Source: Gammaproteobacteria bacterium
Lineage (GTDB): Bacteria; Pseudomonadota; Gammaproteobacteria; UBA4575
Length of the DNA: 64,000 bases
Direction: 5' to 3'
Assembly (NCBI GenBank): GCA_028279275.1
Contig: JANQOB010000012.1
Location: 20,203 to 84,202, forward strand
Shown: piece after piece, positions 1 to 64,000 of the stretch
How positions within the stretch are numbered: the first letter of the stretch is position 1
Layout: the number at the start of each line of letters is the position of its first letter
Made by a program: the position numbers and the translations under genes
The notes under the pieces: generated by a model
Told to the model about the DNA's origin: nothing
The model's database searches: none
What the model saw: the letters and a program-made list of their open reading frames with translations, nothing else

Positions 1-2
1 TT

Positions 3-815
3 AAAGATGTGTTGATCATCGATACAGCTGGGCGATTACATATCGATGAAGAAATGATGCAAGAAATTATTTCACTACACCAGACAGTTCAGCCGGCAGA
101 AACCTTATTTGTTGTAGACAGTATGAGTGGACAAGATGCGGCGAACTCAGCAAAGGCATTTAATGAAGCATTACCGCTCACGGGTGTGATACTGACTAAG
201 ACAGATGGTGATGCGCGTGGGGGCGCGGCGTTATCGGTACGTCACATTACCGGAAAGCCTATTAAATTCTTAGGTACAGGAGAAAAAGCTACTGCATTAG
301 AACCGTTCCATCCTGATCGCGTGGCCTCCCGAATACTGGGAATGGGTGACGTGGTTAGCTTGGTAGAAGAAGTTGAACAAAAAGTTGATAAGCAAAAAGC
401 ACAAAAACTTGCCAGGAAAATTAAAAAAGGTAAAAGCTTCAATATGCTCGATCTAAAAAGTCAGTTAGAGCAGATGATGAATATGGGGGGCTTAGCCGGG
501 ATTATGGATAAAATTCCTGGTGCTGCTGGAATGCCAAAAAATGTTCCAGGGATGGGAGATGACAAAGCGATTCATCAAATGATTGCGATTATTAATTCCA
601 TGACACCCCATGAGCGTCGTTTCCCGGATGTGATAAAAAATACTCGTAAACGCCGTATCGCGGCGGGCTCTGGTACCCAGGTGCAGGATGTGAATCGACT
701 ACTAAAACAGCATTTGCAGATGAAAAAAATGATGAAGAAATTCTCCAAGAAAGGCGGTATGCAGAGAATGATGCAGGGTCTGAAGGGTGGTGGCCTGCCA
801 CCTGGGTTTGGTTAG
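3..815 (+). CDS. ffh: Signal recognition particle protein Ffh; C-terminal portion, 5' end cut by window edge
   Basis: SRP54 G-domain motifs (DTAGR, TKxDGDARGG) and Met-rich M-domain in the translation. Followed by rpsP-rimM-trmD-rplS, the canonical operon neighbourhood. Confidence 0.9.
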   Translation, partial: KDVLIIDTAGRLHIDEEMMQEIISLHQTVQPAETLFVVDSMSGQDAANSAKAFNEALPLTGVILTKTDGDARGGAALSVRHITGKPIKFLGTGEKATALEPFHPDRVASRILGMGDVVSLVEEVEQKVDKQKAQKLARKIKKGKSFNMLDLKSQLEQMMNMGGLAGIMDKIPGAAGMPKNVPGMGDDKAIHQMIAIINSMTPHERRFPDVIKNTRKRRIAAGSGTQVQDVNRLLKQHLQMKKMMKKFSKKGGMQRMMQGLKGGGLPPGFG

Positions 816-943
816 GAGCCTATTTTTTCGCACATATCTCTTTATCCCTCGCCTAGAAACTCTATGCCAGCTTTATTTTTGAGCAAATTTACGTACAATG
901 CCCTGCTCGATTTTAGCTATTCATTTACAAGTATTAGAAACAT

Positions 944-1195
944 ATGGTCACCATTCGATTAGCCAGAGGCGGAGCCAAAAAACGCCCTTTCTACCACATC
1001 GTTGTAACGGATTCTCGTAAACGACGTGATAGTAGCTACATCGAGCGTATTGGATATTACAATCCTCGCGCTACGGGTGAAGAAGTAAGACTGAATATTG
1101 AAATGGATAGGTTCGATCACTGGTGTGGGCATGGTGCTCAACCATCGGAGCGTGTTGCATCACTCGTAAAGCAGCACCAAAAACAAGCTGCCTGA
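944..1195 (+). CDS. rpsP: 30S ribosomal protein S16
   Basis: N-terminus [17 protein letters not shown] is typical of S16. Sits in the rpsP-rimM-trmD-rplS cluster. Confidence 0.9.
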
Positions 1196-1231
1196 TTAGA
1201 CTAAGCTTCTGCCCAAGCTTGGGCCAAAATC

Positions 1232-1753
1232 TTGGTTCAAGATTCCTACATCCACGTTGGCCAAATACAAGGTGTATTTGGTATCAAAGGTTGGCTAAAA
1301 ATTTTTTCTCATTGTCGCCCTAAAGAACAAATTTTCGAGTACCTAAATTGGCAATTACGTGCACCTAAAGGTGTTGATACTTACGAGTTACAGGAAGCTA
1401 AGCCACATGGTAGTGGCTTGATTGCTAAGCTTAAGTATGTAGATGATCGTACTCATGCCGAAACCTTAAAAGGTGCAGAAATTTGGGTCGCTAAATCAGA
1501 ACTGGTAGAGCTTAAAGAAGATGAGCACTATTGGTTTGAGTTGGAGGGCTTAAAAGTAATAAATGAATCAGGCGAATACTTGGGTCATATAAAAAAATTG
1601 ATGGAAACAGGGGCCAATGATGTATTGGTTGTATCGAATGAAACTGATCAAACAGAGATTCTAATTCCTTATATTAAAGATCAAGTAATCAAACACGTAG
1701 ACTTAGAACAAAATACCATAACGGTTGACTGGCTAAGGGACTATTCATTATGA
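1232..1753 (+). CDS. rimM: Ribosome maturation factor RimM
   Basis: Position between rpsP and trmD. About 170 aa, with the PRC-barrel-like C-terminus expected for RimM. Confidence 0.8.
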   Translation: MVQDSYIHVGQIQGVFGIKGWLKIFSHCRPKEQIFEYLNWQLRAPKGVDTYELQEAKPHGSGLIAKLKYVDDRTHAETLKGAEIWVAKSELVELKEDEHYWFELEGLKVINESGEYLGHIKKLMETGANDVLVVSNETDQTEILIPYIKDQVIKHVDLEQNTITVDWLRDYSL

Positions 1754-2487
1754 AATTTAGTGTGATCACGCTATTTCCAGAATTGGTTCTTAATTTATCT
1801 AAGTATGGTGTGGTAGGACGCGCCATCGAGGAAAAATTAGCAGATTTGGAAGTCTTTAATCCCCGAAATTATTCTGATGACCCAAATCGTCGCATAGACG
1901 ATCGTCCCTATGGCGGCGGCCCGGGCATGGTGATGCAATTTGAGCCCTTGCAGAAAGCGATACGGCATGCCAAGGGACAAACTACAAACACTCGAGTTAT
2001 ATATTTGTCTGCACAAGGAAAGCCTATTGGGCATTCAGATATAGGCCGACTAAGCTCTTATGATTCACTGATCTTATTGGCAGGGCGCTATGAAGGGGTA
2101 GATGAGCGTGTCATAGAAGCGGAGGTGGATGAGGAGATTTCAATTGGAGATATTGTCGTAAGTGGCGGTGAATTGCCTACAATGATGTTAATCGATGCCT
2201 TAATTCGTCATATTCCAGGTGCATTGGGGCATGAGGAATCTGCAAACCAAGATTCCTTTGTTGACGGACTACTCGATTGCCCTCATTATACGCGCCCGGA
2301 AAGTATCCAGGGTCTCAGTGTGCCAAAGGTATTATTGGGGGGTGATCATCAAGCCATACAGAAATGGCGCGAGAAAGAATCACTTGGCCGTACTTTCCAG
2401 CGTAGGCCTGAGTTACTAGAGAAACTAAATCTCAGTGATGAACAAAAGGCCTTGCTAGAGGAATATATACAAGAGCAGCTAGATTAA
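1750..2487 (+). CDS. trmD: tRNA (guanine37-N1)-methyltransferase TrmD
   Basis: [11 protein letters not shown]... start and GGGxGMVM AdoMet-binding motif. Its start overlaps the rimM stop by 4 nt. Confidence 0.9.
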
Positions 2488-2501
2488 AGTACGTTACGAA
2501 T

Positions 2502-2846
2502 ATGTCGAATATCATCCAAGAAATAAACCAACAACAGCTTAAAAAGGATCTGCCAGATTTCAGCCCTGGGGATACGGTAGTGGTGCAGGTAAAAGTAAAA
2601 GAAGGTAATCGTGAGAGATTACAAGCCTTTGAAGGTGTTGTGATTGCCAAGCGCAATCGAGGCTTAAATTCAGCCTTCACGGTTAGAAAGCTTTCCCATG
2701 GTGAAGGTGTGGAAAGAGTATTTCAAACACATAGTCCATTAATTGATAGTATAAAAGTGAAACGTAAAGGCGATGTGCGTCGCGCTAAACTTTATTACTT
2801 ACGAGGACGCACAGGTAAGGCGGCAAGAATCAAAGAGAAAGTCTAA
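2502..2846 (+). CDS. rplS: 50S ribosomal protein L19
   Basis: 114 aa with a basic C-terminus. Last gene of the trmD operon. Confidence 0.9.
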
Positions 2847-2871
2847 ACCCGATCTCAACGAATTCAAAACC

Positions 2872-2900
2872 AACGCCTCGTTAATCGAGGCGTGTTTGTT
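2872..2900 (+). terminator. Rho-independent terminator after rplS
   Basis: Stem aacgcctcg / cgaggcgt with a 5-nt loop (ttaat), followed by gtttgttt. Confidence 0.6.
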
Positions 2901-2960
2901 TAGATTTTTTAAAATAATCTAGACGAGGATCCTCAAGATAAACAAGGTACAATTCCATAT

Positions 2961-3422
2961 ATGAAGCAAATAATCATAAATGTACCCATAGGGAAAATAG
3001 CGGTTAGCTACGAAGACGATTTTGTAACTGAAGTGAAGCAAGTTGCATCACAGACACGGGCAGTAACAAATAAAGATCCTTTTGCGAAAGAAATTCAAAA
3101 ACAATTTAAAGCCTATTTTTCTGGAGAGCTACATGATTTTAATTTACCGTTCTTGTTTAAACAGGGAACGGATTATCAGCTTAAAGTTTGGGATCAAATA
3201 AGAAAAATCTCATTTGGTAAAACCAAAACATATGGGGAAATAGCAAAAAAAATTAAGTCCGGTCCACGTGCTGTGGGTAATGCATGTCGACGCAATCAGT
3301 TGTTGTTATTGGTTCCTTGTCATCGTGTGGTGGGTGCAACAGGTTTAGGGGGATTTATGGGTGATGCGGATGGTAGTTTGGTTCGCAGAAAACAATGGTT
3401 GTTAGATCACGAGCAAGCGTAA
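2961..3422 (+). CDS. ogt: Methylated-DNA--protein-cysteine methyltransferase (Ogt/Ada C-domain family)
   Basis: Active-site PCHRV motif (LLLLVPCHRVVGATG) and a YGEIA helix-turn-helix region. Confidence 0.8.
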   Translation: MKQIIINVPIGKIAVSYEDDFVTEVKQVASQTRAVTNKDPFAKEIQKQFKAYFSGELHDFNLPFLFKQGTDYQLKVWDQIRKISFGKTKTYGEIAKKIKSGPRAVGNACRRNQLLLLVPCHRVVGATGLGGFMGDADGSLVRRKQWLLDHEQA

Positions 3423-3478
3423 AACATTTTATGCATATTCATTACCTAAAGCATGAGTTGCATTGGTGTTGAGAAAAA

Positions 3479-4180
3479 ATGCGCATTCATTATCTTAAAC
3501 ATGTCTCTTTTGAAGGTTTGGGTTCTATGGAGAACATGTTTATTGAGCGAGGTTATGATCTATCACGCACCTGTATGTATGAAGACCAATCATTGCCTTC
3601 TATTCATGACATTGATGCGCTGATCATAATGGGCGGACCGATGGGTGTGAATGATGATGATAGCTATCCATGGCTTACCTTGGAAAAAGAATTTATCGAA
3701 TCCGTCATCAAACTCGAAGTTCCCGTATTTGGCGTATGTTTGGGCGCACAACTTATTGCAAATGTATTAGGTGCTCAAGTTACAAAAAATGTACATGAAG
3801 AAATTGGTTGGTTTCCGGTGAATCGTACTAAAGGGCTTATGGACGCAAGAGTGGAAAATCTTCCTACTCGTTTTGATGCACTACATTGGCACGGAGATAC
3901 GTTTGATATACCAGATGGTGCGAGTAATTTTCTTACCAGCGACGGCTGCGCAAATCAGGGTTTTGCCTATGGTGACTCAACACTAGCACTGCAGTTTCAT
4001 TTAGAAATGTTGCCAAGCAATGTAGAAGCAATCTATCAAGAATGTGGCTCCGCTGATAAGAGCGGCCAGTATATTCACGGTTTGGGTGAAATGCTTGCTC
4101 CGGCCGAGAAGTATCAAGAGGCTAATAATGTACTAAAAAACATCCTTGAAACCTTTGTTTTTCAAAAAATGCCCCAATAA
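3479..4180 (+). CDS. Class I glutamine amidotransferase-like protein (GMP synthase-like GATase1 domain only)
   Basis: The GVCLGAQ catalytic-Cys motif and a conserved His near the C-terminus are present. No synthetase domain follows. Confidence 0.7.
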   Translation: MRIHYLKHVSFEGLGSMENMFIERGYDLSRTCMYEDQSLPSIHDIDALIIMGGPMGVNDDDSYPWLTLEKEFIESVIKLEVPVFGVCLGAQLIANVLGAQVTKNVHEEIGWFPVNRTKGLMDARVENLPTRFDALHWHGDTFDIPDGASNFLTSDGCANQGFAYGDSTLALQFHLEMLPSNVEAIYQECGSADKSGQYIHGLGEMLAPAEKYQEANNVLKNILETFVFQKMPQ

Positions 4181-4194
4181 ACCACAGGAGATAA

Positions 4195-4404
4195 GTGATG
4201 GAAGACAACAGCAGAAAAGATATCCGAGCACTATTAAAAACATTTGGAGTAAAAGCCGATGAAGCCATTGTGGGTCATCTGGCTAAAAATCCAGATGTTA
4301 AACAGTTATCGCTCAAGGTCACACTCGAGGATTTGACAGATTATGGATCTTCTTCTCCGAATGGTGAATTGTCTTTTGTTGTAGATGGTCAAATAAATCG
4401 TTAA
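4195..4404 (+). CDS. Hypothetical small protein (69 aa)
   Basis: ORF preceded by a ggag RBS. No recognisable motif. Confidence 0.4.
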   Translation: MMEDNSRKDIRALLKTFGVKADEAIVGHLAKNPDVKQLSLKVTLEDLTDYGSSSPNGELSFVVDGQINR

Positions 4405-4422
4405 TTAGTTTATTAAGAAGTT

Positions 4423-6339
4423 ATGAGCACGAAGACGGATAAAAATAACAAAAAGGAAGATGCGAAGGAAACTTTGCAGTTTGAAACAGAAGTAGCACAA
4501 CTTCTGCATCTAATGATTCATTCTCTTTATTCGAATAAAGAGATATTTTTACGTGAGTTAATTTCGAATGCTTCAGATGCATGTGACAAATTACGCTTTG
4601 AAGCAATTTCAAACGATTCACTGCTGAGTGATGATTCAGAACTCAAAATTCAAGTAGAGTTTGATAAAGATGATAGGACTGTAACCATTCGTGACAATGG
4701 TGTCGGGATGAGCCGTGATGAAGTTATTAATAATATCGGCACGATTGCAAAATCAGGAACAAAAGAATTTTTATCACAACTCACAGGGGATCAAAGCAAA
4801 GACTCACACTTAATTGGTCAATTCGGAGTAGGGTTTTATTCTGCTTTTATTGTCGCAGATAAGGTCACACTAAAAACCCTTCGTGCAGGGCTTGAAAAAG
4901 ATCAAGCCGTGCAATGGGAATCCGAAGGGACAGGTTCTTACACGTTAGAAAATATTGAAAAAGCAAAGCGTGGAACGGAAGTGACCTTGCATCTAAAAAA
5001 GGATGAGGATGATTTATTAACGAGTTGGCGATTGCGTTCAATTATTACCAAGTACTCTGATCATGTGCCTTTGCCGATTGAAATGCGTGAGGAGAACGAC
5101 GAAGGTGAGGCCACTGCAAAATGGGAAACTATTAATAAAGCATCTGCCTTATGGGCACGACCGAAAACAGAAATTTCAGAAGATGAATATAAAGAATTTT
5201 ATAAACACGTAGGACATGATTTTGCTGATCCATTGCTATGGACGCATAATCGAGTTGAAGGTAAAACGGAATATACATCGCTTTTATATATTCCTTCACA
5301 AGCGCCATTTGATTTATTTGATCAAAATCCTAAACATGGTGTGAAGCTCTATGTACAACGCGTCTTTATAATGGATGATGCGGAAAAATTACTACCAAGA
5401 TATTTACGTTTTGTACGCGGTGTAATCGACTCGAATGATTTGCCACTCAATATTTCGCGTGAAATTCTGCAAAGCAATAAAGTCATCGACAATATTCGCT
5501 CGGGTTCGGTTAAAAAAGTATTGGGCCTGTTGGAAAAACTTGCAAAAAATGAAACCGATAAATATCAAGAATTTTGGAATGTATTTGGTAATGTCTTAAA
5601 AGAGGGCCCTGGCGAAGACTTTGCCAATAAAGAAAAAATTGCCAAGCTAATGCGATTTGCGTCAACACACCAGGAAAGTGATGTGCAAAACGTTTCGCTG
5701 GATGATTACATAGCACGTATGAAACCTGAGCAAGAAAAAATCTACTACATCACAGCAGATAACTATGCGGCTGCCAAAAACAGCCCGCACTTGGAAATTT
5801 TCAAAGATAAAGGCATCGAGGTGCTATTGTTATTTGATCGAGTAGATGAATGGCTCATGAGTCATTTAACCGAATATGAAGAAAAATCTTTTGCTTCGGT
5901 TGCAAAAGGTGAACTCGATCTTGATAAATTAGGCACTGAAGAAGATAAAGAGAAACGTAAAAAAGCTGAAAAAGAGGCCGAGGGATTAATTAAACGCATT
6001 AAAGGAGTCCTAGAGGATAAAGTTGAAGATGTTCGAGTTTCTCATCGATTAACTAATTCTCCGGCATGCATCGTTCTAAGTGAGCATGATATGGCGTTGT
6101 ACATGCAACACTTAATGAAACAAGCCGGGCATGAAATGCCATCCACCAAACCTGTTTTAGAAATTAATCCAACCCATGCTTTGGTACAGAGAATGGAAAA
6201 CGAGCAAGCAGAAGATCGTTTCGAAGATTGGGCTAAGATTTTATTTGATCAGGCGATACTTGCTGAAGGTGGGCAGCTTGAAGATCCTGCGACATTTGTG
6301 AATAGGTTAAATCAAATGATCAATGAGCTCGCCCAATAA
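4423..6339 (+). CDS. htpG: Chaperone HtpG (Hsp90)
   Basis: Classic HtpG N-terminus ([38 protein letters not shown]), 638 aa. Confidence 0.95.
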
Positions 6340-6781
6340 AAATATAAAAGACAAAAAACCATTCTGGCAAATAAAAACCCTTGCGGAGATGTCCCAAGAA
6401 GAATGGGAATCCCTCTGCGATGGTTGTGGTAAGTGCTGCTTAATAAAATTAGAAGACGCGGACACAAAAGAACTATTTTATACAGACGTAGCATGCCATC
6501 TTCTGGACCACGACACTTGTCAATGTAAAGATTACTCCAATCGTAAAAAGTTGGTTGAGGACTGCTTGCAGCTAGAAGCGGATGATGTTGAAGATTTTAA
6601 ATGGTTACCACAAAGCTGTGCTTATCGTTTATTGTATGAAGGTAAAGAATTGCCTGACTGGCATTATTTAATTTCTGGCGATAGGCAAACAATCCATCAG
6701 CAGAAAATGTCTGTGCAGAATCGTATTGTGAATGAAACAGAAGTGATGGAAGTGGCCGAACATATTGTTTATTGGGTTTAG
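6323..6781 (+). CDS. ycgN: UPF0260/YcgN-family Cys-rich protein
   Basis: CDGCGKCCL motif and overall length match the YcgN (YkgJ-type zinc/iron-binding) family. Confidence 0.65.
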
Positions 6782-6788
6782 CCGCTAA

Positions 6789-7445
6789 TTAAACAATACT
6801 TGCCAAATATCCGTTCTGCCCTTTTATTTTGTTTGTGTAGTGTAATTTGAAATCTTCCACAATAGATTTTTGTACAGCTTCTAAGTTTAGTAAGTTATCT
6901 CTCCATCTTTTTAGTTTGGGGAAATTATTCCAATCTAATAGATTCAACTTTTCATTCATAAAATCTAAACGGATAAGTAAAGGCGCATAAGCAGCATCTA
7001 TGAGTGACAGTTCTTCACCATTAAAAAATGTTGAGTCATTTAAAATATCTTCTACTCTTTGTAAACGAGTCACACATTCACCCATTTGTCCTTTCATGTC
7101 TTTTTCATCTTTATGATTCGCGATTAAAAATAAATCTGCTAAACAGGTTCCTCCATATTCAATCCAGGCTCGATTCTTAGCAAGGGTGAGTGGATCAGAT
7201 GGTTTGAGTGAGCCAGGAGTAACATCGTCAATAAATTCATTTATAACGGCAGATTCAAATAGAACATCTTTATCATCCACTTTTAAGACCGGTACTTTAC
7301 CTAGCGGAGAGATTTCTAAAAACCAGTCTGGCGGATTTAATAAATCAATAAACGTAATATCATACTCACAATTTTTGTGGTTTAGTGTGATCACACTACG
7401 CTGTACAAAAGGGCAAACATTGAAGCTGATAAGTTCTAATTTCAT
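6789..7445 (-). CDS. Glutathione S-transferase family protein
   Basis: N-terminal thioredoxin-like GST fold (LISFNVCPFVQR...) and a C-terminal helical domain. Confidence 0.75.
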   Translation of the reverse strand: MKLELISFNVCPFVQRSVITLNHKNCEYDITFIDLLNPPDWFLEISPLGKVPVLKVDDKDVLFESAVINEFIDDVTPGSLKPSDPLTLAKNRAWIEYGGTCLADLFLIANHKDEKDMKGQMGECVTRLQRVEDILNDSTFFNGEELSLIDAAYAPLLIRLDFMNEKLNLLDWNNFPKLKRWRDNLLNLEAVQKSIVEDFKLHYTNKIKGQNGYLASIV

Positions 7446-7463
7446 GGTAGAAGTAGCTTATAT

Positions 7464-7895
7464 TTGAATCACTGTATTATACGTAAGAGTGTAAGAGATC
7501 CCATGTCAGAATCACAAAAAATTCGTATAGATAAATGGCTTTGGGCTGCACGTTTTTACAAAACACGTGCACTGGCATCTAAAGCTGTGGATGGCGGAAA
7601 GGTGCATGTGAATGGCCAGCGAGTAAAGTCCTCGCGACCTATTCAAGTGGGGAATCGTATAGAAATCACGCGCGCGCAAACGCAGTTCGTGATTGATGTT
7701 ACAGCTCTCAGTGAAAAACGAGGTCCCGCAAAAGAAGCACAGTTTTTATACAAAGAAACTCAAGCAAGTATCGAGCAAAGAGAGCTTCAGTCTCAACAAA
7801 GAAAAATCATGAATTCCAGCCTACCTAAATCGAAAGGTAAACCTGACAAACATCAACGTCGCCAAATTCGCAAAGCGAGTGGCAAGTTAAATTAG
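7464..7895 (+). CDS. hslR: Ribosome-associated heat-shock protein Hsp15 (S4 domain)
   Basis: RIDKWLWAARFYKTRALA S4-like RNA-binding motif with a basic C-terminal tail. Confidence 0.8.
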   Translation: MNHCIIRKSVRDPMSESQKIRIDKWLWAARFYKTRALASKAVDGGKVHVNGQRVKSSRPIQVGNRIEITRAQTQFVIDVTALSEKRGPAKEAQFLYKETQASIEQRELQSQQRKIMNSSLPKSKGKPDKHQRRQIRKASGKLN

Positions 7896-7943
7896 TAAAA
7901 TCAATAATTAATTAGATTTTCTGAAATGAAGATCAGGCTGGGT

Positions 7944-8750
7944 TTATTGATTGATTTTGAATGAGATGACGGATTTTGAATCGTTGTCTACAGGTTTGCC
8001 CATGCTCATGACTCCGCTTGTAATAAGAGTCTGTTCGTTTTTGGAGACGTGAATTTTTTGGCCGTTATCAAATTTAATGTAAGTTCCATTAAAACTATTA
8101 TCGGCTAAAAAGAATTTACCTTCTTTAAACGTAATTTTGGCATGTGCGCGTGACACAAATTTGCCTTGAACAACAATGTCGCAGCTTGGGTCACGTCCCA
8201 CCTGACAGCTTTCTTTTTCTCCTGTGACAACATGCTTTTTGCCTTTTAAAGAGAGCTCAATAGAAGCTTCTGGTTCACTTTTATCTATTGAAAGATCTGG
8301 CTCAGGTAATTCATCTTCAGGTGCAATATGAATTTCTGCAGATTCATCCATTTCTGCAATATCTTCGATTTTATTATTTTTAACAGCGTCTATATTTGTA
8401 GCATCTAAAATTTCATCTTCTAAATCTTTTATAGAAGATACGATATTAGATGATGCAGGCTCGTCATCTTTAAGGGCTTCTTCCAGTTCTCGTGCCCTTG
8501 TATCACTTATATCAATGGATGTGTTGCTGGGTTGTTTATTATCAGCAGAAACTGGAGTGGAAGTTGAATTTTCTTCTTGAGCTTCTTCCTCATCTACAGC
8601 ATTACGTCGGTCGACTTTTCTGCGGCGACTTTTAGTCACCAATACACCATCACTATCAATGAATGGATAGGTGACTTTGCGGCCCCAACGGCGGCGTTCA
8701 TTTTTTCTGCGCTCTTTCATGAAACAGGAGGATATACGTATAAACCCCAA
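7944..8750 (-). CDS. FHA-domain protein with N-terminal bipartite Arg-cluster module (paralog B); probable true start at internal Met (~8720)
   Basis: C-terminal FHA signature (CQVGRDPSCDIVV..VSRAHAKI..NGTYI). N-terminal ERRKNERRR...YPFIDSDGVLV..RRRKVDRR. Acidic, low-complexity linker between the two. Confidence 0.8.
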   Translation of the reverse strand: MGFIRISSCFMKERRKNERRRWGRKVTYPFIDSDGVLVTKSRRRKVDRRNAVDEEEAQEENSTSTPVSADNKQPSNTSIDISDTRARELEEALKDDEPASSNIVSSIKDLEDEILDATNIDAVKNNKIEDIAEMDESAEIHIAPEDELPEPDLSIDKSEPEASIELSLKGKKHVVTGEKESCQVGRDPSCDIVVQGKFVSRAHAKITFKEGKFFLADNSFNGTYIKFDNGQKIHVSKNEQTLITSGVMSMGKPVDNDSKSVISFKINQ

Positions 8751-8873
8751 AGTATGCGGAAATAGCTAACACTTTGAATAGCTTAAGACTATTCTACAGC
8801 CAGGTGGTAGAAACCGGCCGATTAATGTATCTAGAATCCTACTCGTTTTGGTTGTGAGTGAAGCTCAGATTGA

Positions 8874-9389
8874 TTACGGGCAGAAGTAGTGGATGACGTC
8901 TTTTTCTACGTATTCGATTGGGGTGCCGAGGCTGATAATCCCACTGCCGTGCAATTCCATTTTTTCACCCATTAAAAACATTTCACCTTCATCGTTTTTA
9001 ATATAGGTGCCATTGGTGCTGTGGTCTGTGACATGAAATATGCCATTTTCGAAACTAAAGCGGGCATGTTGTCTAGATGTGTAACGATTTTGAATTATCA
9101 CACCACAAGTTTGTGCGCGTCCTACAATGATTTCTTCAGTGTCAGGAAACAATTCACAAACGTCGTCTTTGTGCCACAAGAATAACCGTGTTGCCTCTGT
9201 TTCCTCTTTATCAATATCAGACTTGGTATCGTTCTGAATTTCGATGTTGTTGATTCTTCGGTCAGGAATTCTTCGTCGGTCTTCACGGACTAAAGTTTGA
9301 TCGCTATCGAAAAATGGAAACGGTGGGCTTTCGCTAGACTTGCGACGATCTTCAAGAGTTCTTCTTTCGTTAATGAATTCCGTGCCCAT
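8874..9389 (-). CDS. FHA-domain protein with N-terminal bipartite Arg-cluster module (paralog A)
   Basis: FHA signature (IIVGRAQTCGVII..TSRQHARF..NGTYI). N-terminal ERRTLEDRR..SPPFPFFDSDQTLV..DRRRIPDRR. Confidence 0.8.
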   Translation of the reverse strand: MGTEFINERRTLEDRRKSSESPPFPFFDSDQTLVREDRRRIPDRRINNIEIQNDTKSDIDKEETEATRLFLWHKDDVCELFPDTEEIIVGRAQTCGVIIQNRYTSRQHARFSFENGIFHVTDHSTNGTYIKNDEGEMFLMGEKMELHGSGIISLGTPIEYVEKDVIHYFCP

Positions 9390-9466
9390 ATTTAATTAAA
9401 GTAAAGTATTTAATTACTCACGTCTAATTCGTGAGTGTTTAAGTAACACAGTGAAAGAGTGTTACG

Positions 9467-9634
9467 TTATGTAATGATCAGTAAAGACTGAGTCAGTTGT
9501 GGTGCCCAGATTTTAAACATGGCGTACCCATAGGTTGCAAGACCTAAGAATAACCATATTGCGAGTAAAAAAATTGGAGAAACTTGTTGTTCCTCGAAGC
9601 TGGGTGTACTTGCGTTATCTACAAGTTGTGTCAT
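9467..9634 (-). CDS. Unannotated small membrane protein (55 aa: MTQLVDNASTPSFEEQQVSPIFLLAIWLFLGLATYGYAMFKIWAPQLTQSLLIIT)
   Basis: Hand-translated ORF below the 60-aa track cutoff. It has one strongly hydrophobic helix. Two stem-loops (gtaacac..gtgttac and ctcacg..cgtgag) lie just downstream of its stop. It is divergent from pcnB. Confidence 0.4.
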   Translation of the reverse strand: MTQLVDNASTPSFEEQQVSPIFLLAIWLFLGLATYGYAMFKIWAPQLTQSLLIIT

Positions 9635-9879
9635 TTACATACCTCAAAGACTAGATGTTTGTACTCTAGATGCAAATTTTATCATGATGCTTGTTAAGTT
9701 GATATGAAGCTTTTGAATTTTTTATAGTTTTCATTTGTTAAGTTTTTTGTGTAATTTTATTGACTATAAAGAACAAAAAAGCGCCAAAAATTTAGGATAA
9801 TAAATAAAGATTTTAGATTTAGATGTTATGATAACTTAAAGAAAATATTGAATATTTATGCGCGAATAATTTTATTACA

Positions 9880-11193
9880 ATGAAGAAAAATGTAGATTCA
9901 CAGCAAATTGATTTGCATCATTCTCGCTTGACTGGGGAAGTAATCGATTCCAGTCAGATATGTGAAGGCGCTTTGAAAATTATTTCTCAGCTGCATGCGG
10001 CTGGATTTCAGGCCTATATTGTGGGTGGTGGAGTAAGGGATTTATTGCTGGATTTGCACCCCAAAGATTTCGATATTGCTACTAATGCCACTCCCGAGGA
10101 TGTGCGTCGTTTATTTGATAATAGCCGAATTATCGGCAGACGTTTTCGAATTGTGCATGTCTATTTTGAAGGAGGTATTGTTGAAGTTTCAACGTTTCGT
10201 GCAGCAAGTACAGCCAGTACGAATAAAGAGGGACGTATTATTGCGGACAATACTTTTGGCAGTATTGAAGAAGATGCGTTTCGTCGTGACTTTACCGTTA
10301 ATGCATTATTTTATGATTCTGAAAATGATCAAATTTTAGATTTAGTAAATGGCATAGACGACGTAAAAGCAAAACTATTACGCGTTATCGGTGATCCTGA
10401 TTTGCGTTTTCGTGAAGACCCTGTTCGGATGTTGCGTGCGGTCAGATTGGCGACCAAGCTTAATTTTGAAATAGAAGAAAGTGCAAAAGATGCAATCAAT
10501 CGTTTGGGTTGTTTGCTATCCGAAGTACCCTCGGCGCGTTTGTTTGATGAAATGATTAAACTATTTCATGGAGGAAATGCTTTAGAAACTTACAAGGGCT
10601 TACGTGAGTTTGATTTATTTCGACACATGTTTCCTTTGACTCAGCAAGTGCTAGAAGAAGAAGCAGCCAGTGAGTCACTAACTTATACAAATTTAGTTAG
10701 TATCGCATTGGAGAATACTGATGAACGCATTCTCACTGGGAAATCGGTTACGCCTGCATTTCTTTATGCGGTTTTTTTATGGGGGCCTATGCGTAGACTA
10801 AGCAAACAGTTAGAGCTAGATGGTTTGTCGCCCAGGGTTGCGCATGATGCTGCAGCGAAAGATACTATTCTTTCACAACTGCCTTATACATCCATTCCAA
10901 AGCGCTTTTCTTATACGACGCGTGATATTTGGGATTTGCAATATCGTTTTTATCGTCGAAAGGGTAAGCAAGCCTATAAGCTGTTTGAACATGATCGGTT
11001 TCGTGCGGCTTATGACTTTTTGTGCTTACGAGCAAGCGCAGGAGAACCGGTGGATGAACTTTGCGAATGGTGGACGGTTTTTCAAGAAGTCGATGAGACC
11101 ACTCGGCGCAAGATGCTGCGTGCCTCGAAAGGGGTTAAAAAACCTAAATCAAAAATGAAATCGGGTCGTTATAAAAACAAAACCTATCACTAG
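9880..11193 (+). CDS. pcnB: Poly(A) polymerase I
   Basis: Nucleotidyltransferase motif GGGVRDLLL..DFDIAT with a basic C-terminal tail. folK lies downstream, as in E. coli. Confidence 0.9.
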   Translation: MKKNVDSQQIDLHHSRLTGEVIDSSQICEGALKIISQLHAAGFQAYIVGGGVRDLLLDLHPKDFDIATNATPEDVRRLFDNSRIIGRRFRIVHVYFEGGIVEVSTFRAASTASTNKEGRIIADNTFGSIEEDAFRRDFTVNALFYDSENDQILDLVNGIDDVKAKLLRVIGDPDLRFREDPVRMLRAVRLATKLNFEIEESAKDAINRLGCLLSEVPSARLFDEMIKLFHGGNALETYKGLREFDLFRHMFPLTQQVLEEEAASESLTYTNLVSIALENTDERILTGKSVTPAFLYAVFLWGPMRRLSKQLELDGLSPRVAHDAAAKDTILSQLPYTSIPKRFSYTTRDIWDLQYRFYRRKGKQAYKLFEHDRFRAAYDFLCLRASAGEPVDELCEWWTVFQEVDETTRRKMLRASKGVKKPKSKMKSGRYKNKTYH

Positions 11194-11206
11194 GTTTTAT
11201 TACATT

Positions 11207-11707
11207 ATGTCTTTTAAAGATGCCTACATAGGACTGGGAAGTAATTTATCTGATCCTCAAGCTCAAGTTACTCAAGCACTGCAAGAGTTAAATTCCATTC
11301 CGGATACCAAGCTAGTCAAAGCTTCGAGCTTATATATAAGCGAACCAATGGGCCCATCAGATCAGCCTGATTACATCAATGCAGTGGCAAAAATCAGCAC
11401 GTGTCTTTCTGCTGAAGATCTGCTTAAAGAATTGCAGAGTATTGAAAATAGGCATCGAAGACAGCGAAATGGTCAACGTTGGGGGCCAAGGACACTAGAT
11501 TTAGATATCATTCTATTTGGGGATGAGCAAATAGATAGTAAAAAGCTGCAAATCCCTCATTACGGTGTATCTGAGCGAGAATTTGTATTAATTCCTTTAC
11601 AAGAGCTACAGGCGGACCTCATTATTCCAGGCAAGGGCTCAGTTGCTGATCTAATAGACAATCTGCCAGAGTACCGTTTACAGAAATTAGACCATAATAA
11701 TGGATAA
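11207..11707 (+). CDS. folK: 2-amino-4-hydroxy-6-hydroxymethyldihydropteridine pyrophosphokinase
   Basis: HPPK motifs (YIGLGSNL, RWGPRTLDLDIILFG). Confidence 0.9.
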   Translation: MSFKDAYIGLGSNLSDPQAQVTQALQELNSIPDTKLVKASSLYISEPMGPSDQPDYINAVAKISTCLSAEDLLKELQSIENRHRRQRNGQRWGPRTLDLDIILFGDEQIDSKKLQIPHYGVSEREFVLIPLQELQADLIIPGKGSVADLIDNLPEYRLQKLDHNNG

Positions 11708-12350
11708 GCACAATCTTAAATACCTCGTTATCGAGGGGCCGATTGGGGTTGGTAAAACCAGTTTGGCACAACGTTTAGCGGACGAGTTCGGTTCAACATT
11801 GTTGCTTGAACATGTTGATGATAATCCTTTTCTTGCGCGTTTTTACCAACATCCACGCGAAGCGGCATTGTCTACACAACTTTATTTTTTATTGCAACGC
11901 ACGAAACAGCTGCAAGAATTTAAGCAAACCGATATTTTTTCCCCAGTGCGTGTCGCCGATTTTCTGATTGAGAAAGATCGTTTGTTTGCCCAAGTAACCT
12001 TAAATGCCAGTGAATATGAACTCTATGAACAAATTTATTCACATTTAACCATAGACGCACCCGTTCCCGATTTGGTGGTGTATTTACAAGCGCCTGTTGA
12101 AATTTTAATTCAACGTATTCGTAAACGTGGTAGAGGCTATGAACGATTGATTGAAACAGCATATTTAGAGCAGTTGAACGAAGCGTATGCGAAGTTTTTT
12201 TACGACTATGACCAAGCCCCATGTTTAATTGTCAATGCGAGTGATATTGATTTCATCAATAATGATCAAGACTACCAGCAGTTATTACATGAAATTCTCA
12301 ATACAGAAGCAGGTAAGCGTTATTTTAATCCTTTGCCATTTGCAGGTTAA
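11700..12350 (+). CDS. Deoxynucleoside kinase family protein
   Basis: P-loop IEGPIGVGKTS and the dNK-family ERL/R-x-x-R region. Confidence 0.75.
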   Translation: MDKHNLKYLVIEGPIGVGKTSLAQRLADEFGSTLLLEHVDDNPFLARFYQHPREAALSTQLYFLLQRTKQLQEFKQTDIFSPVRVADFLIEKDRLFAQVTLNASEYELYEQIYSHLTIDAPVPDLVVYLQAPVEILIQRIRKRGRGYERLIETAYLEQLNEAYAKFFYDYDQAPCLIVNASDIDFINNDQDYQQLLHEILNTEAGKRYFNPLPFAG

Positions 12351-12378
12351 TAAATAAATCTATCCTGACGTTTTTAGA

Positions 12379-13176
12379 ATGAGTATTCACAAGCCGCAAA
12401 AAAATATCACACTCACTCGTTTGCATCAGATGAAAGCAAGTGATGAAAAAATCGCTTGTTTAACAGCCTATGACGCCAGTTTTGCCGCCATACTGGATCA
12501 AGTCGGTATGGACATTATCCTCGTAGGCGATTCACTCGGTATGGTTGTGCAAGGACAAGACAGCACGGTCTCTGTGACAATGGAAGACATGATTTATCAC
12601 AGCCAATGTGTAAGTGCTGCGGTAAAAAATGCTTTTGTTATTGCAGATATGCCATTTATGTCTTACACCAATGTAGAGCAAGCATTAGCTAACGCAACGG
12701 ATCTGATACAACTGGGCGGTGCTCAAATGGTAAAGCTCGAAGCTTCTACTAGACAGGTGAGTATTGTTGAAGAATTAAGTGAATGTGGAATCCCGATTTG
12801 TGCACATTTGGGTCTGCGTCCACAGTATATTCATAAATTGGGCGGTTATGCGATGCAAGGCAAGGATGATGCAAGTGCGAAAGAATTATTTGAAAGTGCT
12901 CAAAGCTTGCAAGCTGCAGGTGCCGATATGTTGTTGTTAGAGTGTGTACCAAATGCTTTGGCAAAAAAAATTACTCAAGAATCTTCTATTCCTGTAATAG
13001 GTATTGGTGCAGGACCAGACTGTGATGGGCAAATTCTTGTGTTACATGACGTCATTGGTATTACTCATGGGGTTACTCCAAAGTTCGCAAAAAACTTTTT
13101 AGCTGAAGCGGATGATATTCAATCTGCTATTTCTAATTACGTAAACGACGTTAAGAGCGTTACATTTCCTAATTAA
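12379..13176 (+). CDS. panB: 3-methyl-2-oxobutanoate hydroxymethyltransferase
   Basis: KPMT family sequence (LTAYD, IILVGDSLGMVVQG), upstream of panC. Confidence 0.9.
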   Translation: MSIHKPQKNITLTRLHQMKASDEKIACLTAYDASFAAILDQVGMDIILVGDSLGMVVQGQDSTVSVTMEDMIYHSQCVSAAVKNAFVIADMPFMSYTNVEQALANATDLIQLGGAQMVKLEASTRQVSIVEELSECGIPICAHLGLRPQYIHKLGGYAMQGKDDASAKELFESAQSLQAAGADMLLLECVPNALAKKITQESSIPVIGIGAGPDCDGQILVLHDVIGITHGVTPKFAKNFLAEADDIQSAISNYVNDVKSVTFPN

Positions 13177-13182
13177 ATAACC

Positions 13183-14034
13183 ATGCGAGTTGTAAAAACG
13201 GTTGCTGAGCTACGCCAGCAAGTTAAAGTATGGAAATCTGAGCATGAAAAAATTGTATTTGTGCCAACAATGGGTAACTTACATGCTGGTCACTTAGCAC
13301 TAATCAAACATGCGCATACATTTGGTGACAAGATTGTTTGTAGTATTTTTGTGAATGCTTTGCAATTTGAGCGAGATGAGGACTTGCAAACCTATCCACG
13401 CACACCCGAGCAAGATATTGAGGCGTTAGAAAGTGAGGATGTAGATTTAGTTTTCATGCCTGAACATGATGAGGTCTATGCAGAAAAGCATAAACCTAAA
13501 AACGTAATCCCTAAACATCCTATCAACCAAGAGTTATGTGGTGAGTATCGACCAGGATTTTTTGATGGCATTGTAGAAGTTGTTGCAAGATTGTTTGATA
13601 TGGTTACTCCTGATGTTGCTGTTTTTGGCGAAAAAGATTATCAACAGTTAGTCATCATTAAGCTATTAGTAGAAGACCTGAGTTTGCCAATTAAGATTGA
13701 ATCTGTTGCAACGCAGCGAGAGGAAGATGGTTTGGCCTATAGTTCACGTAATGCTTATTTAAACCCGCAAGAAAGAACAAAGGCCAGACATTTGCATGCA
13801 GCCTTAATGCATGTAAAAACTCAAATTGAATCAGGTTTTAAAAACTTTGAGGCCTTAGAGCAACAGGCTATGGGACAGCTTTCACTGGCGGGTTTTCAAC
13901 CCGATTATGTAGCCATTCGAGATGCGGTAGATTTAGGCAACCCTGCATATGCTACTGATTCTATTGTAATTTTAGGCGCTGCCTGGCTGGGTAAAGCACG
14001 CTTGATCGACAATCTACTGTTACAAATGCGCTAA
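13183..14034 (+). CDS. panC: Pantoate--beta-alanine ligase
   Basis: PTMGNLHAGH HIGH-type motif, 283 aa. Confidence 0.9.
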   Translation: MRVVKTVAELRQQVKVWKSEHEKIVFVPTMGNLHAGHLALIKHAHTFGDKIVCSIFVNALQFERDEDLQTYPRTPEQDIEALESEDVDLVFMPEHDEVYAEKHKPKNVIPKHPINQELCGEYRPGFFDGIVEVVARLFDMVTPDVAVFGEKDYQQLVIIKLLVEDLSLPIKIESVATQREEDGLAYSSRNAYLNPQERTKARHLHAALMHVKTQIESGFKNFEALEQQAMGQLSLAGFQPDYVAIRDAVDLGNPAYATDSIVILGAAWLGKARLIDNLLLQMR

Positions 14035-14090
14035 ATCAGTATACTTAAGGTAACAGTTTATTCGAAGATTCATATTTCAAGGAGTTCGGT

Positions 14091-14189
14091 ATGTGGATGT
14101 TAGTTGTATTTATGGTTTTGCTAACTTTTGTAGTTAATATTGCTGCGCAATTAAATTTATTTAGTCATCTTAAGAATGGTACATATTAA
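14091..14189 (+). CDS. Unannotated 32-aa hydrophobic peptide (MWMLVVFMVLLTFVVNIAAQLNLFSHLKNGTY)
   Basis: Hand-translated. Strong SD (caAGGAGttcggt ATG). Lies between panC and a terminator hairpin. Single hydrophobic helix. Confidence 0.3.
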   Translation: MWMLVVFMVLLTFVVNIAAQLNLFSHLKNGTY

Positions 14190-14217
14190 TAGCTACCTTC
14201 ATTTTTAAATGAAAATA

Positions 14218-14250
14218 AATAAGGGCGCGAATAGCGCCCTTATTTTTTGC
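14218..14250 (+). terminator. Rho-independent terminator (panBC unit)
   Basis: aagggcgc-gaat-agcgccctt followed by attttttg. Confidence 0.6.
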
Positions 14251-14261
14251 GCTGCTAGAAG

Positions 14262-14385
14262 CCTTGATTTATTCTGGCTACTTCGTTAAAAATCATTTCA
14301 ATTTAGCTCATGTATATATTTATACACATCGCTCATTTCAATATATTTGCCTCATCTCAAAATAAATCAAAACCTCTTTGAGAAT
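14262..14385. repeat. ~125-bp intergenic repeat element, copy 1 (upstream of pgi), with terminal inverted repeats
   Basis: About 80% identical to 25965..26090. Ends ttgatttatt / aataaatcaa are reverse complements of each other. Confidence 0.7.
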
Positions 14386-15933
14386 ATGAGCAGTACAATA
14401 AAAAAATTGTCCTCTTACCAGGTGCTAGCCAAACATTTTGATGATATTAATTCTCATACCTTGCGAGAATTGTTTACGCAAGATGAGGGTCGTTTTTCAA
14501 AGTTTTCGGTGCAATTTGAAGGATTGCTATTTGATTACTCAAAAAACCGTATCACAAAAGATACGGTTGCAAAGCTTATTGCATTGTTTAATGAATGTGA
14601 TGTTGACGCTTGGCGAGAGAAAATGTTTGCGGGCGAAAAAATTAACTCTACAGAGAATCGCGGGGTTCAACACACTGCATTACGCGATTTGGAGAATAAA
14701 AATTCTGAAATTGCGAACAAACAAATAGACGCATTAAAAAAGATAGAATCTTTTATTGCCAAGTTAAAAAAATCAAACATTACTGATGTGGTAAATATTG
14801 GTATTGGAGGTTCTCATCTAGGGCCTCAGTTTGTTTGTGATGCTTTGCGAGAATATTCGAGTTCAAATTTAAATGTTCATTTTGTGGCTAATGTGGATGC
14901 AGAAGAGATTAATCGTGTTCTGGAGACTCTCAATCCAAAAAACACTATGTTTATAGTCACTTCTAAGAGTTTTACCACTCAAGAAACTTTAACTAATTCA
15001 ATAACTGCAAGATCTTGGTTAGCATTAGATATAAATCTTAAAAATCAAGATCATTTTGTTGCTGTTACTGCAAATGTAAAAAAAGCCACTGAATTTGGCA
15101 TTGCAGAAGAAAATATTTTTCCCATGTGGGATGAAATAGGTGGGCGCTATTCACTCTGGTCTGCTGTTGGTTTATCTATAGCGGTAAAAATTGGAATGGA
15201 GAACTTTAGAGAACTTCTAAAAGGGGCGCATGCAATGGATCAGCATTTTTTTGATACGCCAGCAGATGAAAACATCCCAGTACTAATGGCTTTACTGGAT
15301 ATTTGGAACCAGCATTTTCTGAATACAACAGCGCATGCCATTCTTCCTTATGACGTTCGTTTAACCTACTTACCGGCTTATTTGCAGCAACTGGTAATGG
15401 AGAGTAATGGTAAGTCAGTAGACCGACAGGGAAATAAATTAGCTGTGGCAAGCTCGGCTATTTTGTTTGGTGATGTTGGAACAAATGCGCAACATAGTTT
15501 TTTCCAATTATTGCATCAGGGTACACAGCTGGTGAGCTGTGACTTTATAGGTATAGCAAAACCCTCTCATGATAATTATGCACAGCATGAAATTTTGCTT
15601 GCGAACATGATTGGTCAAACACAAGCTTTGATGATGGGGCAAAGTTTAGAAGAGGCGGGTGATGAACATAAAGTTTTTTCTGGAAATCGAGCTAGTAATA
15701 CAATTTTCTTATCACAACTGACTCCTTATTCACTCGGCATGTTGTTAGCCATATATGAACACAGAACGTTTGTTCATGGAGCATTATTGAATATCAATTC
15801 CTTTGATCAGATGGGAGTTGAGTTGGGTAAACGACTGGCAAATAAATTGCTCGATAAAATCCGAAACGAGTCTGTAACCGGAGAAGACTCATCCACCAGT
15901 GGCTTGATCGACTTTTATAAACAGAATAATTAG
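14386..15933 (+). CDS. pgi: Glucose-6-phosphate isomerase (likely start MSSTIKKL; track ORF begins 13 codons earlier inside the repeat element)
   Basis: PGI family sequence with [ST]IG..GGRYSLWSAVG motifs, ~515 aa. Confidence 0.9.
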   Translation: MSSTIKKLSSYQVLAKHFDDINSHTLRELFTQDEGRFSKFSVQFEGLLFDYSKNRITKDTVAKLIALFNECDVDAWREKMFAGEKINSTENRGVQHTALRDLENKNSEIANKQIDALKKIESFIAKLKKSNITDVVNIGIGGSHLGPQFVCDALREYSSSNLNVHFVANVDAEEINRVLETLNPKNTMFIVTSKSFTTQETLTNSITARSWLALDINLKNQDHFVAVTANVKKATEFGIAEENIFPMWDEIGGRYSLWSAVGLSIAVKIGMENFRELLKGAHAMDQHFFDTPADENIPVLMALLDIWNQHFLNTTAHAILPYDVRLTYLPAYLQQLVMESNGKSVDRQGNKLAVASSAILFGDVGTNAQHSFFQLLHQGTQLVSCDFIGIAKPSHDNYAQHEILLANMIGQTQALMMGQSLEEAGDEHKVFSGNRASNTIFLSQLTPYSLGMLLAIYEHRTFVHGALLNINSFDQMGVELGKRLANKLLDKIRNESVTGEDSSTSGLIDFYKQNN

Positions 15934-16994
15934 CTTTGCTGGTGCTGCTCTAAAGCCCATTCGGCATGCTCTCTCACTAATTCGCTTGAATGATTTAGCT
16001 TTTCTTTTAGCGCATGAATTACGCTAGGTGTGCTGGGTGCATTGCCCAAGGCCACGGCAATGTTTCGTAACCAGCATTCATAGTCTATGCGCCGAATAGC
16101 CGAACCCTCGGTATTATCTAAGAATTCTTTTTCGCTCCAATTAAATAAGGCAATCAACTCAGGTGCGTCTAAATTATTTCGTACTGCGAAATCTGCAAGC
16201 TCACTTTTTTGTTCAAAACGATTCCATGGGCAATACAGTTGACAATCATCACAACCATAAATCCTATTCCCCATCGCTTTTCTGAACTCAATTGGAATGG
16301 ATCCCTTTAATTCAATCGTGTGATAAGAAATACAGCGGCGTGCATCTAATTTATACGGTGCAATAATCGCTTGAGTTGGACAGGCATCCATACATGTTCG
16401 ACATGTTCCGCAGTGGTTTTCTACAGGGGTGTCTATTGGTAAGGGGAGGTCGGTATAGAGTTCGCCAAGAAAAAACCATGAACCACATTCTTTATTAATT
16501 AAATTAGTATGTTTGCCAATCCAGCCAAGTCCTGCTTTTTCTGCTAGGGCTTTTTCCAATACTGGCGCGCTGTCGACAAATGCGCGGTAACCAAATGGAC
16601 CTACTTCATTAGCAATTTTGTCTGCAAGTTTTTGCAAGCGCTTTCGTATTACTTTGTGATAGTCGCGCCCTAGTGCATAACGGGAGATGTATGCTTGTTC
16701 ATAATTATTTAATACATCTTCTTCATTTGCTGCATCAGGAGCTTGATAATTTATGCGAGTAGAAATAATGCGAATTGTTCCGGGAATTAATTTTTCTGGT
16801 CGAGATCGCTTTGTGCCATGCTGATCCATAAAGTGCATTTCTCCATGGTAGCCTGCTTCTAACCAGTTCATTAAGTGTGTTTCATGTTCGCTTAGCTCGG
16901 TATTAGTAATTCCAATTTCGTCAAAGCCTAATGCACTACCCCATGCTCTGATATCTTGAGCAAGTTTTGCAAAATCGGTAGTAACGCTATTCAT
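15930..16994 (-). CDS. queG: Epoxyqueuosine reductase QueG
   Basis: 4Fe-4S ferredoxin motif CGTCRTCMDACPT and a cobalamin-binding N-terminal region. Convergent with pgi, overlapping it by 4 nt. Confidence 0.9.
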   Translation of the reverse strand: MNSVTTDFAKLAQDIRAWGSALGFDEIGITNTELSEHETHLMNWLEAGYHGEMHFMDQHGTKRSRPEKLIPGTIRIISTRINYQAPDAANEEDVLNNYEQAYISRYALGRDYHKVIRKRLQKLADKIANEVGPFGYRAFVDSAPVLEKALAEKAGLGWIGKHTNLINKECGSWFFLGELYTDLPLPIDTPVENHCGTCRTCMDACPTQAIIAPYKLDARRCISYHTIELKGSIPIEFRKAMGNRIYGCDDCQLYCPWNRFEQKSELADFAVRNNLDAPELIALFNWSEKEFLDNTEGSAIRRIDYECWLRNIAVALGNAPSTPSVIHALKEKLNHSSELVREHAEWALEQHQQS

Positions 16995-17018
16995 GGGTAG
17001 GCTAGGTATAATTCAGTT

Positions 17019-18494
17019 ATGCAGAAAATCGAAAATCAAATTTATTTGGCGCATCAAGTTCGCGAGCTGGATCGTATTGCTATAGAGGAATTTAACATAC
17101 CCAGCTTTACATTAATGCAGCGTGCGGCAGATGCGGGATTTAAAGAAATTCAGCAAGCATGGCCGGGAGTTAATCGTATCGTAGTGTTTGTTGGTACCGG
17201 CAATAATGGAGGAGATGGTTATGTGATTGCGAGCTTGGCATTAGATGCAAACATTAAAGTTGAGCTTATTCAGGTAGGTGATCACACAAAATTACAAGGT
17301 GATGCACGCAAAGCACACGATTTGTTTATTCAAAAGGGTGGGAAATCTAAAGCATTTGAAGACGTAATTACATTTAATTGCGATTTGATTATAGATGCTT
17401 TACTGGGTACTGGATTAACACGTGATGTAAAGGATGACTACGCAAAAGCGATTGCAAGTATCAACCAACACTCCTCGCCAGTATTGAGCGTAGATATCCC
17501 GTCGGGTTTGAATGCAGATAATGGGCATACAATGGGCAGTGCCGTATTTGCAGATACTACGGTTACGTTTGTGGGTATGAAACTTGGATTACTCACTGCT
17601 GCAGGACATGAGTATTCAGGTAAAATAGTCTTTAATCATTTAGAAATTCCTAACCAAGTTTATCAATCTATGTCTGTTACCTGTCATTCAATTCAACTGA
17701 ATGAATTACAAGATGTCTTAGGCGTTCGTAAAGCAGATGCACACAAAGGGGATTTTGGTCATGTATTAATAATTGGAGGAAATAAAGGCATGGCGGGTTC
17801 GGTCATGCTTGCAGCAGAAGCCGCTGCAAGAACAGGTGCCGGTTTAGTTTCTGTCGCAACTGTTCCAATTCATGCCTCGGTTGCGTTGCAATCATGTAGA
17901 GAAATTATGGTCCATGGAGTAGAAGGGATTTCTGAATTAAATGCGCTATTAGAAAACTGTAGTGTGGTCGCTATTGGACCTGGTCTAGGTCGAGATGCCT
18001 GGTCAAAAAAATTATTTGCACGTGTTCTGGAGTTTGATCTGCCTATGGTAGTGGATGCCGATGCACTCAATCTTTTAGCCAGCGAACCTAGTAAAAAATC
18101 ATCATGGGTGATAACGCCTCATCCTGGTGAAGCAGCTCGTTTACTAAAATGTGAAACAAAAGATGTTCAAGCCGATCGTTTAAAATCGGTGCAAGAGCTA
18201 CAAAAGCAATACGGAGGCATAAGTGTTTTGAAAGGTAGCGGGACGTTAATTGCATCTGAAGATGAGAGCTCAATTTGTGACGCTGGAAACCCGGGTATGG
18301 CCAGTGGTGGAATGGGTGATGTCTTAACAGGGATAATTGCTGGATTGTTGGCGCAAGGTTTAAATATCTATGATGCCGCACGTTTTGGTGTGCAATTGCA
18401 TGCGCAAAGCGGTGATCTTGCTGCACAAGAAGGTGTACGTGGGATGTTGGCGAGTGATTTATTTGTGCCCCTGAGAAAATTATTAAACAGCTAA
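17019..18494 (+). CDS. nnr: Bifunctional NAD(P)H-hydrate repair enzyme Nnr (YjeF N+C domains)
   Basis: N-terminal epimerase domain (GTGNNGGDG) and C-terminal carbohydrate-kinase-like dehydratase domain (GGMGDVLTG). nnr-tsaE-amiB order as in E. coli. Confidence 0.85.
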   Translation: MQKIENQIYLAHQVRELDRIAIEEFNIPSFTLMQRAADAGFKEIQQAWPGVNRIVVFVGTGNNGGDGYVIASLALDANIKVELIQVGDHTKLQGDARKAHDLFIQKGGKSKAFEDVITFNCDLIIDALLGTGLTRDVKDDYAKAIASINQHSSPVLSVDIPSGLNADNGHTMGSAVFADTTVTFVGMKLGLLTAAGHEYSGKIVFNHLEIPNQVYQSMSVTCHSIQLNELQDVLGVRKADAHKGDFGHVLIIGGNKGMAGSVMLAAEAAARTGAGLVSVATVPIHASVALQSCREIMVHGVEGISELNALLENCSVVAIGPGLGRDAWSKKLFARVLEFDLPMVVDADALNLLASEPSKKSSWVITPHPGEAARLLKCETKDVQADRLKSVQELQKQYGGISVLKGSGTLIASEDESSICDAGNPGMASGGMGDVLTGIIAGLLAQGLNIYDAARFGVQLHAQSGDLAAQEGVRGMLASDLFVPLRKLLNS

Positions 18495-18517
18495 CTTTGC
18501 TTAATACCTAGCGTTTC

Positions 18518-18964
18518 ATGACTAATCTCGTTGGCGAAGCTGCCACATTAGAATTTGCGGCAAAATTTGCAGGTTTATGTAAACCACCGCTAGTTATTTA
18601 TCTTGAAGGTGATTTAGGAACGGGCAAAACAACATTTGCGAGAGGCCTGATCCGTGCCATGGGCCATGCGGGAAATGTGAAAAGCCCGACTTTCTCACTC
18701 GTTGAAATTTATGAATTCGAGGGAACTCGTCTTTTCCATTTTGATCTATATCGCTTGAATGATCCTCTTGAGCTAGAGTTTACGGGTATACGTGATGTTG
18801 CTGGAGAATTAGATGTTGTTTGCTTAATCGAGTGGCCTGAGCGTGGAGGAGATGAAGTTCCTGCCGCGGATTTGGTGATTCATTTGGATTATGAGGGTGA
18901 TTCGCGCAATTTGCAGTATCAGGGCATCACAGCCAAAGGTCAGGCAATTATTAACAATTTATGA
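18518..18964 (+). CDS. tsaE: tRNA threonylcarbamoyladenosine biosynthesis protein TsaE
   Basis: P-loop GDLGTGKTTF, ~150 aa. Confidence 0.85.
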   Translation: MTNLVGEAATLEFAAKFAGLCKPPLVIYLEGDLGTGKTTFARGLIRAMGHAGNVKSPTFSLVEIYEFEGTRLFHFDLYRLNDPLELEFTGIRDVAGELDVVCLIEWPERGGDEVPAADLVIHLDYEGDSRNLQYQGITAKGQAIINNL

Positions 18965-19082
18965 GACCCGGCTCTAATAAATCTACATAGCTCATTAGTT
19001 TTAATAGAGTTTTTGCTTGCATTTTCATCTAGATTTGTCACACTTTTATTCCGGTTTCATGTTGTAAGGACTACAGTTTCAC

Positions 19083-20543
19083 GTGCAGCAGCATTTTTAT
19101 ACTGGCATTCAATCCAAAGCGAACAAAACTAGTCCAGCGAAAATACTCGTTCGCTCAATGTTAGCGCTATGCGCGCTCTCACTGCTGACATTGAGTTCTG
19201 TAGGTTCTGCTACCACGATTGCTAAAATAAACGATCTTCGCATTGCAGATCGTAAAACCGAAACCAGAGTGGTATTTGACCTGACATCACCTGTTAAGCA
19301 CAGCATATTCGTTCTCAAGAATCCTAACCGAGTTGTTTTAGACATAGATCAATGTGATGCAAATGGCAGACTTAATGCTAAGCATGTAAGGGGTACCTTA
19401 ATAAAAGATATCCGTTATGCACAAAAAAGTAATAAAAAGTTACGTGTAGTATTTGACTTAAATAGTACAGTCTCTCCAAAAAGTTTTTTACTTCCACCGC
19501 AAAGTGGTAAGTCTTATCGCCTCGTTATTGATTTAAGTGCTAACTCCAAACCCACACTCGTTGCGGGTCAAGGCAAAACAAATTCGACAACAGAAACGCA
19601 AAAGCCTCGTGTAGAACCTGTAGTGGCAATGAAGGATGCACCAGCGAGCCTACGAGATTTTGTTATCGCGATTGATGCAGGTCATGGAGGTAAAGATCCA
19701 GGTGCCATCGGACGTGGAGGGACATTTGAAAAAGATATCGTATTAGCTATTTCTAAACGATTGAAAAAGCTAATTGATGAAGAACCTGGAATGAAAGCGG
19801 TGATGATACGCAACGGAGATTTTTTTATACCTTTGCGAAGTAGAATTAAAAGAGCCAGTCAGTTGAATGCAGATGTTTTCCTATCGATTCATGCAGATGC
19901 AGCAGTAGACCGTCGTGCGAAAGGTTCCTCGGTTTATGTTTTATCACAGCATGGTGCTACCAGTGAGGCGGCTCGTATCTTGGCGCAGCGTGAAAATGCG
20001 GCGGACAAAGTTGGTGGAGTCAGTTTAGATGACAAAGACGATGTTTTGAAATCCGTGCTAGTTGATTTGTCTCAGACCGCCACTATCGATGCCAGTATCG
20101 ATTTAGCTGAAGATATTCTCGGTGAACTTGCTAAAGTCGGTAATATCCTGCGGAATAATGTGGAACAAGCGGGCTTCGCTGTGTTGAAGTCACCCGATAT
20201 TCCATCTGTGTTGGTGGAAACTGCTTTTATTTCAAATCCTGCTGAAGAAAAACGTTTGAAGACTTCTCAGCACCAACAAAAATTAGCAATCGCCATTCTT
20301 AGAGGTTTGCGTGTTTATATAAAAGATCATGCTCCAGCAAATGCAATTTTAGCGAGCACACAAACACCCATCTCACCTACTCAATATACTATTAAACGTG
20401 GTGATACTTTGTCTGGGATCGCGGTTCGTTATCAAGTCAGTCTTAGAGATTTGCGCAAAATTAATGGTTTGCGTTCCGACCTATTGAAAGTAGGGCAAGT
20501 ATTAACGATTCCCACTTCACCAAAGGTAACAGCGGGGACCTAA
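19083..20543 (+). CDS. amiB: N-acetylmuramoyl-L-alanine amidase (AMIN + Amidase_3 + C-terminal LysM)
   Basis: Signal peptide. Amidase_3 motifs (IDAGHGGKDPGA, SIHADA). C-terminal LysM (YTIKRGDTLSGIA). Occupies the amiB position of the E. coli cluster. Confidence 0.85.
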   Translation: MQQHFYTGIQSKANKTSPAKILVRSMLALCALSLLTLSSVGSATTIAKINDLRIADRKTETRVVFDLTSPVKHSIFVLKNPNRVVLDIDQCDANGRLNAKHVRGTLIKDIRYAQKSNKKLRVVFDLNSTVSPKSFLLPPQSGKSYRLVIDLSANSKPTLVAGQGKTNSTTETQKPRVEPVVAMKDAPASLRDFVIAIDAGHGGKDPGAIGRGGTFEKDIVLAISKRLKKLIDEEPGMKAVMIRNGDFFIPLRSRIKRASQLNADVFLSIHADAAVDRRAKGSSVYVLSQHGATSEAARILAQRENAADKVGGVSLDDKDDVLKSVLVDLSQTATIDASIDLAEDILGELAKVGNILRNNVEQAGFAVLKSPDIPSVLVETAFISNPAEEKRLKTSQHQQKLAIAILRGLRVYIKDHAPANAILASTQTPISPTQYTIKRGDTLSGIAVRYQVSLRDLRKINGLRSDLLKVGQVLTIPTSPKVTAGT

Positions 20544-20867
20544 TCATCAAGTTAGAAGGGAGAACTGCGCATGGATGCGCACTTATCTTATCGCAATGGG
20601 CAGATATTAAGCTGCATCTGAATGATATAACTTATTTGAGTTAACTAGGCTGAAATGATGAAAAGGCTGGGGAATACAAAGTATTGATTCAGAGAGTTTG
20701 CTTATGACTCAAAACGGATATCTACTGTCCTAAATTTAGTTAGAGTGAATAATTATTACAGTTTTATTAATGTCTAGATATTTAACTTATCCCATTATTA
20801 ATGAATTTTGATTATTTGATACATCTCTATATACTTTAAATTAACTTGAACTACTAAGGAGGTGATC

Positions 20868-21089
20868 ATGAAATATCTATTTGGAATCACACTTTTAATC
20901 ATACTTCTTTCATCACATGCCATTGCTTGTGAAAAGATGAATAAAAATAAAAGTGCTAGTGTATTGAAATTAGAATCAACCAAAACTACACAGGTTGAAG
21001 CATCTCCGAATTCAGATAAAAATTTGATCGCTGATGAAAGTAGTTTTGCTGAGAAAATTAATAATTCCGTAAACGAAGGTAATAAGTAG
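20868..21089 (+). CDS. Small secreted protein (signal peptide MKYLFGITLLIILLSSHAIA), ~73 aa
   Basis: Near-consensus SD (aAGGAGGtgatc ATG), a Sec-type signal peptide, and a terminator downstream. Confidence 0.5.
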   Translation: MKYLFGITLLIILLSSHAIACEKMNKNKSASVLKLESTKTTQVEASPNSDKNLIADESSFAEKINNSVNEGNK

Positions 21090-21131
21090 CCTCATACGGA
21101 TTGATATAATTCGATTCTTAATCGATACGAT

Positions 21132-21166
21132 TTCAGAAAGACCCTGTCTAAATGGCAGGGTTTTTT
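21132..21166 (+). terminator. Rho-independent terminator
   Basis: gaccctg-tctaaatg-gcagggt followed by tttttttatg. Confidence 0.6.
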
Positions 21167-21258
21167 TATGTTTAAATAAAAAAGATACCCTCACTTCAAC
21201 TTTGTCTGTCTATGTCCGATAGTGGACACTAGCAGTTCATATTTAAAAGATAGTTAAA

Positions 21259-21675
21259 GTGGATATAGAAAAAGCTTTAGAAAAATACCCGGGCGCATCA
21301 ATTTTTGATTTTGGGGATAGTAAAATATTATCTGATGAATTATTAGCACTAGTTCGCAAAGGAAAAAAAACAGCAACTTGTGTTGCTTTGCGTGATTACA
21401 TTTCTGAGAAAGAGAAATTACCTGAAGTCGGTAGGCAGTATATCGCTGTGAATTACGAAGACCAAAGTCCCGCACTTGTTGTTGAAATTACAGAAGTCAC
21501 ACAAAAGCGATTCTGTGATGTTGACGAAGAATTTGCTCTGGATGAGGGTGAAAATGAAACTCTCGCTGAATGGCAACTAGATCATCAAAGTTACTTTGAA
21601 CGTAATGGTGGTTTTGATAAAAATATGATGGTTGTTTGTGAACGTTTTATATTAATTGAAGACTTTGAGCAATAA
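21259..21675 (+). CDS. ASCH-domain protein
   Basis: ASCH (PUA-like) family resemblance: a GxKxxT-like KGKKTAT region and a C-terminal aromatic/acidic part. Confidence 0.6.
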   Translation: MDIEKALEKYPGASIFDFGDSKILSDELLALVRKGKKTATCVALRDYISEKEKLPEVGRQYIAVNYEDQSPALVVEITEVTQKRFCDVDEEFALDEGENETLAEWQLDHQSYFERNGGFDKNMMVVCERFILIEDFEQ

Positions 21676-21785
21676 TGGACATGTTAATGGCTGCTATTGA
21701 CCGAAAACAGTCATAATCGAGTTGTAAAATTTGAATCTGAAGCAACCTCCCTGTTGCAACTCCTATACGCACATCCATGTGCTCA

Positions 21786-22811
21786 CTAACTAAATAACTT
21801 TGAATCTTGCTCTTTTTGCCACCAGGAGAAAAATAACTTATCGATTGTTAACTGAACGGATATAGCCAAGCGTTCACTGATCGTTTTGGGAACTTCATAT
21901 TTGATTTCGTAAATATCTGAATCTTTACTGGCATTCAACAGATAGTCATCGCTTGTTATGAGTTCATCTACTAACTTGAGCTCAATCCCGCGAGTAGCAA
22001 GCCAATGTTCGCCAGTAGCCACTTTACCGATATCAAGAATAGGACGGTTCTCTTTTACAAATTCTTTGAATAAATCATGTGTATCTTGTAGTTGTTCGTT
22101 GAAATGCTTTCGGTCTTCATCTGTATTTTTTCCAAATATGGTCACAGTACGTTTTAACTCGCCTGCTTTCATAAGTTCAAAATCTACACCGTGTTTATCT
22201 AGCAGTCGGTTAAAGTTTGGTAACTGTGCAAGCACACCAATTGAACCCACAATAGCAAAAGGCGCAGCAATAATTTTATCGGCCACACAGGCCATCATAT
22301 AACCGCCGCTTGCCGCAACTTTATCTACTGCTACAGTCAAAGGAATACCTTTTTGTTTGATGCGTAGTAACTGAGAAGAGGCAAACCCATGTTCGTGCAC
22401 CAAGCCGCCAGCGTTCTCTAAACAAACAACAACTTCATCATTACTATTCGCAACTGATAAAATTGCTGTGATTTCTTTTCGTAAGTGTCGAACCGCTGTA
22501 GCTTTAATATTGCCGAGAAAATTTAAAACAAAGATTCTTTTTTTATTTGGTTTGGTAGCTTTTTTCTCTTTCTTACGTTCTTTTTTGTTTTCTTTCCGTG
22601 CTTGTTTCATTTCTTTTTTAGGTAGAAGTGAAAAGCGCAAGGTATTTGCCATATTTTTATACTTTTTATTTAAATTGACGACTTCAAAATGATCATCCTC
22701 TTTAGTCTTTTTAGAAAAAGATAAACCCAGCATCATGAGCAGCCAGATAAAAATGAGTACAGTAACGGCTTTAGCTAAAAACAGTCCGTATTCGGCAAAT
22801 AATTCAATCAT
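21786..22811 (-). CDS. sohB: Inner-membrane peptidase SohB (S49 family)
   Basis: N-terminal TM helix, a Lys-rich linker, and an S49 ClpP-fold region (GGYMMACVADKIIAAP). Confidence 0.8.
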   Translation of the reverse strand: MIELFAEYGLFLAKAVTVLIFIWLLMMLGLSFSKKTKEDDHFEVVNLNKKYKNMANTLRFSLLPKKEMKQARKENKKERKKEKKATKPNKKRIFVLNFLGNIKATAVRHLRKEITAILSVANSNDEVVVCLENAGGLVHEHGFASSQLLRIKQKGIPLTVAVDKVAASGGYMMACVADKIIAAPFAIVGSIGVLAQLPNFNRLLDKHGVDFELMKAGELKRTVTIFGKNTDEDRKHFNEQLQDTHDLFKEFVKENRPILDIGKVATGEHWLATRGIELKLVDELITSDDYLLNASKDSDIYEIKYEVPKTISERLAISVQLTIDKLFFSWWQKEQDSKLFS

Positions 22812-22832
22812 GGGTTTTCCTGGGTGTAAAAG

Positions 22833-23669
22833 TTATAGGTTATATTGGCACTCGTAGCTACTAAAAAATTGTCCATGACCATTTTCAGAGGTGTCATCAT
22901 AAAACAAAGATTGTAGTTCTAATTTAGGCGAATTGAGAATCTCTCCATCGAGCATAGTGTTAAAAAATTTACCCCCAATGAATTGTTGAGAGTGCGTTAA
23001 ATATATTTTTGAAAGCTGCTGATCATTCACCATTGTGTGTAGCATTTTTGGACCTGCAATGAGATAAAAATGCTTAAATTCTTTTGTCGTGAGCATATCA
23101 ATTAAGGGTTTGCCTTCAACTAATTCATGTTTACCTGCAATCAAGACTTCATATCCTTCGTTTTGCCACTTTTTGATTTTATTTTCATCCGCTTGTTGGC
23201 CGGTGGCAACATACACTTGTTGATTATGTTCTTTTAAAGATGGATGCATAGGAAAATCAAGGCTAGAGCTCGCAATAACTACAGCAGGTTGTGGTGTGAG
23301 TCCTTGAAGAGTGCGCCAATTTGCTAAGTCTTCAGATTCTCGACTATCAGGTAGTTGCAATATATTTCCAAGTGAATTTTCTGCAAGCGCTCGCATATAT
23401 CCAGCATGCGTGATGAGACAATCTGCCTGAGCGTGTAGTTCAAGAAATAATCTAAAATCTTCGTCACTCGTTAAATGTTTGGGTAACTGTGCTTTGGTAT
23501 CTATATTAGGGCTCACTGCAATACGACCATCCAGACTGCTTAGAAAATTGGCCGTAACTTTGGGGTTAGTTGTATTTGATTTATACCAACCATGTTTGTA
23601 TAGATACAAATTTTTAAGCTCAATGTTCTCAGAGGGTGTTGGATAAAGTTGTAGTAGTTTTTTTGCCAT
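22833..23669 (-). CDS. RibD C-terminal domain / dihydrofolate-reductase-like protein
   Basis: DHFR-like fold motifs (SLDGRIAV..., ITHAGY). Confidence 0.55.
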   Translation of the reverse strand: MAKKLLQLYPTPSENIELKNLYLYKHGWYKSNTTNPKVTANFLSSLDGRIAVSPNIDTKAQLPKHLTSDEDFRLFLELHAQADCLITHAGYMRALAENSLGNILQLPDSRESEDLANWRTLQGLTPQPAVVIASSSLDFPMHPSLKEHNQQVYVATGQQADENKIKKWQNEGYEVLIAGKHELVEGKPLIDMLTTKEFKHFYLIAGPKMLHTMVNDQQLSKIYLTHSQQFIGGKFFNTMLDGEILNSPKLELQSLFYDDTSENGHGQFFSSYECQYNL

Positions 23670-23768
23670 GTCAGCAAAGTATTATTTAATGTTAAGGTTG
23701 TTTAAGTTTGATTCAAAGATTTACATGAGATCGTTTGCATAATCCTAGCATGTGCAAGCAATAAAATT

Positions 23769-24137
23769 ATGCAAAAACCAAATATTTCCACGGCAATTCC
23801 AAAGCATCGCTATAAGTTTGGTGCATATACGATTGTTGTGCTTGAGGAAATTCAATCTTCAAATGATATTGAATACATCTATTTGCTTGCGGGTATTAAA
23901 GACGGGCACAATGAGCCTGAGGTTTATATTTCCTGTGAAAAAGCACAGCCGGGTTCAATAGAAAAAGGCTCTCACATCATTAGAGTGTTCGCAAAACAAT
24001 TAGATTCCGAGCAATCGGGAAGTGTAATTGATCAGTCTGATGCATGGGCTGATCGCGATGCATTTATTTCTTATGGCCTTTCTGGTTTTCAACAAATGTT
24101 GGGGCTTGTTGACGAAGAACCCTATCTCATTTCATAA
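23769..24137 (+). CDS. Hypothetical protein (122 aa)
   Basis: ORF immediately upstream of mutL. No recognisable motifs. Confidence 0.35.
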   Translation: MQKPNISTAIPKHRYKFGAYTIVVLEEIQSSNDIEYIYLLAGIKDGHNEPEVYISCEKAQPGSIEKGSHIIRVFAKQLDSEQSGSVIDQSDAWADRDAFISYGLSGFQQMLGLVDEEPYLIS

Positions 24138-24143
24138 AAAATT

Positions 24144-25958
24144 ATGACAACTATACAACAACTACCTTCTCAATTAATTAATCAAATTGCTGCTGGCGAG
24201 GTGATTGAACGCCCAGCTTCTGTATTGAAAGAGTTACTTGAAAATGCCCTTGATGCTGGTGCAAGTAAGATAATCGTAGAGTTAGACCAGGGTGGAATGC
24301 AGTGCATTCGTGTAAGTGATAACGGTGTTGGAATTGATAAAAGTGAATTGCATATGGCGCTCATGCGTCATGCCACAAGCAAGATTTCATCAATGGAGGA
24401 TTTAGAGAACATTACAACCTTAGGCTTTCGTGGTGAGGCATTACCAAGTATAGCGTCGGTCTCAAGATTTAGTATTGCATCGAATAACAGTGATGACGGT
24501 AATGCAGGATGGGTAATTACTGCAGATGGGGGAGAGTTAGATGATGAGGTTATTCCTGTTCGTCAGATGCATGGCACAACCGTAGAGGTTAAAGATTTAT
24601 TTTTTAATGTACCTGCACGCAAAAAATTTCTGCGCACTGAAAAGACAGAATTAAAACATTGCGACAGTGTCATTCGAAAAATTGCACTATCATGTTTCAA
24701 TGTTCAAATAATTGTCAAACACAATGGTCGGAATACATTAGATATCAGTGCAAGTGATTTTTTTGAAAATGGTACCAATCGTGTGGCCGAAGTTAGTGGG
24801 AAACAATTTGCCGAACAAAGTATCTATTTGGAGAACACAGCACATGAAATGCAAGTTCAGGGTTGGATTAGTTTACCCACCTTTTCTCGTAGCCAGGCTG
24901 ATTTACAATACTTTTACGTGAATGGTCGCGCTATTCGTGACAAAGTGATTTCACATGCGATTAAGCAAGCATATCAAGATGTGTTGTACCACGGTCGGTT
25001 TCCAGCATTTGTATTATTTTTAGAAATGGATCCAGCACAGGTAGATGTAAACGCACATCCTACTAAACATGAAGTGCGATTTCGTCAAAGTCGCTATGTG
25101 CATGACTTCATTCGCCATACCGTGAGAAAAGCCATCGCAGAGACAATGCCTAAACAGGAACAACAAGCTGCTGAACAATATCGAGAAATTGTCGATGACT
25201 ACATTCGTGCAGCACAAAGTCAGAGCGTGTCAACAGAACAGTCTTATGCACATAGAGAATCTGTTTCGTATTCTCATGTAAATGAGCCTGTTCACAGTTA
25301 TGGCGCACAATCATTAAATGAATATGCTTTGTTGTTGAAAACCCCTCCTGAGGAAAAACACACCACAGAAGAAGCTCCGCCTTTGGGTTTTGCTATCGAA
25401 CAGTTACATGGTATTTATATTTTGGCACAAAATGCAAATGGCCTAGTCATTGTAGACATGCATGCTGCACATGAAAGAATTGTGTATGAAAAACTTAAAG
25501 CATCTTATAAGCAAGGTGATTTAGCTACCCAGCCATTATTGGTGCCAATTACTATCAATGTAAGTTCACAAGAAGCTGCCATTGCAGAGCAACATCGCGA
25601 TATATTTTTAAAATTTGGTTTTGATATCGAGCGTTTTGGTGAAGATAGTATTGTTGTGCGTGAGATTCCATCTCTATTGCAACAAGCCGACGTTAATACA
25701 TTAGTACTCGATGTACTATCAGATTTAAATATGTATGGTAGTACTGAAAAATTAGAAGAAGCAAAAAATGAACTCTTGTCTACAATGGCGTGTTATGGAT
25801 CTGTGCGTGCGCATAGAAAACTTACACTAGCAGAAATGAATGCACTGCTTCGTGAAATGGAAAATACTGAAAGAAGTGCACAATGTAATCATGGACGACC
25901 TACTTGGGTTCAATTGAGTATTGAGCAGCTTGATAAACTTTTCAAACGCGGTCAGTGA
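24144..25958 (+). CDS. mutL: DNA mismatch repair protein MutL
   Basis: GHKL ATPase N-terminus (IAAGEVIERPASVLKELLENALDAG) and a C-terminal dimerisation domain. Confidence 0.95.
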   Translation: MTTIQQLPSQLINQIAAGEVIERPASVLKELLENALDAGASKIIVELDQGGMQCIRVSDNGVGIDKSELHMALMRHATSKISSMEDLENITTLGFRGEALPSIASVSRFSIASNNSDDGNAGWVITADGGELDDEVIPVRQMHGTTVEVKDLFFNVPARKKFLRTEKTELKHCDSVIRKIALSCFNVQIIVKHNGRNTLDISASDFFENGTNRVAEVSGKQFAEQSIYLENTAHEMQVQGWISLPTFSRSQADLQYFYVNGRAIRDKVISHAIKQAYQDVLYHGRFPAFVLFLEMDPAQVDVNAHPTKHEVRFRQSRYVHDFIRHTVRKAIAETMPKQEQQAAEQYREIVDDYIRAAQSQSVSTEQSYAHRESVSYSHVNEPVHSYGAQSLNEYALLLKTPPEEKHTTEEAPPLGFAIEQLHGIYILAQNANGLVIVDMHAAHERIVYEKLKASYKQGDLATQPLLVPITINVSSQEAAIAEQHRDIFLKFGFDIERFGEDSIVVREIPSLLQQADVNTLVLDVLSDLNMYGSTEKLEEAKNELLSTMACYGSVRAHRKLTLAEMNALLREMENTERSAQCNHGRPTWVQLSIEQLDKLFKRGQ

Positions 25959-25964
25959 ATAAAG

Positions 25965-26090
25965 CCCTGATTTAATCTGATTACTTTGTTAAAAATTTTC
26001 TCGTACTCGCTCATGTATGTATTTATACACTATGCTCGTCTCGAAAATTTTTGCCTCGTCTCAAATTAAATCAGAACTTTTTTGAATTTT
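25965..26090. repeat. ~125-bp intergenic repeat element, copy 2 (upstream of miaA)
   Basis: About 80% identical to 14262..14385. Ends ctgatttaatctga / tcaaattaaatcag, an inverted repeat whose base changes between the two copies are compensatory. Confidence 0.7.
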
Positions 26091-27020
26091 GTGAAAAATT
26101 CTCGCGTCATTTGTGTAATGGGTCCTACAGCGAGTGGCAAGACTGATCTCGCGCTAACCATTGCTGATGAATTTCCTTGTGATTTGATAAGTGTTGATTC
26201 AGTGATGATCTACCGTGGCTTGGACATAGGCTCTGCTAAGCCAAGTTCAGAAGTGTTGCAAAAATATCCACATCAGTTAATTGATATAATAAATCCAGAG
26301 GAAAGCTATTCGGTCGCAAATTTTTGTGAGAATGCTTTGTATTTCATAAAAAAATCACATAGTAAGAATAGAATTCCTCTTTTAGTAGGTGGCACGATGC
26401 TATACTTCAATGCACTTCTTCATGGTTTATCTGATATGCCAAGCGCCAATGAAGAAGTTAGAAAAGAAATTACCGAACGTGCAAACGAAAAAGGTTGGGA
26501 CTATGTACATGCACAACTTGTAGAAGTTGATCCGCAAGCTGCGGCAAGAATACACCCTAATGATCCTCAGCGTATTCAACGCGCGATGGAAGTGTATGAA
26601 TTAACAGGCAGGCCTTTAAGTGAATGGCATAGTGAGGCTAAAGCAGTTCAATTTCCTTATGAAGTATTAAAGCTTGCATTGATCCCAAATGATCGAGCTG
26701 TTTTACATGAGCAGATTGAGCGAAGATTTGATCAAATGATGCAGGCAGGGTTCATGGAAGAAACACAGCAGTTATATGAGCGCAAATCGCTACACGCTGA
26801 TTTGCCCTCGATGCGTTCGGTTGGTTACCGGCAGGCATGGAAGTATTTTGCTGGAGAATATGATGCTGAAACAATGAAAGAGAAGGCAATTATAGCTACA
26901 AGACAATTTGCAAAGCGTCAACTTACATGGTTACGTAGTGAAGCAGATTTAGTTACGATTTCGGCTGAAAAACCTGATATTCATGACATTCGTCAAGAAA
27001 TATCCAGATTTTTAGCGTAG
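26082..27020 (+). CDS. miaA: tRNA dimethylallyltransferase (start uncertain: track uses TTG; GTG at ~26091 gives MKNSRVICVMGPTASGKT)
   Basis: P-loop GPTASGKT and MiaA-family length. Confidence 0.9.
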   Translation: MNFVKNSRVICVMGPTASGKTDLALTIADEFPCDLISVDSVMIYRGLDIGSAKPSSEVLQKYPHQLIDIINPEESYSVANFCENALYFIKKSHSKNRIPLLVGGTMLYFNALLHGLSDMPSANEEVRKEITERANEKGWDYVHAQLVEVDPQAAARIHPNDPQRIQRAMEVYELTGRPLSEWHSEAKAVQFPYEVLKLALIPNDRAVLHEQIERRFDQMMQAGFMEETQQLYERKSLHADLPSMRSVGYRQAWKYFAGEYDAETMKEKAIIATRQFAKRQLTWLRSEADLVTISAEKPDIHDIRQEISRFLA

Positions 27021-27124
27021 CTGAATGGGCACTGAAACTGCTACACTAACAGGGCAATAGGAGTCAAGAATTATGTTGACTTCTGATTGAGAAAATAAAA
27101 ATAACAAAAACTAGAGGTGCAGCA

Positions 27125-27361
27125 ATGTCAAAAGGTCAAACTTTACAGGAACCCTTTCTAAATGCTTTGCGAAAAGAAAAAGTCCCCGTATCAATTTATT
27201 TGGTGAATGGAATAAAGCTCCAAGGGCAAGTTGATTCCTTCGATCAATTTGTAGTGTTACTTAAAAATAGTGTCAATCAAATGGTATATAAACATGCCAT
27301 TTCTACCATAGTACCATCTCGTATGGTGAAGATGCCGATGACAGATGAGCAGCCTGAATAA
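27125..27361 (+). CDS. hfq: RNA chaperone Hfq (78 aa, short C-terminus)
   Basis: Sm motifs ([50 protein letters not shown]). Confidence 0.95.
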
Positions 27362-27399
27362 ACTACCACATAAAAAATTTATCTCTATAGGGCGTATTC

Positions 27400-28686
27400 T
27401 TGTTTGAGCGCCCAGACATTGGTCAGCGTGCCATTCTTGTGCACGTAAAAATTAATGGATCTGCAAACAACCAAGATTTAGGTGAGTTTAAAGATCTTGT
27501 ACGATCTACAGGGGCGGAAATTGCCACAATCGTCACTGTGCAACGCAGCACGCCTGATGCAAAATTATTGATTGGCAGCGGTAAGGTCGAGGAAATTGGA
27601 AAACTTGCTTATTCCCTTGAAGCCGATATTGTTATATTCAATTATGCTTTGTCTCCAAGTCAGGAACGCAACTTAGAAAAAATATGTCATAAGCGAGTGC
27701 TTGATCGCACCGGATTGATCTTAGATATCTTTGCACAACGTGCACGATCCTATGAAGGTAAGCTACAGGTTGAACTTGCTCAATTAAAATATTTATCAAC
27801 ACGTTTAGTTCGCGGTTGGAGTCACTTAGAGCGTCAAAAAGGTGGTATCGGATTACGTGGCCCGGGTGAGAAGCAATTAGAATCAGATAGACGCTTGTTA
27901 CGTGCACGTATCAAACAAATATCCAAACGTTTAGACAAGTTACGTCAACAGCGTGACCAAGGTAGGGCTGCGCGCAGGAAAACGACGACTCCAACAGTAG
28001 CATTAGTGGGGTACACCAATGCTGGTAAGTCGACGCTGTTTAATCGAATGACAGAGTCTACGGTTTATTCTGCGGATAAATTATTTGCAACCTTGGATCC
28101 AACATTACGGCGTATGCAAATATCTAAAGGCCAGCATATTGTGTTGGCAGATACGGTTGGATTCATTCAAGATTTGCCCCATGACTTAATCGAAGCGTTT
28201 CATGCGACGCTGCAAGAAACTCAAGAGGCGGATGTGCTTTTGCATATCGTTGATGCGAGTGACCCGAACCGCGACAACAACATTGAACAAGTGCAAGCAG
28301 TGTTGGAAGAGATCAACGCATTAGATGTGCCACAAATTATGGTATTCAACAAAATCGATCAAATTGATATGTTGCCGAATATAGATTTGGATGCACATGG
28401 GCGGATACGGCATGTATGGATGTCTGCCTTGAGTGGCGAAGGTGAGGAGCTTTTAAAGCAAGCACTCAGACAGTATTTCGAACATAAAGTAGAGCGAGCT
28501 TGGTTACATATGCCCCCAACGGAGGGTGGATTACGAAGTGAACTGTATAGTCGTGGTGTAGTCTTACAAGAGTCTGTTGATGACAAAGGTTTTTGGTTGA
28601 TTGAAGCTGATATTCCTTTAAATATACTTAAAAAGTTTGCGGAATTTAAAATTCCTGAAGAATCTGTACAACGAGCTAGTATATAA
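27400..28686 (+). CDS. hflX: GTPase HflX
   Basis: GTPase motifs GYTNAGKST, DTVGF and NKID, downstream of hfq. Confidence 0.95.
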   Translation: MFERPDIGQRAILVHVKINGSANNQDLGEFKDLVRSTGAEIATIVTVQRSTPDAKLLIGSGKVEEIGKLAYSLEADIVIFNYALSPSQERNLEKICHKRVLDRTGLILDIFAQRARSYEGKLQVELAQLKYLSTRLVRGWSHLERQKGGIGLRGPGEKQLESDRRLLRARIKQISKRLDKLRQQRDQGRAARRKTTTPTVALVGYTNAGKSTLFNRMTESTVYSADKLFATLDPTLRRMQISKGQHIVLADTVGFIQDLPHDLIEAFHATLQETQEADVLLHIVDASDPNRDNNIEQVQAVLEEINALDVPQIMVFNKIDQIDMLPNIDLDAHGRIRHVWMSALSGEGEELLKQALRQYFEHKVERAWLHMPPTEGGLRSELYSRGVVLQESVDDKGFWLIEADIPLNILKKFAEFKIPEESVQRASI

Positions 28687-28757
28687 GCTGACTTTTTCTA
28701 TTGTCTTGATAGAATGTGACATTCGTGTCGAATAAAAGTTAACCCATAACTATTTTT

Positions 28758-29915
28758 TTGGAGAGCAATATGCCTTGGAACAGCCCAGGCGATGATAATA
28801 AAAACAAGGATCCATGGGGTCAGAACTCAGGGAATCAAGGTCCTCCTGATCTTGATGATGTTTTTCGTAACCTAAGCAAGAAATTTGGTGGGATTTTTGG
28901 CGGTGGATCGTCATCTGGAGGCTCTGGATCAGACGGCAAGCCTATTCTGCTTTTCATACTTATTGCAGCAATTGCTTTATGGGGTTTGTATGACAGGTTT
29001 GGTTTTTATGTTGTTAAGCAGGCAGAAAGAGGTGTCGAATTGCGTTTTGGTGAATTTCAAGAAATTACCAGCGCAGGTTTAAATTGGCATTTACCTTTCC
29101 CTATTGAAACTGTTGAAATTGTAAATGTTGATGAAGTACGTGAAGTTTCAAACCGTACCTCAATGCTGACACAGGATGAAAACATAGTAGAAGTTTCATT
29201 AGAGGCTCAATACAAAATTGGCGATGCTAAAGATTATGTCTTCAATGTTCGTGACCCTGATCAAACTGTTAAAGATGCCATGGAGAGTGCATTACGTGAG
29301 ATTGTCGGCAAAAGTAATATTGATTTTGTTTTGTTTGAAGGCCGTGCACAAATTTCTAGTGTCACAAGAGAATTACTACAAGAAATTCTAGATAGCTATA
29401 ATTCTGGAATTTTTATTCAAAAAGTAAACTTAGAGAGATCAGTTCCGCCAGACGCAGTTAAAGCTGCGTTTGATGATGCGATCAAATCTCGTGAAGATTT
29501 CAATCGCTTTATAAAAGAAGCTGAAGCTTATGCAAATAGCATACTTCCTCAGGCACGAGGTGAGGCTGCAAGGTTGTTACAAGAAGCAGATGCTTACAGA
29601 GATCGAGTTATTGCAAACTCTGAAGGTGAGGCAAAAAGATTTTTAAAGCTTTTAGCAGAATATGAAAAGGCTCCTGAAGTCACTCGTGAGCGTTTATATT
29701 TAGAGGCACTTGAATCTGTATATATGAATAGCAATAAAGTGTTAATGGATGTAGAAGGAGGAAATAACCTTTTATATCTCCCACTCGACCAAATAATAAA
29801 ACAACGTTCTTTGACAAATCCTCTTAGCACCTCAAGTGACACTTTTACCAGCGATAACTTTGGTTTAAGTGATCAGCCAGTAAACCCTGACAGCTCTATC
29901 CGACAAGGACGTTAA
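28758..29915 (+). CDS. hflK: FtsH modulator HflK
   Basis: Gly-rich N-terminus, one TM helix, and a band-7/SPFH domain. Confidence 0.9.
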   Translation: MESNMPWNSPGDDNKNKDPWGQNSGNQGPPDLDDVFRNLSKKFGGIFGGGSSSGGSGSDGKPILLFILIAAIALWGLYDRFGFYVVKQAERGVELRFGEFQEITSAGLNWHLPFPIETVEIVNVDEVREVSNRTSMLTQDENIVEVSLEAQYKIGDAKDYVFNVRDPDQTVKDAMESALREIVGKSNIDFVLFEGRAQISSVTRELLQEILDSYNSGIFIQKVNLERSVPPDAVKAAFDDAIKSREDFNRFIKEAEAYANSILPQARGEAARLLQEADAYRDRVIANSEGEAKRFLKLLAEYEKAPEVTRERLYLEALESVYMNSNKVLMDVEGGNNLLYLPLDQIIKQRSLTNPLSTSSDTFTSDNFGLSDQPVNPDSSIRQGR

Positions 29916-29917
29916 AT

Positions 29918-30784
29918 ATGAATAGTAAAATTGTACTTGCTGTAATCGCGTTATTAATTGTTGGATTCTTTAGTTTCACATTCCAAGTTGACCAACGCCA
30001 GACAGCGATAAAATTAAAGTTTGGTAAAGTTGATAAGGCTAATCTTGAGCCTGGCTTACATTTTAAAATTCCGGTCATGAATACAATAGAAAAATATGAT
30101 AATCGTATTTTGACTTTGGATGCACCACCAACTGAATTCCCAACAAATGAAAAGAAATACGTAATTGTTGATTTCTTTGTCAAGTGGCGAATTGATGATG
30201 TTGAAAGATATTATTTGGCTACAGGTGGACAAGAGTCCAGAGCTAATCAACGTCTAGAGTTAATTTTAGTAGATGGTCTGAAAAATGAGTTTGGAACACG
30301 CACGATTCAAGAAGTTGTCTCCGGTGAACGTGCAGAAATTATGGATGTAATACAAGTTCAGTCAAACATTGAAGCACAGAATTTTGGAATACAAGTAGTA
30401 GATGTTCGTGTCAGTAAAATTGACCTTCCTGAAACAGTAAGTGACTCAGTATTTAAGAACATGCGTGCTGAACGTGATCGAGTTGCGAAAGATTTTCGTG
30501 CTCGAGGCCGTGAGCAAGCTGAAGTCATACGAGCCACAGCAGATAAAGAACGTACTGTCATTTTGGCAAATGCGTACAAAGAAGCGGAGCAAGTGCGTGG
30601 TGATGGTGATGCGCAGTCTGCAAAGATCTATGCAGATGCATTTACACAAAATGAAGAGTTTTACAGCTTTACAAGAAGTTTAAAAGCATATACAAACACA
30701 TTTCATCAAACTAATAATAATGTGTTGATTCTAGAACCAGACTCTGAATTTTATCGATATTTTAAAAAATCTGAGCAAAATTAA
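29918..30784 (+). CDS. hflC: FtsH modulator HflC
   Basis: TM helix plus SPFH domain, directly after hflK. Confidence 0.9.
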   Translation: MNSKIVLAVIALLIVGFFSFTFQVDQRQTAIKLKFGKVDKANLEPGLHFKIPVMNTIEKYDNRILTLDAPPTEFPTNEKKYVIVDFFVKWRIDDVERYYLATGGQESRANQRLELILVDGLKNEFGTRTIQEVVSGERAEIMDVIQVQSNIEAQNFGIQVVDVRVSKIDLPETVSDSVFKNMRAERDRVAKDFRARGREQAEVIRATADKERTVILANAYKEAEQVRGDGDAQSAKIYADAFTQNEEFYSFTRSLKAYTNTFHQTNNNVLILEPDSEFYRYFKKSEQN

Positions 30785-30821
30785 ACTATCCAGTCTTATT
30801 TCCTATTTTTAACCAAACTTT

Positions 30822-31016
30822 ATGTGGAATGAAATACTGGTTGCGATCGCGCTAGTTTTAGTTGTTGAAGGAATCATTCCTTTTTTAGCGCCAGAAAAAT
30901 TTCGTCAAGCACTTGCACAACTTGTACAAATGCCAGACCAAGTACTTCGCATGATTGGTTTAGCAAGCATGACATTAGGAATTATCTTCCTGTATATCCT
31001 GAGATTAGTTAATTAG
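30822..31016 (+). CDS. DUF2065-like small membrane protein
   Basis: 64 aa with two hydrophobic helices. Occupies the conserved position between hflC and hisZ/purA. Confidence 0.55.
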   Translation: MWNEILVAIALVLVVEGIIPFLAPEKFRQALAQLVQMPDQVLRMIGLASMTLGIIFLYILRLVN

Positions 31017-31018
31017 TT

Positions 31019-32200
31019 ATGAGTCAAGATCGCTGGTTGTTACCTGAAGGTATTGAAGAATCATTACCAGAAGAATCTGCCTGGTTGGAAATGTATCGGC
31101 GTGAACTAATTGATATGTTTTCAACCTGGGGTTATGAATTAGTAATGCCACCGTTAATTGAATATTTAGATTCATTATTAATTGGGCCTAGTGATGATCT
31201 TGATCTACAAACATTTAAGTTAACGGATCAGTTGACCGGGAAAATGATGGGGGTGCGTGCAGATATGACTTCGCAGGTGGCACGAATAGATGCGCATATG
31301 CTAAAGCGTGATGCACCGACACGATTTTGCTATATGGGTTCAGTATTACACACTCGTCCAGGTGGCCGTGATTTAACACGCAGTCCTTTACAAGTTGGTG
31401 CCGAACTATATGGCCATCGCGGATTAGATAGCGATGTTGAAGTTATTTGTTTAATGCTTGAGGCATTAAACTTAGTGGGTATTGAGAATATTCTGCTGGA
31501 TTTAGGGCATGTTGGTATTTTTACTAAATTAGTTGAACAAGCTGGTTTAAGTGATGCACAACAAAAGCAGCTACAAACTCTTTTACAACAGAAAGCATTT
31601 CCGGAATATGAGCAGTTTATCTCAAACTGTTCTCTAGATGAAAATTGCCACAATGTATTTTCTTCTTTAATAGAGTTAAGCGGTGGTGCAGAAGTTATTG
31701 CAACGACTAAAGAGCTTTTAAAAGATACTGATTCTGAAGTGATTAGTCATATTGAATATGTAGAAGAACTTGCACGACGTGTTTTAGATAATTATCCAAA
31801 TATTCAATTGCATTATGACTTTTCAGCATTGAGTGGATATCACTACCAAAATGGCGCGGTTTTTGCGGCTTATATTTCTGGGCAAGGTGGAGAAATTGCA
31901 CGCGGAGGTCGTTACGATATGATTGGTGAAGTATTTGGGCGTTCAAGACCTGCCACTGGATTCAGCATGGACTTAAAAGCGTTGGCAAAAATTTCACCTA
32001 AGTCGAATCAAGTTGTAAAAGGCATTTACGCACCTAGCGATAGTGACCCAAATTTGCAAATAAAAATTAAACAATTACGTGCGCAAGGTGAGAAAGTTGT
32101 TTGTGAGTTGCCTGGTCAACAAGGTAAAGCTCAAGATTTAGCTTGCAACCGTATCTTAGTTAAAGAAAACCAACAATGGATTATCAAAGATATCCAATAA
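31019..32200 (+). CDS. hisZ: ATP phosphoribosyltransferase regulatory subunit HisZ
   Basis: HisRS-like class II core without an anticodon-binding domain, upstream of purA. Confidence 0.8.
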   Translation: MSQDRWLLPEGIEESLPEESAWLEMYRRELIDMFSTWGYELVMPPLIEYLDSLLIGPSDDLDLQTFKLTDQLTGKMMGVRADMTSQVARIDAHMLKRDAPTRFCYMGSVLHTRPGGRDLTRSPLQVGAELYGHRGLDSDVEVICLMLEALNLVGIENILLDLGHVGIFTKLVEQAGLSDAQQKQLQTLLQQKAFPEYEQFISNCSLDENCHNVFSSLIELSGGAEVIATTKELLKDTDSEVISHIEYVEELARRVLDNYPNIQLHYDFSALSGYHYQNGAVFAAYISGQGGEIARGGRYDMIGEVFGRSRPATGFSMDLKALAKISPKSNQVVKGIYAPSDSDPNLQIKIKQLRAQGEKVVCELPGQQGKAQDLACNRILVKENQQWIIKDIQ

Positions 32201-32209
32201 TAAAAATAG

Positions 32210-34030
<1,821 letters not shown>

Positions 34031-34322
34031 AACTTATTAATGTATTAAGTTTCGCATAAGAATAGTTATAAAAACTAAATTAGTGGAATCCTGATAATTT
34101 AACTATTCTTAATCAAAAAATGTAATTTTTTCTATATTTTACAAGCAGTTAGAAAATATTAGCTAATATAGCAAAGTTTTCTTTCGTGGCCGTCACTTAT
34201 GGCTTGTGAACCTTTTAATGAATGCCTTAGTCCAAATCAATAAATATGCAATGTGCGTGTAAACCAAATTATGGGTGACACGTTGTAAAAATATGAACAA
34301 CTCAAAACTAAAGAGGTTCCCC

Positions 34323-34805
34323 ATGTCTAAGCATTTCATGTTTTCAATGACTTTATTGATTAGCCTATTTTTAACCGCTTGCGCAACAAATCCTTATGGT
34401 GGCTATAGTACTCCCAGTAAACAAACTCAGGGGGCAGTTGCTGGCGGAGTGATTGGTGGGCTTTTGGGCTCTACAGTTGGGGATGGAAGAGGTACTGTCT
34501 GGGCAGCCGCTGCAGGTACATTAATTGGTGCTTTGGCAGGCGCACATGTAGGTCGTCAGCTGGATGAATTGGATCGCTACCACGCTGGTAGAACATTAGA
34601 AACTGCCCCTACAGGTGCTACAAAAGAATGGGTTAATCCTGATTCCGGAACAGCTTATTCAGTTACTCCTACCCGTACTTATGATTCCGGGCATGGAACA
34701 CCATGTCGGGAGTTCACTATGGATGCTGATATTGGGGGTCAAACAGAGCAAGTGTATGGAACTGCATGTAGACAAGCCGATGGTAGTTGGAAGATGTCTG
34801 CATAG
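34323..34805 (+). CDS. Outer-membrane lipoprotein, glycine-zipper / 17-kDa surface-antigen (SlyB/Pcp-like) family
   Basis: Lipobox LFLTAC, a Gly-zipper (GGVIGGLLGSTVG..AAAAGTLIGALAGAHVG), and a C-terminal Cys pair. The track ORF starts 16 codons earlier; the start at MSKHF is likelier. Confidence 0.7.
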   Translation: MSKHFMFSMTLLISLFLTACATNPYGGYSTPSKQTQGAVAGGVIGGLLGSTVGDGRGTVWAAAAGTLIGALAGAHVGRQLDELDRYHAGRTLETAPTGATKEWVNPDSGTAYSVTPTRTYDSGHGTPCREFTMDADIGGQTEQVYGTACRQADGSWKMSA

Positions 34806-34822
34806 ATCGCTCCGTTTAAATT

Positions 34823-34860
34823 AAAAAAAAGCCCCGTGTGTAAAAACGGGGCTTTAATTA
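34823..34860. terminator. Bidirectional rho-independent terminator
   Basis: aaaaaaaagccccgt-gtgtaaaa-acggggcttt. A-run upstream and T-rich stretch downstream, sitting between convergent genes. Confidence 0.6.
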
Positions 34861-34885
34861 TTAGGATGCTAATGAATATTCAATC

Positions 34886-35566
34886 TTATCTACGAGATTT
34901 AATCGTATCTTGTTTCATATTTTGAGCAAGCCATGCTTTGATTGGCCAAGGGAATATATTTTCTGACTTTGAAATGTCTTCCCATCCTAGCTCAACATAG
35001 CATTGATAAGCATCTGTACCATAAATATTTTGTACGTGTGTAGGTTTGCTTTCGCCTACTGAGTCACCTTTGACTTCTTCATCTCTAAATGCATAAAGAG
35101 TGGGCACTGCATCACATTGCTCGTTTGTTTGTAAAATGGTGATATACGCGCATTCAACGTTTTTACGATATAGCACTTGGTAATTAACAATTTCTAGGCT
35201 TTCAGAAACAGGTTTATTTTCAGCTATTTCTTCTGATTCGTCTTGCTGAAATTGTTTAAAGACTTCGTCAAATTCATGGTCACCGATATCTGCAGTAGTA
35301 ATTTCTAAGCCTTCTGTCCTGCGACGATCTCCAAATGTACGACGCTCTTTCTCTACTAACTCGCCCTGATTATTTTTTAGTGGAGGCGATTTTTTTTCAT
35401 TTTTGTTTCTACGGTCATCTCCAGATCTGCGATCGTATAGAGCCTTCATATACTTCCCTTTAAGTAATTCCCATATTGAGTGTGCGCAAAATTGTTTAAA
35501 ACCATACCAGTCATAGGAACTATAAATGCGAAGTAGGTCACATTGGGTCTTCCATTCAGTGGGCAA
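34886..35566 (-). CDS. Arg-cluster module protein (paralog C); probable start at internal Met (MKALYDRR..., ~35449)
   Basis: DRRSGDDRR..SPP..LVEKERRTFGDRRR matches the module of the two FHA proteins. Acidic middle region and a C-terminal domain of unknown function. Confidence 0.5.
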   Translation of the reverse strand: MPTEWKTQCDLLRIYSSYDWYGFKQFCAHSIWELLKGKYMKALYDRRSGDDRRNKNEKKSPPLKNNQGELVEKERRTFGDRRRTEGLEITTADIGDHEFDEVFKQFQQDESEEIAENKPVSESLEIVNYQVLYRKNVECAYITILQTNEQCDAVPTLYAFRDEEVKGDSVGESKPTHVQNIYGTDAYQCYVELGWEDISKSENIFPWPIKAWLAQNMKQDTIKSRR

Positions 35567-35731
35567 TTTTTGCCTTTAGAGAGAATGCATGCTTAATGGA
35601 TAAAGTTAGTCGCAATCACATACACAGGTTTCAGCTTTTCCTCGAAGATAATTTCATACTTTGGATTTCAGATATTTATCAATGAGTAAAGATTTCCAGT
35701 TTTGTTGATGAGGTAGTAGAGTGCACCAAAT

Positions 35732-37984
35732 ATGCCTCGCAAAAAAAAGAAAAAATTAATCGATCCCTACGCTAAACGCGAGGCTTCTAAGTATGAACAA
35801 CCGATTGCCAGTCGGGAGTTAGTTTTGCAAATACTTGAGCAAAGTGATGGACCTCTATCGCTGAGCGCATTGCATGAGGTATTAGATATCAATTCTGAAG
35901 AAGTGATTGATGCACTTGCAAGACGTTTAGCCGCTATGGAACGGGATGGTCAAATTATTCGCAATCGTCAAAATCATTATTTACCAATTTCAAAAGTTGA
36001 TTTAGTGCGTGGGCGTGTGATGGGACATCCTGATGGGTTTGGATTTTTAATTCCAGATGAAGGTGGAGAGGATTTATTTTTACCTCCTTATGAAATGCGT
36101 ACGCTAATGCATGGTGATCGTGCAGTAGTTCGTCCCGCGGGTAAATCTAAACGCGGTAAGTTACAGGGCAAATTAGTAGAAATTATTGAGCGTAATAATA
36201 AGCAAATCGTTGGCCGCTACTATAAAGAATCTGGCATCGGGTTTGTTGTGCCAGATAACAAACGCCTTAGTCAGGACGTAATGATCCCTGCCAAAAATTC
36301 TATGCAAGCTACAAGTGGGCAATTTGTTGTGGCATCTATCCTCGAGCAACCCAATAAATTTCGTCAACCGATAGGAAAAGTGATAGAAGTTATAGGTGAT
36401 CATCTCGCACCAGGTATGGAAATTGATGTTGCTATCCGCTCATATGATCTACCCTATAAATGGAATGACGAAGTCCTTCAGCAAGTTGAAAAATTTAGTC
36501 AAGATGATATTCAGCAACAGCTTAAGCACCGAAAAGATTTACGAGAATTACATTTTGTTACTATTGATGGTAGTGATGCAAAAGACTTCGATGATGCAGT
36601 ATATTGTGAGGCTCGTGATAATGGTTGGCGTTTATGGGTTGCTATTGCAGATGTGTCCCATTATGTAGAACTCGATTCAGCCCTTGATCTTGAAGCACGC
36701 AACCGTGGCACCTCAGTGTATTTCCCAGAGCGTGTCATTCCTATGTTACCGGAAGCACTATCTAATGAGTTATGTTCTTTAAGGCCTGAAGTAGATCGTC
36801 TTTGTATGGTTTGTGAGATGTTCATAAATCAAAGCGGCGAATTAAAAAGCTATAAATTTTATGATGCAGTAATGCGTTCATCAGCGAGACTGACCTATGA
36901 TGAAGTGCAAAAAATACTGTATGAAAAAGATAAAAAAGCTAGGGAGCAAAATGAACATTTGCTAAATGACTTAGAAAATTTGCAAGCTGTTTATAATTCT
37001 TTACGTAAGCAACGCAAAAAACGCGGAGCTATTGATTTTGATACTAAAGAAACTTTATTTGAATTTGATGATGATAAAAAAATAAAAGCCATTCTGCCGC
37101 GAGAGCGATTCCAGGCGCACATGATTATTGAAGAATGCATGATAGTGGCTAATGTTGCGGCGGCAAAATTCATTACGCGTGAAAAATTACCTACATTATT
37201 CCGTGTGCATGAAGAACCCACAGCTGAAAAATTACGTGATATGCGTGAATTTCTTGAGTCATTAGGTGTTGGGTTTAGTAAAGCTAAAAAACCTGGACCT
37301 AGTGACTACATGGCAGTGATAAAAAAGGTTGGCTTGCGTAAAGATAAGCATATTATTGAGATGATGTTGTTAAGATCCATGGCGCAGGCCGTTTACAGTC
37401 CTGATAGCATTGGCCATTTTGGTCTAGCACTTTCCTTATATGCACATTTTACTTCTCCTATTCGGCGTTATCCTGATCTCGTGGTGCATCGAACGATTCG
37501 TCATTTGCTTGCTGGTGAAAATAAGGCTTCTTTCCCTCTTTCGCAGAATGATTTGGTGTTACTTGGTGAGCATTGCTCAATGTGTGAACGACGTGCAGAT
37601 GATGCAACGCGCGATGTGGATGCCTGGCTAAAATGTGAATTTATGTTGGATAAAATTGGGAAAGAATTTGATGGTGTAATCACATCGGTTACCGCATTTG
37701 GTTTCTTTGTGATGTTGAATAATTATTTTGTTGAAGGATTAGTGCATGTCACTACATTGAAAAGTGACTATTATCATTTTGATGAGCAATCACACTGTTT
37801 ATTTGGTGAGCGAAGTAAGACTCGTTATGGTTTGGGGGATGAAGTAAAAATAACTGTCGCAAGAGTGAGTTTAGATGAGCGAAAAATGGATTTTTCATTG
37901 TCTCAAATTGACGATAGAAATATACATCGCTCTAAGCAATTCAAGCCAAAAACCTCGAAGAAGAAAAGAAAAAAAATTAAATAA
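35732..37984 (+). CDS. rnr: Ribonuclease R
   Basis: RNB catalytic domain, S1 domain, and Lys-rich termini. 750 aa. Confidence 0.95.
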   Translation: MPRKKKKKLIDPYAKREASKYEQPIASRELVLQILEQSDGPLSLSALHEVLDINSEEVIDALARRLAAMERDGQIIRNRQNHYLPISKVDLVRGRVMGHPDGFGFLIPDEGGEDLFLPPYEMRTLMHGDRAVVRPAGKSKRGKLQGKLVEIIERNNKQIVGRYYKESGIGFVVPDNKRLSQDVMIPAKNSMQATSGQFVVASILEQPNKFRQPIGKVIEVIGDHLAPGMEIDVAIRSYDLPYKWNDEVLQQVEKFSQDDIQQQLKHRKDLRELHFVTIDGSDAKDFDDAVYCEARDNGWRLWVAIADVSHYVELDSALDLEARNRGTSVYFPERVIPMLPEALSNELCSLRPEVDRLCMVCEMFINQSGELKSYKFYDAVMRSSARLTYDEVQKILYEKDKKAREQNEHLLNDLENLQAVYNSLRKQRKKRGAIDFDTKETLFEFDDDKKIKAILPRERFQAHMIIEECMIVANVAAAKFITREKLPTLFRVHEEPTAEKLRDMREFLESLGVGFSKAKKPGPSDYMAVIKKVGLRKDKHIIEMMLLRSMAQAVYSPDSIGHFGLALSLYAHFTSPIRRYPDLVVHRTIRHLLAGENKASFPLSQNDLVLLGEHCSMCERRADDATRDVDAWLKCEFMLDKIGKEFDGVITSVTAFGFFVMLNNYFVEGLVHVTTLKSDYYHFDEQSHCLFGERSKTRYGLGDEVKITVARVSLDERKMDFSLSQIDDRNIHRSKQFKPKTSKKKRKKIK

Positions 37985-38730
37985 TGAAAAATTTATCTTT
38001 TGGGTTCTATAGCTGTTTAGCTGCAGTACAGGATCGACCTTTCCATATTAAAGAAGTGTGCTTATTAGATGGTAAAAAAGATAAACGACTTCAACTACTC
38101 AAAAATGAGATTACTGCTAATAATCTTGCCCACCGTTTTATAAATAAAAATGAACTCGAGCTACTGTGCGGGGTAAAAAATCATCAAGGGGTAGTGGTGA
38201 TTTACAAACAGCAACAAACATATAGTGAAGCGGCATTATTAGATTATTGTGCTTCAGCTACTGAGCCATTATTGCTTTTGGTACTGGATCAAATTGTTGA
38301 TCCACATAATTTAGGAGCATGTTTGCGTACTGCAGAAGCTGCGGGCGTGAATGCTGTTATCAGCTCGACACGAAAGTCTGCACCGCTTACACCAACGGTA
38401 CGTAAGGTTGCTTGCGGAGCCGCTGAACGAATACCGCTAATTTTTGCTAAAAATCTCGTGCGGTTTTTAGGCGAGCTCAAACAACTTGGAATATGGGTTT
38501 ATGGTACACAACCCACGGCGAGTAAATTGCTCTATGAGACTGATTTTTGTCGTTCCATGGCGTTGGTAATTGGTGCAGAGGGTAAGGGCATGCGTCGTCT
38601 CGTGAGCGAAAAATGTGATGAACTATTGCGCATGCCGATGTCTGGAGAAATGGCGAGCTTAAATGCTTCCGTTGCGGCGGGTATTGGTTTATTTGAGGCA
38701 GTACGCCAGCGTAGTAGCACGAAGCTCTAA
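37984..38730 (+). CDS. rlmB: 23S rRNA (guanosine2251-2'-O)-methyltransferase RlmB (SpoU family)
   Basis: SpoU motifs (LVLDQIVDPHNLGACLRTA, LVIGAEGKGM), immediately after rnr as in E. coli. Confidence 0.85.
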   Translation: MKNLSFGFYSCLAAVQDRPFHIKEVCLLDGKKDKRLQLLKNEITANNLAHRFINKNELELLCGVKNHQGVVVIYKQQQTYSEAALLDYCASATEPLLLLVLDQIVDPHNLGACLRTAEAAGVNAVISSTRKSAPLTPTVRKVACGAAERIPLIFAKNLVRFLGELKQLGIWVYGTQPTASKLLYETDFCRSMALVIGAEGKGMRRLVSEKCDELLRMPMSGEMASLNASVAAGIGLFEAVRQRSSTKL

Positions 38731-38984
38731 TATCATCTGATCTTGCGTTAAAATATGTCGTCAAAATACTCATTTGCTTGGATGTAAACTCCGTTTTTAC
38801 GCCATATTTTGCCTAAGCTCAGAAGATATTAGAGCTCCTTATGGGTAGAGGTGTGCGAGATTTCGTGCTTCTGCTTGCTAGAAATCTGGGCATCACGTAG
38901 ACTTCGCGGCTCAAAATTTGTAACTCCTTGCTTCACTGGGGCGTAATTGTCACCAGGAGGCTTAAACCCAAAGGGAGCATATAT

Positions 38985-39443
38985 ATGCGTCACTACGAAA
39001 TAGTGTTTCTGGTGCATCCGGACCAGAGCGATCAAGTACCGGCGATGATTGAGCGTTATCGTTCAATAATTGATCAAGGTAAAGGCAAGGTTCACCGTCT
39101 CGAAGACTGGGGACGTCTACAATTAGCTTATCCAATTCAAAAAATTCATAAAGCACATTATGTGTTAATGAATATCGAGTGTAATCAAGAAGTATTAGAT
39201 GAATTAACGAGCTCATTTCGTTTTAACGATGCGGTTATTCGTAACATGGTGATTTCAGCGAAAAGGGCTGAAACTGAGAAATCCGCAATGCTAAAGATGA
39301 TTGAGCAAGAAGATGCTGATAGCGGTAAAAAAGCAACCGCTCAATCTTATTCTGAAAATGAAACAAGTGCAGATGAAGATAATCTTGCGCCTGTTTCAGA
39401 TGATCAGGCTGAAGAAGTTACTGTCGAATCATCAGATAGCTAA
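38985..39443 (+). CDS. rpsF: 30S ribosomal protein S6 (acidic C-terminal tail)
   Basis: [14 protein letters not shown] start. The track ORF has a spurious 19-codon N-terminal extension. Confidence 0.9.
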
Positions 39444-39469
39444 ATAAACAATATTAAAGGAAAAATATC

Positions 39470-39694
39470 ATGGCACATTATTTTCGTAGAAGAAGGTATT
39501 GCCGCTTCACTGAAGAAGGTATTGAAGAAGTAGATTACAAAGATATTGCAATTTTGAAGGATTTCATAACTGAAACAGGCAAGATTGTTCCGAGTCGTGT
39601 AACAGGCACTAAAGCTAAGTATCAGCGTCAATTATCTACTGCAATCAAACGCGCACGCTATATTGCGTTGTTACCTTATAGTGATCGCCACTAA
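39470..39694 (+). CDS. rpsR: 30S ribosomal protein S18
   Basis: [12 protein letters not shown] signature. Confidence 0.95.
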
Positions 39695-39855
39695 CAATTA
39701 CATAGTTAAGAATATAGTGGTTGAGGCATTATTTAGAATTTTATCTGAAGCGATGTTTAAATTTATATTCAGACATATCGCATATTGTCGTGGTTAATAA
39801 ATAATCAAATTTGTAAGCCAATTTTTATTATAATAAATCAAACGAAGAGAACGTT

Positions 39856-40305
39856 ATGGAAGTTATATTATTAACAAAAGTAGATAATCTTGGAGACTTA
39901 GGCGATAAAGTTAAAGTACGTCCTGGTTATGCACGAAACTTTTTAATCCCTAGCGGTAAAGCAAAGTTTGCTACTGCAGAAAATTTAGCAGAGTTTGAGG
40001 CACGTCGTGTTGAACTGGAAAAACTGGCTGCCGAAACATTAGCAAATGCGGAAGCTCGTAAAGCAGAATTAGATGGTACTAAAATTAGTATCACTGCCAA
40101 GGCTGTGGGAGAAGGAAAATTATTTGGCTCTGTTGGTATGGTGGATATTGTAAATGCTTTAAGTGAAGCGGGTAAAAAAGTTGAAAAGAAAGAAGTGCGT
40201 TTACCTGATGGTTCTTTTCATCATGCTGGGGAATATCAGGTTGATATCCATTTGCACTCCGATGTAAACGCAACAATTAATTTAGAGATTATTGGCGAAG
40301 AATAA
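39856..40305 (+). CDS. rplI: 50S ribosomal protein L9
   Basis: MEVILL..VDNLGDLGD start. Confidence 0.95.
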   Translation: MEVILLTKVDNLGDLGDKVKVRPGYARNFLIPSGKAKFATAENLAEFEARRVELEKLAAETLANAEARKAELDGTKISITAKAVGEGKLFGSVGMVDIVNALSEAGKKVEKKEVRLPDGSFHHAGEYQVDIHLHSDVNATINLEIIGEE

Positions 40306-40334
40306 TTTATGTATCGTCATTTTAGAAATATCTT

Positions 40335-41864
40335 GTGGCTGAGCTAACTACGATTGGAACAGAATTTGGGGCCACAAATACGGAAAGCCTACGCACGCCA
40401 CCTTATTCCTTAGAGGCAGAACAAGCTGTAATCGGTGGATTAATTCTCGATAACTCAACCTGGGATCAGGTTGCAGATCGTATCAATGAAAATGATTTTC
40501 ATTTGTTTGCTCATCGATTGATTTTCAGAACGATCGATGAGTTGATTGAAAAACAACAACCCTTTGATGTTCTCACGCTTTCAGATCTATTACGTCAAAA
40601 AGCTGAAATCGCAGATACAAATGTTCTTGCTTATCTCGGTACTCTCGCGAATGAAACTCCAAGTGCTGCAAACATTCGTGCTTACGCTGATATCGTTCGT
40701 GAAAAATCCATTCTAAGACAACTGGTAACGGCAGGAAATGAGATTGCATCCAGTGGTTTGTCTCCGGATGGTCGTGATGTAAATGAATTATTGGATGAAG
40801 CAGAAAAAAAGGTTTTCCAAATTTCTGATCACAGTGTTCATACTGACCAAGGTCCTCAAAACATAAAGTCGTTGCTTAAAACAACGGTTGAGCAAATTGA
40901 TGAGTTGTTTGAGCGTGGCGATCATATAACGGGTTTGCCTAGTGGCTATGACGAATTTGATGAAAAAACTGCAGGTTTGCAAAATGGTGAATTGATTATT
41001 GTTGCAGGTCGCCCATCTATGGGTAAGACCAGTTTTGCCATGAATATTGTTGAGTATGCTGCATTACGAAGTAATGCTTCAGTTGCTATTTTTAGTATGG
41101 AAATGCCTGGTCGTTCGCTTACCATGCGTATGTTGTCTTCTATGGGGCGTATTGATGCACAACGTATACGAACCGGGAAGCTAACCGATGATGATTGGCC
41201 GCGTTTAACCAGCGCCGTATCAATGTTGTCGGAGTCTAATTTATTCATTGATGACACCGCAGCACTGTCTCCTACTGAATTACGCGCACGTGCACGCAGA
41301 TTAAAGCGCGAACATGGTTTGTCTTTAATTGTGGTGGATTATTTACAGCTCATGCAGGTAAGTGGTACTACCGAAAATCGAGCAACGGAAATTTCAGAAA
41401 TATCCCGATCGTTAAAGGCATTGGCGAAAGAATTAGATGTTCCGATTGTTGCTTTATCGCAGTTAAATCGTAGTTTAGAGCAACGCCAAGATAAGCGACC
41501 TGTAATGTCAGATCTTCGTGAGTCGGGCGCTATTGAGCAAGATGCAGATTTGATTGTGTTTATTTATCGCGATGAAGTTTATAACGAAGATTCACCTGAT
41601 CAAGGTACGGCTGAAATCATTGTCGCAAAACAGCGTAATGGTCCGATATTTAAATCTAGATTAACTTTCTTAGGACAATATACTCGATTTGAAAATTATG
41701 TACCTGAGATTTATACAGGTAGCCCGATTGCCGGTGAAGGATATTCCAGCCCGACTACGACGGGCTCAGATGTTTCGATTACAGAACCGAGTTTTTCTGA
41801 ACAGAAGTTTTCAGATAAGGATTTTACTAATAACGATTTTCCTAATGAATTTGATGATGATTAG
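40335..41864 (+). CDS. dnaB: Replicative DNA helicase DnaB (with ~40-aa extra acidic/aromatic C-terminal tail)
   Basis: Walker A GRPSMGKTSFA and an RecA-like core. At 509 aa it is longer than E. coli DnaB (471 aa), and the tail ends ..DFTNNDFPNEFDDD. Confidence 0.95.
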   Translation: MAELTTIGTEFGATNTESLRTPPYSLEAEQAVIGGLILDNSTWDQVADRINENDFHLFAHRLIFRTIDELIEKQQPFDVLTLSDLLRQKAEIADTNVLAYLGTLANETPSAANIRAYADIVREKSILRQLVTAGNEIASSGLSPDGRDVNELLDEAEKKVFQISDHSVHTDQGPQNIKSLLKTTVEQIDELFERGDHITGLPSGYDEFDEKTAGLQNGELIIVAGRPSMGKTSFAMNIVEYAALRSNASVAIFSMEMPGRSLTMRMLSSMGRIDAQRIRTGKLTDDDWPRLTSAVSMLSESNLFIDDTAALSPTELRARARRLKREHGLSLIVVDYLQLMQVSGTTENRATEISEISRSLKALAKELDVPIVALSQLNRSLEQRQDKRPVMSDLRESGAIEQDADLIVFIYRDEVYNEDSPDQGTAEIIVAKQRNGPIFKSRLTFLGQYTRFENYVPEIYTGSPIAGEGYSSPTTTGSDVSITEPSFSEQKFSDKDFTNNDFPNEFDDD

Positions 41865-41903
41865 TAAGATTCTGTATAAAAGCTGTTACTATGAGTTGAT
41901 TGC

Positions 41904-42983
41904 ATGAAGCGTGCAGCATTCGCGCGAATTAACCTAGCCCACCTTAATCATAATCTCGCAACCATACGAAAGGTTGCGAATCAATCAAAAATTATGGCCG
42001 TTGTTAAAGCAAATGCTTATGGCCATGGCATGTTAGAAGTATGTCAAAGTCTTGATGGTGCAGATGCTTTCGCGGTTGCATATGTTAATGAAGCGATGGA
42101 GTTGCGCGAGAATGGTATTCGAAAACCTATAGTGGCTCTGCAAGGCTTTAGCGACTCTGAAGATTTACAAAATGCAATTGCACAAAATATTGATGTGGTT
42201 ATTCACCATGAAGAGCAGTTGAAAATTCTAAAAACACTTTCCACGACAGCAAAATTGGATGTATTAATAAAAATTGATACTGGCATGCATCGTTTAGGAT
42301 TTGCTGTGGAGGAATTTCAAAATGTTTTAAAGCAACTGCAATCACTGCTTCATGAATCTTCGAAAATCAAATTAATGACACACCTGGCATGCGCAGATGA
42401 AATTAACAATTTTGCAACCACTCAGCAACTTGAGCAGTTTGATCTTGTTGTTAAAAATAATACTTTTGAACAGACTATTGCAAATTCCGCCGCTATTTTA
42501 GCTTGGCCAGGGAGCCACCGAGACTGGGTTCGCCCAGGCCTAACTTTATATGGCGTCAATCCTATTGAGCCAACGTACAGGACAGATCCGGTAGATTTAC
42601 GCGCCGTGATGAGTCTTCATGCACCCTTAATTTCAATAAAAAACTGTAAGAAAGGTGAGAAAATTGGTTATGGAGGCGATTTTAGTTGCCCTGAGGATAT
42701 GCTCATAGGCATCATAGCAGTTGGCTATGCAGATGGTTATCCACGACATTTGTGTAATAGACCAAATGTTTTGATCGGCGCACAACTAGCACCTATTGTG
42801 GGTCGAGTGTCGATGGATATGATTGCGATTGATCTTACAGGAGTGGAGACACACATTGGAGCGATTGCTGAACTATGGGGCGAGTCTGTTTCTGTTGAAG
42901 AAGTTGCGAAACATGCTGAAACCATAAGTTATGAATTGTTATGCGCTGCAGGAAATGCGGTAGAAAAAAAATACATTTTATGA
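41904..42983 (+). CDS. alr: Alanine racemase
   Basis: PLP-lysine motif AVVKANAYGHG, downstream of dnaB as in E. coli. Confidence 0.9.
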   Translation: MKRAAFARINLAHLNHNLATIRKVANQSKIMAVVKANAYGHGMLEVCQSLDGADAFAVAYVNEAMELRENGIRKPIVALQGFSDSEDLQNAIAQNIDVVIHHEEQLKILKTLSTTAKLDVLIKIDTGMHRLGFAVEEFQNVLKQLQSLLHESSKIKLMTHLACADEINNFATTQQLEQFDLVVKNNTFEQTIANSAAILAWPGSHRDWVRPGLTLYGVNPIEPTYRTDPVDLRAVMSLHAPLISIKNCKKGEKIGYGGDFSCPEDMLIGIIAVGYADGYPRHLCNRPNVLIGAQLAPIVGRVSMDMIAIDLTGVETHIGAIAELWGESVSVEEVAKHAETISYELLCAAGNAVEKKYIL

Positions 42984-42995
42984 TGGCGGTGTGAT

Positions 42996-44660
42996 ATGGA
43001 AAAAGTTTGGTTAAAAAGCTATCCAGAAGGCGTTCCCGAATTTGCTGAATTAGATCAGTATAATTCTCTGGCGCATATGTTTGATGAATGTGCAGAACGG
43101 CATAGCCATTTACCCGCGTTTACAAACATGGGTGCAACACTGAGTTTCTCTGAACTCAATATCGAGAGCTATAACTTTGCGGCTTATTTACAGTCAGAAC
43201 TAGGCTGTAATAAAGGTGATCGTGTTGCAATTATGCTCCCCAATATTTTGCAGTTTCCGGTGGCGCTATATGGTGTGTTACGTTCCGGTTGTGTTGCGGT
43301 AGATGTTAATCCACTTTATACCTCGCGCGAGTTGGGTCATTACTTAAAAGATTCTGGCGCTAAAGTTATTGTCATTTTAGAAAATTTTGCAGATGTTTTG
43401 GCTGAAATTATTCATGAAACGGATGTTGAGCATGTAATACTCGCTCGAGTAGGGGATTTGCTCGGTTTCCCAAAATCGCATTTAGTTAATTTTGTTCTTA
43501 AATACGTACAGAAAAAAATTCCCAGTTACTCTCTTAATAAAGTTATTCCATTCAATGAGGTTTTAGCGGTTGGCCAGCAACGTCAATTAATAAAGCCTGA
43601 AATTACGCGTAAGGATCTTGCATTTTTACAATTTACAGGTGGTACAACAGGTTTGGCAAAAGGTGCAATGTTGTCGCATGGAAACTTATTGGCCAACGTT
43701 GCGCAAGCGGGAACTTTTTTTGGTCCAATATTAGAAGAAGGTACTGAAATAGTGATAACGGCTTTACCGCTTTACCACATCTTTTCATTAACTGCGAATT
43801 GCTTTTTGTTTACAAAAATCGGTGGGTTAAATTATTTAATCACGAACCCACGTGATATGAAGGGCTTTGTTAAAGAATTAGGCAAGGTTAAATTTTCTGT
43901 AATCACAGGAGTGAATACATTATTTAATGGATTACTAAATACTGAAGGATTCTCTGAATTAGACTTCTCGCATTTAAAAGTCACCTTAGGTGGAGGAATG
44001 GCGGTGCAAGAATCTGTAGCAACAGAGTGGCATGAAACAACAGGATGTGTTTTAGCTGAGGCTTATGGTTTAACTGAGGCTTCTCCTGCGGTCACTATGA
44101 ACCCTTATAACCTGCAAGAATACAATGGCACGATTGGATTACCGATTCCAAATACTGAAATCTCAATTCAAGATGATGATGGTAATCATCTTGGTATTGA
44201 AGAAGCGGGAGAGCTCTGTGTGCGTGGTCCGCAAGTCATGCAAGGATATTGGAATCGACCCGAAGAAACTAAAAATACCATTAGTGAAGACGGTTGGTTA
44301 AAGACTGGTGATATTGCAATGGTGTCTGAAGATGGCTTTGTGCGTATTGTAGATCGGAAAAAAGATATGATTTTAGTTTCGGGCTTCAATGTGTATCCAA
44401 ATGAAATTGAAAATGTAGTGCAATCGCATAATGGAGTTCTAGAGGTTGCAGCGGTTGGAGTCGATGATGAAGAGTCTGGTGAAGTCGTAAAATTATTTAT
44501 TGTTAAAAAAGATCCTGCGTTGACTGAGGAAGACGTGTTGGAGTACTGCAAGGATCGCCTTACTCGCTATAAGTGGCCTAAATACATTGAATTTCGCGAT
44601 GAATTACCCAAGACGAATGTTGGAAAAATTTTACGTCGTGCATTAAGGGACGGTGAATAG
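42996..44660 (+). CDS. fadD: Long-chain-fatty-acid--CoA ligase (AMP-binding family)
   Basis: AMP-binding motifs (FTGGTTGLAKGAML, GYGLTE). 554 aa. Confidence 0.8.
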   Translation: MEKVWLKSYPEGVPEFAELDQYNSLAHMFDECAERHSHLPAFTNMGATLSFSELNIESYNFAAYLQSELGCNKGDRVAIMLPNILQFPVALYGVLRSGCVAVDVNPLYTSRELGHYLKDSGAKVIVILENFADVLAEIIHETDVEHVILARVGDLLGFPKSHLVNFVLKYVQKKIPSYSLNKVIPFNEVLAVGQQRQLIKPEITRKDLAFLQFTGGTTGLAKGAMLSHGNLLANVAQAGTFFGPILEEGTEIVITALPLYHIFSLTANCFLFTKIGGLNYLITNPRDMKGFVKELGKVKFSVITGVNTLFNGLLNTEGFSELDFSHLKVTLGGGMAVQESVATEWHETTGCVLAEAYGLTEASPAVTMNPYNLQEYNGTIGLPIPNTEISIQDDDGNHLGIEEAGELCVRGPQVMQGYWNRPEETKNTISEDGWLKTGDIAMVSEDGFVRIVDRKKDMILVSGFNVYPNEIENVVQSHNGVLEVAAVGVDDEESGEVVKLFIVKKDPALTEEDVLEYCKDRLTRYKWPKYIEFRDELPKTNVGKILRRALRDGE

Positions 44661-44877
44661 CTGATAACTGCTAATTTTATAGTAACGTTCTGAATGTGTG
44701 TGGAATTATCCACTAGCATCGCATTTATTGCCTAAAAAAATTCCCAAAAAAATATATGGAATTTATAAAAAGTGTGACGTAGTTACGTTGATCAAATGGC
44801 AATAATTCGTGACTATAGGAACTCTTAAAATTTCTAATGAGCCTCTCTGGCGAGGCTGGCTTTGGAGTTGGTCATAA

Positions 44878-45375
44878 GTGAAGTCGTACGAACAATCTGA
44901 AGATTCAGTGAGCGATGCACAGCTTGCATTAGAACGTCGAGATCGTAGTGATCGGCGTCGACCTTCGTTTAAGGGATTTGTCTATGGGTTGTTTTTAGCT
45001 AGACGCCGTGGTCCACGACGCGCAGAAAATTTATATCAATATAGCGACTGGTATGACGTAAAGCTGTTGGTTTTATCGCTGAGTTTATTGTTGCTCTCTT
45101 GTTTAGACGCGGCTATGACAATGAAACTATTGTCTTTAGGGGCAGTGGAACTAAACCCTATTATGAATGAATTGATAAATCAGGGTACGCGTTATTTTAT
45201 TTGGATTAAAATTGCAGTTACAGCATTATGTATCGTCGTGTTAGTTGCACACAATCGCATTAAATTATTTAATTTTTTGCGTGTAGATGTGATGTTAATA
45301 ACTGCAGTTTTTATATATCTTGGATTAGTGACCTACGAGTTTTACCTTTATACTTTAGGCGCTCCTGCAGCTTAA
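44878..45375 (+). CDS. Membrane protein with N-terminal Arg-cluster module (paralog D); GTG start
   Basis: ERRDRSDRRR..FVYGLFLARRRGPRR followed by 3-4 hydrophobic helices. Confidence 0.5.
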   Translation: MKSYEQSEDSVSDAQLALERRDRSDRRRPSFKGFVYGLFLARRRGPRRAENLYQYSDWYDVKLLVLSLSLLLLSCLDAAMTMKLLSLGAVELNPIMNELINQGTRYFIWIKIAVTALCIVVLVAHNRIKLFNFLRVDVMLITAVFIYLGLVTYEFYLYTLGAPAA

Positions 45376-45728
45376 TTTAGCGATTGAATTAAGCTTTCGT
45401 TTGGATCTTGTCTAATCTTCCTTAATTCTCTTTGCCAAAGTTTTATATTTTTTGGACTTATGCCTTTTTCAACGCTGTCTAGCCATTGGTCATGACAGTT
45501 CATAACGAGTTCTAAACCTTCATCAGTAAAATCGGCAACTTTGATTTCTAGTGAGTGCCAATCTTCCATAGTTTTGGGAAGTTTGCATTTATACAAATTG
45601 CTTTCTAGAAAAAAGCCTAACAGCGGTTCATATCTTAATTTGAAATTTTCAATAGCCTCCAATCTGGCTGTGTCATCCATTTCTTCGTGTATGTACCATT
45701 TGCACGCATCAATTGTAAATTCTTTCAT
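45372..45728 (-). CDS. Hypothetical protein (118 aa)
   Basis: ORF in the AT-rich islet. Convergent with the upstream gene, overlapping it by 4 nt. Confidence 0.4.
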   Translation of the reverse strand: MKEFTIDACKWYIHEEMDDTARLEAIENFKLRYEPLLGFFLESNLYKCKLPKTMEDWHSLEIKVADFTDEGLELVMNCHDQWLDSVEKGISPKNIKLWQRELRKIRQDPNESLIQSLN

Positions 45729-45926
45729 CGCGCGTCCTTTCAGTTAGAAGTTCATGTCCATGTGTTTAGAGGTTCATGTTTATATATTTTTTCATGTATA
45801 GAAAATATATTTCACTAAAGCGCATATTGTTGTTCAATTTATCTTGTGCATACAAACTTTATTTATTCATATCGTCTGGATTTGTTTACCATTTATCCTA
45901 ATTGCATGTAACAATTTGTTAATAAT

Positions 45927-46652
45927 CTAAACTTCAACAATCACGGCATTGAAGTATTGGGCATATACCTCTAAAGCACGATCTTTCGCTAAACCTAAAT
46001 GGTCTGCAAGAGCTAAGTCCATGCCGCGGAAGCTAACTTCAAAATCACTAGAGTTTGTTTCACTTTTTACATAAAAGGGTGACTCTTTGTTATTGAGTAG
46101 AAATATTTTTGCAATAGACTGTTCAATGGGTATATCTAGTGACACATATTGTAGATCTGAGTAATGCTGCTTTGTATGTTCTCTAGCTGCGATAGATATA
46201 TCATCAAAGCGAGCAGTTAATGCAAATGCTTGTTTGCGATCTAGCCAGGTTTCAATATGTTTGCTTTGAATTTCTAATATTTTTTCTGCATGCACACTTC
46301 CTAATTCACTAATTGCGTATACAAAAAAGATATAGAGTTGGTAAAGCTTTATTGCATTTGTAAAAACCGGTATAAAAGATTTGGGAGTTTGGTGGTCTTC
46401 TTGAACAGCATAGTTAAAGGGAGTTAAGTTTTTAAGTAATAAATGCAAAGGATAAAATGCAACACTCTCTATAGTTCTAACTTCACTGCCTACATCTACA
46501 TCTTGGTCGATATGATATTCTTGGAGACTTAAACGTGCAGTAGATTTTCGATTTGCTACTTCATTGGCTGTCAAACCCCATAAGTCTGGAAAATCTGTTG
46601 AATCAATTAATTGCGTCTGACTCAAGGCGGCACTCCGGAACGATAAATACAA
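45927..46652 (-). CDS. Hypothetical protein (241 aa)
   Basis: ORF in the AT-rich islet. No recognisable motifs. Confidence 0.4.
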   Translation of the reverse strand: MYLSFRSAALSQTQLIDSTDFPDLWGLTANEVANRKSTARLSLQEYHIDQDVDVGSEVRTIESVAFYPLHLLLKNLTPFNYAVQEDHQTPKSFIPVFTNAIKLYQLYIFFVYAISELGSVHAEKILEIQSKHIETWLDRKQAFALTARFDDISIAAREHTKQHYSDLQYVSLDIPIEQSIAKIFLLNNKESPFYVKSETNSSDFEVSFRGMDLALADHLGLAKDRALEVYAQYFNAVIVEV

Positions 46653-47355
46653 TGGAAATGTGTATATTAGAGTGGCTTTTTAATTATCCTCTACAAGCTT
46701 GAGATCGTCCGTTGCAAAGCCGCGATGGAAGGATATTGGCTAGGTATATTTAAATAGAAAATCAGAGCGGTTTGAGTTTTAGGTGTTTATCAGAATGTGA
46801 GGTAGTCCACATCTAGTAGTATTATTATCATTGTATTCCAAAGACTTTTGAATTTTTCCAATAAGGTTGAAATGCTAGATTTTTCTGCCGTGAAAATACA
46901 GAGTAATCGTTGTAGTTCGAATTCAATTTGAAGTCAGTGGTAGGTATAGATTAATGGTGATTCCAAACCATCTGCGTTCGAAAAATTAACTAATAATCTA
47001 CCGTTCATCTGAGGGTAAATTCTGTTGATATAAGCTGAATGTATGAAATCTTATGGAAAATAATGCAACTCATCGGTTCTATTGAGGGTGTGGTAGAGGA
47101 ATTTGACTAAGACTGCTCAGAGCAAGCTTCGAATGATTTAATATTGATAGTAAGCATACTCAATGATGATAAGGGTTTAGACACTTGAGGAGGATGGTTG
47201 ACTATGCTTTAAGGCTTGGGATTTCAATAATTACTGTTATAGTAAGAATTGTTTGAGCATAGAATGAAATTGATAGAATACTAGAGTGTTTTTTGTGATG
47301 CTGCGTTTTACATTAAGTTTGTTTAATTTAGGTTGCTTTAATTAATAGCATTTCC

Positions 47356-49209
47356 ATGACTAGTACTAATTCTGAAACTTTAACGTCTTTATACCGAAGG
47401 CTGGGGATTGTTGTTTTGGAACAGCGGCAAGATAAAAGCCTTTGGTTGATTTCGCCTATGCCTGATTGGTTTCCAATGTTAGCTGAGATAAACGAAGATT
47501 CTAAACAAAGCCAGGTAAGAGCTCTCAAGTCTAATGTTTTAAACTCTTTCGTTGAAAATGATGTTCAAAAGATGTGGTCCAGCGGTCAAGAGAGAAATGT
47601 ATCGTCCATTTGGATTGAATTGGATCCAGCAGAAAATAGTATTCCTTTTCAAGCAACGGCCTTGCGTCAAGTGGATAGCATGCTAATTATTATTGAACAT
47701 GTGCCTGACGCATATGAAGCAAAGCAATCGCAAGCAAAACAAATACGTGAAAACGATTTACTTAAAGAATTATTGGAAGGCAAAAAAGCTGAACAGGCTC
47801 AAAAAATTGCCTCGCGAGAAACAGAGTTAGAGCAGGAAATCAGAGAGCGGCGTGCTTTAGAAAAACAACTTACCCATCTTGCATTTCATGATTCGTTAAC
47901 AGGTTTACCAAATCGATCTCTATTTATCGATCGATTACAAAGATCCATTGCAGAGGCTGAACGAAAAAAAGAATCTGTAGTGGTGATGTTCATAGATTTG
48001 GATGACTTTAAAAAAGTGAATGATTCATTTGGTCATCATGTAGGTGATAAGGTAATTCAAAGCGCAGCATTACGTTTAAAAAAATGTTTGCGCGATATTG
48101 ATTCCATTGCTCGTTTGGGGGGTGACGAATTCACCTTGCTTGTACCACATATAGGTGAACGTGAGGATATAGAAATTATTGCCAGGAGGCTTATTGAATC
48201 CTTAGATGAGCCGATTATCGCGGAGGGTAATGAATTTCGCATGTCGATCAGTATTGGGATTTCAGTTTATCCCAATGATGCCAGCAACGAAGATAATTTA
48301 TTGCGCAATGCAGATACAGCTATGTATTTTGCTAAACATACCCGAGGCCCAAGCTACAAGTTTTATGAGGCAGATATGGGTACTTCGCCATCAAAACGCT
48401 TGGCTTTAGTTTCTGATATCGAGTTGGCATTGCAACAAAAAGAATTTTTCTTGGTTTATCAGCCTATCGTCAATGTGCAGAATATGGAAGTGATGGGTGC
48501 TGAAGCCTTATTGCGTTGGCGGCGTTCAGATGGCGAAATTGTAGAACCTGATCGATTCGTGCCGTTGGCTTGTGAATCGGAACTGATTGTCAAAATTGGT
48601 GTATGGGTGATTAATCAGAGTTGTAATCAACTCAGAAACTGGCGTGGTATTTACGGTGATAAATTTAGAATGATAATAAATTTATCTTTACGTGAACTGG
48701 AGTCTAAAAAGTGTAGAGAAACTTTACGCGAGCAGATGGAAAATATGAATTTACCTCCTGGTTCATTGGAAGTGGAAATTACCGACACAGCACCGATTGA
48801 AAATTCAAACATAATGCAAACGAATGTCGATTTTCTAAAAAGTTTGCATGTCTCAACTGCTATTAATCATTTTGGTGACCGTCAAACTTCTTTGAAGTCC
48901 ATAAAATCGCTTGGGTTACATTCCATAAAAATAGATCGATATTTTTTAAATGGTATTGAATCTGATCAAGATAGTTATGATGTGTTTAATGGTATTGTAA
49001 AACTAAGCTTATCTTTATCAGATAATGTGTTAGTTGAGGGAATTGAGAGCAAAAAACAGCTTGATATCATTCGAAATATGGATGTTAGAGAAGCACAAGG
49101 ATTCTTTTTCACACAACCATTAGAGTCGCACTTTTTTGATCAGTGGATGAAGGAGTTTGATAAAAAACAAAAAACTCAACTCAAGCTTGTGAAGCAAGAG
49201 AAAGCATAG
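47356..49209 (+). CDS. Diguanylate cyclase/phosphodiesterase (sensor-GGDEF-EAL)
   Basis: GGDEF motif intact (ARLGGDEFTLL) and EAL motif intact (EALLRW). Coiled-coil linker and an N-terminal sensor-like region. Confidence 0.85.
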   Translation: MTSTNSETLTSLYRRLGIVVLEQRQDKSLWLISPMPDWFPMLAEINEDSKQSQVRALKSNVLNSFVENDVQKMWSSGQERNVSSIWIELDPAENSIPFQATALRQVDSMLIIIEHVPDAYEAKQSQAKQIRENDLLKELLEGKKAEQAQKIASRETELEQEIRERRALEKQLTHLAFHDSLTGLPNRSLFIDRLQRSIAEAERKKESVVVMFIDLDDFKKVNDSFGHHVGDKVIQSAALRLKKCLRDIDSIARLGGDEFTLLVPHIGEREDIEIIARRLIESLDEPIIAEGNEFRMSISIGISVYPNDASNEDNLLRNADTAMYFAKHTRGPSYKFYEADMGTSPSKRLALVSDIELALQQKEFFLVYQPIVNVQNMEVMGAEALLRWRRSDGEIVEPDRFVPLACESELIVKIGVWVINQSCNQLRNWRGIYGDKFRMIINLSLRELESKKCRETLREQMENMNLPPGSLEVEITDTAPIENSNIMQTNVDFLKSLHVSTAINHFGDRQTSLKSIKSLGLHSIKIDRYFLNGIESDQDSYDVFNGIVKLSLSLSDNVLVEGIESKKQLDIIRNMDVREAQGFFFTQPLESHFFDQWMKEFDKKQKTQLKLVKQEKA

Positions 49210-50433
49210 CTATGCTGCAGTATAATGTTCTGCAACATAGTTTTGTAAAATTGATTTAAATTCCGACGCGATATTTTCACCTCTCAGAGTGGTGAATTTT
49301 TTTCCATCTATAAAAACCGGCGCAGTAGGCGCTTCGCCTGTTCCGGGTAAACTTATTCCTATATTTGCATGTTTACTTTCACCTGGGCCATTAACAACAC
49401 AACCCATTACTGCAACTTTCATCTCTTCAACACCCGTGTATTGTTGCTTCCATACTTGCATTTGAGACTTTAAATATTCATCGATATCTGCTGCCAGATG
49501 TTGAAAATATTCACTGGTTGTACGTCCACAACCAGGGCATGAAGTAACTTGCGGTGTAAATGAACGAAGCTCCATCATTTGCAGAATTTGTTGAGCTACA
49601 CGCACTTCCTGCGTGCGGTCCCCACCAGGTTCAGGGGTAAGGGAAATGCGAATCGTATCGCCGATGCCTTCTTGCAGTAATACCGATAATGCCGCAGTTG
49701 AAGCTACGATACCTTTGCTGCCCATACCAGCTTCAGTGAGGCCAAGATGTAATGCGTAATCACATTGTTTGGCTAAATCTCGATATACGCGTATCAACGC
49801 CTGAACTTCGCTTAGTTTGCATGAAAGAATGATCTTGTTATGAGCCAAACCTAATTTTTCCGCTAGTGCAGCGCTTTCCAATGCGGATGCGATGAGTGCA
49901 TCATGCATCACTTCGGGTAGACTCTTTGGTTGTTTGGATTGTGAGTTTTCATCCAACTTCTTGGCTAACAGATCTTGGTCTAAGCTGCCCCAATTGACTC
50001 CAATGCGTATCGGTTTTTCATGTTTACATGCAATTTCGATAATTTCTGTAAATTGTTTGTCATGTAAGTCACCGCGACCAATATTTCCAGGATTAATTCG
50101 GTACTTATCGAGTGCTTGTGCACATTCCGCATACTTACTCAGTAATCGCCCACCATTAAAATGAAAATCGCCAACAATAGGAACATTGATATTTGTTTGT
50201 TGCAGTTGCTCATAAATTTTTGGCACTGCCTGGGCTGCATCTTTGTTGTTGACAGTAATACGTACAATTTCAGATCCTGCATTGGCTAGGTCAGTAATTT
50301 GCGCTACCGTTTTGTTTACATCTGCAGTATCAGTGTTAGTCATGGACTGAACTACAATGGGCGCATGCCCCCCTACGGTTACATTTCCTACTTGTACAGC
50401 TGTGCTATTGCGTCGAAAATTCATTGAGCTCAT
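49210..50433 (-). CDS. ispG: 4-hydroxy-3-methylbut-2-en-1-yl diphosphate synthase
   Basis: GcpE family sequence with the C-terminal 4Fe-4S Cys triad ([15 protein letters not shown]). Confidence 0.95.
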
Positions 50434-50552
50434 AGTTGAGATCGATATGTATATAATTTAAATAACTATGCAGAATAGTAACTCATTAGGATCATATTGC
50501 GAGTAGAATTAAGCAATAAGATCTATAAAAACCCTATATTTTTTAACCCATC

Positions 50553-50969
50553 ATGTTTTGGCAAGATACACTAATACTGCAATCTACTGGTCGTGGTACT
50601 TATGAGGTCACGCGCAAGATCGAAAATATGATCCGTGACTCGGGTGTGAAACAAGGGCTCTGTCATATATTTATTAGACATACGAGTGCTTCATTAATTA
50701 TCAGTGAAAATGCTGATCCTGCTGTACATCGTGATTTAGAAACATTTATGTCAAAACTTAGTCCAGATGGAGATCCGATGTTTACACACTGTTCAGAAGG
50801 TGATGATGATATGCCAGCGCATGTACGTTCCGTACTCACACAAACCGAATTAAATATACCGATTACAAAAGGGTCTTCTGGCTTAGGAACATGGCAAGGA
50901 ATTTATTTATGGGAGCACCGAACATCACCTCACCAAAGAAAAATAATCGTTACTATTCACGGACAATAA
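50553..50969 (+). CDS. yjbQ: YjbQ/UPF0047 family protein
   Basis: Family length and conserved His-rich motifs (LCHIFIRHTSASL..). Confidence 0.75.
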   Translation: MFWQDTLILQSTGRGTYEVTRKIENMIRDSGVKQGLCHIFIRHTSASLIISENADPAVHRDLETFMSKLSPDGDPMFTHCSEGDDDMPAHVRSVLTQTELNIPITKGSSGLGTWQGIYLWEHRTSPHQRKIIVTIHGQ

Positions 50970-50996
50970 GTCATTACTCGTGTTTGAAATACTTAT

Positions 50997-51704
50997 ATGA
51001 ATATTTTTGCTGAAATTCGTTGTATTACTTTTGATTTGGATGACACTTTATGGCCTTGTGAGCCTACTATTCTTAATGCGGAAAATGCTTTATACAATTG
51101 GCTAACCGAAAATTACTCAAAAATTAGCCAACAATTTTCGTTTGAAGAAATTAAAGAGCATCGCGTGGATTTTGCTAATCGAAATACGCATTTAGCGCAT
51201 GACGTAACAGCACTGCGAAGAGAGTCTTTGCTTGAATTGGCAAAAAAGTTTGAATATCCATTACATATGGCCGACGATGGTTTAGCATTGTTTAGAAAAC
51301 ATAGAAACCGAGTCAGTTTTTTCTCTGATGCATTACCCACTCTCAGCGAACTTGCTAAGCACTACAAGCTTGGTGCGATTACAAATGGTAATGCAGATTT
51401 AGAATCAATTGGCGTAAAAGAATATTTTGATTTTATTGTAACCGCTCAAGAAGCAGGTGTTGCAAAGCCGGATGAAAAAATATTTAGTTATGCCCAAAAT
51501 AAAACCAATCTCGCATGTAATCAGTTTATTTATGTAGGCGACCATCCTACGATTGATATGCTGGGTTGTATAAAAAGTGGCTGGAGATCGCTTTGGTTTA
51601 ATCCTGAGAAAAATCCGTGGCCAGACGATGAACTACATCGAGAATTTCAGCCTGATGCGGAAATACAAAAACTAAGCCAATTACCGGAATTATTAAAAAT
51701 TTAA
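50997..51704 (+). CDS. HAD-superfamily hydrolase
   Basis: Motif I DLDDTLW and motif IV GDHPTIDMLG. Confidence 0.75.
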   Translation: MNIFAEIRCITFDLDDTLWPCEPTILNAENALYNWLTENYSKISQQFSFEEIKEHRVDFANRNTHLAHDVTALRRESLLELAKKFEYPLHMADDGLALFRKHRNRVSFFSDALPTLSELAKHYKLGAITNGNADLESIGVKEYFDFIVTAQEAGVAKPDEKIFSYAQNKTNLACNQFIYVGDHPTIDMLGCIKSGWRSLWFNPEKNPWPDDELHREFQPDAEIQKLSQLPELLKI

Positions 51705-51727
51705 AAGTTAGTATTAAGGAGCAAGAA

Positions 51728-52063
51728 ATGTCTGAAAACACTCCAGACCTGGAAGAAAGAGTAAGAAAACTAGAACGAATTATGTTTACTATGCGTATAG
51801 CAATCATTGTTATTGTCGGATTTATGATGTACGACGCTCTATCACCAGATACTGGTTCAGATGTCATTTTTGCAGATAAAATTAAGTCTAGAGCTTTTGT
51901 ATTACTGGGCGCTGGTGATCAACCAGTAGGATATTGGGATGACAAAGATAACAATGGCTTTAAGATGTATTCAAAACAAGGCAATCATGTTTTGTTAAAA
52001 CCTGAAGCACTTACTTTTTATGAAGATAAGTTAAACCCAGAGGTCAAATCTCAATATGATTAA
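51728..52063 (+). CDS. Hypothetical membrane protein (111 aa)
   Basis: Good SD (aggagcaagaa ATG) and a single TM helix. Confidence 0.4.
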   Translation: MSENTPDLEERVRKLERIMFTMRIAIIVIVGFMMYDALSPDTGSDVIFADKIKSRAFVLLGAGDQPVGYWDDKDNNGFKMYSKQGNHVLLKPEALTFYEDKLNPEVKSQYD

Positions 52064-52091
52064 AAAATTACATTAGTCACAATTGGTTTTT

Positions 52092-53594
52092 TTAATCAAT
52101 TTTTTCGCCATATTTCTTTTTATGTAGCGTCTTAGATTGACTCACCCATTTATCTCGATTGATGCGATCCGGGAAACTACCTAAAGTTTCAGCTAAAGTT
52201 TTAATATCATCTTTAGTTAGTCGGCCAAGTTGCTCATAAGAGTATACGCCAAAGTCGTTTAGTTTACTCTCCATTACAGGGCCAATCCCTTTAACAACTT
52301 TTAAATCATCTTTAACTTTTGCTGCCGCAATCTTTAATCCTTTGGCTGGGGCTTTCAAGCCCGTTGCTGGTTTACTTTTCGTTTTTTCAACTTTTTTTGC
52401 AGCTTTTTTAACAGTTCGTTTCTGACGTTGTGGCTGTGCAGTTATGCGATTTATTTTACTTTTAAATGCTTCAATTGTTTGCTCATGTTCACGCAACATG
52501 GCTAAGTCGAGTTTAGACGACTGCAATTCACTTTCAAGCTCAGTCATTTTAGATTTATATTCCTGGACCACAGTTGCGCTTGAAGCCTGAGCGCGGCTTT
52601 CGGCAGTGCGTAATTGTTCACGTAAGTCATCAATGACTGCATCCTTTTCTTCACAAGTGTCCACGAATACGCGTTCTTTTTCGCTTGCTTCAAGTTTAAC
52701 TTCATTTATTTGTTTATATGTTCGACCAAGTACAGTATTTTTAGAAGTGCCAAGTAATCGAACTTTGTCCATAAAGCGATTAAATTTAGTGTCTTGCCCA
52801 GGCATTTCACCTTCTAAAGGTGTGAGCTGGTCAATTCGATTTTGTAGTTGGACTAAAGTTTCTTGGTTGCGAGTATTTTGTTCGGCCAAGTCTTTAGCGC
52901 GAAGTTTTTGTAGCTCATTTATCTCAGTTTGTGACTTGTTCTGTAAGTCATATAGCTGTGCTTTAGCTTCATTAAGTTGTTTTTTGATTTCAGGATTCAT
53001 TAAAGATCGGTCTTGCCTCCACTTTGATTGAATTTGACTGATCATGCCATATAGACCTTTCATGTCATTTTCAGAAATAGTTACTTTGTCATTGAGCCGA
53101 TGTACTTTATCGATCATGTCATCAAGCATAAATTTAAAAGACTCTTGATCTGTGACTCGTTTATTGAGCCGTTTTATTTTTTGATTTGCGTCTTCATGTA
53201 AATCAGCATAATGGCAAGCAAGATGTTCGAAATCATTGCGTTCACCAAGTGTTTGTTGATACATGCCTTGGACTTTTTTTAACCAAGCTTGATGAATAGG
53301 TAATTGCTTGGCTTTTTTAAGTGTGGTTTGCCACCGTGAAGTCATCAACATTAACTCACCACTTTGGTGGTCATATTGCGCTTGAATGTTGTCGCGCTGA
53401 GTTTTATAGCTGGCAGCTTGTTTATTGGCTTCTTCTAACTCACCTGCTTGTGTTTTAATTTTATTTTCTAAGTCGGTGCGTAATTCGGCTAAATCACGGT
53501 TACATGTGTGTCGGCGGATAAGCCACCCCACAACTACACCTAGTGCTGCTGCCGCTGCTAAATAGCCTAATAATTCATTTAATAAATAGCTCAT
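52092..53594 (-). CDS. Membrane-anchored long coiled-coil protein with C-terminal helix-hairpin-helix-like domain
   Basis: N-terminal TM (LLGYLAAAAALGVVVGWLI), then ~400 aa of heptad-rich sequence with a Lys-rich stretch. The C-terminal VKGIGPVMESKLNDFGVYSYEQL is HhH-like. Confidence 0.55.
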   Translation of the reverse strand: MSYLLNELLGYLAAAAALGVVVGWLIRRHTCNRDLAELRTDLENKIKTQAGELEEANKQAASYKTQRDNIQAQYDHQSGELMLMTSRWQTTLKKAKQLPIHQAWLKKVQGMYQQTLGERNDFEHLACHYADLHEDANQKIKRLNKRVTDQESFKFMLDDMIDKVHRLNDKVTISENDMKGLYGMISQIQSKWRQDRSLMNPEIKKQLNEAKAQLYDLQNKSQTEINELQKLRAKDLAEQNTRNQETLVQLQNRIDQLTPLEGEMPGQDTKFNRFMDKVRLLGTSKNTVLGRTYKQINEVKLEASEKERVFVDTCEEKDAVIDDLREQLRTAESRAQASSATVVQEYKSKMTELESELQSSKLDLAMLREHEQTIEAFKSKINRITAQPQRQKRTVKKAAKKVEKTKSKPATGLKAPAKGLKIAAAKVKDDLKVVKGIGPVMESKLNDFGVYSYEQLGRLTKDDIKTLAETLGSFPDRINRDKWVSQSKTLHKKKYGEKID

Positions 53595-53645
53595 AGTTAT
53601 GGTCTCTTATTTATATTGTTTTATTTCTTAAATGTTTCAAGATTA

Positions 53646-54452
53646 TTATTGTATTCGGGAAATTGCGAACTCTATGCGACGGTTTTGCGCTCGCCCTTCG
53701 ACTGAGTCATTTGATGCTATCGGTGATGTATCACCAAAACCCGTTGCAGTCAGTCTTTCGGGTTGAATGCCATTGCTGCTAAGATAATCTAATACAGACT
53801 GCGCGCGTTGTTGGCTCAAATGCAAATTCAGTTCATCATCACCAACATTATCAGTATGGCCTTCAACAGCGACACTAAACTCTTTATGTTCATTTAACAC
53901 GCTAACTACATCATTAAGAATTAGCTTACCTTTTTCGGTGATTTCGTCACTGCCGAATAAAAAAGTGATTCCAGAAAGATCCAAGGTTTGTAGCAACTCC
54001 TCCACGACTTCTTCTTGGGCAGTTTCTATCTCAGACTCAGGAGCCACAGCAACTTCTGGTTCGGCCTCCGGCTCAAAATCTGGGAGTGGCTCAAGCTTAG
54101 GTTTCATGACTACCTTTGGTTTCGTCATTTCAGGTTCTGCTTTTGCTATAACTAGCTGATTGTCCACAGTTCTGATGCCTGGCATGGCTGTAATAATTTG
54201 TTCAATTTCATCTGAGCGACTTTGGCTCGCGACAGCCCCTGTTAGCGTAGCATCACGGCCATCTATGTTGACAATAGCGTTGCCGATTTGATTTTCCTTT
54301 AAAAGCTGATTGCTTTTTAAGCTCAAGTCATTTTGTATGTGCTCGGCTTTACTATCTTTGGTATACCAATACAAAGCGATAAATCCAATCAAGCCAAGTA
54401 TGAGAGGAAGTAATATGCCAAGAGTAAAACTATTCGTGCGTTGATCCGTCAT
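53646..54452 (-). CDS. OmpA/MotB-family peptidoglycan-binding protein with BON-like domain
   Basis: N-terminal TM, a BON-like segment (IVNIDGRDATLTGAV..AMPGIRTVDNQL), and a C-terminal OmpA_C domain (FGSDEI...EGHTDNVG...NRRIE). Confidence 0.75.
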   Translation of the reverse strand: MTDQRTNSFTLGILLPLILGLIGFIALYWYTKDSKAEHIQNDLSLKSNQLLKENQIGNAIVNIDGRDATLTGAVASQSRSDEIEQIITAMPGIRTVDNQLVIAKAEPEMTKPKVVMKPKLEPLPDFEPEAEPEVAVAPESEIETAQEEVVEELLQTLDLSGITFLFGSDEITEKGKLILNDVVSVLNEHKEFSVAVEGHTDNVGDDELNLHLSQQRAQSVLDYLSSNGIQPERLTATGFGDTSPIASNDSVEGRAQNRRIEFAISRIQ

Positions 54453-54686
54453 GGTTGGAATCTGTTTTATAGTTTTAATTTGCTGAGAATCTATTCAAGG
54501 TTAGTATTGCTTGAACGTCGGCAATTCGCAAACAAAATTACATGAATAACGTTTATTTAGAGGTTTGGATGTGGGGTAAATTGAAAATTTACCCATATAA
54601 AATTTAAGGGATTGTAAAAGAAAGATGTAAAGCCCAATTTTTAGATATGTAAATGCTAGTTTTTCAAGTGGTTTAACATAACAGTT

Positions 54687-55148
54687 TCATGCGGAAGTAA
54701 ACTCTTCTGGGATGTGTTTATTCAGTTTAGTTATCAAGGCTATGAAATGTTTGTTCTCTGTCTTCGTGAGATCAGAAAACAGTTTACTGTATGCATGATC
54801 CATTACATCAATTCCAAGTTTGGCAATTTCTTCGCCTTTTAGGGTTAGCTTGATGTCTACTACTCTGCGATCGAATTGATTATGTGAACGCTCTATGCAA
54901 CCCCTATCTTCGAGTTGATCTAAATATCGGCTTACAGTTGCACGTTCTATCATTAGTTCCTCTGCAAGCTTGGCAGGCGTATGAATTACATTATTGGAAA
55001 TAACATTAATTAATCGCCATTGATTGAACTTAAGGCCATGACAATTCAACTCTTTATTTAGTTTTGTGCGTGCAAAGGAATTAAGCTTATCTGCAAACGA
55101 GATAATCATAGGTAAGGCCGAATGATTGGTACTATATTTTACGTTCAT
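54687..55148 (-). CDS. MarR-family transcriptional regulator
   Basis: Winged-HTH region (TPAKLAEELMIERATVSRYLDQLEDRGCIER..DRRVVDIKLT). Confidence 0.8.
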   Translation of the reverse strand: MNVKYSTNHSALPMIISFADKLNSFARTKLNKELNCHGLKFNQWRLINVISNNVIHTPAKLAEELMIERATVSRYLDQLEDRGCIERSHNQFDRRVVDIKLTLKGEEIAKLGIDVMDHAYSKLFSDLTKTENKHFIALITKLNKHIPEEFTSA

Positions 55149-55322
55149 ATGCTTCGATCAAGTAACTAGAATGAGTCAGTTACTTATTTTTAGCATAATC
55201 TTTGTATTTAAAGTGTTGCTAAAGTTTGAGATTACGATTGTTTACAGTTACGAATGTTCATAATTAACATTTGTTAACTATTACACCCTAGAATGGGAGT
55301 TCCTCTATACCACTGAGTAAAT

Positions 55323-55413
55323 GGTGCCCCGAGTAAGAGTCGAACCACCCTTGCGCGTGGGGTACTCCGCGCAGATTAATTTATCGCGAAGCGATTCATT
55401 AGCTATGCAGGGG
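55323..55413 (-). pseudogene. Decayed tRNA-Arg-like copy (intact 3' 25 nt, degenerate body)
   Basis: The 3' 25 nt (tggtgccccgagtaAgagtcgaacc on +) match 24/25 of the downstream tRNA-Arg 3' end. The rest retains only fragments (cccctgcATAGCTaatgaatcGC) and cannot form D, anticodon or T arms. Confidence 0.4.
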
Positions 55414-55435
55414 TTTATTCGAGATGATAAGTAAA

Positions 55436-55512
55436 TGGTGCCCCGAGTAGGAGTCGAACCTACGACCTTCCCCTTAGGAGGGGGACGCTCTATCCAGCTG
55501 AGCTATCGGGGC
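55436..55512 (-). tRNA. tRNA-Arg (anticodon CCU)
   Basis: Hand-folded. Acceptor GCCCCGA/TCGGGGC, D arm GCTC-AGCTGGATA-GAGC, anticodon arm TCCCC-CTCCTAA-GGGGA, T arm GTAGG-TTCGACT-CCTAC. CCA is encoded. Confidence 0.85.
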
Positions 55513-55587
55513 AGGTCACATCCATAAATCTAATTATGACTGTATTGGGATATGTAACTTATCATCTTTAGCTAATTGAGAGAAAAG

Positions 55588-55632
55588 GTGTCGCTACGCT
55601 ACAATTTAATTTGCGTGGAATACCCACTCGCA
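55588..55632. repeat. Hairpin-containing direct repeat, copy 1 (imperfect)
   Basis: gtgtcgctacgctacaatttaatttgcgtggaatacccactcgcaa, about 36/46 identical to copy 2. Confidence 0.5.
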
Positions 55633-55696
55633 AAAGATTATCTAAAGCCATAGTCAGTGCTATTCACAGTTGCTATGTGCTAGGTAACTCAAATTT

Positions 55697-55742
55697 GTGT
55701 CGCTACGCGACCACTAAACTTGCGAGTAATACCCACTCGCAA
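55697..55742. repeat. Hairpin-containing direct repeat, copy 2; possible tRNA-Leu terminator
   Basis: gtgtcgctacgcgaccactaaacttgcgagtaatacccactcgcaa. Perfect 8-bp stem ttgcgagt/actcgcaa with a 7-nt loop, abutting the tRNA-Leu 3' end. Confidence 0.5.
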
Positions 55743-55746
55743 GTGT

Positions 55747-55832
55747 GGTGCCGAGGGAGAGAATCGAACTCTCACTCTGTTTCCAGAACCGGATTTTGAA
55801 TCCGGCGCGTCTACCAGTTCCGCCACCCCGGC
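55747..55832 (-). tRNA. tRNA-Leu (anticodon CAA)
   Basis: Revcomp reads GCCGGGGTGGCGGAACTGGTAGACGCGCCGGATTCAAAATCCGG + long variable arm + GAGAGTTCGATTCTCTCCCTCGGCACCA, a class II tRNA. Confidence 0.9.
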
Positions 55833-55928
55833 AAATTTGTGTTCAAATCAATGTCTAGTGTAGCGCAAATTGCTAAGCTAGTAACAAATTGCCTAATAAT
55901 TACAAAAACATTTTTTAGAACACTTCAC

Positions 55929-58077
<2,149 letters not shown>

Positions 58078-58111
58078 TACGCCGCTTCATATTGAATCAG
58101 TACTCAGCACT

Positions 58112-58438
58112 ATGTTTTTAATTTCAGACGCAATGGCCGAAGGCGCGGCTGCACAGGGGGGTGGCGGAATAGAATTATTTGTCATGATCGGAATTTTCTT
58201 TGCCATCATGTATTTCATGATTATTCGCCCACAGTCAAAGCGTCAAAAAGAACATCAAAAACTCATAGGTTCACTTTCTAAAGGAGACGAGGTAGAAACT
58301 ACCGGCGGTATGTTGGGAAAAATTATAAATGTGGGTGATAACGCACTGCAAATAGAAGTTTCAGAGGGTGTAATTATCAAATTACAAAAAAATTCAATTT
58401 CCAAAGTGTTGCCGAAAGGCTCGCTTAAACAGGATTGA
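58112..58438 (+). CDS. yajC: Preprotein translocase subunit YajC
   Basis: Small TM protein, between tgt and secD. Confidence 0.9.
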   Translation: MFLISDAMAEGAAAQGGGGIELFVMIGIFFAIMYFMIIRPQSKRQKEHQKLIGSLSKGDEVETTGGMLGKIINVGDNALQIEVSEGVIIKLQKNSISKVLPKGSLKQD

Positions 58439-58488
58439 AAATCTTTATCTCATTCACACTATTCAATAGCAAGGCAAAGTAAAGAGCT

Positions 58489-60357
58489 ATGATTCCAATG
58501 AATCATTATCCATTGTGGAAGTATCTGCTGATTTTATTCATTGTTTCAGCAGCAGCGTTATACGCTTTGCCAAATTTATATCCGAATGTTCCAGCGGTGC
58601 AAGTCTCTCACGAATCAGGAGAATTAGCTGACACAACTTTAGGCACCTTAAAAGAAGCGTTACAAAAAGAAAACGTTAAAATTCAAGGTGAGGAAGAACA
58701 AGATAATCGCATTCTGCTGCGATTTGAAAATACAGAAAAACAACTTCAAGCATCTGAAATCGCAAAAGATACCTTAGACGGTCAGCATGTAGTGGCATTA
58801 AATTTAGCGCCTGCAACGCCAAAATGGCTGCGTGCATTGGGTGCGTCGCCTATGAATCTAGGTTTAGATCTGCGTGGCGGGGTTCATTTCTTACTACAAG
58901 TTGATATGAAGGCTGCTAAACAAAAAGCTTTGAACAATTATGTATCCTCATTTCGTACTTCACTGAGAGAAGCAGATTTACGACGTTTTTCAGTTTCGCA
59001 AGATAACGCTCAATTGAATATTAAGTTTCGTGATGCAGAAAGTGGTGCAAAAGGTCTCGCGACATTGCAAAAAGAATACGCAGATGAATTAACTTTTGAA
59101 GAAAATGCTGACGATGATGATTATTTTATTACCGGGGAAATTAGTGAAGATGCATTGAGGGAAATACAAAGTCTAGCGATTCAACAAAATATTCAAACCT
59201 TACGTAATCGTGTAAATGAATTGGGGGTAGCAGAGCCGGTTATCCAGCAACAAGGTGCTGAGCGTATTGTGGTGCAGTTACCTGGTGTACAAGATACGGC
59301 GCAAGCCAAAGAAATATTAGGTGCTACCGCAACTGTCGAATTTAGACTTGTTGACGAACAAAATGATCCTTTTGCCGCTGCTGAAACAGGTAGAGTACCG
59401 GTAGGTTCAGTTCTTTATTATGAGCGTGATAGCAAAAATCCAATTTTGCTCAAGCGTAATGTGATGCTTACGGGTGACAGAATTATCAATGCAAACTCAG
59501 GCTTTGATGAAAACGGCAGGCCTGCAGCGATTATCACCTTAGATGGGCAGGGCGCCAGTCGATTTAGCAAAGTTACATCAGAGAATATTAAAAAACTTAT
59601 GGCGGTTGTCTTTATTGATAATAAAACAGTTATTGTCAATAAAGATGGTGAAAAAGTTAGGAAAACAATTAGATCAGAAGAAGTAATTAATGTTGCACGT
59701 ATTCAAGAGCAACTCAGTAAGCGTTTTCAAATCGAAGGGTTGGATTCAACACATGAAGCATTAAAACTATCGTTATTATTACGTGCCGGCGCCTTAGCTG
59801 CCCCTGTAGAGATTGTTGAAGAGCGCACAGTAGGCCCAAGTCTTGGGCAGGAAAATATTCGCCTCGGTAAAAAGTCAATTTTAATTGGTTTAGTGCTAGT
59901 GATGATTTTCATGCTGATCTATTACCGCATGTTTGGAATCGCAGCAAATGTTGCCCTAGCGGCAAACTTGGTTTTGATAATTGGCATTATGTCACTTATA
60001 CCTGGAGCCACTCTTACACTCCCAGGCATAGCAGGTATTGTGCTAACGGTGGGTATGGCGGTAGATGCCAATGTGCTTATATTTGAGCGTATTCGTGAGG
60101 AACTGAAAAATGGTAATTCACCTCAGGCGAGTATTCATGCTGGTTATGCAAAGGCACTGTCTACTATTGCTGATGCAAATATTACGACTTTAATTGCAGC
60201 AGTAGTGTTATTTATTTTTGGTACAGGACCGATCAAAGGTTTTGCAGTGACATTATCCATTGGAATTGTATGTTCAATGTTTACTGCAATTATGGGTACA
60301 CGAGCTTTAGTGAATTTATTTTATGGAAATAAGAAAACGCCGTCGCTTGCTATTTAG
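58489..60357 (+). CDS. secD: Protein translocase subunit SecD
   Basis: 622 aa with a large periplasmic domain and a C-terminal 6-TM bundle. Confidence 0.95.
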   Translation: MIPMNHYPLWKYLLILFIVSAAALYALPNLYPNVPAVQVSHESGELADTTLGTLKEALQKENVKIQGEEEQDNRILLRFENTEKQLQASEIAKDTLDGQHVVALNLAPATPKWLRALGASPMNLGLDLRGGVHFLLQVDMKAAKQKALNNYVSSFRTSLREADLRRFSVSQDNAQLNIKFRDAESGAKGLATLQKEYADELTFEENADDDDYFITGEISEDALREIQSLAIQQNIQTLRNRVNELGVAEPVIQQQGAERIVVQLPGVQDTAQAKEILGATATVEFRLVDEQNDPFAAAETGRVPVGSVLYYERDSKNPILLKRNVMLTGDRIINANSGFDENGRPAAIITLDGQGASRFSKVTSENIKKLMAVVFIDNKTVIVNKDGEKVRKTIRSEEVINVARIQEQLSKRFQIEGLDSTHEALKLSLLLRAGALAAPVEIVEERTVGPSLGQENIRLGKKSILIGLVLVMIFMLIYYRMFGIAANVALAANLVLIIGIMSLIPGATLTLPGIAGIVLTVGMAVDANVLIFERIREELKNGNSPQASIHAGYAKALSTIADANITTLIAAVVLFIFGTGPIKGFAVTLSIGIVCSMFTAIMGTRALVNLFYGNKKTPSLAI

Positions 60358-60370
60358 GTAAATCAAAAAA

Positions 60371-61309
60371 ATGCAGCTTTTAAAAGACAACTTAAAAATT
60401 GATTTTATGGGTAAGCGCAAGCTTGCTTTGGTTTTGTCTTTAGTGTTGATCGTTGTTTCAATTGCTGCGATTACAATGCGCGGGTTAAATTTAGGTATTG
60501 ATTTTACCGGTGGCACATTAGTTGAAGTAGGTTATGAAGGTTCGGTTGAACTGGAGCCGGTAAGGCAGGCCCTGTTTAGTAGCGGCTTTGATGATGCCAT
60601 TGTGCAGCATTTTGGCACCTCCAAAGATGTGCTTATCCGTTTACCGGTAGCCGATCAAGACGAAGACAAGGCTCAGTTAAGTAACAACGTATTAGATGCA
60701 CTTGCGTCAACCGGTGCACCAGAAATGCGCCGAGTAGAGTTTGTTGGCCCTCAAGTAGGAGATGAATTGCGCGACAAAGGTGGCTTAGCCATGTTATACG
60801 CATTAGTCGGAATCTTAGTCTATGTATGGCTTCGATTTGAAATCCGATTTTCAGCAGGATCCATTGCGGCTTTGGTGCATGATGTTATTTTAGTGGTTGG
60901 TTTTTTTGCTCTTACGCAAGTTGAGTTTGACTTAACCGTGTTGGCTGCATTATTGGCTGTAATAGGTTACTCATTGAATGACACCATTGTGGTGTTTGAT
61001 CGCATAAGAGAAAATTTCAGACGCTTGCGAAAAGCGACCTCTAAGGAAGTTATCAATACTTCTATTAATCAAACCTTATCACGAACGTTAATGACATCAC
61101 TGACAACCCTATTGGTGCTTTTTGCTTTGTTTATATTTGGTGGTGAAGTTATTCATGCATTTTCAATTGCATTAATTGTAGGTGTAATAGTAGGAACTTA
61201 TTCTTCTATTTATGTTGCAAGCTCATCGTTACTTGCACTAAATGTAAGTAAAGAAGATTTAATGCAGCCAGAAGTGGAGACGGCTAACGAGGACGGTAGT
61301 CAAGTTTAA
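60371..61309 (+). CDS. secF: Protein translocase subunit SecF
   Basis: 312 aa, with a GLNLGIDFTGG-type motif. Confidence 0.95.
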   Translation: MQLLKDNLKIDFMGKRKLALVLSLVLIVVSIAAITMRGLNLGIDFTGGTLVEVGYEGSVELEPVRQALFSSGFDDAIVQHFGTSKDVLIRLPVADQDEDKAQLSNNVLDALASTGAPEMRRVEFVGPQVGDELRDKGGLAMLYALVGILVYVWLRFEIRFSAGSIAALVHDVILVVGFFALTQVEFDLTVLAALLAVIGYSLNDTIVVFDRIRENFRRLRKATSKEVINTSINQTLSRTLMTSLTTLLVLFALFIFGGEVIHAFSIALIVGVIVGTYSSIYVASSSLLALNVSKEDLMQPEVETANEDGSQV

Positions 61310-62095
61310 CTATTTTTTGTTAAGCGCCTGTAAGATTAAGCGAAATAATTTCGCATTCGCTGCAACAATGTTTCCAGTTTCCATGTGAGTATGACTACCT
61401 TGAGTGTCGCCCACTAGTCCACCAGCTTCCTGAACGATTAGTGCCCCTGCAGCGATATCCCATGTATTGAGTCCAAATTCCCAAAATCCATCAACACGCC
61501 CGGCTGCAACATAAGCAAGATCAAGTGCGGCAGAACCTGCGCGACGTATTCCAGAAGTGTGTAGCATCAATTCTTTAAGTGATGCTAAGTAACGATCAAT
61601 GTTTTGATTTTCTCGAAACGGAAATCCGGTCGCCAGTAATGCGCCCTCTAAGTTTGTTAATTTGGAAACTCTTATTTTACGATCATTTAAAGATGCCCCA
61701 TTACCGCGTCCTGCGCAAAATAATTCATCTTTAAAGGGGTCATAAATAACACCAACTTCTAGTCGATTATTATGTTTTAAAGCGATAGAAACTGAATAAT
61801 GTGGGAAACCGCGCAAAAAATTAGTAGTTCCATCTAAAGGATCGATGATCCATTGAAATTCATCTTTGCTCTCTTTATTAATTTCACCACTTTCCTCTGC
61901 AAGAATTCCGTGATGTGGATATGCACGATGTATAATATTAATAATTTCTTGTTCTGCTTTAAGGTCAACTTCACTTACAAAGTCGTTTTTTTCTTTTGTC
62001 TGAATAGATAGTGAATGTATATGGGACATGTTGCGGGAAATAATTTTTCCAGCTTCACGAGCGGCTTCAATTGCGATATTTAAAGTGGCTTGCAT
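61310..62095 (-). CDS. suhB: Inositol monophosphatase family protein SuhB
   Basis: IMPase motifs (WIIDPLDGTTNF, WD..AG). suhB-trmJ-iscR-iscS arrangement as in E. coli. Confidence 0.9.
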   Translation of the reverse strand: MQATLNIAIEAAREAGKIISRNMSHIHSLSIQTKEKNDFVSEVDLKAEQEIINIIHRAYPHHGILAEESGEINKESKDEFQWIIDPLDGTTNFLRGFPHYSVSIALKHNNRLEVGVIYDPFKDELFCAGRGNGASLNDRKIRVSKLTNLEGALLATGFPFRENQNIDRYLASLKELMLHTSGIRRAGSAALDLAYVAAGRVDGFWEFGLNTWDIAAGALIVQEAGGLVGDTQGSHTHMETGNIVAANAKLFRLILQALNKK

Positions 62096-62187
62096 GCAGA
62101 GAATTTAATTATATGAAATGAATCATCAGCATAGCATTGAGCTATAAATAACGTATACACTCCTTATTCAGTAATTCTTGAACAGTA

Positions 62188-62943
62188 TTGCTTGTGAGCA
62201 CATCGCATAAAATTAAAATAGTTTTGGTAGAGCCATCGCATCCAGGCAATATTGGTGCAGCTGCACGAGCAGCAAAGACCATGTGCATTGAGAATTTGGT
62301 GTTAGTCAATCCAGCTGAATTTCCAAGTGGGCAAGCAAGGGCTCGAGCAACAGGAGCTTTAGATGTACTCGAACACGCTGTTGTGTGTGAGACATTGAAC
62401 GAAGCAATTGCAGATTGCATATTCGTGGTTGGATCAAGTGCACGATCACGTGGTTTGCAATGTCCGGACATCACGCCTGATGCTTTAGGTAAAAAAGTCT
62501 GGGAAGAGGTTGAACAAGGCAATGTTGCTATTGTATTTGGGCGCGAAAGCAGCGGTTTATCTAATGAAGAATTAGATCAATGCCATTTTCTAACAACAAT
62601 TCCGGCAAATTGGGAGTTTAGCTCATTGAACATTGCTTCTGCTGTTCAAGTAATTTGTTATGAGATACATAAAGCGTATTTAAATAAAATAAATAACAAC
62701 TCATTAATCGATTCCGCATCAGATTCAGATAAATTGGCGACTGCCAAAGAAGTAGAAAATTTGCTCGAACATATGCAACAAGTACTGTACGAAATTGAAT
62801 TTTTTGATCCCAAGCAGCCCAAGCTGCTCATGCGGCGGTTGCGCCAACTCTATAGCCGAGCGCGTCTAACTCAGGTAGAAACCAATATCCTTAGGGGTAT
62901 TCTTAGTGCAACACAAAAGTATCAACACGATTCCAAGAAGTAA
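62188..62943 (+). CDS. trmJ: tRNA (cytidine/uridine-2'-O-)-methyltransferase TrmJ (SpoU family)
   Basis: SpoU/TrmH fold motifs (IVLVEPSHPGNIGAAARA, IVFGRESSGLSNEE). Confidence 0.8.
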   Translation: MLVSTSHKIKIVLVEPSHPGNIGAAARAAKTMCIENLVLVNPAEFPSGQARARATGALDVLEHAVVCETLNEAIADCIFVVGSSARSRGLQCPDITPDALGKKVWEEVEQGNVAIVFGRESSGLSNEELDQCHFLTTIPANWEFSSLNIASAVQVICYEIHKAYLNKINNNSLIDSASDSDKLATAKEVENLLEHMQQVLYEIEFFDPKQPKLLMRRLRQLYSRARLTQVETNILRGILSATQKYQHDSKK

Positions 62944-63014
62944 AACCTTAATATTTAAAGGGTTATACCTCCCTGTCTAAAGAGATAGTGTCGTTAAACG
63001 GCCACCTCTCTATA

Positions 63015-63039
63015 ATACCTGAGTAATTTGCTAGGTTAT
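63015..63039 (+). promoter_or_regulatory. Candidate IscR type-1 binding site in the iscR promoter
   Basis: ATACCTGAGTAATTTGCTAGGTTAT matches the type-1 consensus ATASYYGACTRWWWYAGTCRRSTAT at about 19 of 25 positions. Located ~55 nt upstream of the iscR ATG. Confidence 0.35.
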
Positions 63040-63093
63040 TGGTTATACTCATACACCTGATATTTAAGCTAATTCTGATTAAGGCGGCAGACT

Positions 63094-63552
63094 ATGAAAC
63101 TGAGTACTAAAGGGCGATATGCAGTAACAGCAATGTTTGATATTGCGTTACATCACCAAGCCGGTCCGGTGGCGTTATCAGATATAGCTGATCGACAAGG
63201 TATTTCATTGTCGTATTTGGAGCAACTGTTTACTCGATTACGCAAACAAGGTTTGGTTAAGAGCACACGCGGTCCGGGTGGTGGTTACTCACTTGCAGTT
63301 GATTCAGAACAAATTGCAATTGCGGATGTGATTGATGCAGTAAATGAAAATGTTGATGCAACACGGTGCGGCGGCAAAGCTGATTGTCAAAATCATCAGC
63401 GATGCTTAACACATGACTTATGGGAAAATTTGAGTGATGAGATTAGAAATTATCTTTCGAGCATTAGTCTTGCGCAGGCCGTAAGCGATTTAAATGTTCG
63501 CAAAGTAGCGAATCGACAAGATCATCAAGTGCATCCTGTTGAATTCAGTTAG
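63094..63552 (+). CDS. iscR: Fe-S cluster assembly transcriptional regulator IscR (Rrf2 family)
   Basis: [19 protein letters not shown] start and the cluster-ligand Cys triad (C-x5-C-x5-C: [13 protein letters not shown]). Confidence 0.9.
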
Positions 63553-63601
63553 GTCGAGATTACTTAAGAGAATTTTTATTAAAGGTAAAGGTAAAGTAAA
63601 A

Positions 63602-64000
63602 GTGAAAGAATTAAAAGTACCCATCTATTTAGATTACAGTGCGACTACGCCAGTCGATGAGCGTGTGGCGCAAGCTATGATGGATTGTTTAACTAAAGAG
63701 GGTAATTATGGTAACCCAGCATCGCGCAGTCATAGTTTTGGTTGGAATGCAGATAAAGCAGTAGAAGAAGCACGCGCGAACGTTGCTGAATTAATCAATG
63801 CGAATCCTAAAGAAATTATTTGGACCAGTGGTGCTACAGAATCAAATAACTTAGCTATCAAGGGTGCTGCTCACTTTTATCAAAAAAATGGTAAACACCT
63901 TATAACCTGTAAAACGGAACATAAGGCTGTTTTAGACACATGTCGCCAACTTGAACGCGAAGGATTTGAAGTTACCTATTTAGAACCGCGTGATAATGGT
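63602..64000 (+). CDS. iscS: Cysteine desulfurase IscS; N-terminal portion, 3' end cut by window edge (GTG start)
   Basis: [23 protein letters not shown]... is the typical IscS N-terminus. Confidence 0.9.

Follow-up and report, generated by a model that had tools for sequence, protein, structure and literature searches.

Two adjacent genes in a 64,000-nucleotide stretch of gammaproteobacterial DNA, hereafter the window, encode FHA proteins (A and B) that begin with a similar cluster of arginines. The original prediction held that this segment is a module common to four proteins of the window, A, B, C and D. Is the resemblance genuine, how far does it extend and what might such a module do? 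All four open reading frames and the peptide strings originally quoted are present in the sequence (Table 1). The start of B is likely to be ATG 8720 because ortholog N-termini begin just before the module, and that of C is likely to be ATG 35449 on account of the ortholog N-termini and of a 187-residue database protein that is 100% identical.

Table 1. Coordinates of the features discussed in the text.
Feature	Position	Strand	Remarks
Small membrane protein gene	9467..9634	-	55 aa, single-pass; first gene of three-gene cassette
Protein A	8874..9389	-	171 aa; N-terminal module, ~20-aa linker, canonical FHA
Module copy in A	9237..9368	-	Residues 8-51, ERRTLEDRR...FPFFDSDQTLVREDRRRIPDRRINNIEI; E 1e-20, non-window profile
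FHA domain of A	8925..9131	-	Pfam residues 87-155; PF00498 E 4.8e-12
Protein B	7944..8720	-	258 aa counted from ATG 8720; module joined to FHA by acidic low-complexity linker of ~130 aa
Module copy in B	8604..8714	-	ERRKNERRRWGRKVTYPFIDSDGVLVTKSRRRKVDRR; E 4.7e-15, non-window profile
FHA domain core of B	8037..8204	-	Best Pfam stretch; PF00498 E 9.3e-15
Protein C	34886..35449	-	187 aa counted from ATG 35449; module followed by amphipathic helix (EFDEVFKQFQ) and, at the C-terminus, an orphan alpha/beta domain
Module copy in C	35318..35434	-	Degenerate hairpin, DRRSGDDRR...SPPLKNNQGELVEKERRTFGDRRR; E 2e-13, non-window profile
Protein D	44878..45375	+	DUF5658 membrane protein; PF18902 E 6.8e-16, residues 71-154
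Arg clusters at D N-terminus	44932..45030	+	Not a supported module copy
GGDEF-EAL protein	47356..49209	+	phmmer, GGDEF query E 2.9e-31, EAL query E 4.3e-18

In A, B and C the module occupies about 45 residues and can be written as [DE]RR-x3-[DE]RR, a [FY]P..DS.G.LV hairpin and [DN]RR-x2-P-[DE]RR-(L/I).N(I/L).V. The short beta-hairpin is flanked by two pairs of [D/E]RR triads, four in all, and the (L/I).N(I/L).V strand follows; the three strands are short, with alternating hydrophobic residues. Triads within a pair are spaced by 6 residues, and 11 residues lie between the second triad and the conserved Asp, D25. Over 387 module instances three of the triads are occupied at 92-95%, 98-100% and 98-99% and the first at 60-74%. 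Pro22 is found in 92%, Gly28 in 80% and Val31 in 78%, and Trp or Phe follows the second triad in 56%, while position 29 is variable. The last triad alone has a preceding Pro (62%), and it is followed in the pattern RRxxN. Among 21 orthologs of A the residues R9, R10, R15, R16, P25, D28, R38, R39 and R44 are invariant, as are the Arg pairs in 16 orthologs of C, some of which have lost the hairpin. Other subfamilies also lack the hairpin and retain the triads, so it is the triads rather than the hairpin that form the core of the module.

The six-frame translation of the window contains 34 [DE]RR triplets, of which 13 lie in A, B, C and D, and no other cluster was found; since the 13 fall in exactly four places, the clustering is not due to chance. 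When the 956 window ORFs are searched with a profile constructed from the A orthologs alone, B (E 2.6e-13) and C (E 2.1e-6) are retrieved. A second profile, built from 121 proteins with the window sequences left out and read to a reporting limit of E 1, retrieves all three (Table 1). The module scores are 71.9, 54.4 and 46.1 bits for A, B and C, respectively. When each of the four proteins was subjected to 2000 composition-preserving shuffles the maxima for these three were 12.9, 15.0 and 13.6 bits, and the real score was reached in 0 of 2000 cases for each. In distant A orthologs the 44 module codons have undergone 13-18 non-synonymous changes and the 60 FHA core codons 33-37, which shows protein-level selection on the module. 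The module is more conserved than the FHA domain fused to it and, being short and highly constrained as well, represents a functional unit worth testing. A DNA-level repeat or mobile element is ruled out, since the Arg codons differ among the copies and the identity exists at the protein level only. That Arg-rich N-termini of low complexity should resemble each other by coincidence is ruled out for A, B and C by the profile E-values, the shuffles and the conservation of protein sequence over hundreds of members, with divergence at synonymous sites. A, B and C almost certainly constitute one real, so far undescribed domain family.

Coincidence does find some support in the case of D. The A-ortholog profile assigns D an E-value of 6.6 and the non-window profile gives no match within E 1. 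The score is a marginal 4.7 bits, with only the first pair, ERRDRSDRR, aligned, and 28 of 2000 shuffles (1.4%) reach it. The idea of a module common to four proteins therefore stands for A, B and C, on the evidence of profiles and shuffles, and is not supported for D by any profile test. D is a confident member of DUF5658 (PF18902; 59.3 bits against a gathering cut-off of 25.2), the model for which leaves the Arg-rich N-terminus uncovered, and this region can at most be regarded as analogous to the module in function.

Searches of known families bear out the suggestion that the module is none of the named domains. There was no match in Pfam, NCBIfam, PHROGs, PADLOC or the PDB sequences, and isolated modules compared with Pfam gave none even at E<=10. 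The best PDB sequence, the N-terminus of Prp8, is a chance resemblance (E 4.9). PilZ (PF07238) was not detected at E<=1 in the full proteins or at E<=10 in the isolated modules, and tblastn with the consensus module found nothing in the plasmid and phage collections. The literature mentions neither the motif nor DUF5658, the sole relevant lead being the papers on the Cle Arg-rich region (ARR) considered below. As a domain family the module is new; in its mechanism it may yet turn out to resemble Arg-rich clamps already known, as a variant of them.

The family is sizeable. An exhaustive profile search retrieved 502 clusters (at 50% identity) with E<=1e-3, 52 of them with E<=1e-10. A 37-bit degenerate DNA pattern run on 185,579 species genomes identified 103 stretches, of which 93 carry an HMM-confirmed module. 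The remaining ten belong to other phyla, and their number is near the approximately eight chance matches that we estimate by hand from the information content of the pattern and the size of the collection. Together with six loci found earlier (L001-L006) this provides 99 module loci, all from Gammaproteobacteria or Pseudomonadota MAGs bar four contigs labelled Halobacteria archaeon. The HMM-confirmed genomic hits lie almost wholly in uncultured Gammaproteobacteria, where the copy number in a genome ranges from several to about 12. A single protein hit carries the name of a cultured organism, a cyanobacterium, and derives from a 5.8-kb contig. That all genomic hits are MAGs, with just this one protein hit named after a cultured organism, is apparently why the family has gone unnoticed.

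The module is indeed portable and is fused to different partners, as originally proposed. It is not, as had been supposed, characteristically an N-terminal tag, since in family members it mostly forms the whole protein or its C-terminal end. Stand-alone proteins of 55-100 residues make up the majority of the family; these contain about 15% Arg and have a median net charge of +4. An acidic residue precedes every Arg pair and acidic tails close many of the proteins, which leaves the charge no more than mildly positive. Most members have no FHA domain, yet FHA is the sole Pfam domain fused to the module and is carried by 20 of the 37 longer proteins. Fusions to HTH, KH, S1 or other nucleic-acid domains, or to any domain related to c-di-GMP, were not seen among the module proteins. 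Membrane-anchored variants occur, and in some C-type members the module is followed by a transmembrane helix and then a Cys-rich C-terminal domain.

A second characteristic of the family is pairing. Adjacent module genes on the same strand are present at 26 of the 99 loci, comprising 12 FHA pairs and 14 pairs of small proteins. The small pairs are of recurring types, each drawn from two different subfamilies and hence heterotypic, and in four ORFs a single chain contains two modules.

In the window the FHA pair belongs to a cassette in the order small membrane protein, FHA-A, FHA-B, which adjoins pcnB and hslR (Hsp15). The A-then-B order is retained in 12 loci, and at 12 of 12 FHA-pair loci, the distant L002, L087 and L094 included, a homologous small ORF lies directly upstream of FHA-A. 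The 55-residue membrane protein has no Pfam match at E<=10; its tail, predicted to be cytoplasmic, reads ...PQLTQSL and is a candidate pTxxL ligand for the FHA domains. A scan of the cassette for promoters and terminators performed no better than on shuffled sequences. Assignment of A and B to the FHA family is secure (55.3 and 46.6 bits against a gathering cut-off of 20.7). The GR, SRxH and NG pThr-binding residues can be read in both, and in the orthologs of A the residues G90, R91, S105, R106 and H108 are nearly invariant. An AF2 model of A has a mean pLDDT of 80, with values above 90 for the FHA domain, about 83 for the hairpin and 51-59 for the Arg arms. A Foldseek search with the FHA domain returned FHA structures as all of the top matches, ArnA, Rv1747 FHA-1, GarA/OdhI and MDC1 among the neighbours. 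In the AF2 model of C the module region is of low confidence. The gene for C and rnr are transcribed divergently, both in the window and at three orthologous loci.

The best mechanistic precedent for the module is the ARR of Caulobacter CleD, an analogy without detectable homology. The CleD ARR is a short linear Arg-rich peptide of 19-36 residues that can be moved between proteins (PMC5677366, PMC7382256). It contains a DRR triad together with a small beta-hairpin and aromatic residues that are conserved, and clamps c-di-GMP in the form of an intercalated dimer, at 2:1 stoichiometry and with a sub-micromolar Kd; the Asp of DRR reads guanine N1 and both Arg residues read the Hoogsteen edges (PMC5677366, PMC7382256). 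The motifs are DRR-x11-(R/K)RxxD, or [Y/F]xGP[D/E][R/K]R occurring twice (PMC7382256, PMC5677366). The DRR triad, tandem Arg motifs, hairpin and aromatic residues are common to the Cle ARR and our module, as are the local pattern G-x-D-R-R-x-aromatic and a free state predicted or shown to be unfolded. The DRR motif is represented in three of the four triads ([DE]RR at 92-100%), but (R/K)RxxD 11 residues after DRR and the tandem [Y/F]xGP[D/E][R/K]R are not found, RRxxN behind the last triad being what comes nearest, and Y/F-x-G-P does not occur in the module. The organization differs as well. The Cle ARR has two motifs with the hairpin before them, whereas the module has four triads, 6 residues apart in two pairs, with the hairpin between the pairs. 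The Cle ARR is C-terminal to CheY-like receivers of Alphaproteobacteria; in Gammaproteobacteria the module either stands alone or precedes FHA. An hhalign comparison of the module family alignment with CSP1 (CleD) gave a probability of 1.3% over 8 columns, which is no detectable homology.

Other Arg-rich binders are more distant. PilZ (PF07238) resembles the module in having an Arg motif, RRxxxR, on a flexible N-terminal arm, a D/NxSxxG strand motif, and small stand-alone receptors alongside fusions to varied outputs. A- and B-type modules contain a PilZ-like RRxxxR within (D/S)RRRxx DRR and DS.G in the hairpin. PilZ is, however, a beta-barrel of about 100 residues, while the module has about 45 with a different spacing and is without a Pfam match. 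In the C-terminal domain of BldD, two subunits contribute Arg/Asp motifs, RxD-x8-RxxD, that together clamp an oligomer of c-di-GMP, and the ligand drives dimerization. This clamp is like the model that we propose for paired modules, but the BldD motifs belong to a domain that is folded and helical, within an actinobacterial HTH regulator, and are unrelated in sequence. The Arg-rich RNA-binding motifs of lambda N and HIV Tat/Rev are short clusters of Arg that become folded when the target is bound; they are strongly basic and are without the obligatory acidic residue per Arg pair, the hairpin and the paired genes of the module.

We tentatively favour a model in which the module works in pairs and clamps a guanine nucleotide, folding as it binds, a possible reading that draws on the analogy with CleD. 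The Arg arms would be disordered when alone and fold round an anionic guanine-containing ligand. The ligand may be a nucleotide signal, c-di-GMP for instance, and a c-di-GMP oligomer would be the leading candidate. Two modules, whether products of adjacent genes or fused in one chain, would jointly clamp the ligand, and in the FHA cassette this would bring or hold together the two pThr-binding domains of A and B. The low AF2 confidence of the Arg arms in A and of the module in C is consistent with folding on binding, and the adjacent gene pairs, two-module ORFs and heterotypic pair types are consistent with working in pairs. We count against the clamp the CleD profile-profile comparison, which aligns 8 columns only, a triad spacing that differs from DRR-x11-(R/K)RxxD, and a hairpin that some subfamilies dispense with. 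To these are added the lack of enrichment of GGDEF/EAL genes, of a conserved partner gene and of any fusion to a c-di-GMP-related domain.

A GGDEF/EAL enzyme had been noted in the window, and the GGDEF-EAL protein is there (Table 1), so the organism has c-di-GMP enzymes. Such genes occur near modules at 9 of the 99 loci (764 kb), and six of the nine form one synteny group. In six genomes one module subfamily is divergent beside a GGDEF-EAL protein that has no other Pfam domain. Nine in 99 is approximately the background rate to be expected of gammaproteobacterial genomes, a general expectation rather than a control set, and by that yardstick there is no enrichment of GGDEF/EAL genes in the vicinity of the modules. 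When 1643 neighbouring ORFs were clustered, only local synteny and no conserved operon partner emerged. Upstream of 125 module genes there are no sigma-54-like sites and no shared motif, the enriched 8-mers resembling the common ancestry of orthologous loci. Rfam identifies two tRNAs in the window and no element near the module genes.

Might the Arg arms instead grip nucleic acid? The module could be an Arg-rich RNA- or DNA-binding element, the pair forming a small beta-sheet and the FHA domains recruiting phospho-proteins. Asp/Arg pairs also read guanine in RNA, stand-alone members have the Arg content and net positive charge to suit, and a pair organization is what dimeric nucleic-acid binders would have. 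The module/transmembrane/Cys-rich layout of some C-type proteins recalls ToxR-like or anti-sigma layouts, and RNA-metabolism genes are neighbours in the window, pcnB and hslR by A/B and rnr by C. We nevertheless judge this reading unlikely. With an acidic residue ahead of every Arg pair and acidic tails the charge is only mildly positive, fusions to nucleic-acid domains are absent, there is no Rfam element nearby, and the adjacency to pcnB and rnr belongs to regions of broad synteny and is not shared by most members.

The FHA proteins bring to mind another arrangement, in which the module is a docking or regulatory tail that in A and B is phosphorylated and bound by FHA in cis or in trans, with stand-alone copies serving as decoys or adaptors. 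Protein A is similar to GarA/OdhI, Bdellovibrio DgcB and MDC1 in size, in tail-linker-FHA layout (a tail of about 45 residues in a protein of 171, as in GarA/OdhI) and, together with ArnA and Rv1747, in nearest FHA structures. Its pThr-binding residues are intact, T32 is near-invariant in A-type modules, no domain other than FHA is fused to the module, and the pLDDT of 83 for the hairpin could reflect packing. DgcB carries in its own N-terminal tail the phospho-peptide that serves as ligand of its FHA domain and activates it (PMC6733907). The tails of GarA/OdhI, DgcB and MDC1 are, however, Thr-rich phospho-acceptors, whereas the module is an Arg-cluster tail that is mostly found without FHA. 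Outside A-type modules the Thr is not conserved, position 29 varies, the invariant residues are Arg and Asp and neither Ser nor Thr, and a GarA-type ETTS motif is not visible. The observation that no Ser/Thr kinase or PP2C is in view was supported by a regex search, a weak test, of the window and of 764 kb of related loci, where signature motifs of Hanks kinases and PP2C were not found. The idea that Ser/Thr residues of the module feed the FHA domains is weak, A-type proteins alone having kept a near-invariant Thr, and a docking tail appears improbable. The conserved heterotypic pairs and two-module proteins, three strands whose alternating hydrophobic residues need a packing partner, the membrane-anchored variants and an FHA cassette that always begins with a small membrane protein gene would all accord with a purely structural or anchoring element, be it a dimerization hairpin or a binder of anionic membrane or polyphosphate, that has no specific ligand. 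Four triads near-invariant down to the acidic residue exceed the needs of electrostatic anchoring, and retention of the triads without the hairpin marks the triads as the core; we consider such an element very unlikely.

Returning to the fold-on-binding clamp, we can phrase a more specific and more doubtful version: by analogy, the modules would be a new class of receptor for c-di-GMP or a related guanine nucleotide, a four-triad [D/E]RR clamp in which the ligand glues the pair, and the FHA fusions would form the first direct link between a second messenger and pThr recognition. A new receptor type would follow if the module binds c-di-GMP or another nucleotide. It would then be the second natural minimal linear peptide clamp after CleD, and FHA/pThr signalling would come under second-messenger control. 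Minimal clamps of this kind have been proposed, on the basis of CleD, for sensors and as sequestering tools (PMC5677366, PMC7382256). Should RNA, DNA or protein be bound instead, this would still be a new family of small-protein regulators with a conserved paired-gene logic. In either case a protein family of 502 clusters at 50% identity, with up to about 12 copies per genome, has no entry in the domain libraries. The clade concerned, uncultured Gammaproteobacteria of sulfur-cycle type, would on the receptor reading carry up to a dozen such receptors per genome.

The interval 7944..9389 comprises two minus-strand genes for FHA proteins, A and B (see table). The longest open reading frame (ORF) of B starts at TTG 8750 (window 7944..8750, minus strand), an unlikely start because the B orthologs have only a short stretch ahead of the module; judging by these orthologs and by where the module lies, the real start is ATG 8720. 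For C, the indications point to ATG 35449, not TTG 35566, and the 187-aa form is 100% identical to one database protein.

Features of the window and of related loci (L numbers)
Feature	Position or locus	Strand	Detail
A, FHA protein	8874..9389	-	171 aa
B, FHA protein	ATG 8720 to 7944	-	258 aa
55-aa single-pass membrane protein gene	9467..9634	-	MTQLV...LLAIWLFLGLATYGYAMFKIWAPQLTQSLLIIT
C, module protein	34886..35449	-	187 aa
D, membrane protein	44878..45375	+	DUF5658 domain at residues 71-154
tRNA gene	55439..55512	-	
tRNA gene	55749..55832	-	
FHA-pair loci with membrane protein gene	L001 9702-9896, L002 9755-9952, L045, L070, L071, L075		
FHA-pair loci with membrane protein gene, rest	L087, L094, L099, L104, L028, L098		
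GGDEF-EAL synteny group	L007 2673-4419, L009, L027, L038, L088, L097		
Hairpin-less variants	L077 1179-1613, L089 4925-5374, L064 5704-6162, L092 1704-2342; L011, L031, L037, L046		

The original prediction placed a common module of about 45 residues, with two pairs of (D/E)RR(R) clusters around an aromatic/Pro patch and an L(V/A) dipeptide, in A, B, C and D, and every peptide string that it quoted was found in the window proteins. Translated in six frames, the window (39% G+C) contains 34 [DE]RR triplets; 13 of them lie exactly at the A, B, C and D sites, and no fifth cluster was found. The triad spacing is the same in A and C, at 18 nt inside each pair and 87 nt from pair to pair. A profile made from 62 A-ortholog N-termini alone returned, from 956 window ORFs, B at E = 2.6e-13, C at 2.1e-6 and D at 6.6. 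With a second profile, of 121 proteins and none from the window, the values were 1e-20 for A, 4.7e-15 for B and 2e-13 for C, and D was unreported at E<=1. When the residues of each module were permuted 2000 times and scored against the profile, the real scores of A (71.9 bits; shuffle maximum 12.9), B (54.4; 15.0) and C (46.1; 13.6) were reached by 0/2000 shuffles, and that of D (4.7; 8.8) by 28/2000. D, which aligns to the profile by its first ERR-x3-DRR pair only, was rejected as a member on this match rate, the single aligned pair and its E value. From the profiles and shuffles we conclude that the module is homologous in A, B and C, whereas D has arginine clusters only; the predicted common module stands for three of the four proteins.

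The arginine codons differ among the three DNA copies, and outside the forced positions the DNA aligns poorly. Between the window and A-orthologs the module has 11-22 synonymous changes in 44 codons and few replacements; the constraint on the module acts at the protein level. The most distant A-orthologs (L002, L087, L094) show 13-18 replacements in the 44 module codons against 33-37 in the 60 codons of the FHA core, so that the FHA domain is the less conserved of the two. R9, R10, R15, R16, P25, D28, R38, R39 and R44 are invariant in 21 A-orthologs, as are all four Arg pairs in 16 C-orthologs, whose central hairpin has degenerated or been lost. As modelled by AF2, A has an FHA domain with pLDDT above 90, a two-strand hairpin (residues 26-27 and 33-34, pLDDT ~83), poorly defined Arg arms (pLDDT 51-59) and a disordered linker.

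A 16-sequence module alignment, searched exhaustively with HMMER against 1.84 billion representative proteins, gave 502 clusters at E<=1e-3, of which 52 reach E<=1e-10. The majority of matches are proteins of 55-100 aa that consist almost entirely of the module; others have a helix or transmembrane segment N-terminal to it, two modules per chain or a C-terminal FHA domain. The original prediction of a portable module was right. The consensus of 387 instances is [DE]RR-x3-[DE]RR-x-[WF]-x5-[FY]P[FL]xDSxGxLVxx[DN]RRxxP[DE]RR[LI]xN[IL]xV, with the triads conserved, in order, at 60-74%, 92-95%, 98-100% and 98-99%. In many members, C among them, an acidic amphipathic helix (EEF..F..F) follows. Some subfamilies lack the hairpin and retain the triads and an LNNI.VEW strand; some of these variants carry two repeats per chain. 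In some C-type proteins (P0322, P0328, P0332, P0351) the chain after the module and helix becomes hydrophobic, apparently spanning the membrane, and ends in a C-terminal domain rich in Cys; transmembrane signalling proteins of the anti-sigma or ToxR-like kind have a similar layout.

None of the domain libraries searched contains this family. No match was found for 121 members among Pfam, NCBIfam, PHROGs and PADLOC models, for isolated modules in Pfam even at E<=10, or for the family profile among PDB sequences, in keeping with the earlier view that the module has no known name. Every source-given name of a stand-alone member is 'hypothetical protein', and FHA, present in 20 of the 37 longer members, is their sole Pfam domain. 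The Prp8 N-terminus (PDB 9r8v chain A residues 98-120) looks like the first half of the module; at E 4.9 the resemblance is not significant and was treated as chance.

A degenerate DNA pattern for DRRxxPDRR.xNI, searched against one genome per species (185,579 species), matched 103 stretches; we estimate its content at ~37 bits, so that about 8 chance matches are expected. HMMs confirmed the module in 93, and the other 10 lie in unrelated phyla, as chance matches would. With six earlier loci (L001-L006) this makes 99 module loci, holding 128 module ORFs. Confirmed loci belong to Gammaproteobacteria or Pseudomonadota MAGs (Thiotrichales, Ectothiorhodospiraceae, Thioalkalivibrio, Thiohalobacter, Arenicellales, unclassified). 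The exceptions are four contigs with the bin label Halobacteria archaeon; these carry the hairpin-less variant and may be mis-binned. No cultured isolates occur among the loci confirmed from this pattern. The window itself belongs to a 149,131-bp contig of an uncultured gammaproteobacterial MAG. Many loci can lie in a single MAG, with about 12 modules in Mix_sand03 by the narrow DNA pattern alone. The Nostocales cyanobacterium Kaarinaea lacus is named as the source of the stand-alone member P0295 (5.8-kb contig); a contaminating associated bacterium may be the true source, or the family may genuinely extend beyond Gammaproteobacteria.

In 12/12 FHA-pair loci the gene order is A then B, with flanking genes that differ in distant relatives, and the gene for a 55-aa membrane protein lies directly upstream of A, even where the identity of A is only ~47%. 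Together, then, the three genes form a cassette. The original prediction did not mention this small gene. As speculation, the C-terminal tail of its product, PQLTQSL, guessed to lie in the cytoplasm, would match a pTxxL ligand for FHA domains. At 14 further loci small module genes form adjacent same-strand pairs, of a few recurring types that each combine two different subfamilies, and four ORFs contain two modules. Pairs thus occur in 26/99 loci, which argues that two modules act together.

The invariant unit of the module, present four times, consists of an acidic residue and then two arginines. Asp/Glu and Arg are the side chains through which guanine is recognised at its Watson-Crick and Hoogsteen edges. 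A close mechanistic precedent, which gives the nucleotide-receptor idea of the original prediction a concrete published analogue, is the arginine-rich region at the C-terminus of Caulobacter CleD. This linear peptide, 19-36 residues long and unfolded when free, has a small hairpin platform, then GP-DRR and, 11 residues on, (R/K)RxxD; it binds an intercalated c-di-GMP dimer by wrapping around it (2:1, Kd 20-180 nM) and stays active after grafting onto other proteins (PMC5677366; PMC7382256). The module shares with it the DRR triad, a hairpin, conserved aromatics, portability, low-confidence and probably disordered arms and the local pattern G-x-D-R-R-x-aromatic. However, no homology between the two is detectable (hhalign probability 1.3%), and the module has four triads, other spacing and its hairpin between the pairs. 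Because of the four acidic-Arg-Arg units and the CleD precedent, we tentatively propose that the module may act as a clamp that folds on binding a guanine nucleotide, for which c-di-GMP is the first candidate. Its arms would fold around the nucleotide on binding, and paired modules would jointly bind a ligand oligomer, like the BldD C-terminal domains, which do so together. In A and B, ligand sensing would be coupled to two pThr-binding FHA domains.

The arginines could alternatively form an RNA- or DNA-binding motif, which we regard as unlikely. The FHA domain of A retains the GR, SRxH and NG residues and resembles those of ArnA, Rv1747 FHA-1, GarA/OdhI and MDC1; that the module is a regulatory or docking tail like those of GarA/OdhI/DgcB (PMC6733907) is similarly doubtful. 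No Hanks-kinase or PP2C signatures were found in the window and 764 kb of related loci by regular expression, a weak test. A purely structural or anchoring element seems improbable. The closest module-less relatives of the A FHA domain (P0070-P0082) are proteins of ~300 aa combining FHA with a class III adenylate/guanylate cyclase domain.

With respect to the proposed guanine-nucleotide clamp, GGDEF/EAL genes lie near modules in 9/99 loci, which is not above our chance expectation, and clustering of 1643 neighbouring ORFs gave no general partner gene. In six genomes of one synteny group a stand-alone module subfamily is divergent from a 434-aa GGDEF-EAL protein without other Pfam domain, across a gap of 150-250 bp, and a conserved 107-118-aa protein without Pfam match follows. 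C is divergent from rnr-rlmB-rpsF-rpsR in the window and in the three orthologous loci examined, but the entire region is syntenic. Rfam matched nothing in the window except two tRNA genes.

Follow-up and report, generated by a model that had tools for sequence, protein, structure and literature searches.

To our knowledge, more than 30 years after MITEs of the ERIC and Correia type were first described, neither their transposase nor the reason why they are conserved has been explained, and Correia elements have been reported from Neisseria only. ERIC (IRU, 127 bp) is an imperfect palindrome over its whole length with a well-conserved centre, has TA ends and duplicates a TA target (PMC2759123), occupies intergenic or 3′ sites within transcription units in several bacterial families, and in a Yersinia study is reported to affect mRNA decay (PMC10969869). 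The Correia elements (CREE/NEMIS) are TA-duplicating MITEs of 70–157 bp with a directional conserved core; their hairpin is transcribed and cleaved by RNase III, and they often directly adjoin genes (PMC2649163, PMC10969869). REP/BIME sequences are transcribed palindromes at gene 3′ ends and inside operons, with an orientation tied to transcription, and mRNA 3′-end protection and partial termination have been proposed as their roles (PMC3733652). The small MITE QMITE2 of Coxiella lies mainly in 3′ UTRs and overlaps the last codons of genes (PMC5896051).

The segment upstream of pgi in the 64-kb window (the whole stretch of DNA that was analysed, 64,000 nucleotides) is a non-autonomous, TA-duplicating palindromic element, a MITE of the ERIC/Correia/YPAL kind. 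The window carries three copies, listed below with P as the orientation of the window + strand and M as its reverse complement; R1 is a covariance model built from the family alignment.

14258–14376, + strand: copy 1, P orientation, from TIR to TIR, flanked by TA (14256–14257) and TT (14377–14378)
14277–14356, − strand: conserved core of copy 1 (model R1, 63.6 bits, E 5e-10)
14310–14327: apical hairpin of copy 1 (TGTAT/ATACA stem, 6-nt loop)
25962–26079, + strand: copy 2, P orientation, flanked by TA (25960–25961) and TT (26080–26081)
25980–26060, − strand: conserved core of copy 2 (model R1, 73.5 bits, E 7e-12)
26013–26030: apical hairpin of copy 2
38719–38840, + strand: copy 3, P orientation, more diverged, with its core at 38739–38818

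The preliminary description had an element present twice, at 14262–14385 and 25965–26090. Both ranges entered the downstream leader by a few bases, and the third copy has to be added. Its estimate of about 80% identity between the first two copies was accurate: blastn within the window gave 78% over 123 nt (E 4.8e-23) with no further match to either copy by simple similarity, and an alignment of 14240–14400 with 25945–26105 gave 83% mean column identity. Both copies were also correctly described as lying on the + strand between + strand genes. The right end of copy 1 falls 9 nt short of the pgi ATG. Copy 2 starts 3 nt past the mutL stop codon (25956–25958) and ends 11 nt before the miaA GTG (26091–26093), mutL and miaA being identified by Pfam matches on the identical locus L004. 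The core of copy 3 scored 53.6 bits (E 5e-8) with a covariance model built without that copy, and its left inverted repeat forms the last codons and the TAA stop (38728–38730) of the ORF at 37984–38730.

The window copies are 118–122 bp long with inverted repeats of 15–25 nt. The terminal inverted repeats noted earlier are real, and the palindrome in fact spans the whole element, each copy being a single long imperfect palindrome. On the − strand, copy 1 (14257–14378) folds at −31.9 kcal/mol (z −4.8) and copy 2 (25961–26081) at −41.6 kcal/mol (z −9.5); the folds of copy 3 have z values of −6.7 and −7.4. The closing pair of the apical hairpin of copy 1 is A·C on the + strand, which corresponds to G·U on the − strand. 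A further match of model R1 at 29625–29655 (17.4 bits, E 0.39) lies inside the hflK coding sequence and was set aside as a chance match; this segment resembles GAGGCAAAAA/TTTTTAA, the outer motifs, but lacks the hairpin.

Copy 1 occupies the region between a terminator-like site and pgi:

14217–14249, no strand assigned: terminator-like site, a GC-rich hairpin followed by a T-run (AAGGGCGCGAATAGCGCCCTTATTTTTT)
14386–15933, + strand: pgi coding sequence from the conserved ATG (515 aa, PF00342, from the database protein for the same genome)

As the preliminary description stated, the automated pgi ORF begins inside the element (TTG 14347), whereas pgi homologues align from the ATG at 14386, the real start. 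The terminator-like hairpin lies between a small ORF and copy 1, and nothing but the element separates the hairpin from the pgi start codon. The small ORF, located between panC and pgi at 14091–14189, encodes 32 hydrophobic amino acids (MWMLVVFMVLLTFVVNIAAQLNLFSHLKNGTY); both it and the hairpin are kept in four relatives with saturated synonymous sites. At its 3′ end (+ strand, 15933), pgi overlaps a convergent queG-like ORF (− strand, 15930–16994) by 4 nt. Copy 1 holds the sequence TTTATA-17-TATATT, and its orthologue in the relative L121 has TATAAT at the equivalent place. A promoter scan of copy 1 returned two sites against 2.3 in shuffled sequence, which is the chance level, and gave no candidate promoter in copies 2 and 3.

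An exact look-up of the window Hfq sequence retrieved the same contig and nine related contigs. At the mutL–miaA junction, a related element was present in three relatives and a longer variant with a related centre in three, and two (L009, L010) had an empty spacer of 25–35 bp. A search pattern taken from the shared centre, GTTAAAAA N12–20 CTCATGTA N6–8 ATACAC, found 110 stretches among 185,579 species genomes, with at least 15 loci from one MAG, and the covariance model confirmed 118 + 29 copies in the loci retrieved, the divergent mutL–miaA variants among them. The family was found at about 110 loci in Gamma- and Betaproteobacteria. By record title, its hosts are Oceanospirillales-type genera (Thalassolituus, Bermanella, Oceaniserpentilla, Oceanobacter, Oleiphilaceae), Cellvibrionaceae, Arenicellales, Thiotrichales, Methylophilaceae (Methylotenera, Methylophilus), and many gammaproteobacterial MAGs. 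Among the carriers are the cultured strains Methylophilus sp. 42, Thalassolituus alkanivorans TMPB967, and Oceaniserpentilla sp. 4NH20-0058.

The family alignment comprises 89 distinct copies in P orientation, and model R1 was built from it. The terminal inverted repeats vary by lineage, and a core of about 80 nt is common to the family: GTTAAAAA, a helix, CTCATGTAT-N5–7-ATACAC, the helix partner, and TTTTTGCCT, read on the window + strand as GTTAAAAA...CTCATGTAT...ATACAC...TTTGCCT. In the 89 copies the 5′ half runs from a lineage-specific outer arm through YGTTAAAAA, the inner arm, and sC TCA TGTAT to a loop of 5–7 nt; the 3′ half continues with ATACA CTsC Gs, the inner arm partner, TTTTTGCCTYG, and the outer arm partner. 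GTT, AAAA, CTCATGTA, ATACAC, and GCCT are invariant or nearly so. The tandem CTC(A/G)TCTCAAA motif of the preliminary description turned out to be a likeness of the 3′ inner arm to the 3′ outer arm that is confined to a subfamily. The idea that the invariant ATG opens a conserved small ORF was ruled out because loop length and indels shift the frame.

Two variants of the core were observed. At two different loci (L123 2862–2910; L008 ~3650–3690), the 5′ inner arm harbours an additional small hairpin (..GTATGC, stem, TTTGYAGGAGCAAAA, stem partner), which may be another mobile hairpin of smaller size or a branch specific to a subfamily. An insertion of about 45 nt (GGCTTCCTGCGTCGCTCTACCTCCTGCGTCCATGCAGTCGTC) in the 3′ half of the core is common to copies from three different genomes (L046 3182–3308, L084 2222–2348, and L096 486–612).

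The family shares with ERIC its size of about 120–130 bp, the palindrome over the whole length with a well-conserved centre, the TA ends and TA duplication, and the placement in transcription units across several bacterial families. It differs in that it was seen in other hosts and not in E. coli, and in that its core is bracketed by A5/T5 tracts; membership in ERIC, defined by the central GTGAATCCCCAGGAGCTTACAT/AAGTAAGTGACTGGGGTGAGCG, was rejected, since R1 reached 6.8 bits on an E. coli ERIC copy (E 0.44 in 644 nt) with no alignment. The resemblance to Correia elements extends to short motifs in the same order and orientation, namely TACGGCGTT and GCCTTGTC, at the left and right junctions respectively, and an apical GTAC-TATTT-GTAC hairpin (CREE sequences from PMC2649163, supplement 1), but the 26-bp Correia repeat is absent from the family. 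Judged against shuffles, alignments of the Correia core reached z values of 1.7–2.8 when both sequences had the same orientation and about 0 when one was reverse-complemented, and none of the pairs was convincing by itself; nhmmer against the short CREE targets gave no match, and the IHF consensus WATCAANNNNTTR had no match in the 89 copies. The sequence case for distant homology to Correia is therefore marginal, neither shown nor excluded.

Other described repeats fit less well. REPs share the transcribed palindromes, the 3′-end and operon positions, and the link between orientation and transcription, but they are 20–40 bp long, carry GTAG/CGTC tags, depend on RAYT single-strand transposases, and have neither TIRs nor a TA duplication; the long TIRs and TA duplication of our element and its lack of a GTAG/CGTC tag exclude REP/REPIN membership. 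QMITE2 resembles it in being a small MITE over the last codons of genes, yet is 150–190 bp long, is reported from Coxiella only, has direct repeats of 7–11 nt with variable sequence, and shows no TA duplication and no shared core; on size and direct repeats both QMITE1 and QMITE2 were rejected. YPAL/RU-2 and RU-3 (sequences in PMC2759123) showed no resemblance, and the Thiomargarita MITEs, compared by description only, have TATAG direct repeats. Integron attC sites (RYYYAAC...GTTRRRY) were discarded because GTTAAAAA is internal and stands before its partner, and because the copies are solitary between housekeeping genes. Spacing or order did not fit a LexA box, a dif site, or a k-turn. Rfam 15 had no match at the gathering score in the window and nothing credible at E ≤ 10 for copy 2 or at E ≤ 1 for five strong members. 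Literature searches by topic and motif returned no description of the family; their coverage was incomplete, so an earlier description is possible.

The suggestion that the segment is a MITE-like mobile element was borne out by the dispersed copies, their presence or absence at orthologous sites, and a TA target-site duplication. Four copies lie within 7.5 kb of the relative L122, as against one at the corresponding place in the window, which indicates a burst of insertions in the L122 lineage. The three extra copies of L122, absent from the window, all lie with P on the + strand of their locus:

L122 700–870, + strand: extra copy between dNK and panB
L122 1655–1800, + strand: extra copy between panB and panC
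L122 5637–5797, + strand: extra copy at queG/yjeF

The orthologous sites of all three are empty in the window and other relatives, as is the mutL–miaA site in L009 and L010. In the filled/empty comparisons at dNK–panB, panB–panC, and queG/yjeF, a single TA at the empty site corresponds to a TA on both sides of the filled one. At dNK–panB the filled site reads GGT TA (GAAAGCTCTGATTTA...TAAATCAGAGCTTTC) TA ATTTAAATAAG and the empty site GGTTAATAAATAAATC, or in short GGT TA (GAAAGC...GCTTTC) TA ATTT as against GGTTAAT, and the filled site reconstructs exactly. TA stands on both flanks in most copies of two subfamilies. It often belongs to a stop codon, which the first purine of the element then restores as TAA or TAG; 12 of 38 group-A copies have a stop codon made up exactly of the flanking TA and element base 1. 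We conclude from the TA target-site duplication at filled and empty sites that the element is a MITE of the ERIC/Correia kind, and from the observations as a whole that the family consists of TA-duplicating MITEs with a covarying hairpin.

In about 1 Mb of locus sequence, a search for a transposase or parent IS found no matching ends 0.7–3 kb apart and no repeated IS-sized segment, and a plasmid search matched no plasmid carrier. Two pattern matches in IMG/VR lie in an ORF and fail the covariance model; we regard them as chance matches, and the two contigs calibrate the chance rate of the search pattern.

The element follows an orientation and stop-codon rule. Between co-directional genes, 51 copies were P-sense, with the weaker-folding strand in the mRNA, and 14 had the opposite orientation (crude ORF calls; copies phylogenetically non-independent). 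The P-sense copies lay at a median of −1 nt from the upstream stop codon, 43 of 51 within about 10 nt, as against a median of 28 nt for the 14 opposite copies (p 0.001). Of 109 loci, 80 had P as the G-rich strand, as did 11 of 14 convergent sites; GC skew agrees in direction with the orientation bias, yet is confounded with gene direction.

Copies at orthologous sites are strongly conserved. The pgi-upstream copy is found at the same place in four relatives (L121–L124) and is kept in 4 of 5 genomes. Between the window and L121, L122, and L123, element identity was 91%, 86%, and 89%, with 62%, 34%, and 37% at four-fold sites (L121 forming the closest pair) and 87%, 75%, and 74% over the pgi coding DNA. 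The mutL–miaA elements of L001, L003, and L028 were 90–96% identical pairwise with 32–39% at four-fold sites, and the panB–panC elements of L122 and L123 were 88% identical with 41%. At mutL–miaA the element is a local peak of identity equal to the start of hfq. Orthologous copies were more alike than paralogues within one genome (78–83%) and had locus-specific sequence lacking in their own paralogues, at identical insertion points and beside saturated synonymous sites. The earlier note's alternative of an element absent or unconserved in close relatives was thus not borne out. The most diverged pgi-upstream copy, that of L124 (76%; ~2900–2990), has its apical hairpin deleted between CGCTCAT direct repeats, which are present in both halves. 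Copy 2 of the window is only 64–68% identical to the same-site copy in the closest relative and has therefore undergone turnover; it was apparently replaced or converted in the lineage of the window. That other copy is kept at 90–96% in three more distant genomes. The comparison covered L001 8831–8958, L003 4026–4152, and L028 6824–6951. The comparisons show that retained copies are not decaying and are under purifying selection on both pairing and sequence. With conservation at about the level of hfq, these copies appear to be needed by the host.

The preliminary description took base differences between the two inverted repeats as compensatory. Such changes are present in the outer stem (T/A vs C/G at the first pair, T/A vs A/T within TTTATT/TTTAAT), and the proposed selection on pairing gains family-wide support. 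With 22 base pairs defined on the reverse-complement alignment, 92.7% of cells were paired, compared with 79.4% in shuffles and 30–62% in slid controls, and 290 cells were changed on both sides, compared with 96 ± 14 and 30–66, respectively. Compensatory changes occurred in 11 of the 22 pairs and were present among orthologues too. The caveat of just two copies with no covariation beyond the ends has thereby fallen away, far more copies having been found.

The two strands do not fold equally well. M was the better-folding strand in 80 of 88 copies, with means of −43.0 kcal/mol for M and −35.2 kcal/mol for P (p 3e-14), and the RNAalifold consensus was −13.2 kcal/mol on M and −1.5 kcal/mol on P. 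Counts of G·U and A·C on the M strand were 156:37, or 67:37 without the invariant closing pair. Internal loops on the M strand were conserved and purine-rich, with tandem GA/GA in 51 of 89 copies, also GNA/GA, and a bulged A. Because M held the advantage for both gene directions (38 of 40 copies one way, 10 of 11 the other), the asymmetry is intrinsic to the element, not a by-product of transcription-linked mutation. The inner hairpin, bracketed by A5 and T5–6, has a length of about 52 nt, is rich in A+U, and is broken up by internal loops; the apical loop is variable in length and sequence. An intrinsic terminator was rejected as the identity of the element on account of this long, A+U-rich, interrupted hairpin and of a scan that found no terminator inside the three window copies. 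Sigma-70 promoter-like sites had no fixed position and no positional peak on either strand of the 89 copies. The preliminary proposals of a 5′-UTR or small RNA and of a regulatory cassette are accordingly unsupported as properties of the family; a local leader or promoter role at pgi is possible.

We favour, at a probability of roughly 55%, the reading that the element is a MITE kept in place because it works in cis as a hairpin where genes adjoin. A transposase acting in trans, which the TA duplication suggests to be of the IS630/Tc1-mariner-like type, would insert the element at TA dinucleotides, often at a stop-codon TA within a short intergenic spacer, where the first purine restores the stop. 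As the unit folds back on itself, the flanking sequences would stay adjacent in the transcript, and insertions would be tolerated. Retained copies would then act as cis hairpins at gene or operon junctions. In the common orientation the mRNA would carry the weaker-folding strand, so that transcription and translation could continue into pgi or miaA–hfq while the upstream message gained a structured 3′ region. The opposite orientation would give the mRNA a far more stable hairpin with a U-run behind it and would be selected against.

Several observations sit uneasily with this cis-hairpin reading. The core outlasts the TIRs across lineages, the reverse of what transposase binding alone would give. 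The better-folding strand, with its purine-rich loops and invariant G·U, is usually antisense, which a simple mRNA-hairpin role leaves unexplained. Identity of 90–96% over the full 128 nt exceeds the need of pairing alone, and copy 1, which comes after a terminator and not after a translated gene, is not directly covered by the junction model. The antisense-strand fold features, the persistence of the core beyond the TIRs, and the conservation of whole copies keep alive a reading that we hold only tentatively, in which the ~80-nt core is a structured nucleic-acid module recognised by a conserved host factor; MITEs with interchangeable ends would have spread this core to stop-codon-proximal sites in operons, where it is constrained as strongly as hfq. 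The A5/T5-bracketed helices, tandem G·A loops, invariant G·U, and GUGUAU/AUACAU apical stem of the core recur from Methylophilaceae to Thiotrichales-like lineages. It is doubtful that the M strand gives rise to a structured RNA, antisense or small, that a conserved protein binds at the core, with the MITE merely as its vehicle. The 80 of 88 better folds and their mean energies, the RNAalifold energies, the G·U excess (156:37, or 67:37 without the invariant pair), the tandem GA/GA and GNA/GA loops and bulged A, the independence from gene orientation, and the orthologue conservation at the level of hfq all speak for such an RNA. It is opposed by the lack of a fixed-position promoter-like site on either strand of the 89 copies, by the lack of an Rfam match, by the variable length and sequence of the apical loop, and by the stop-codon placement, which links the element to the sense transcript; moreover, the asymmetry lies mostly at invariant positions and could reflect master-copy inheritance instead of selection. 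A DNA-level role, as a cruciform or single-stranded hairpin for a DNA-binding or processing protein (a transposition intermediate, replication, or nucleoid organisation), appears improbable. The palindrome over the whole element with conserved mismatch positions and the conserved core with variable ends would suit it, and the preference of P for the G-rich strand (80 of 109 loci, 11 of 14 convergent sites) would be in keeping with a bias linked to replication, but that GC skew is confounded with gene direction, which the stop-codon placement follows. A TA duplication, moreover, is characteristic of enzymes that cut and paste double-stranded DNA; single-strand transposases of the IS200/IS605 type do not duplicate their target and do not require terminal inverted repeats.

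Local exaptation, with copy 1 as the promoter or leader of pgi and copy 2 carrying signals for miaA–hfq, is likewise an unlikely explanation. It draws on the terminator-like hairpin just 5′ of copy 1, with the element filling the space to the ATG, on TTTATA-17-TATATT and the TATAAT of L121, on the position of both copies 9–11 nt from a start codon, and on the retention of the pgi copy in 4 of 5 genomes; yet the promoter scan stands at the shuffle level (2 vs 2.3), the −35 candidate sits in the apical loop and is different in L122 and L123, copies 2 and 3 are without a candidate promoter, and the family has no positional promoter signal. There is little chance that the element is a purely selfish MITE without host function, its conservation being due to recent spread or re-insertion. 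The typical MITE anatomy and TA duplication, the strong differences in copy number among relatives, and the turnover of copy 2 (64–68% against the same-site copy of the closest relative) would be expected of such an element. Orthologues with locus-specific sequence at identical insertion points despite saturated synonymous sites would not, and insertion at random would not be expected to produce the orientation bias or the position at stop codons; nor was a phage or plasmid carrier found, the two viral matches failing the model.

For annotation, the element matters because it leads to wrong start calls, as at pgi, and supplies stop codons to upstream genes. Were the recognised-module reading of the core true, the family would be a mobile, orientation-dependent regulatory element and not a decaying parasite, and would possibly itself be the broader family that takes in the Correia elements of Neisseria. 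With its filled and empty sites, elements 85–96% identical beside saturated synonymous sites, strand asymmetry, and stop-codon and orientation rule, it provides a case independent of ERIC and Correia for the question of why such MITEs are conserved, and since it is present in cultured strains, that question is open to experimental test.
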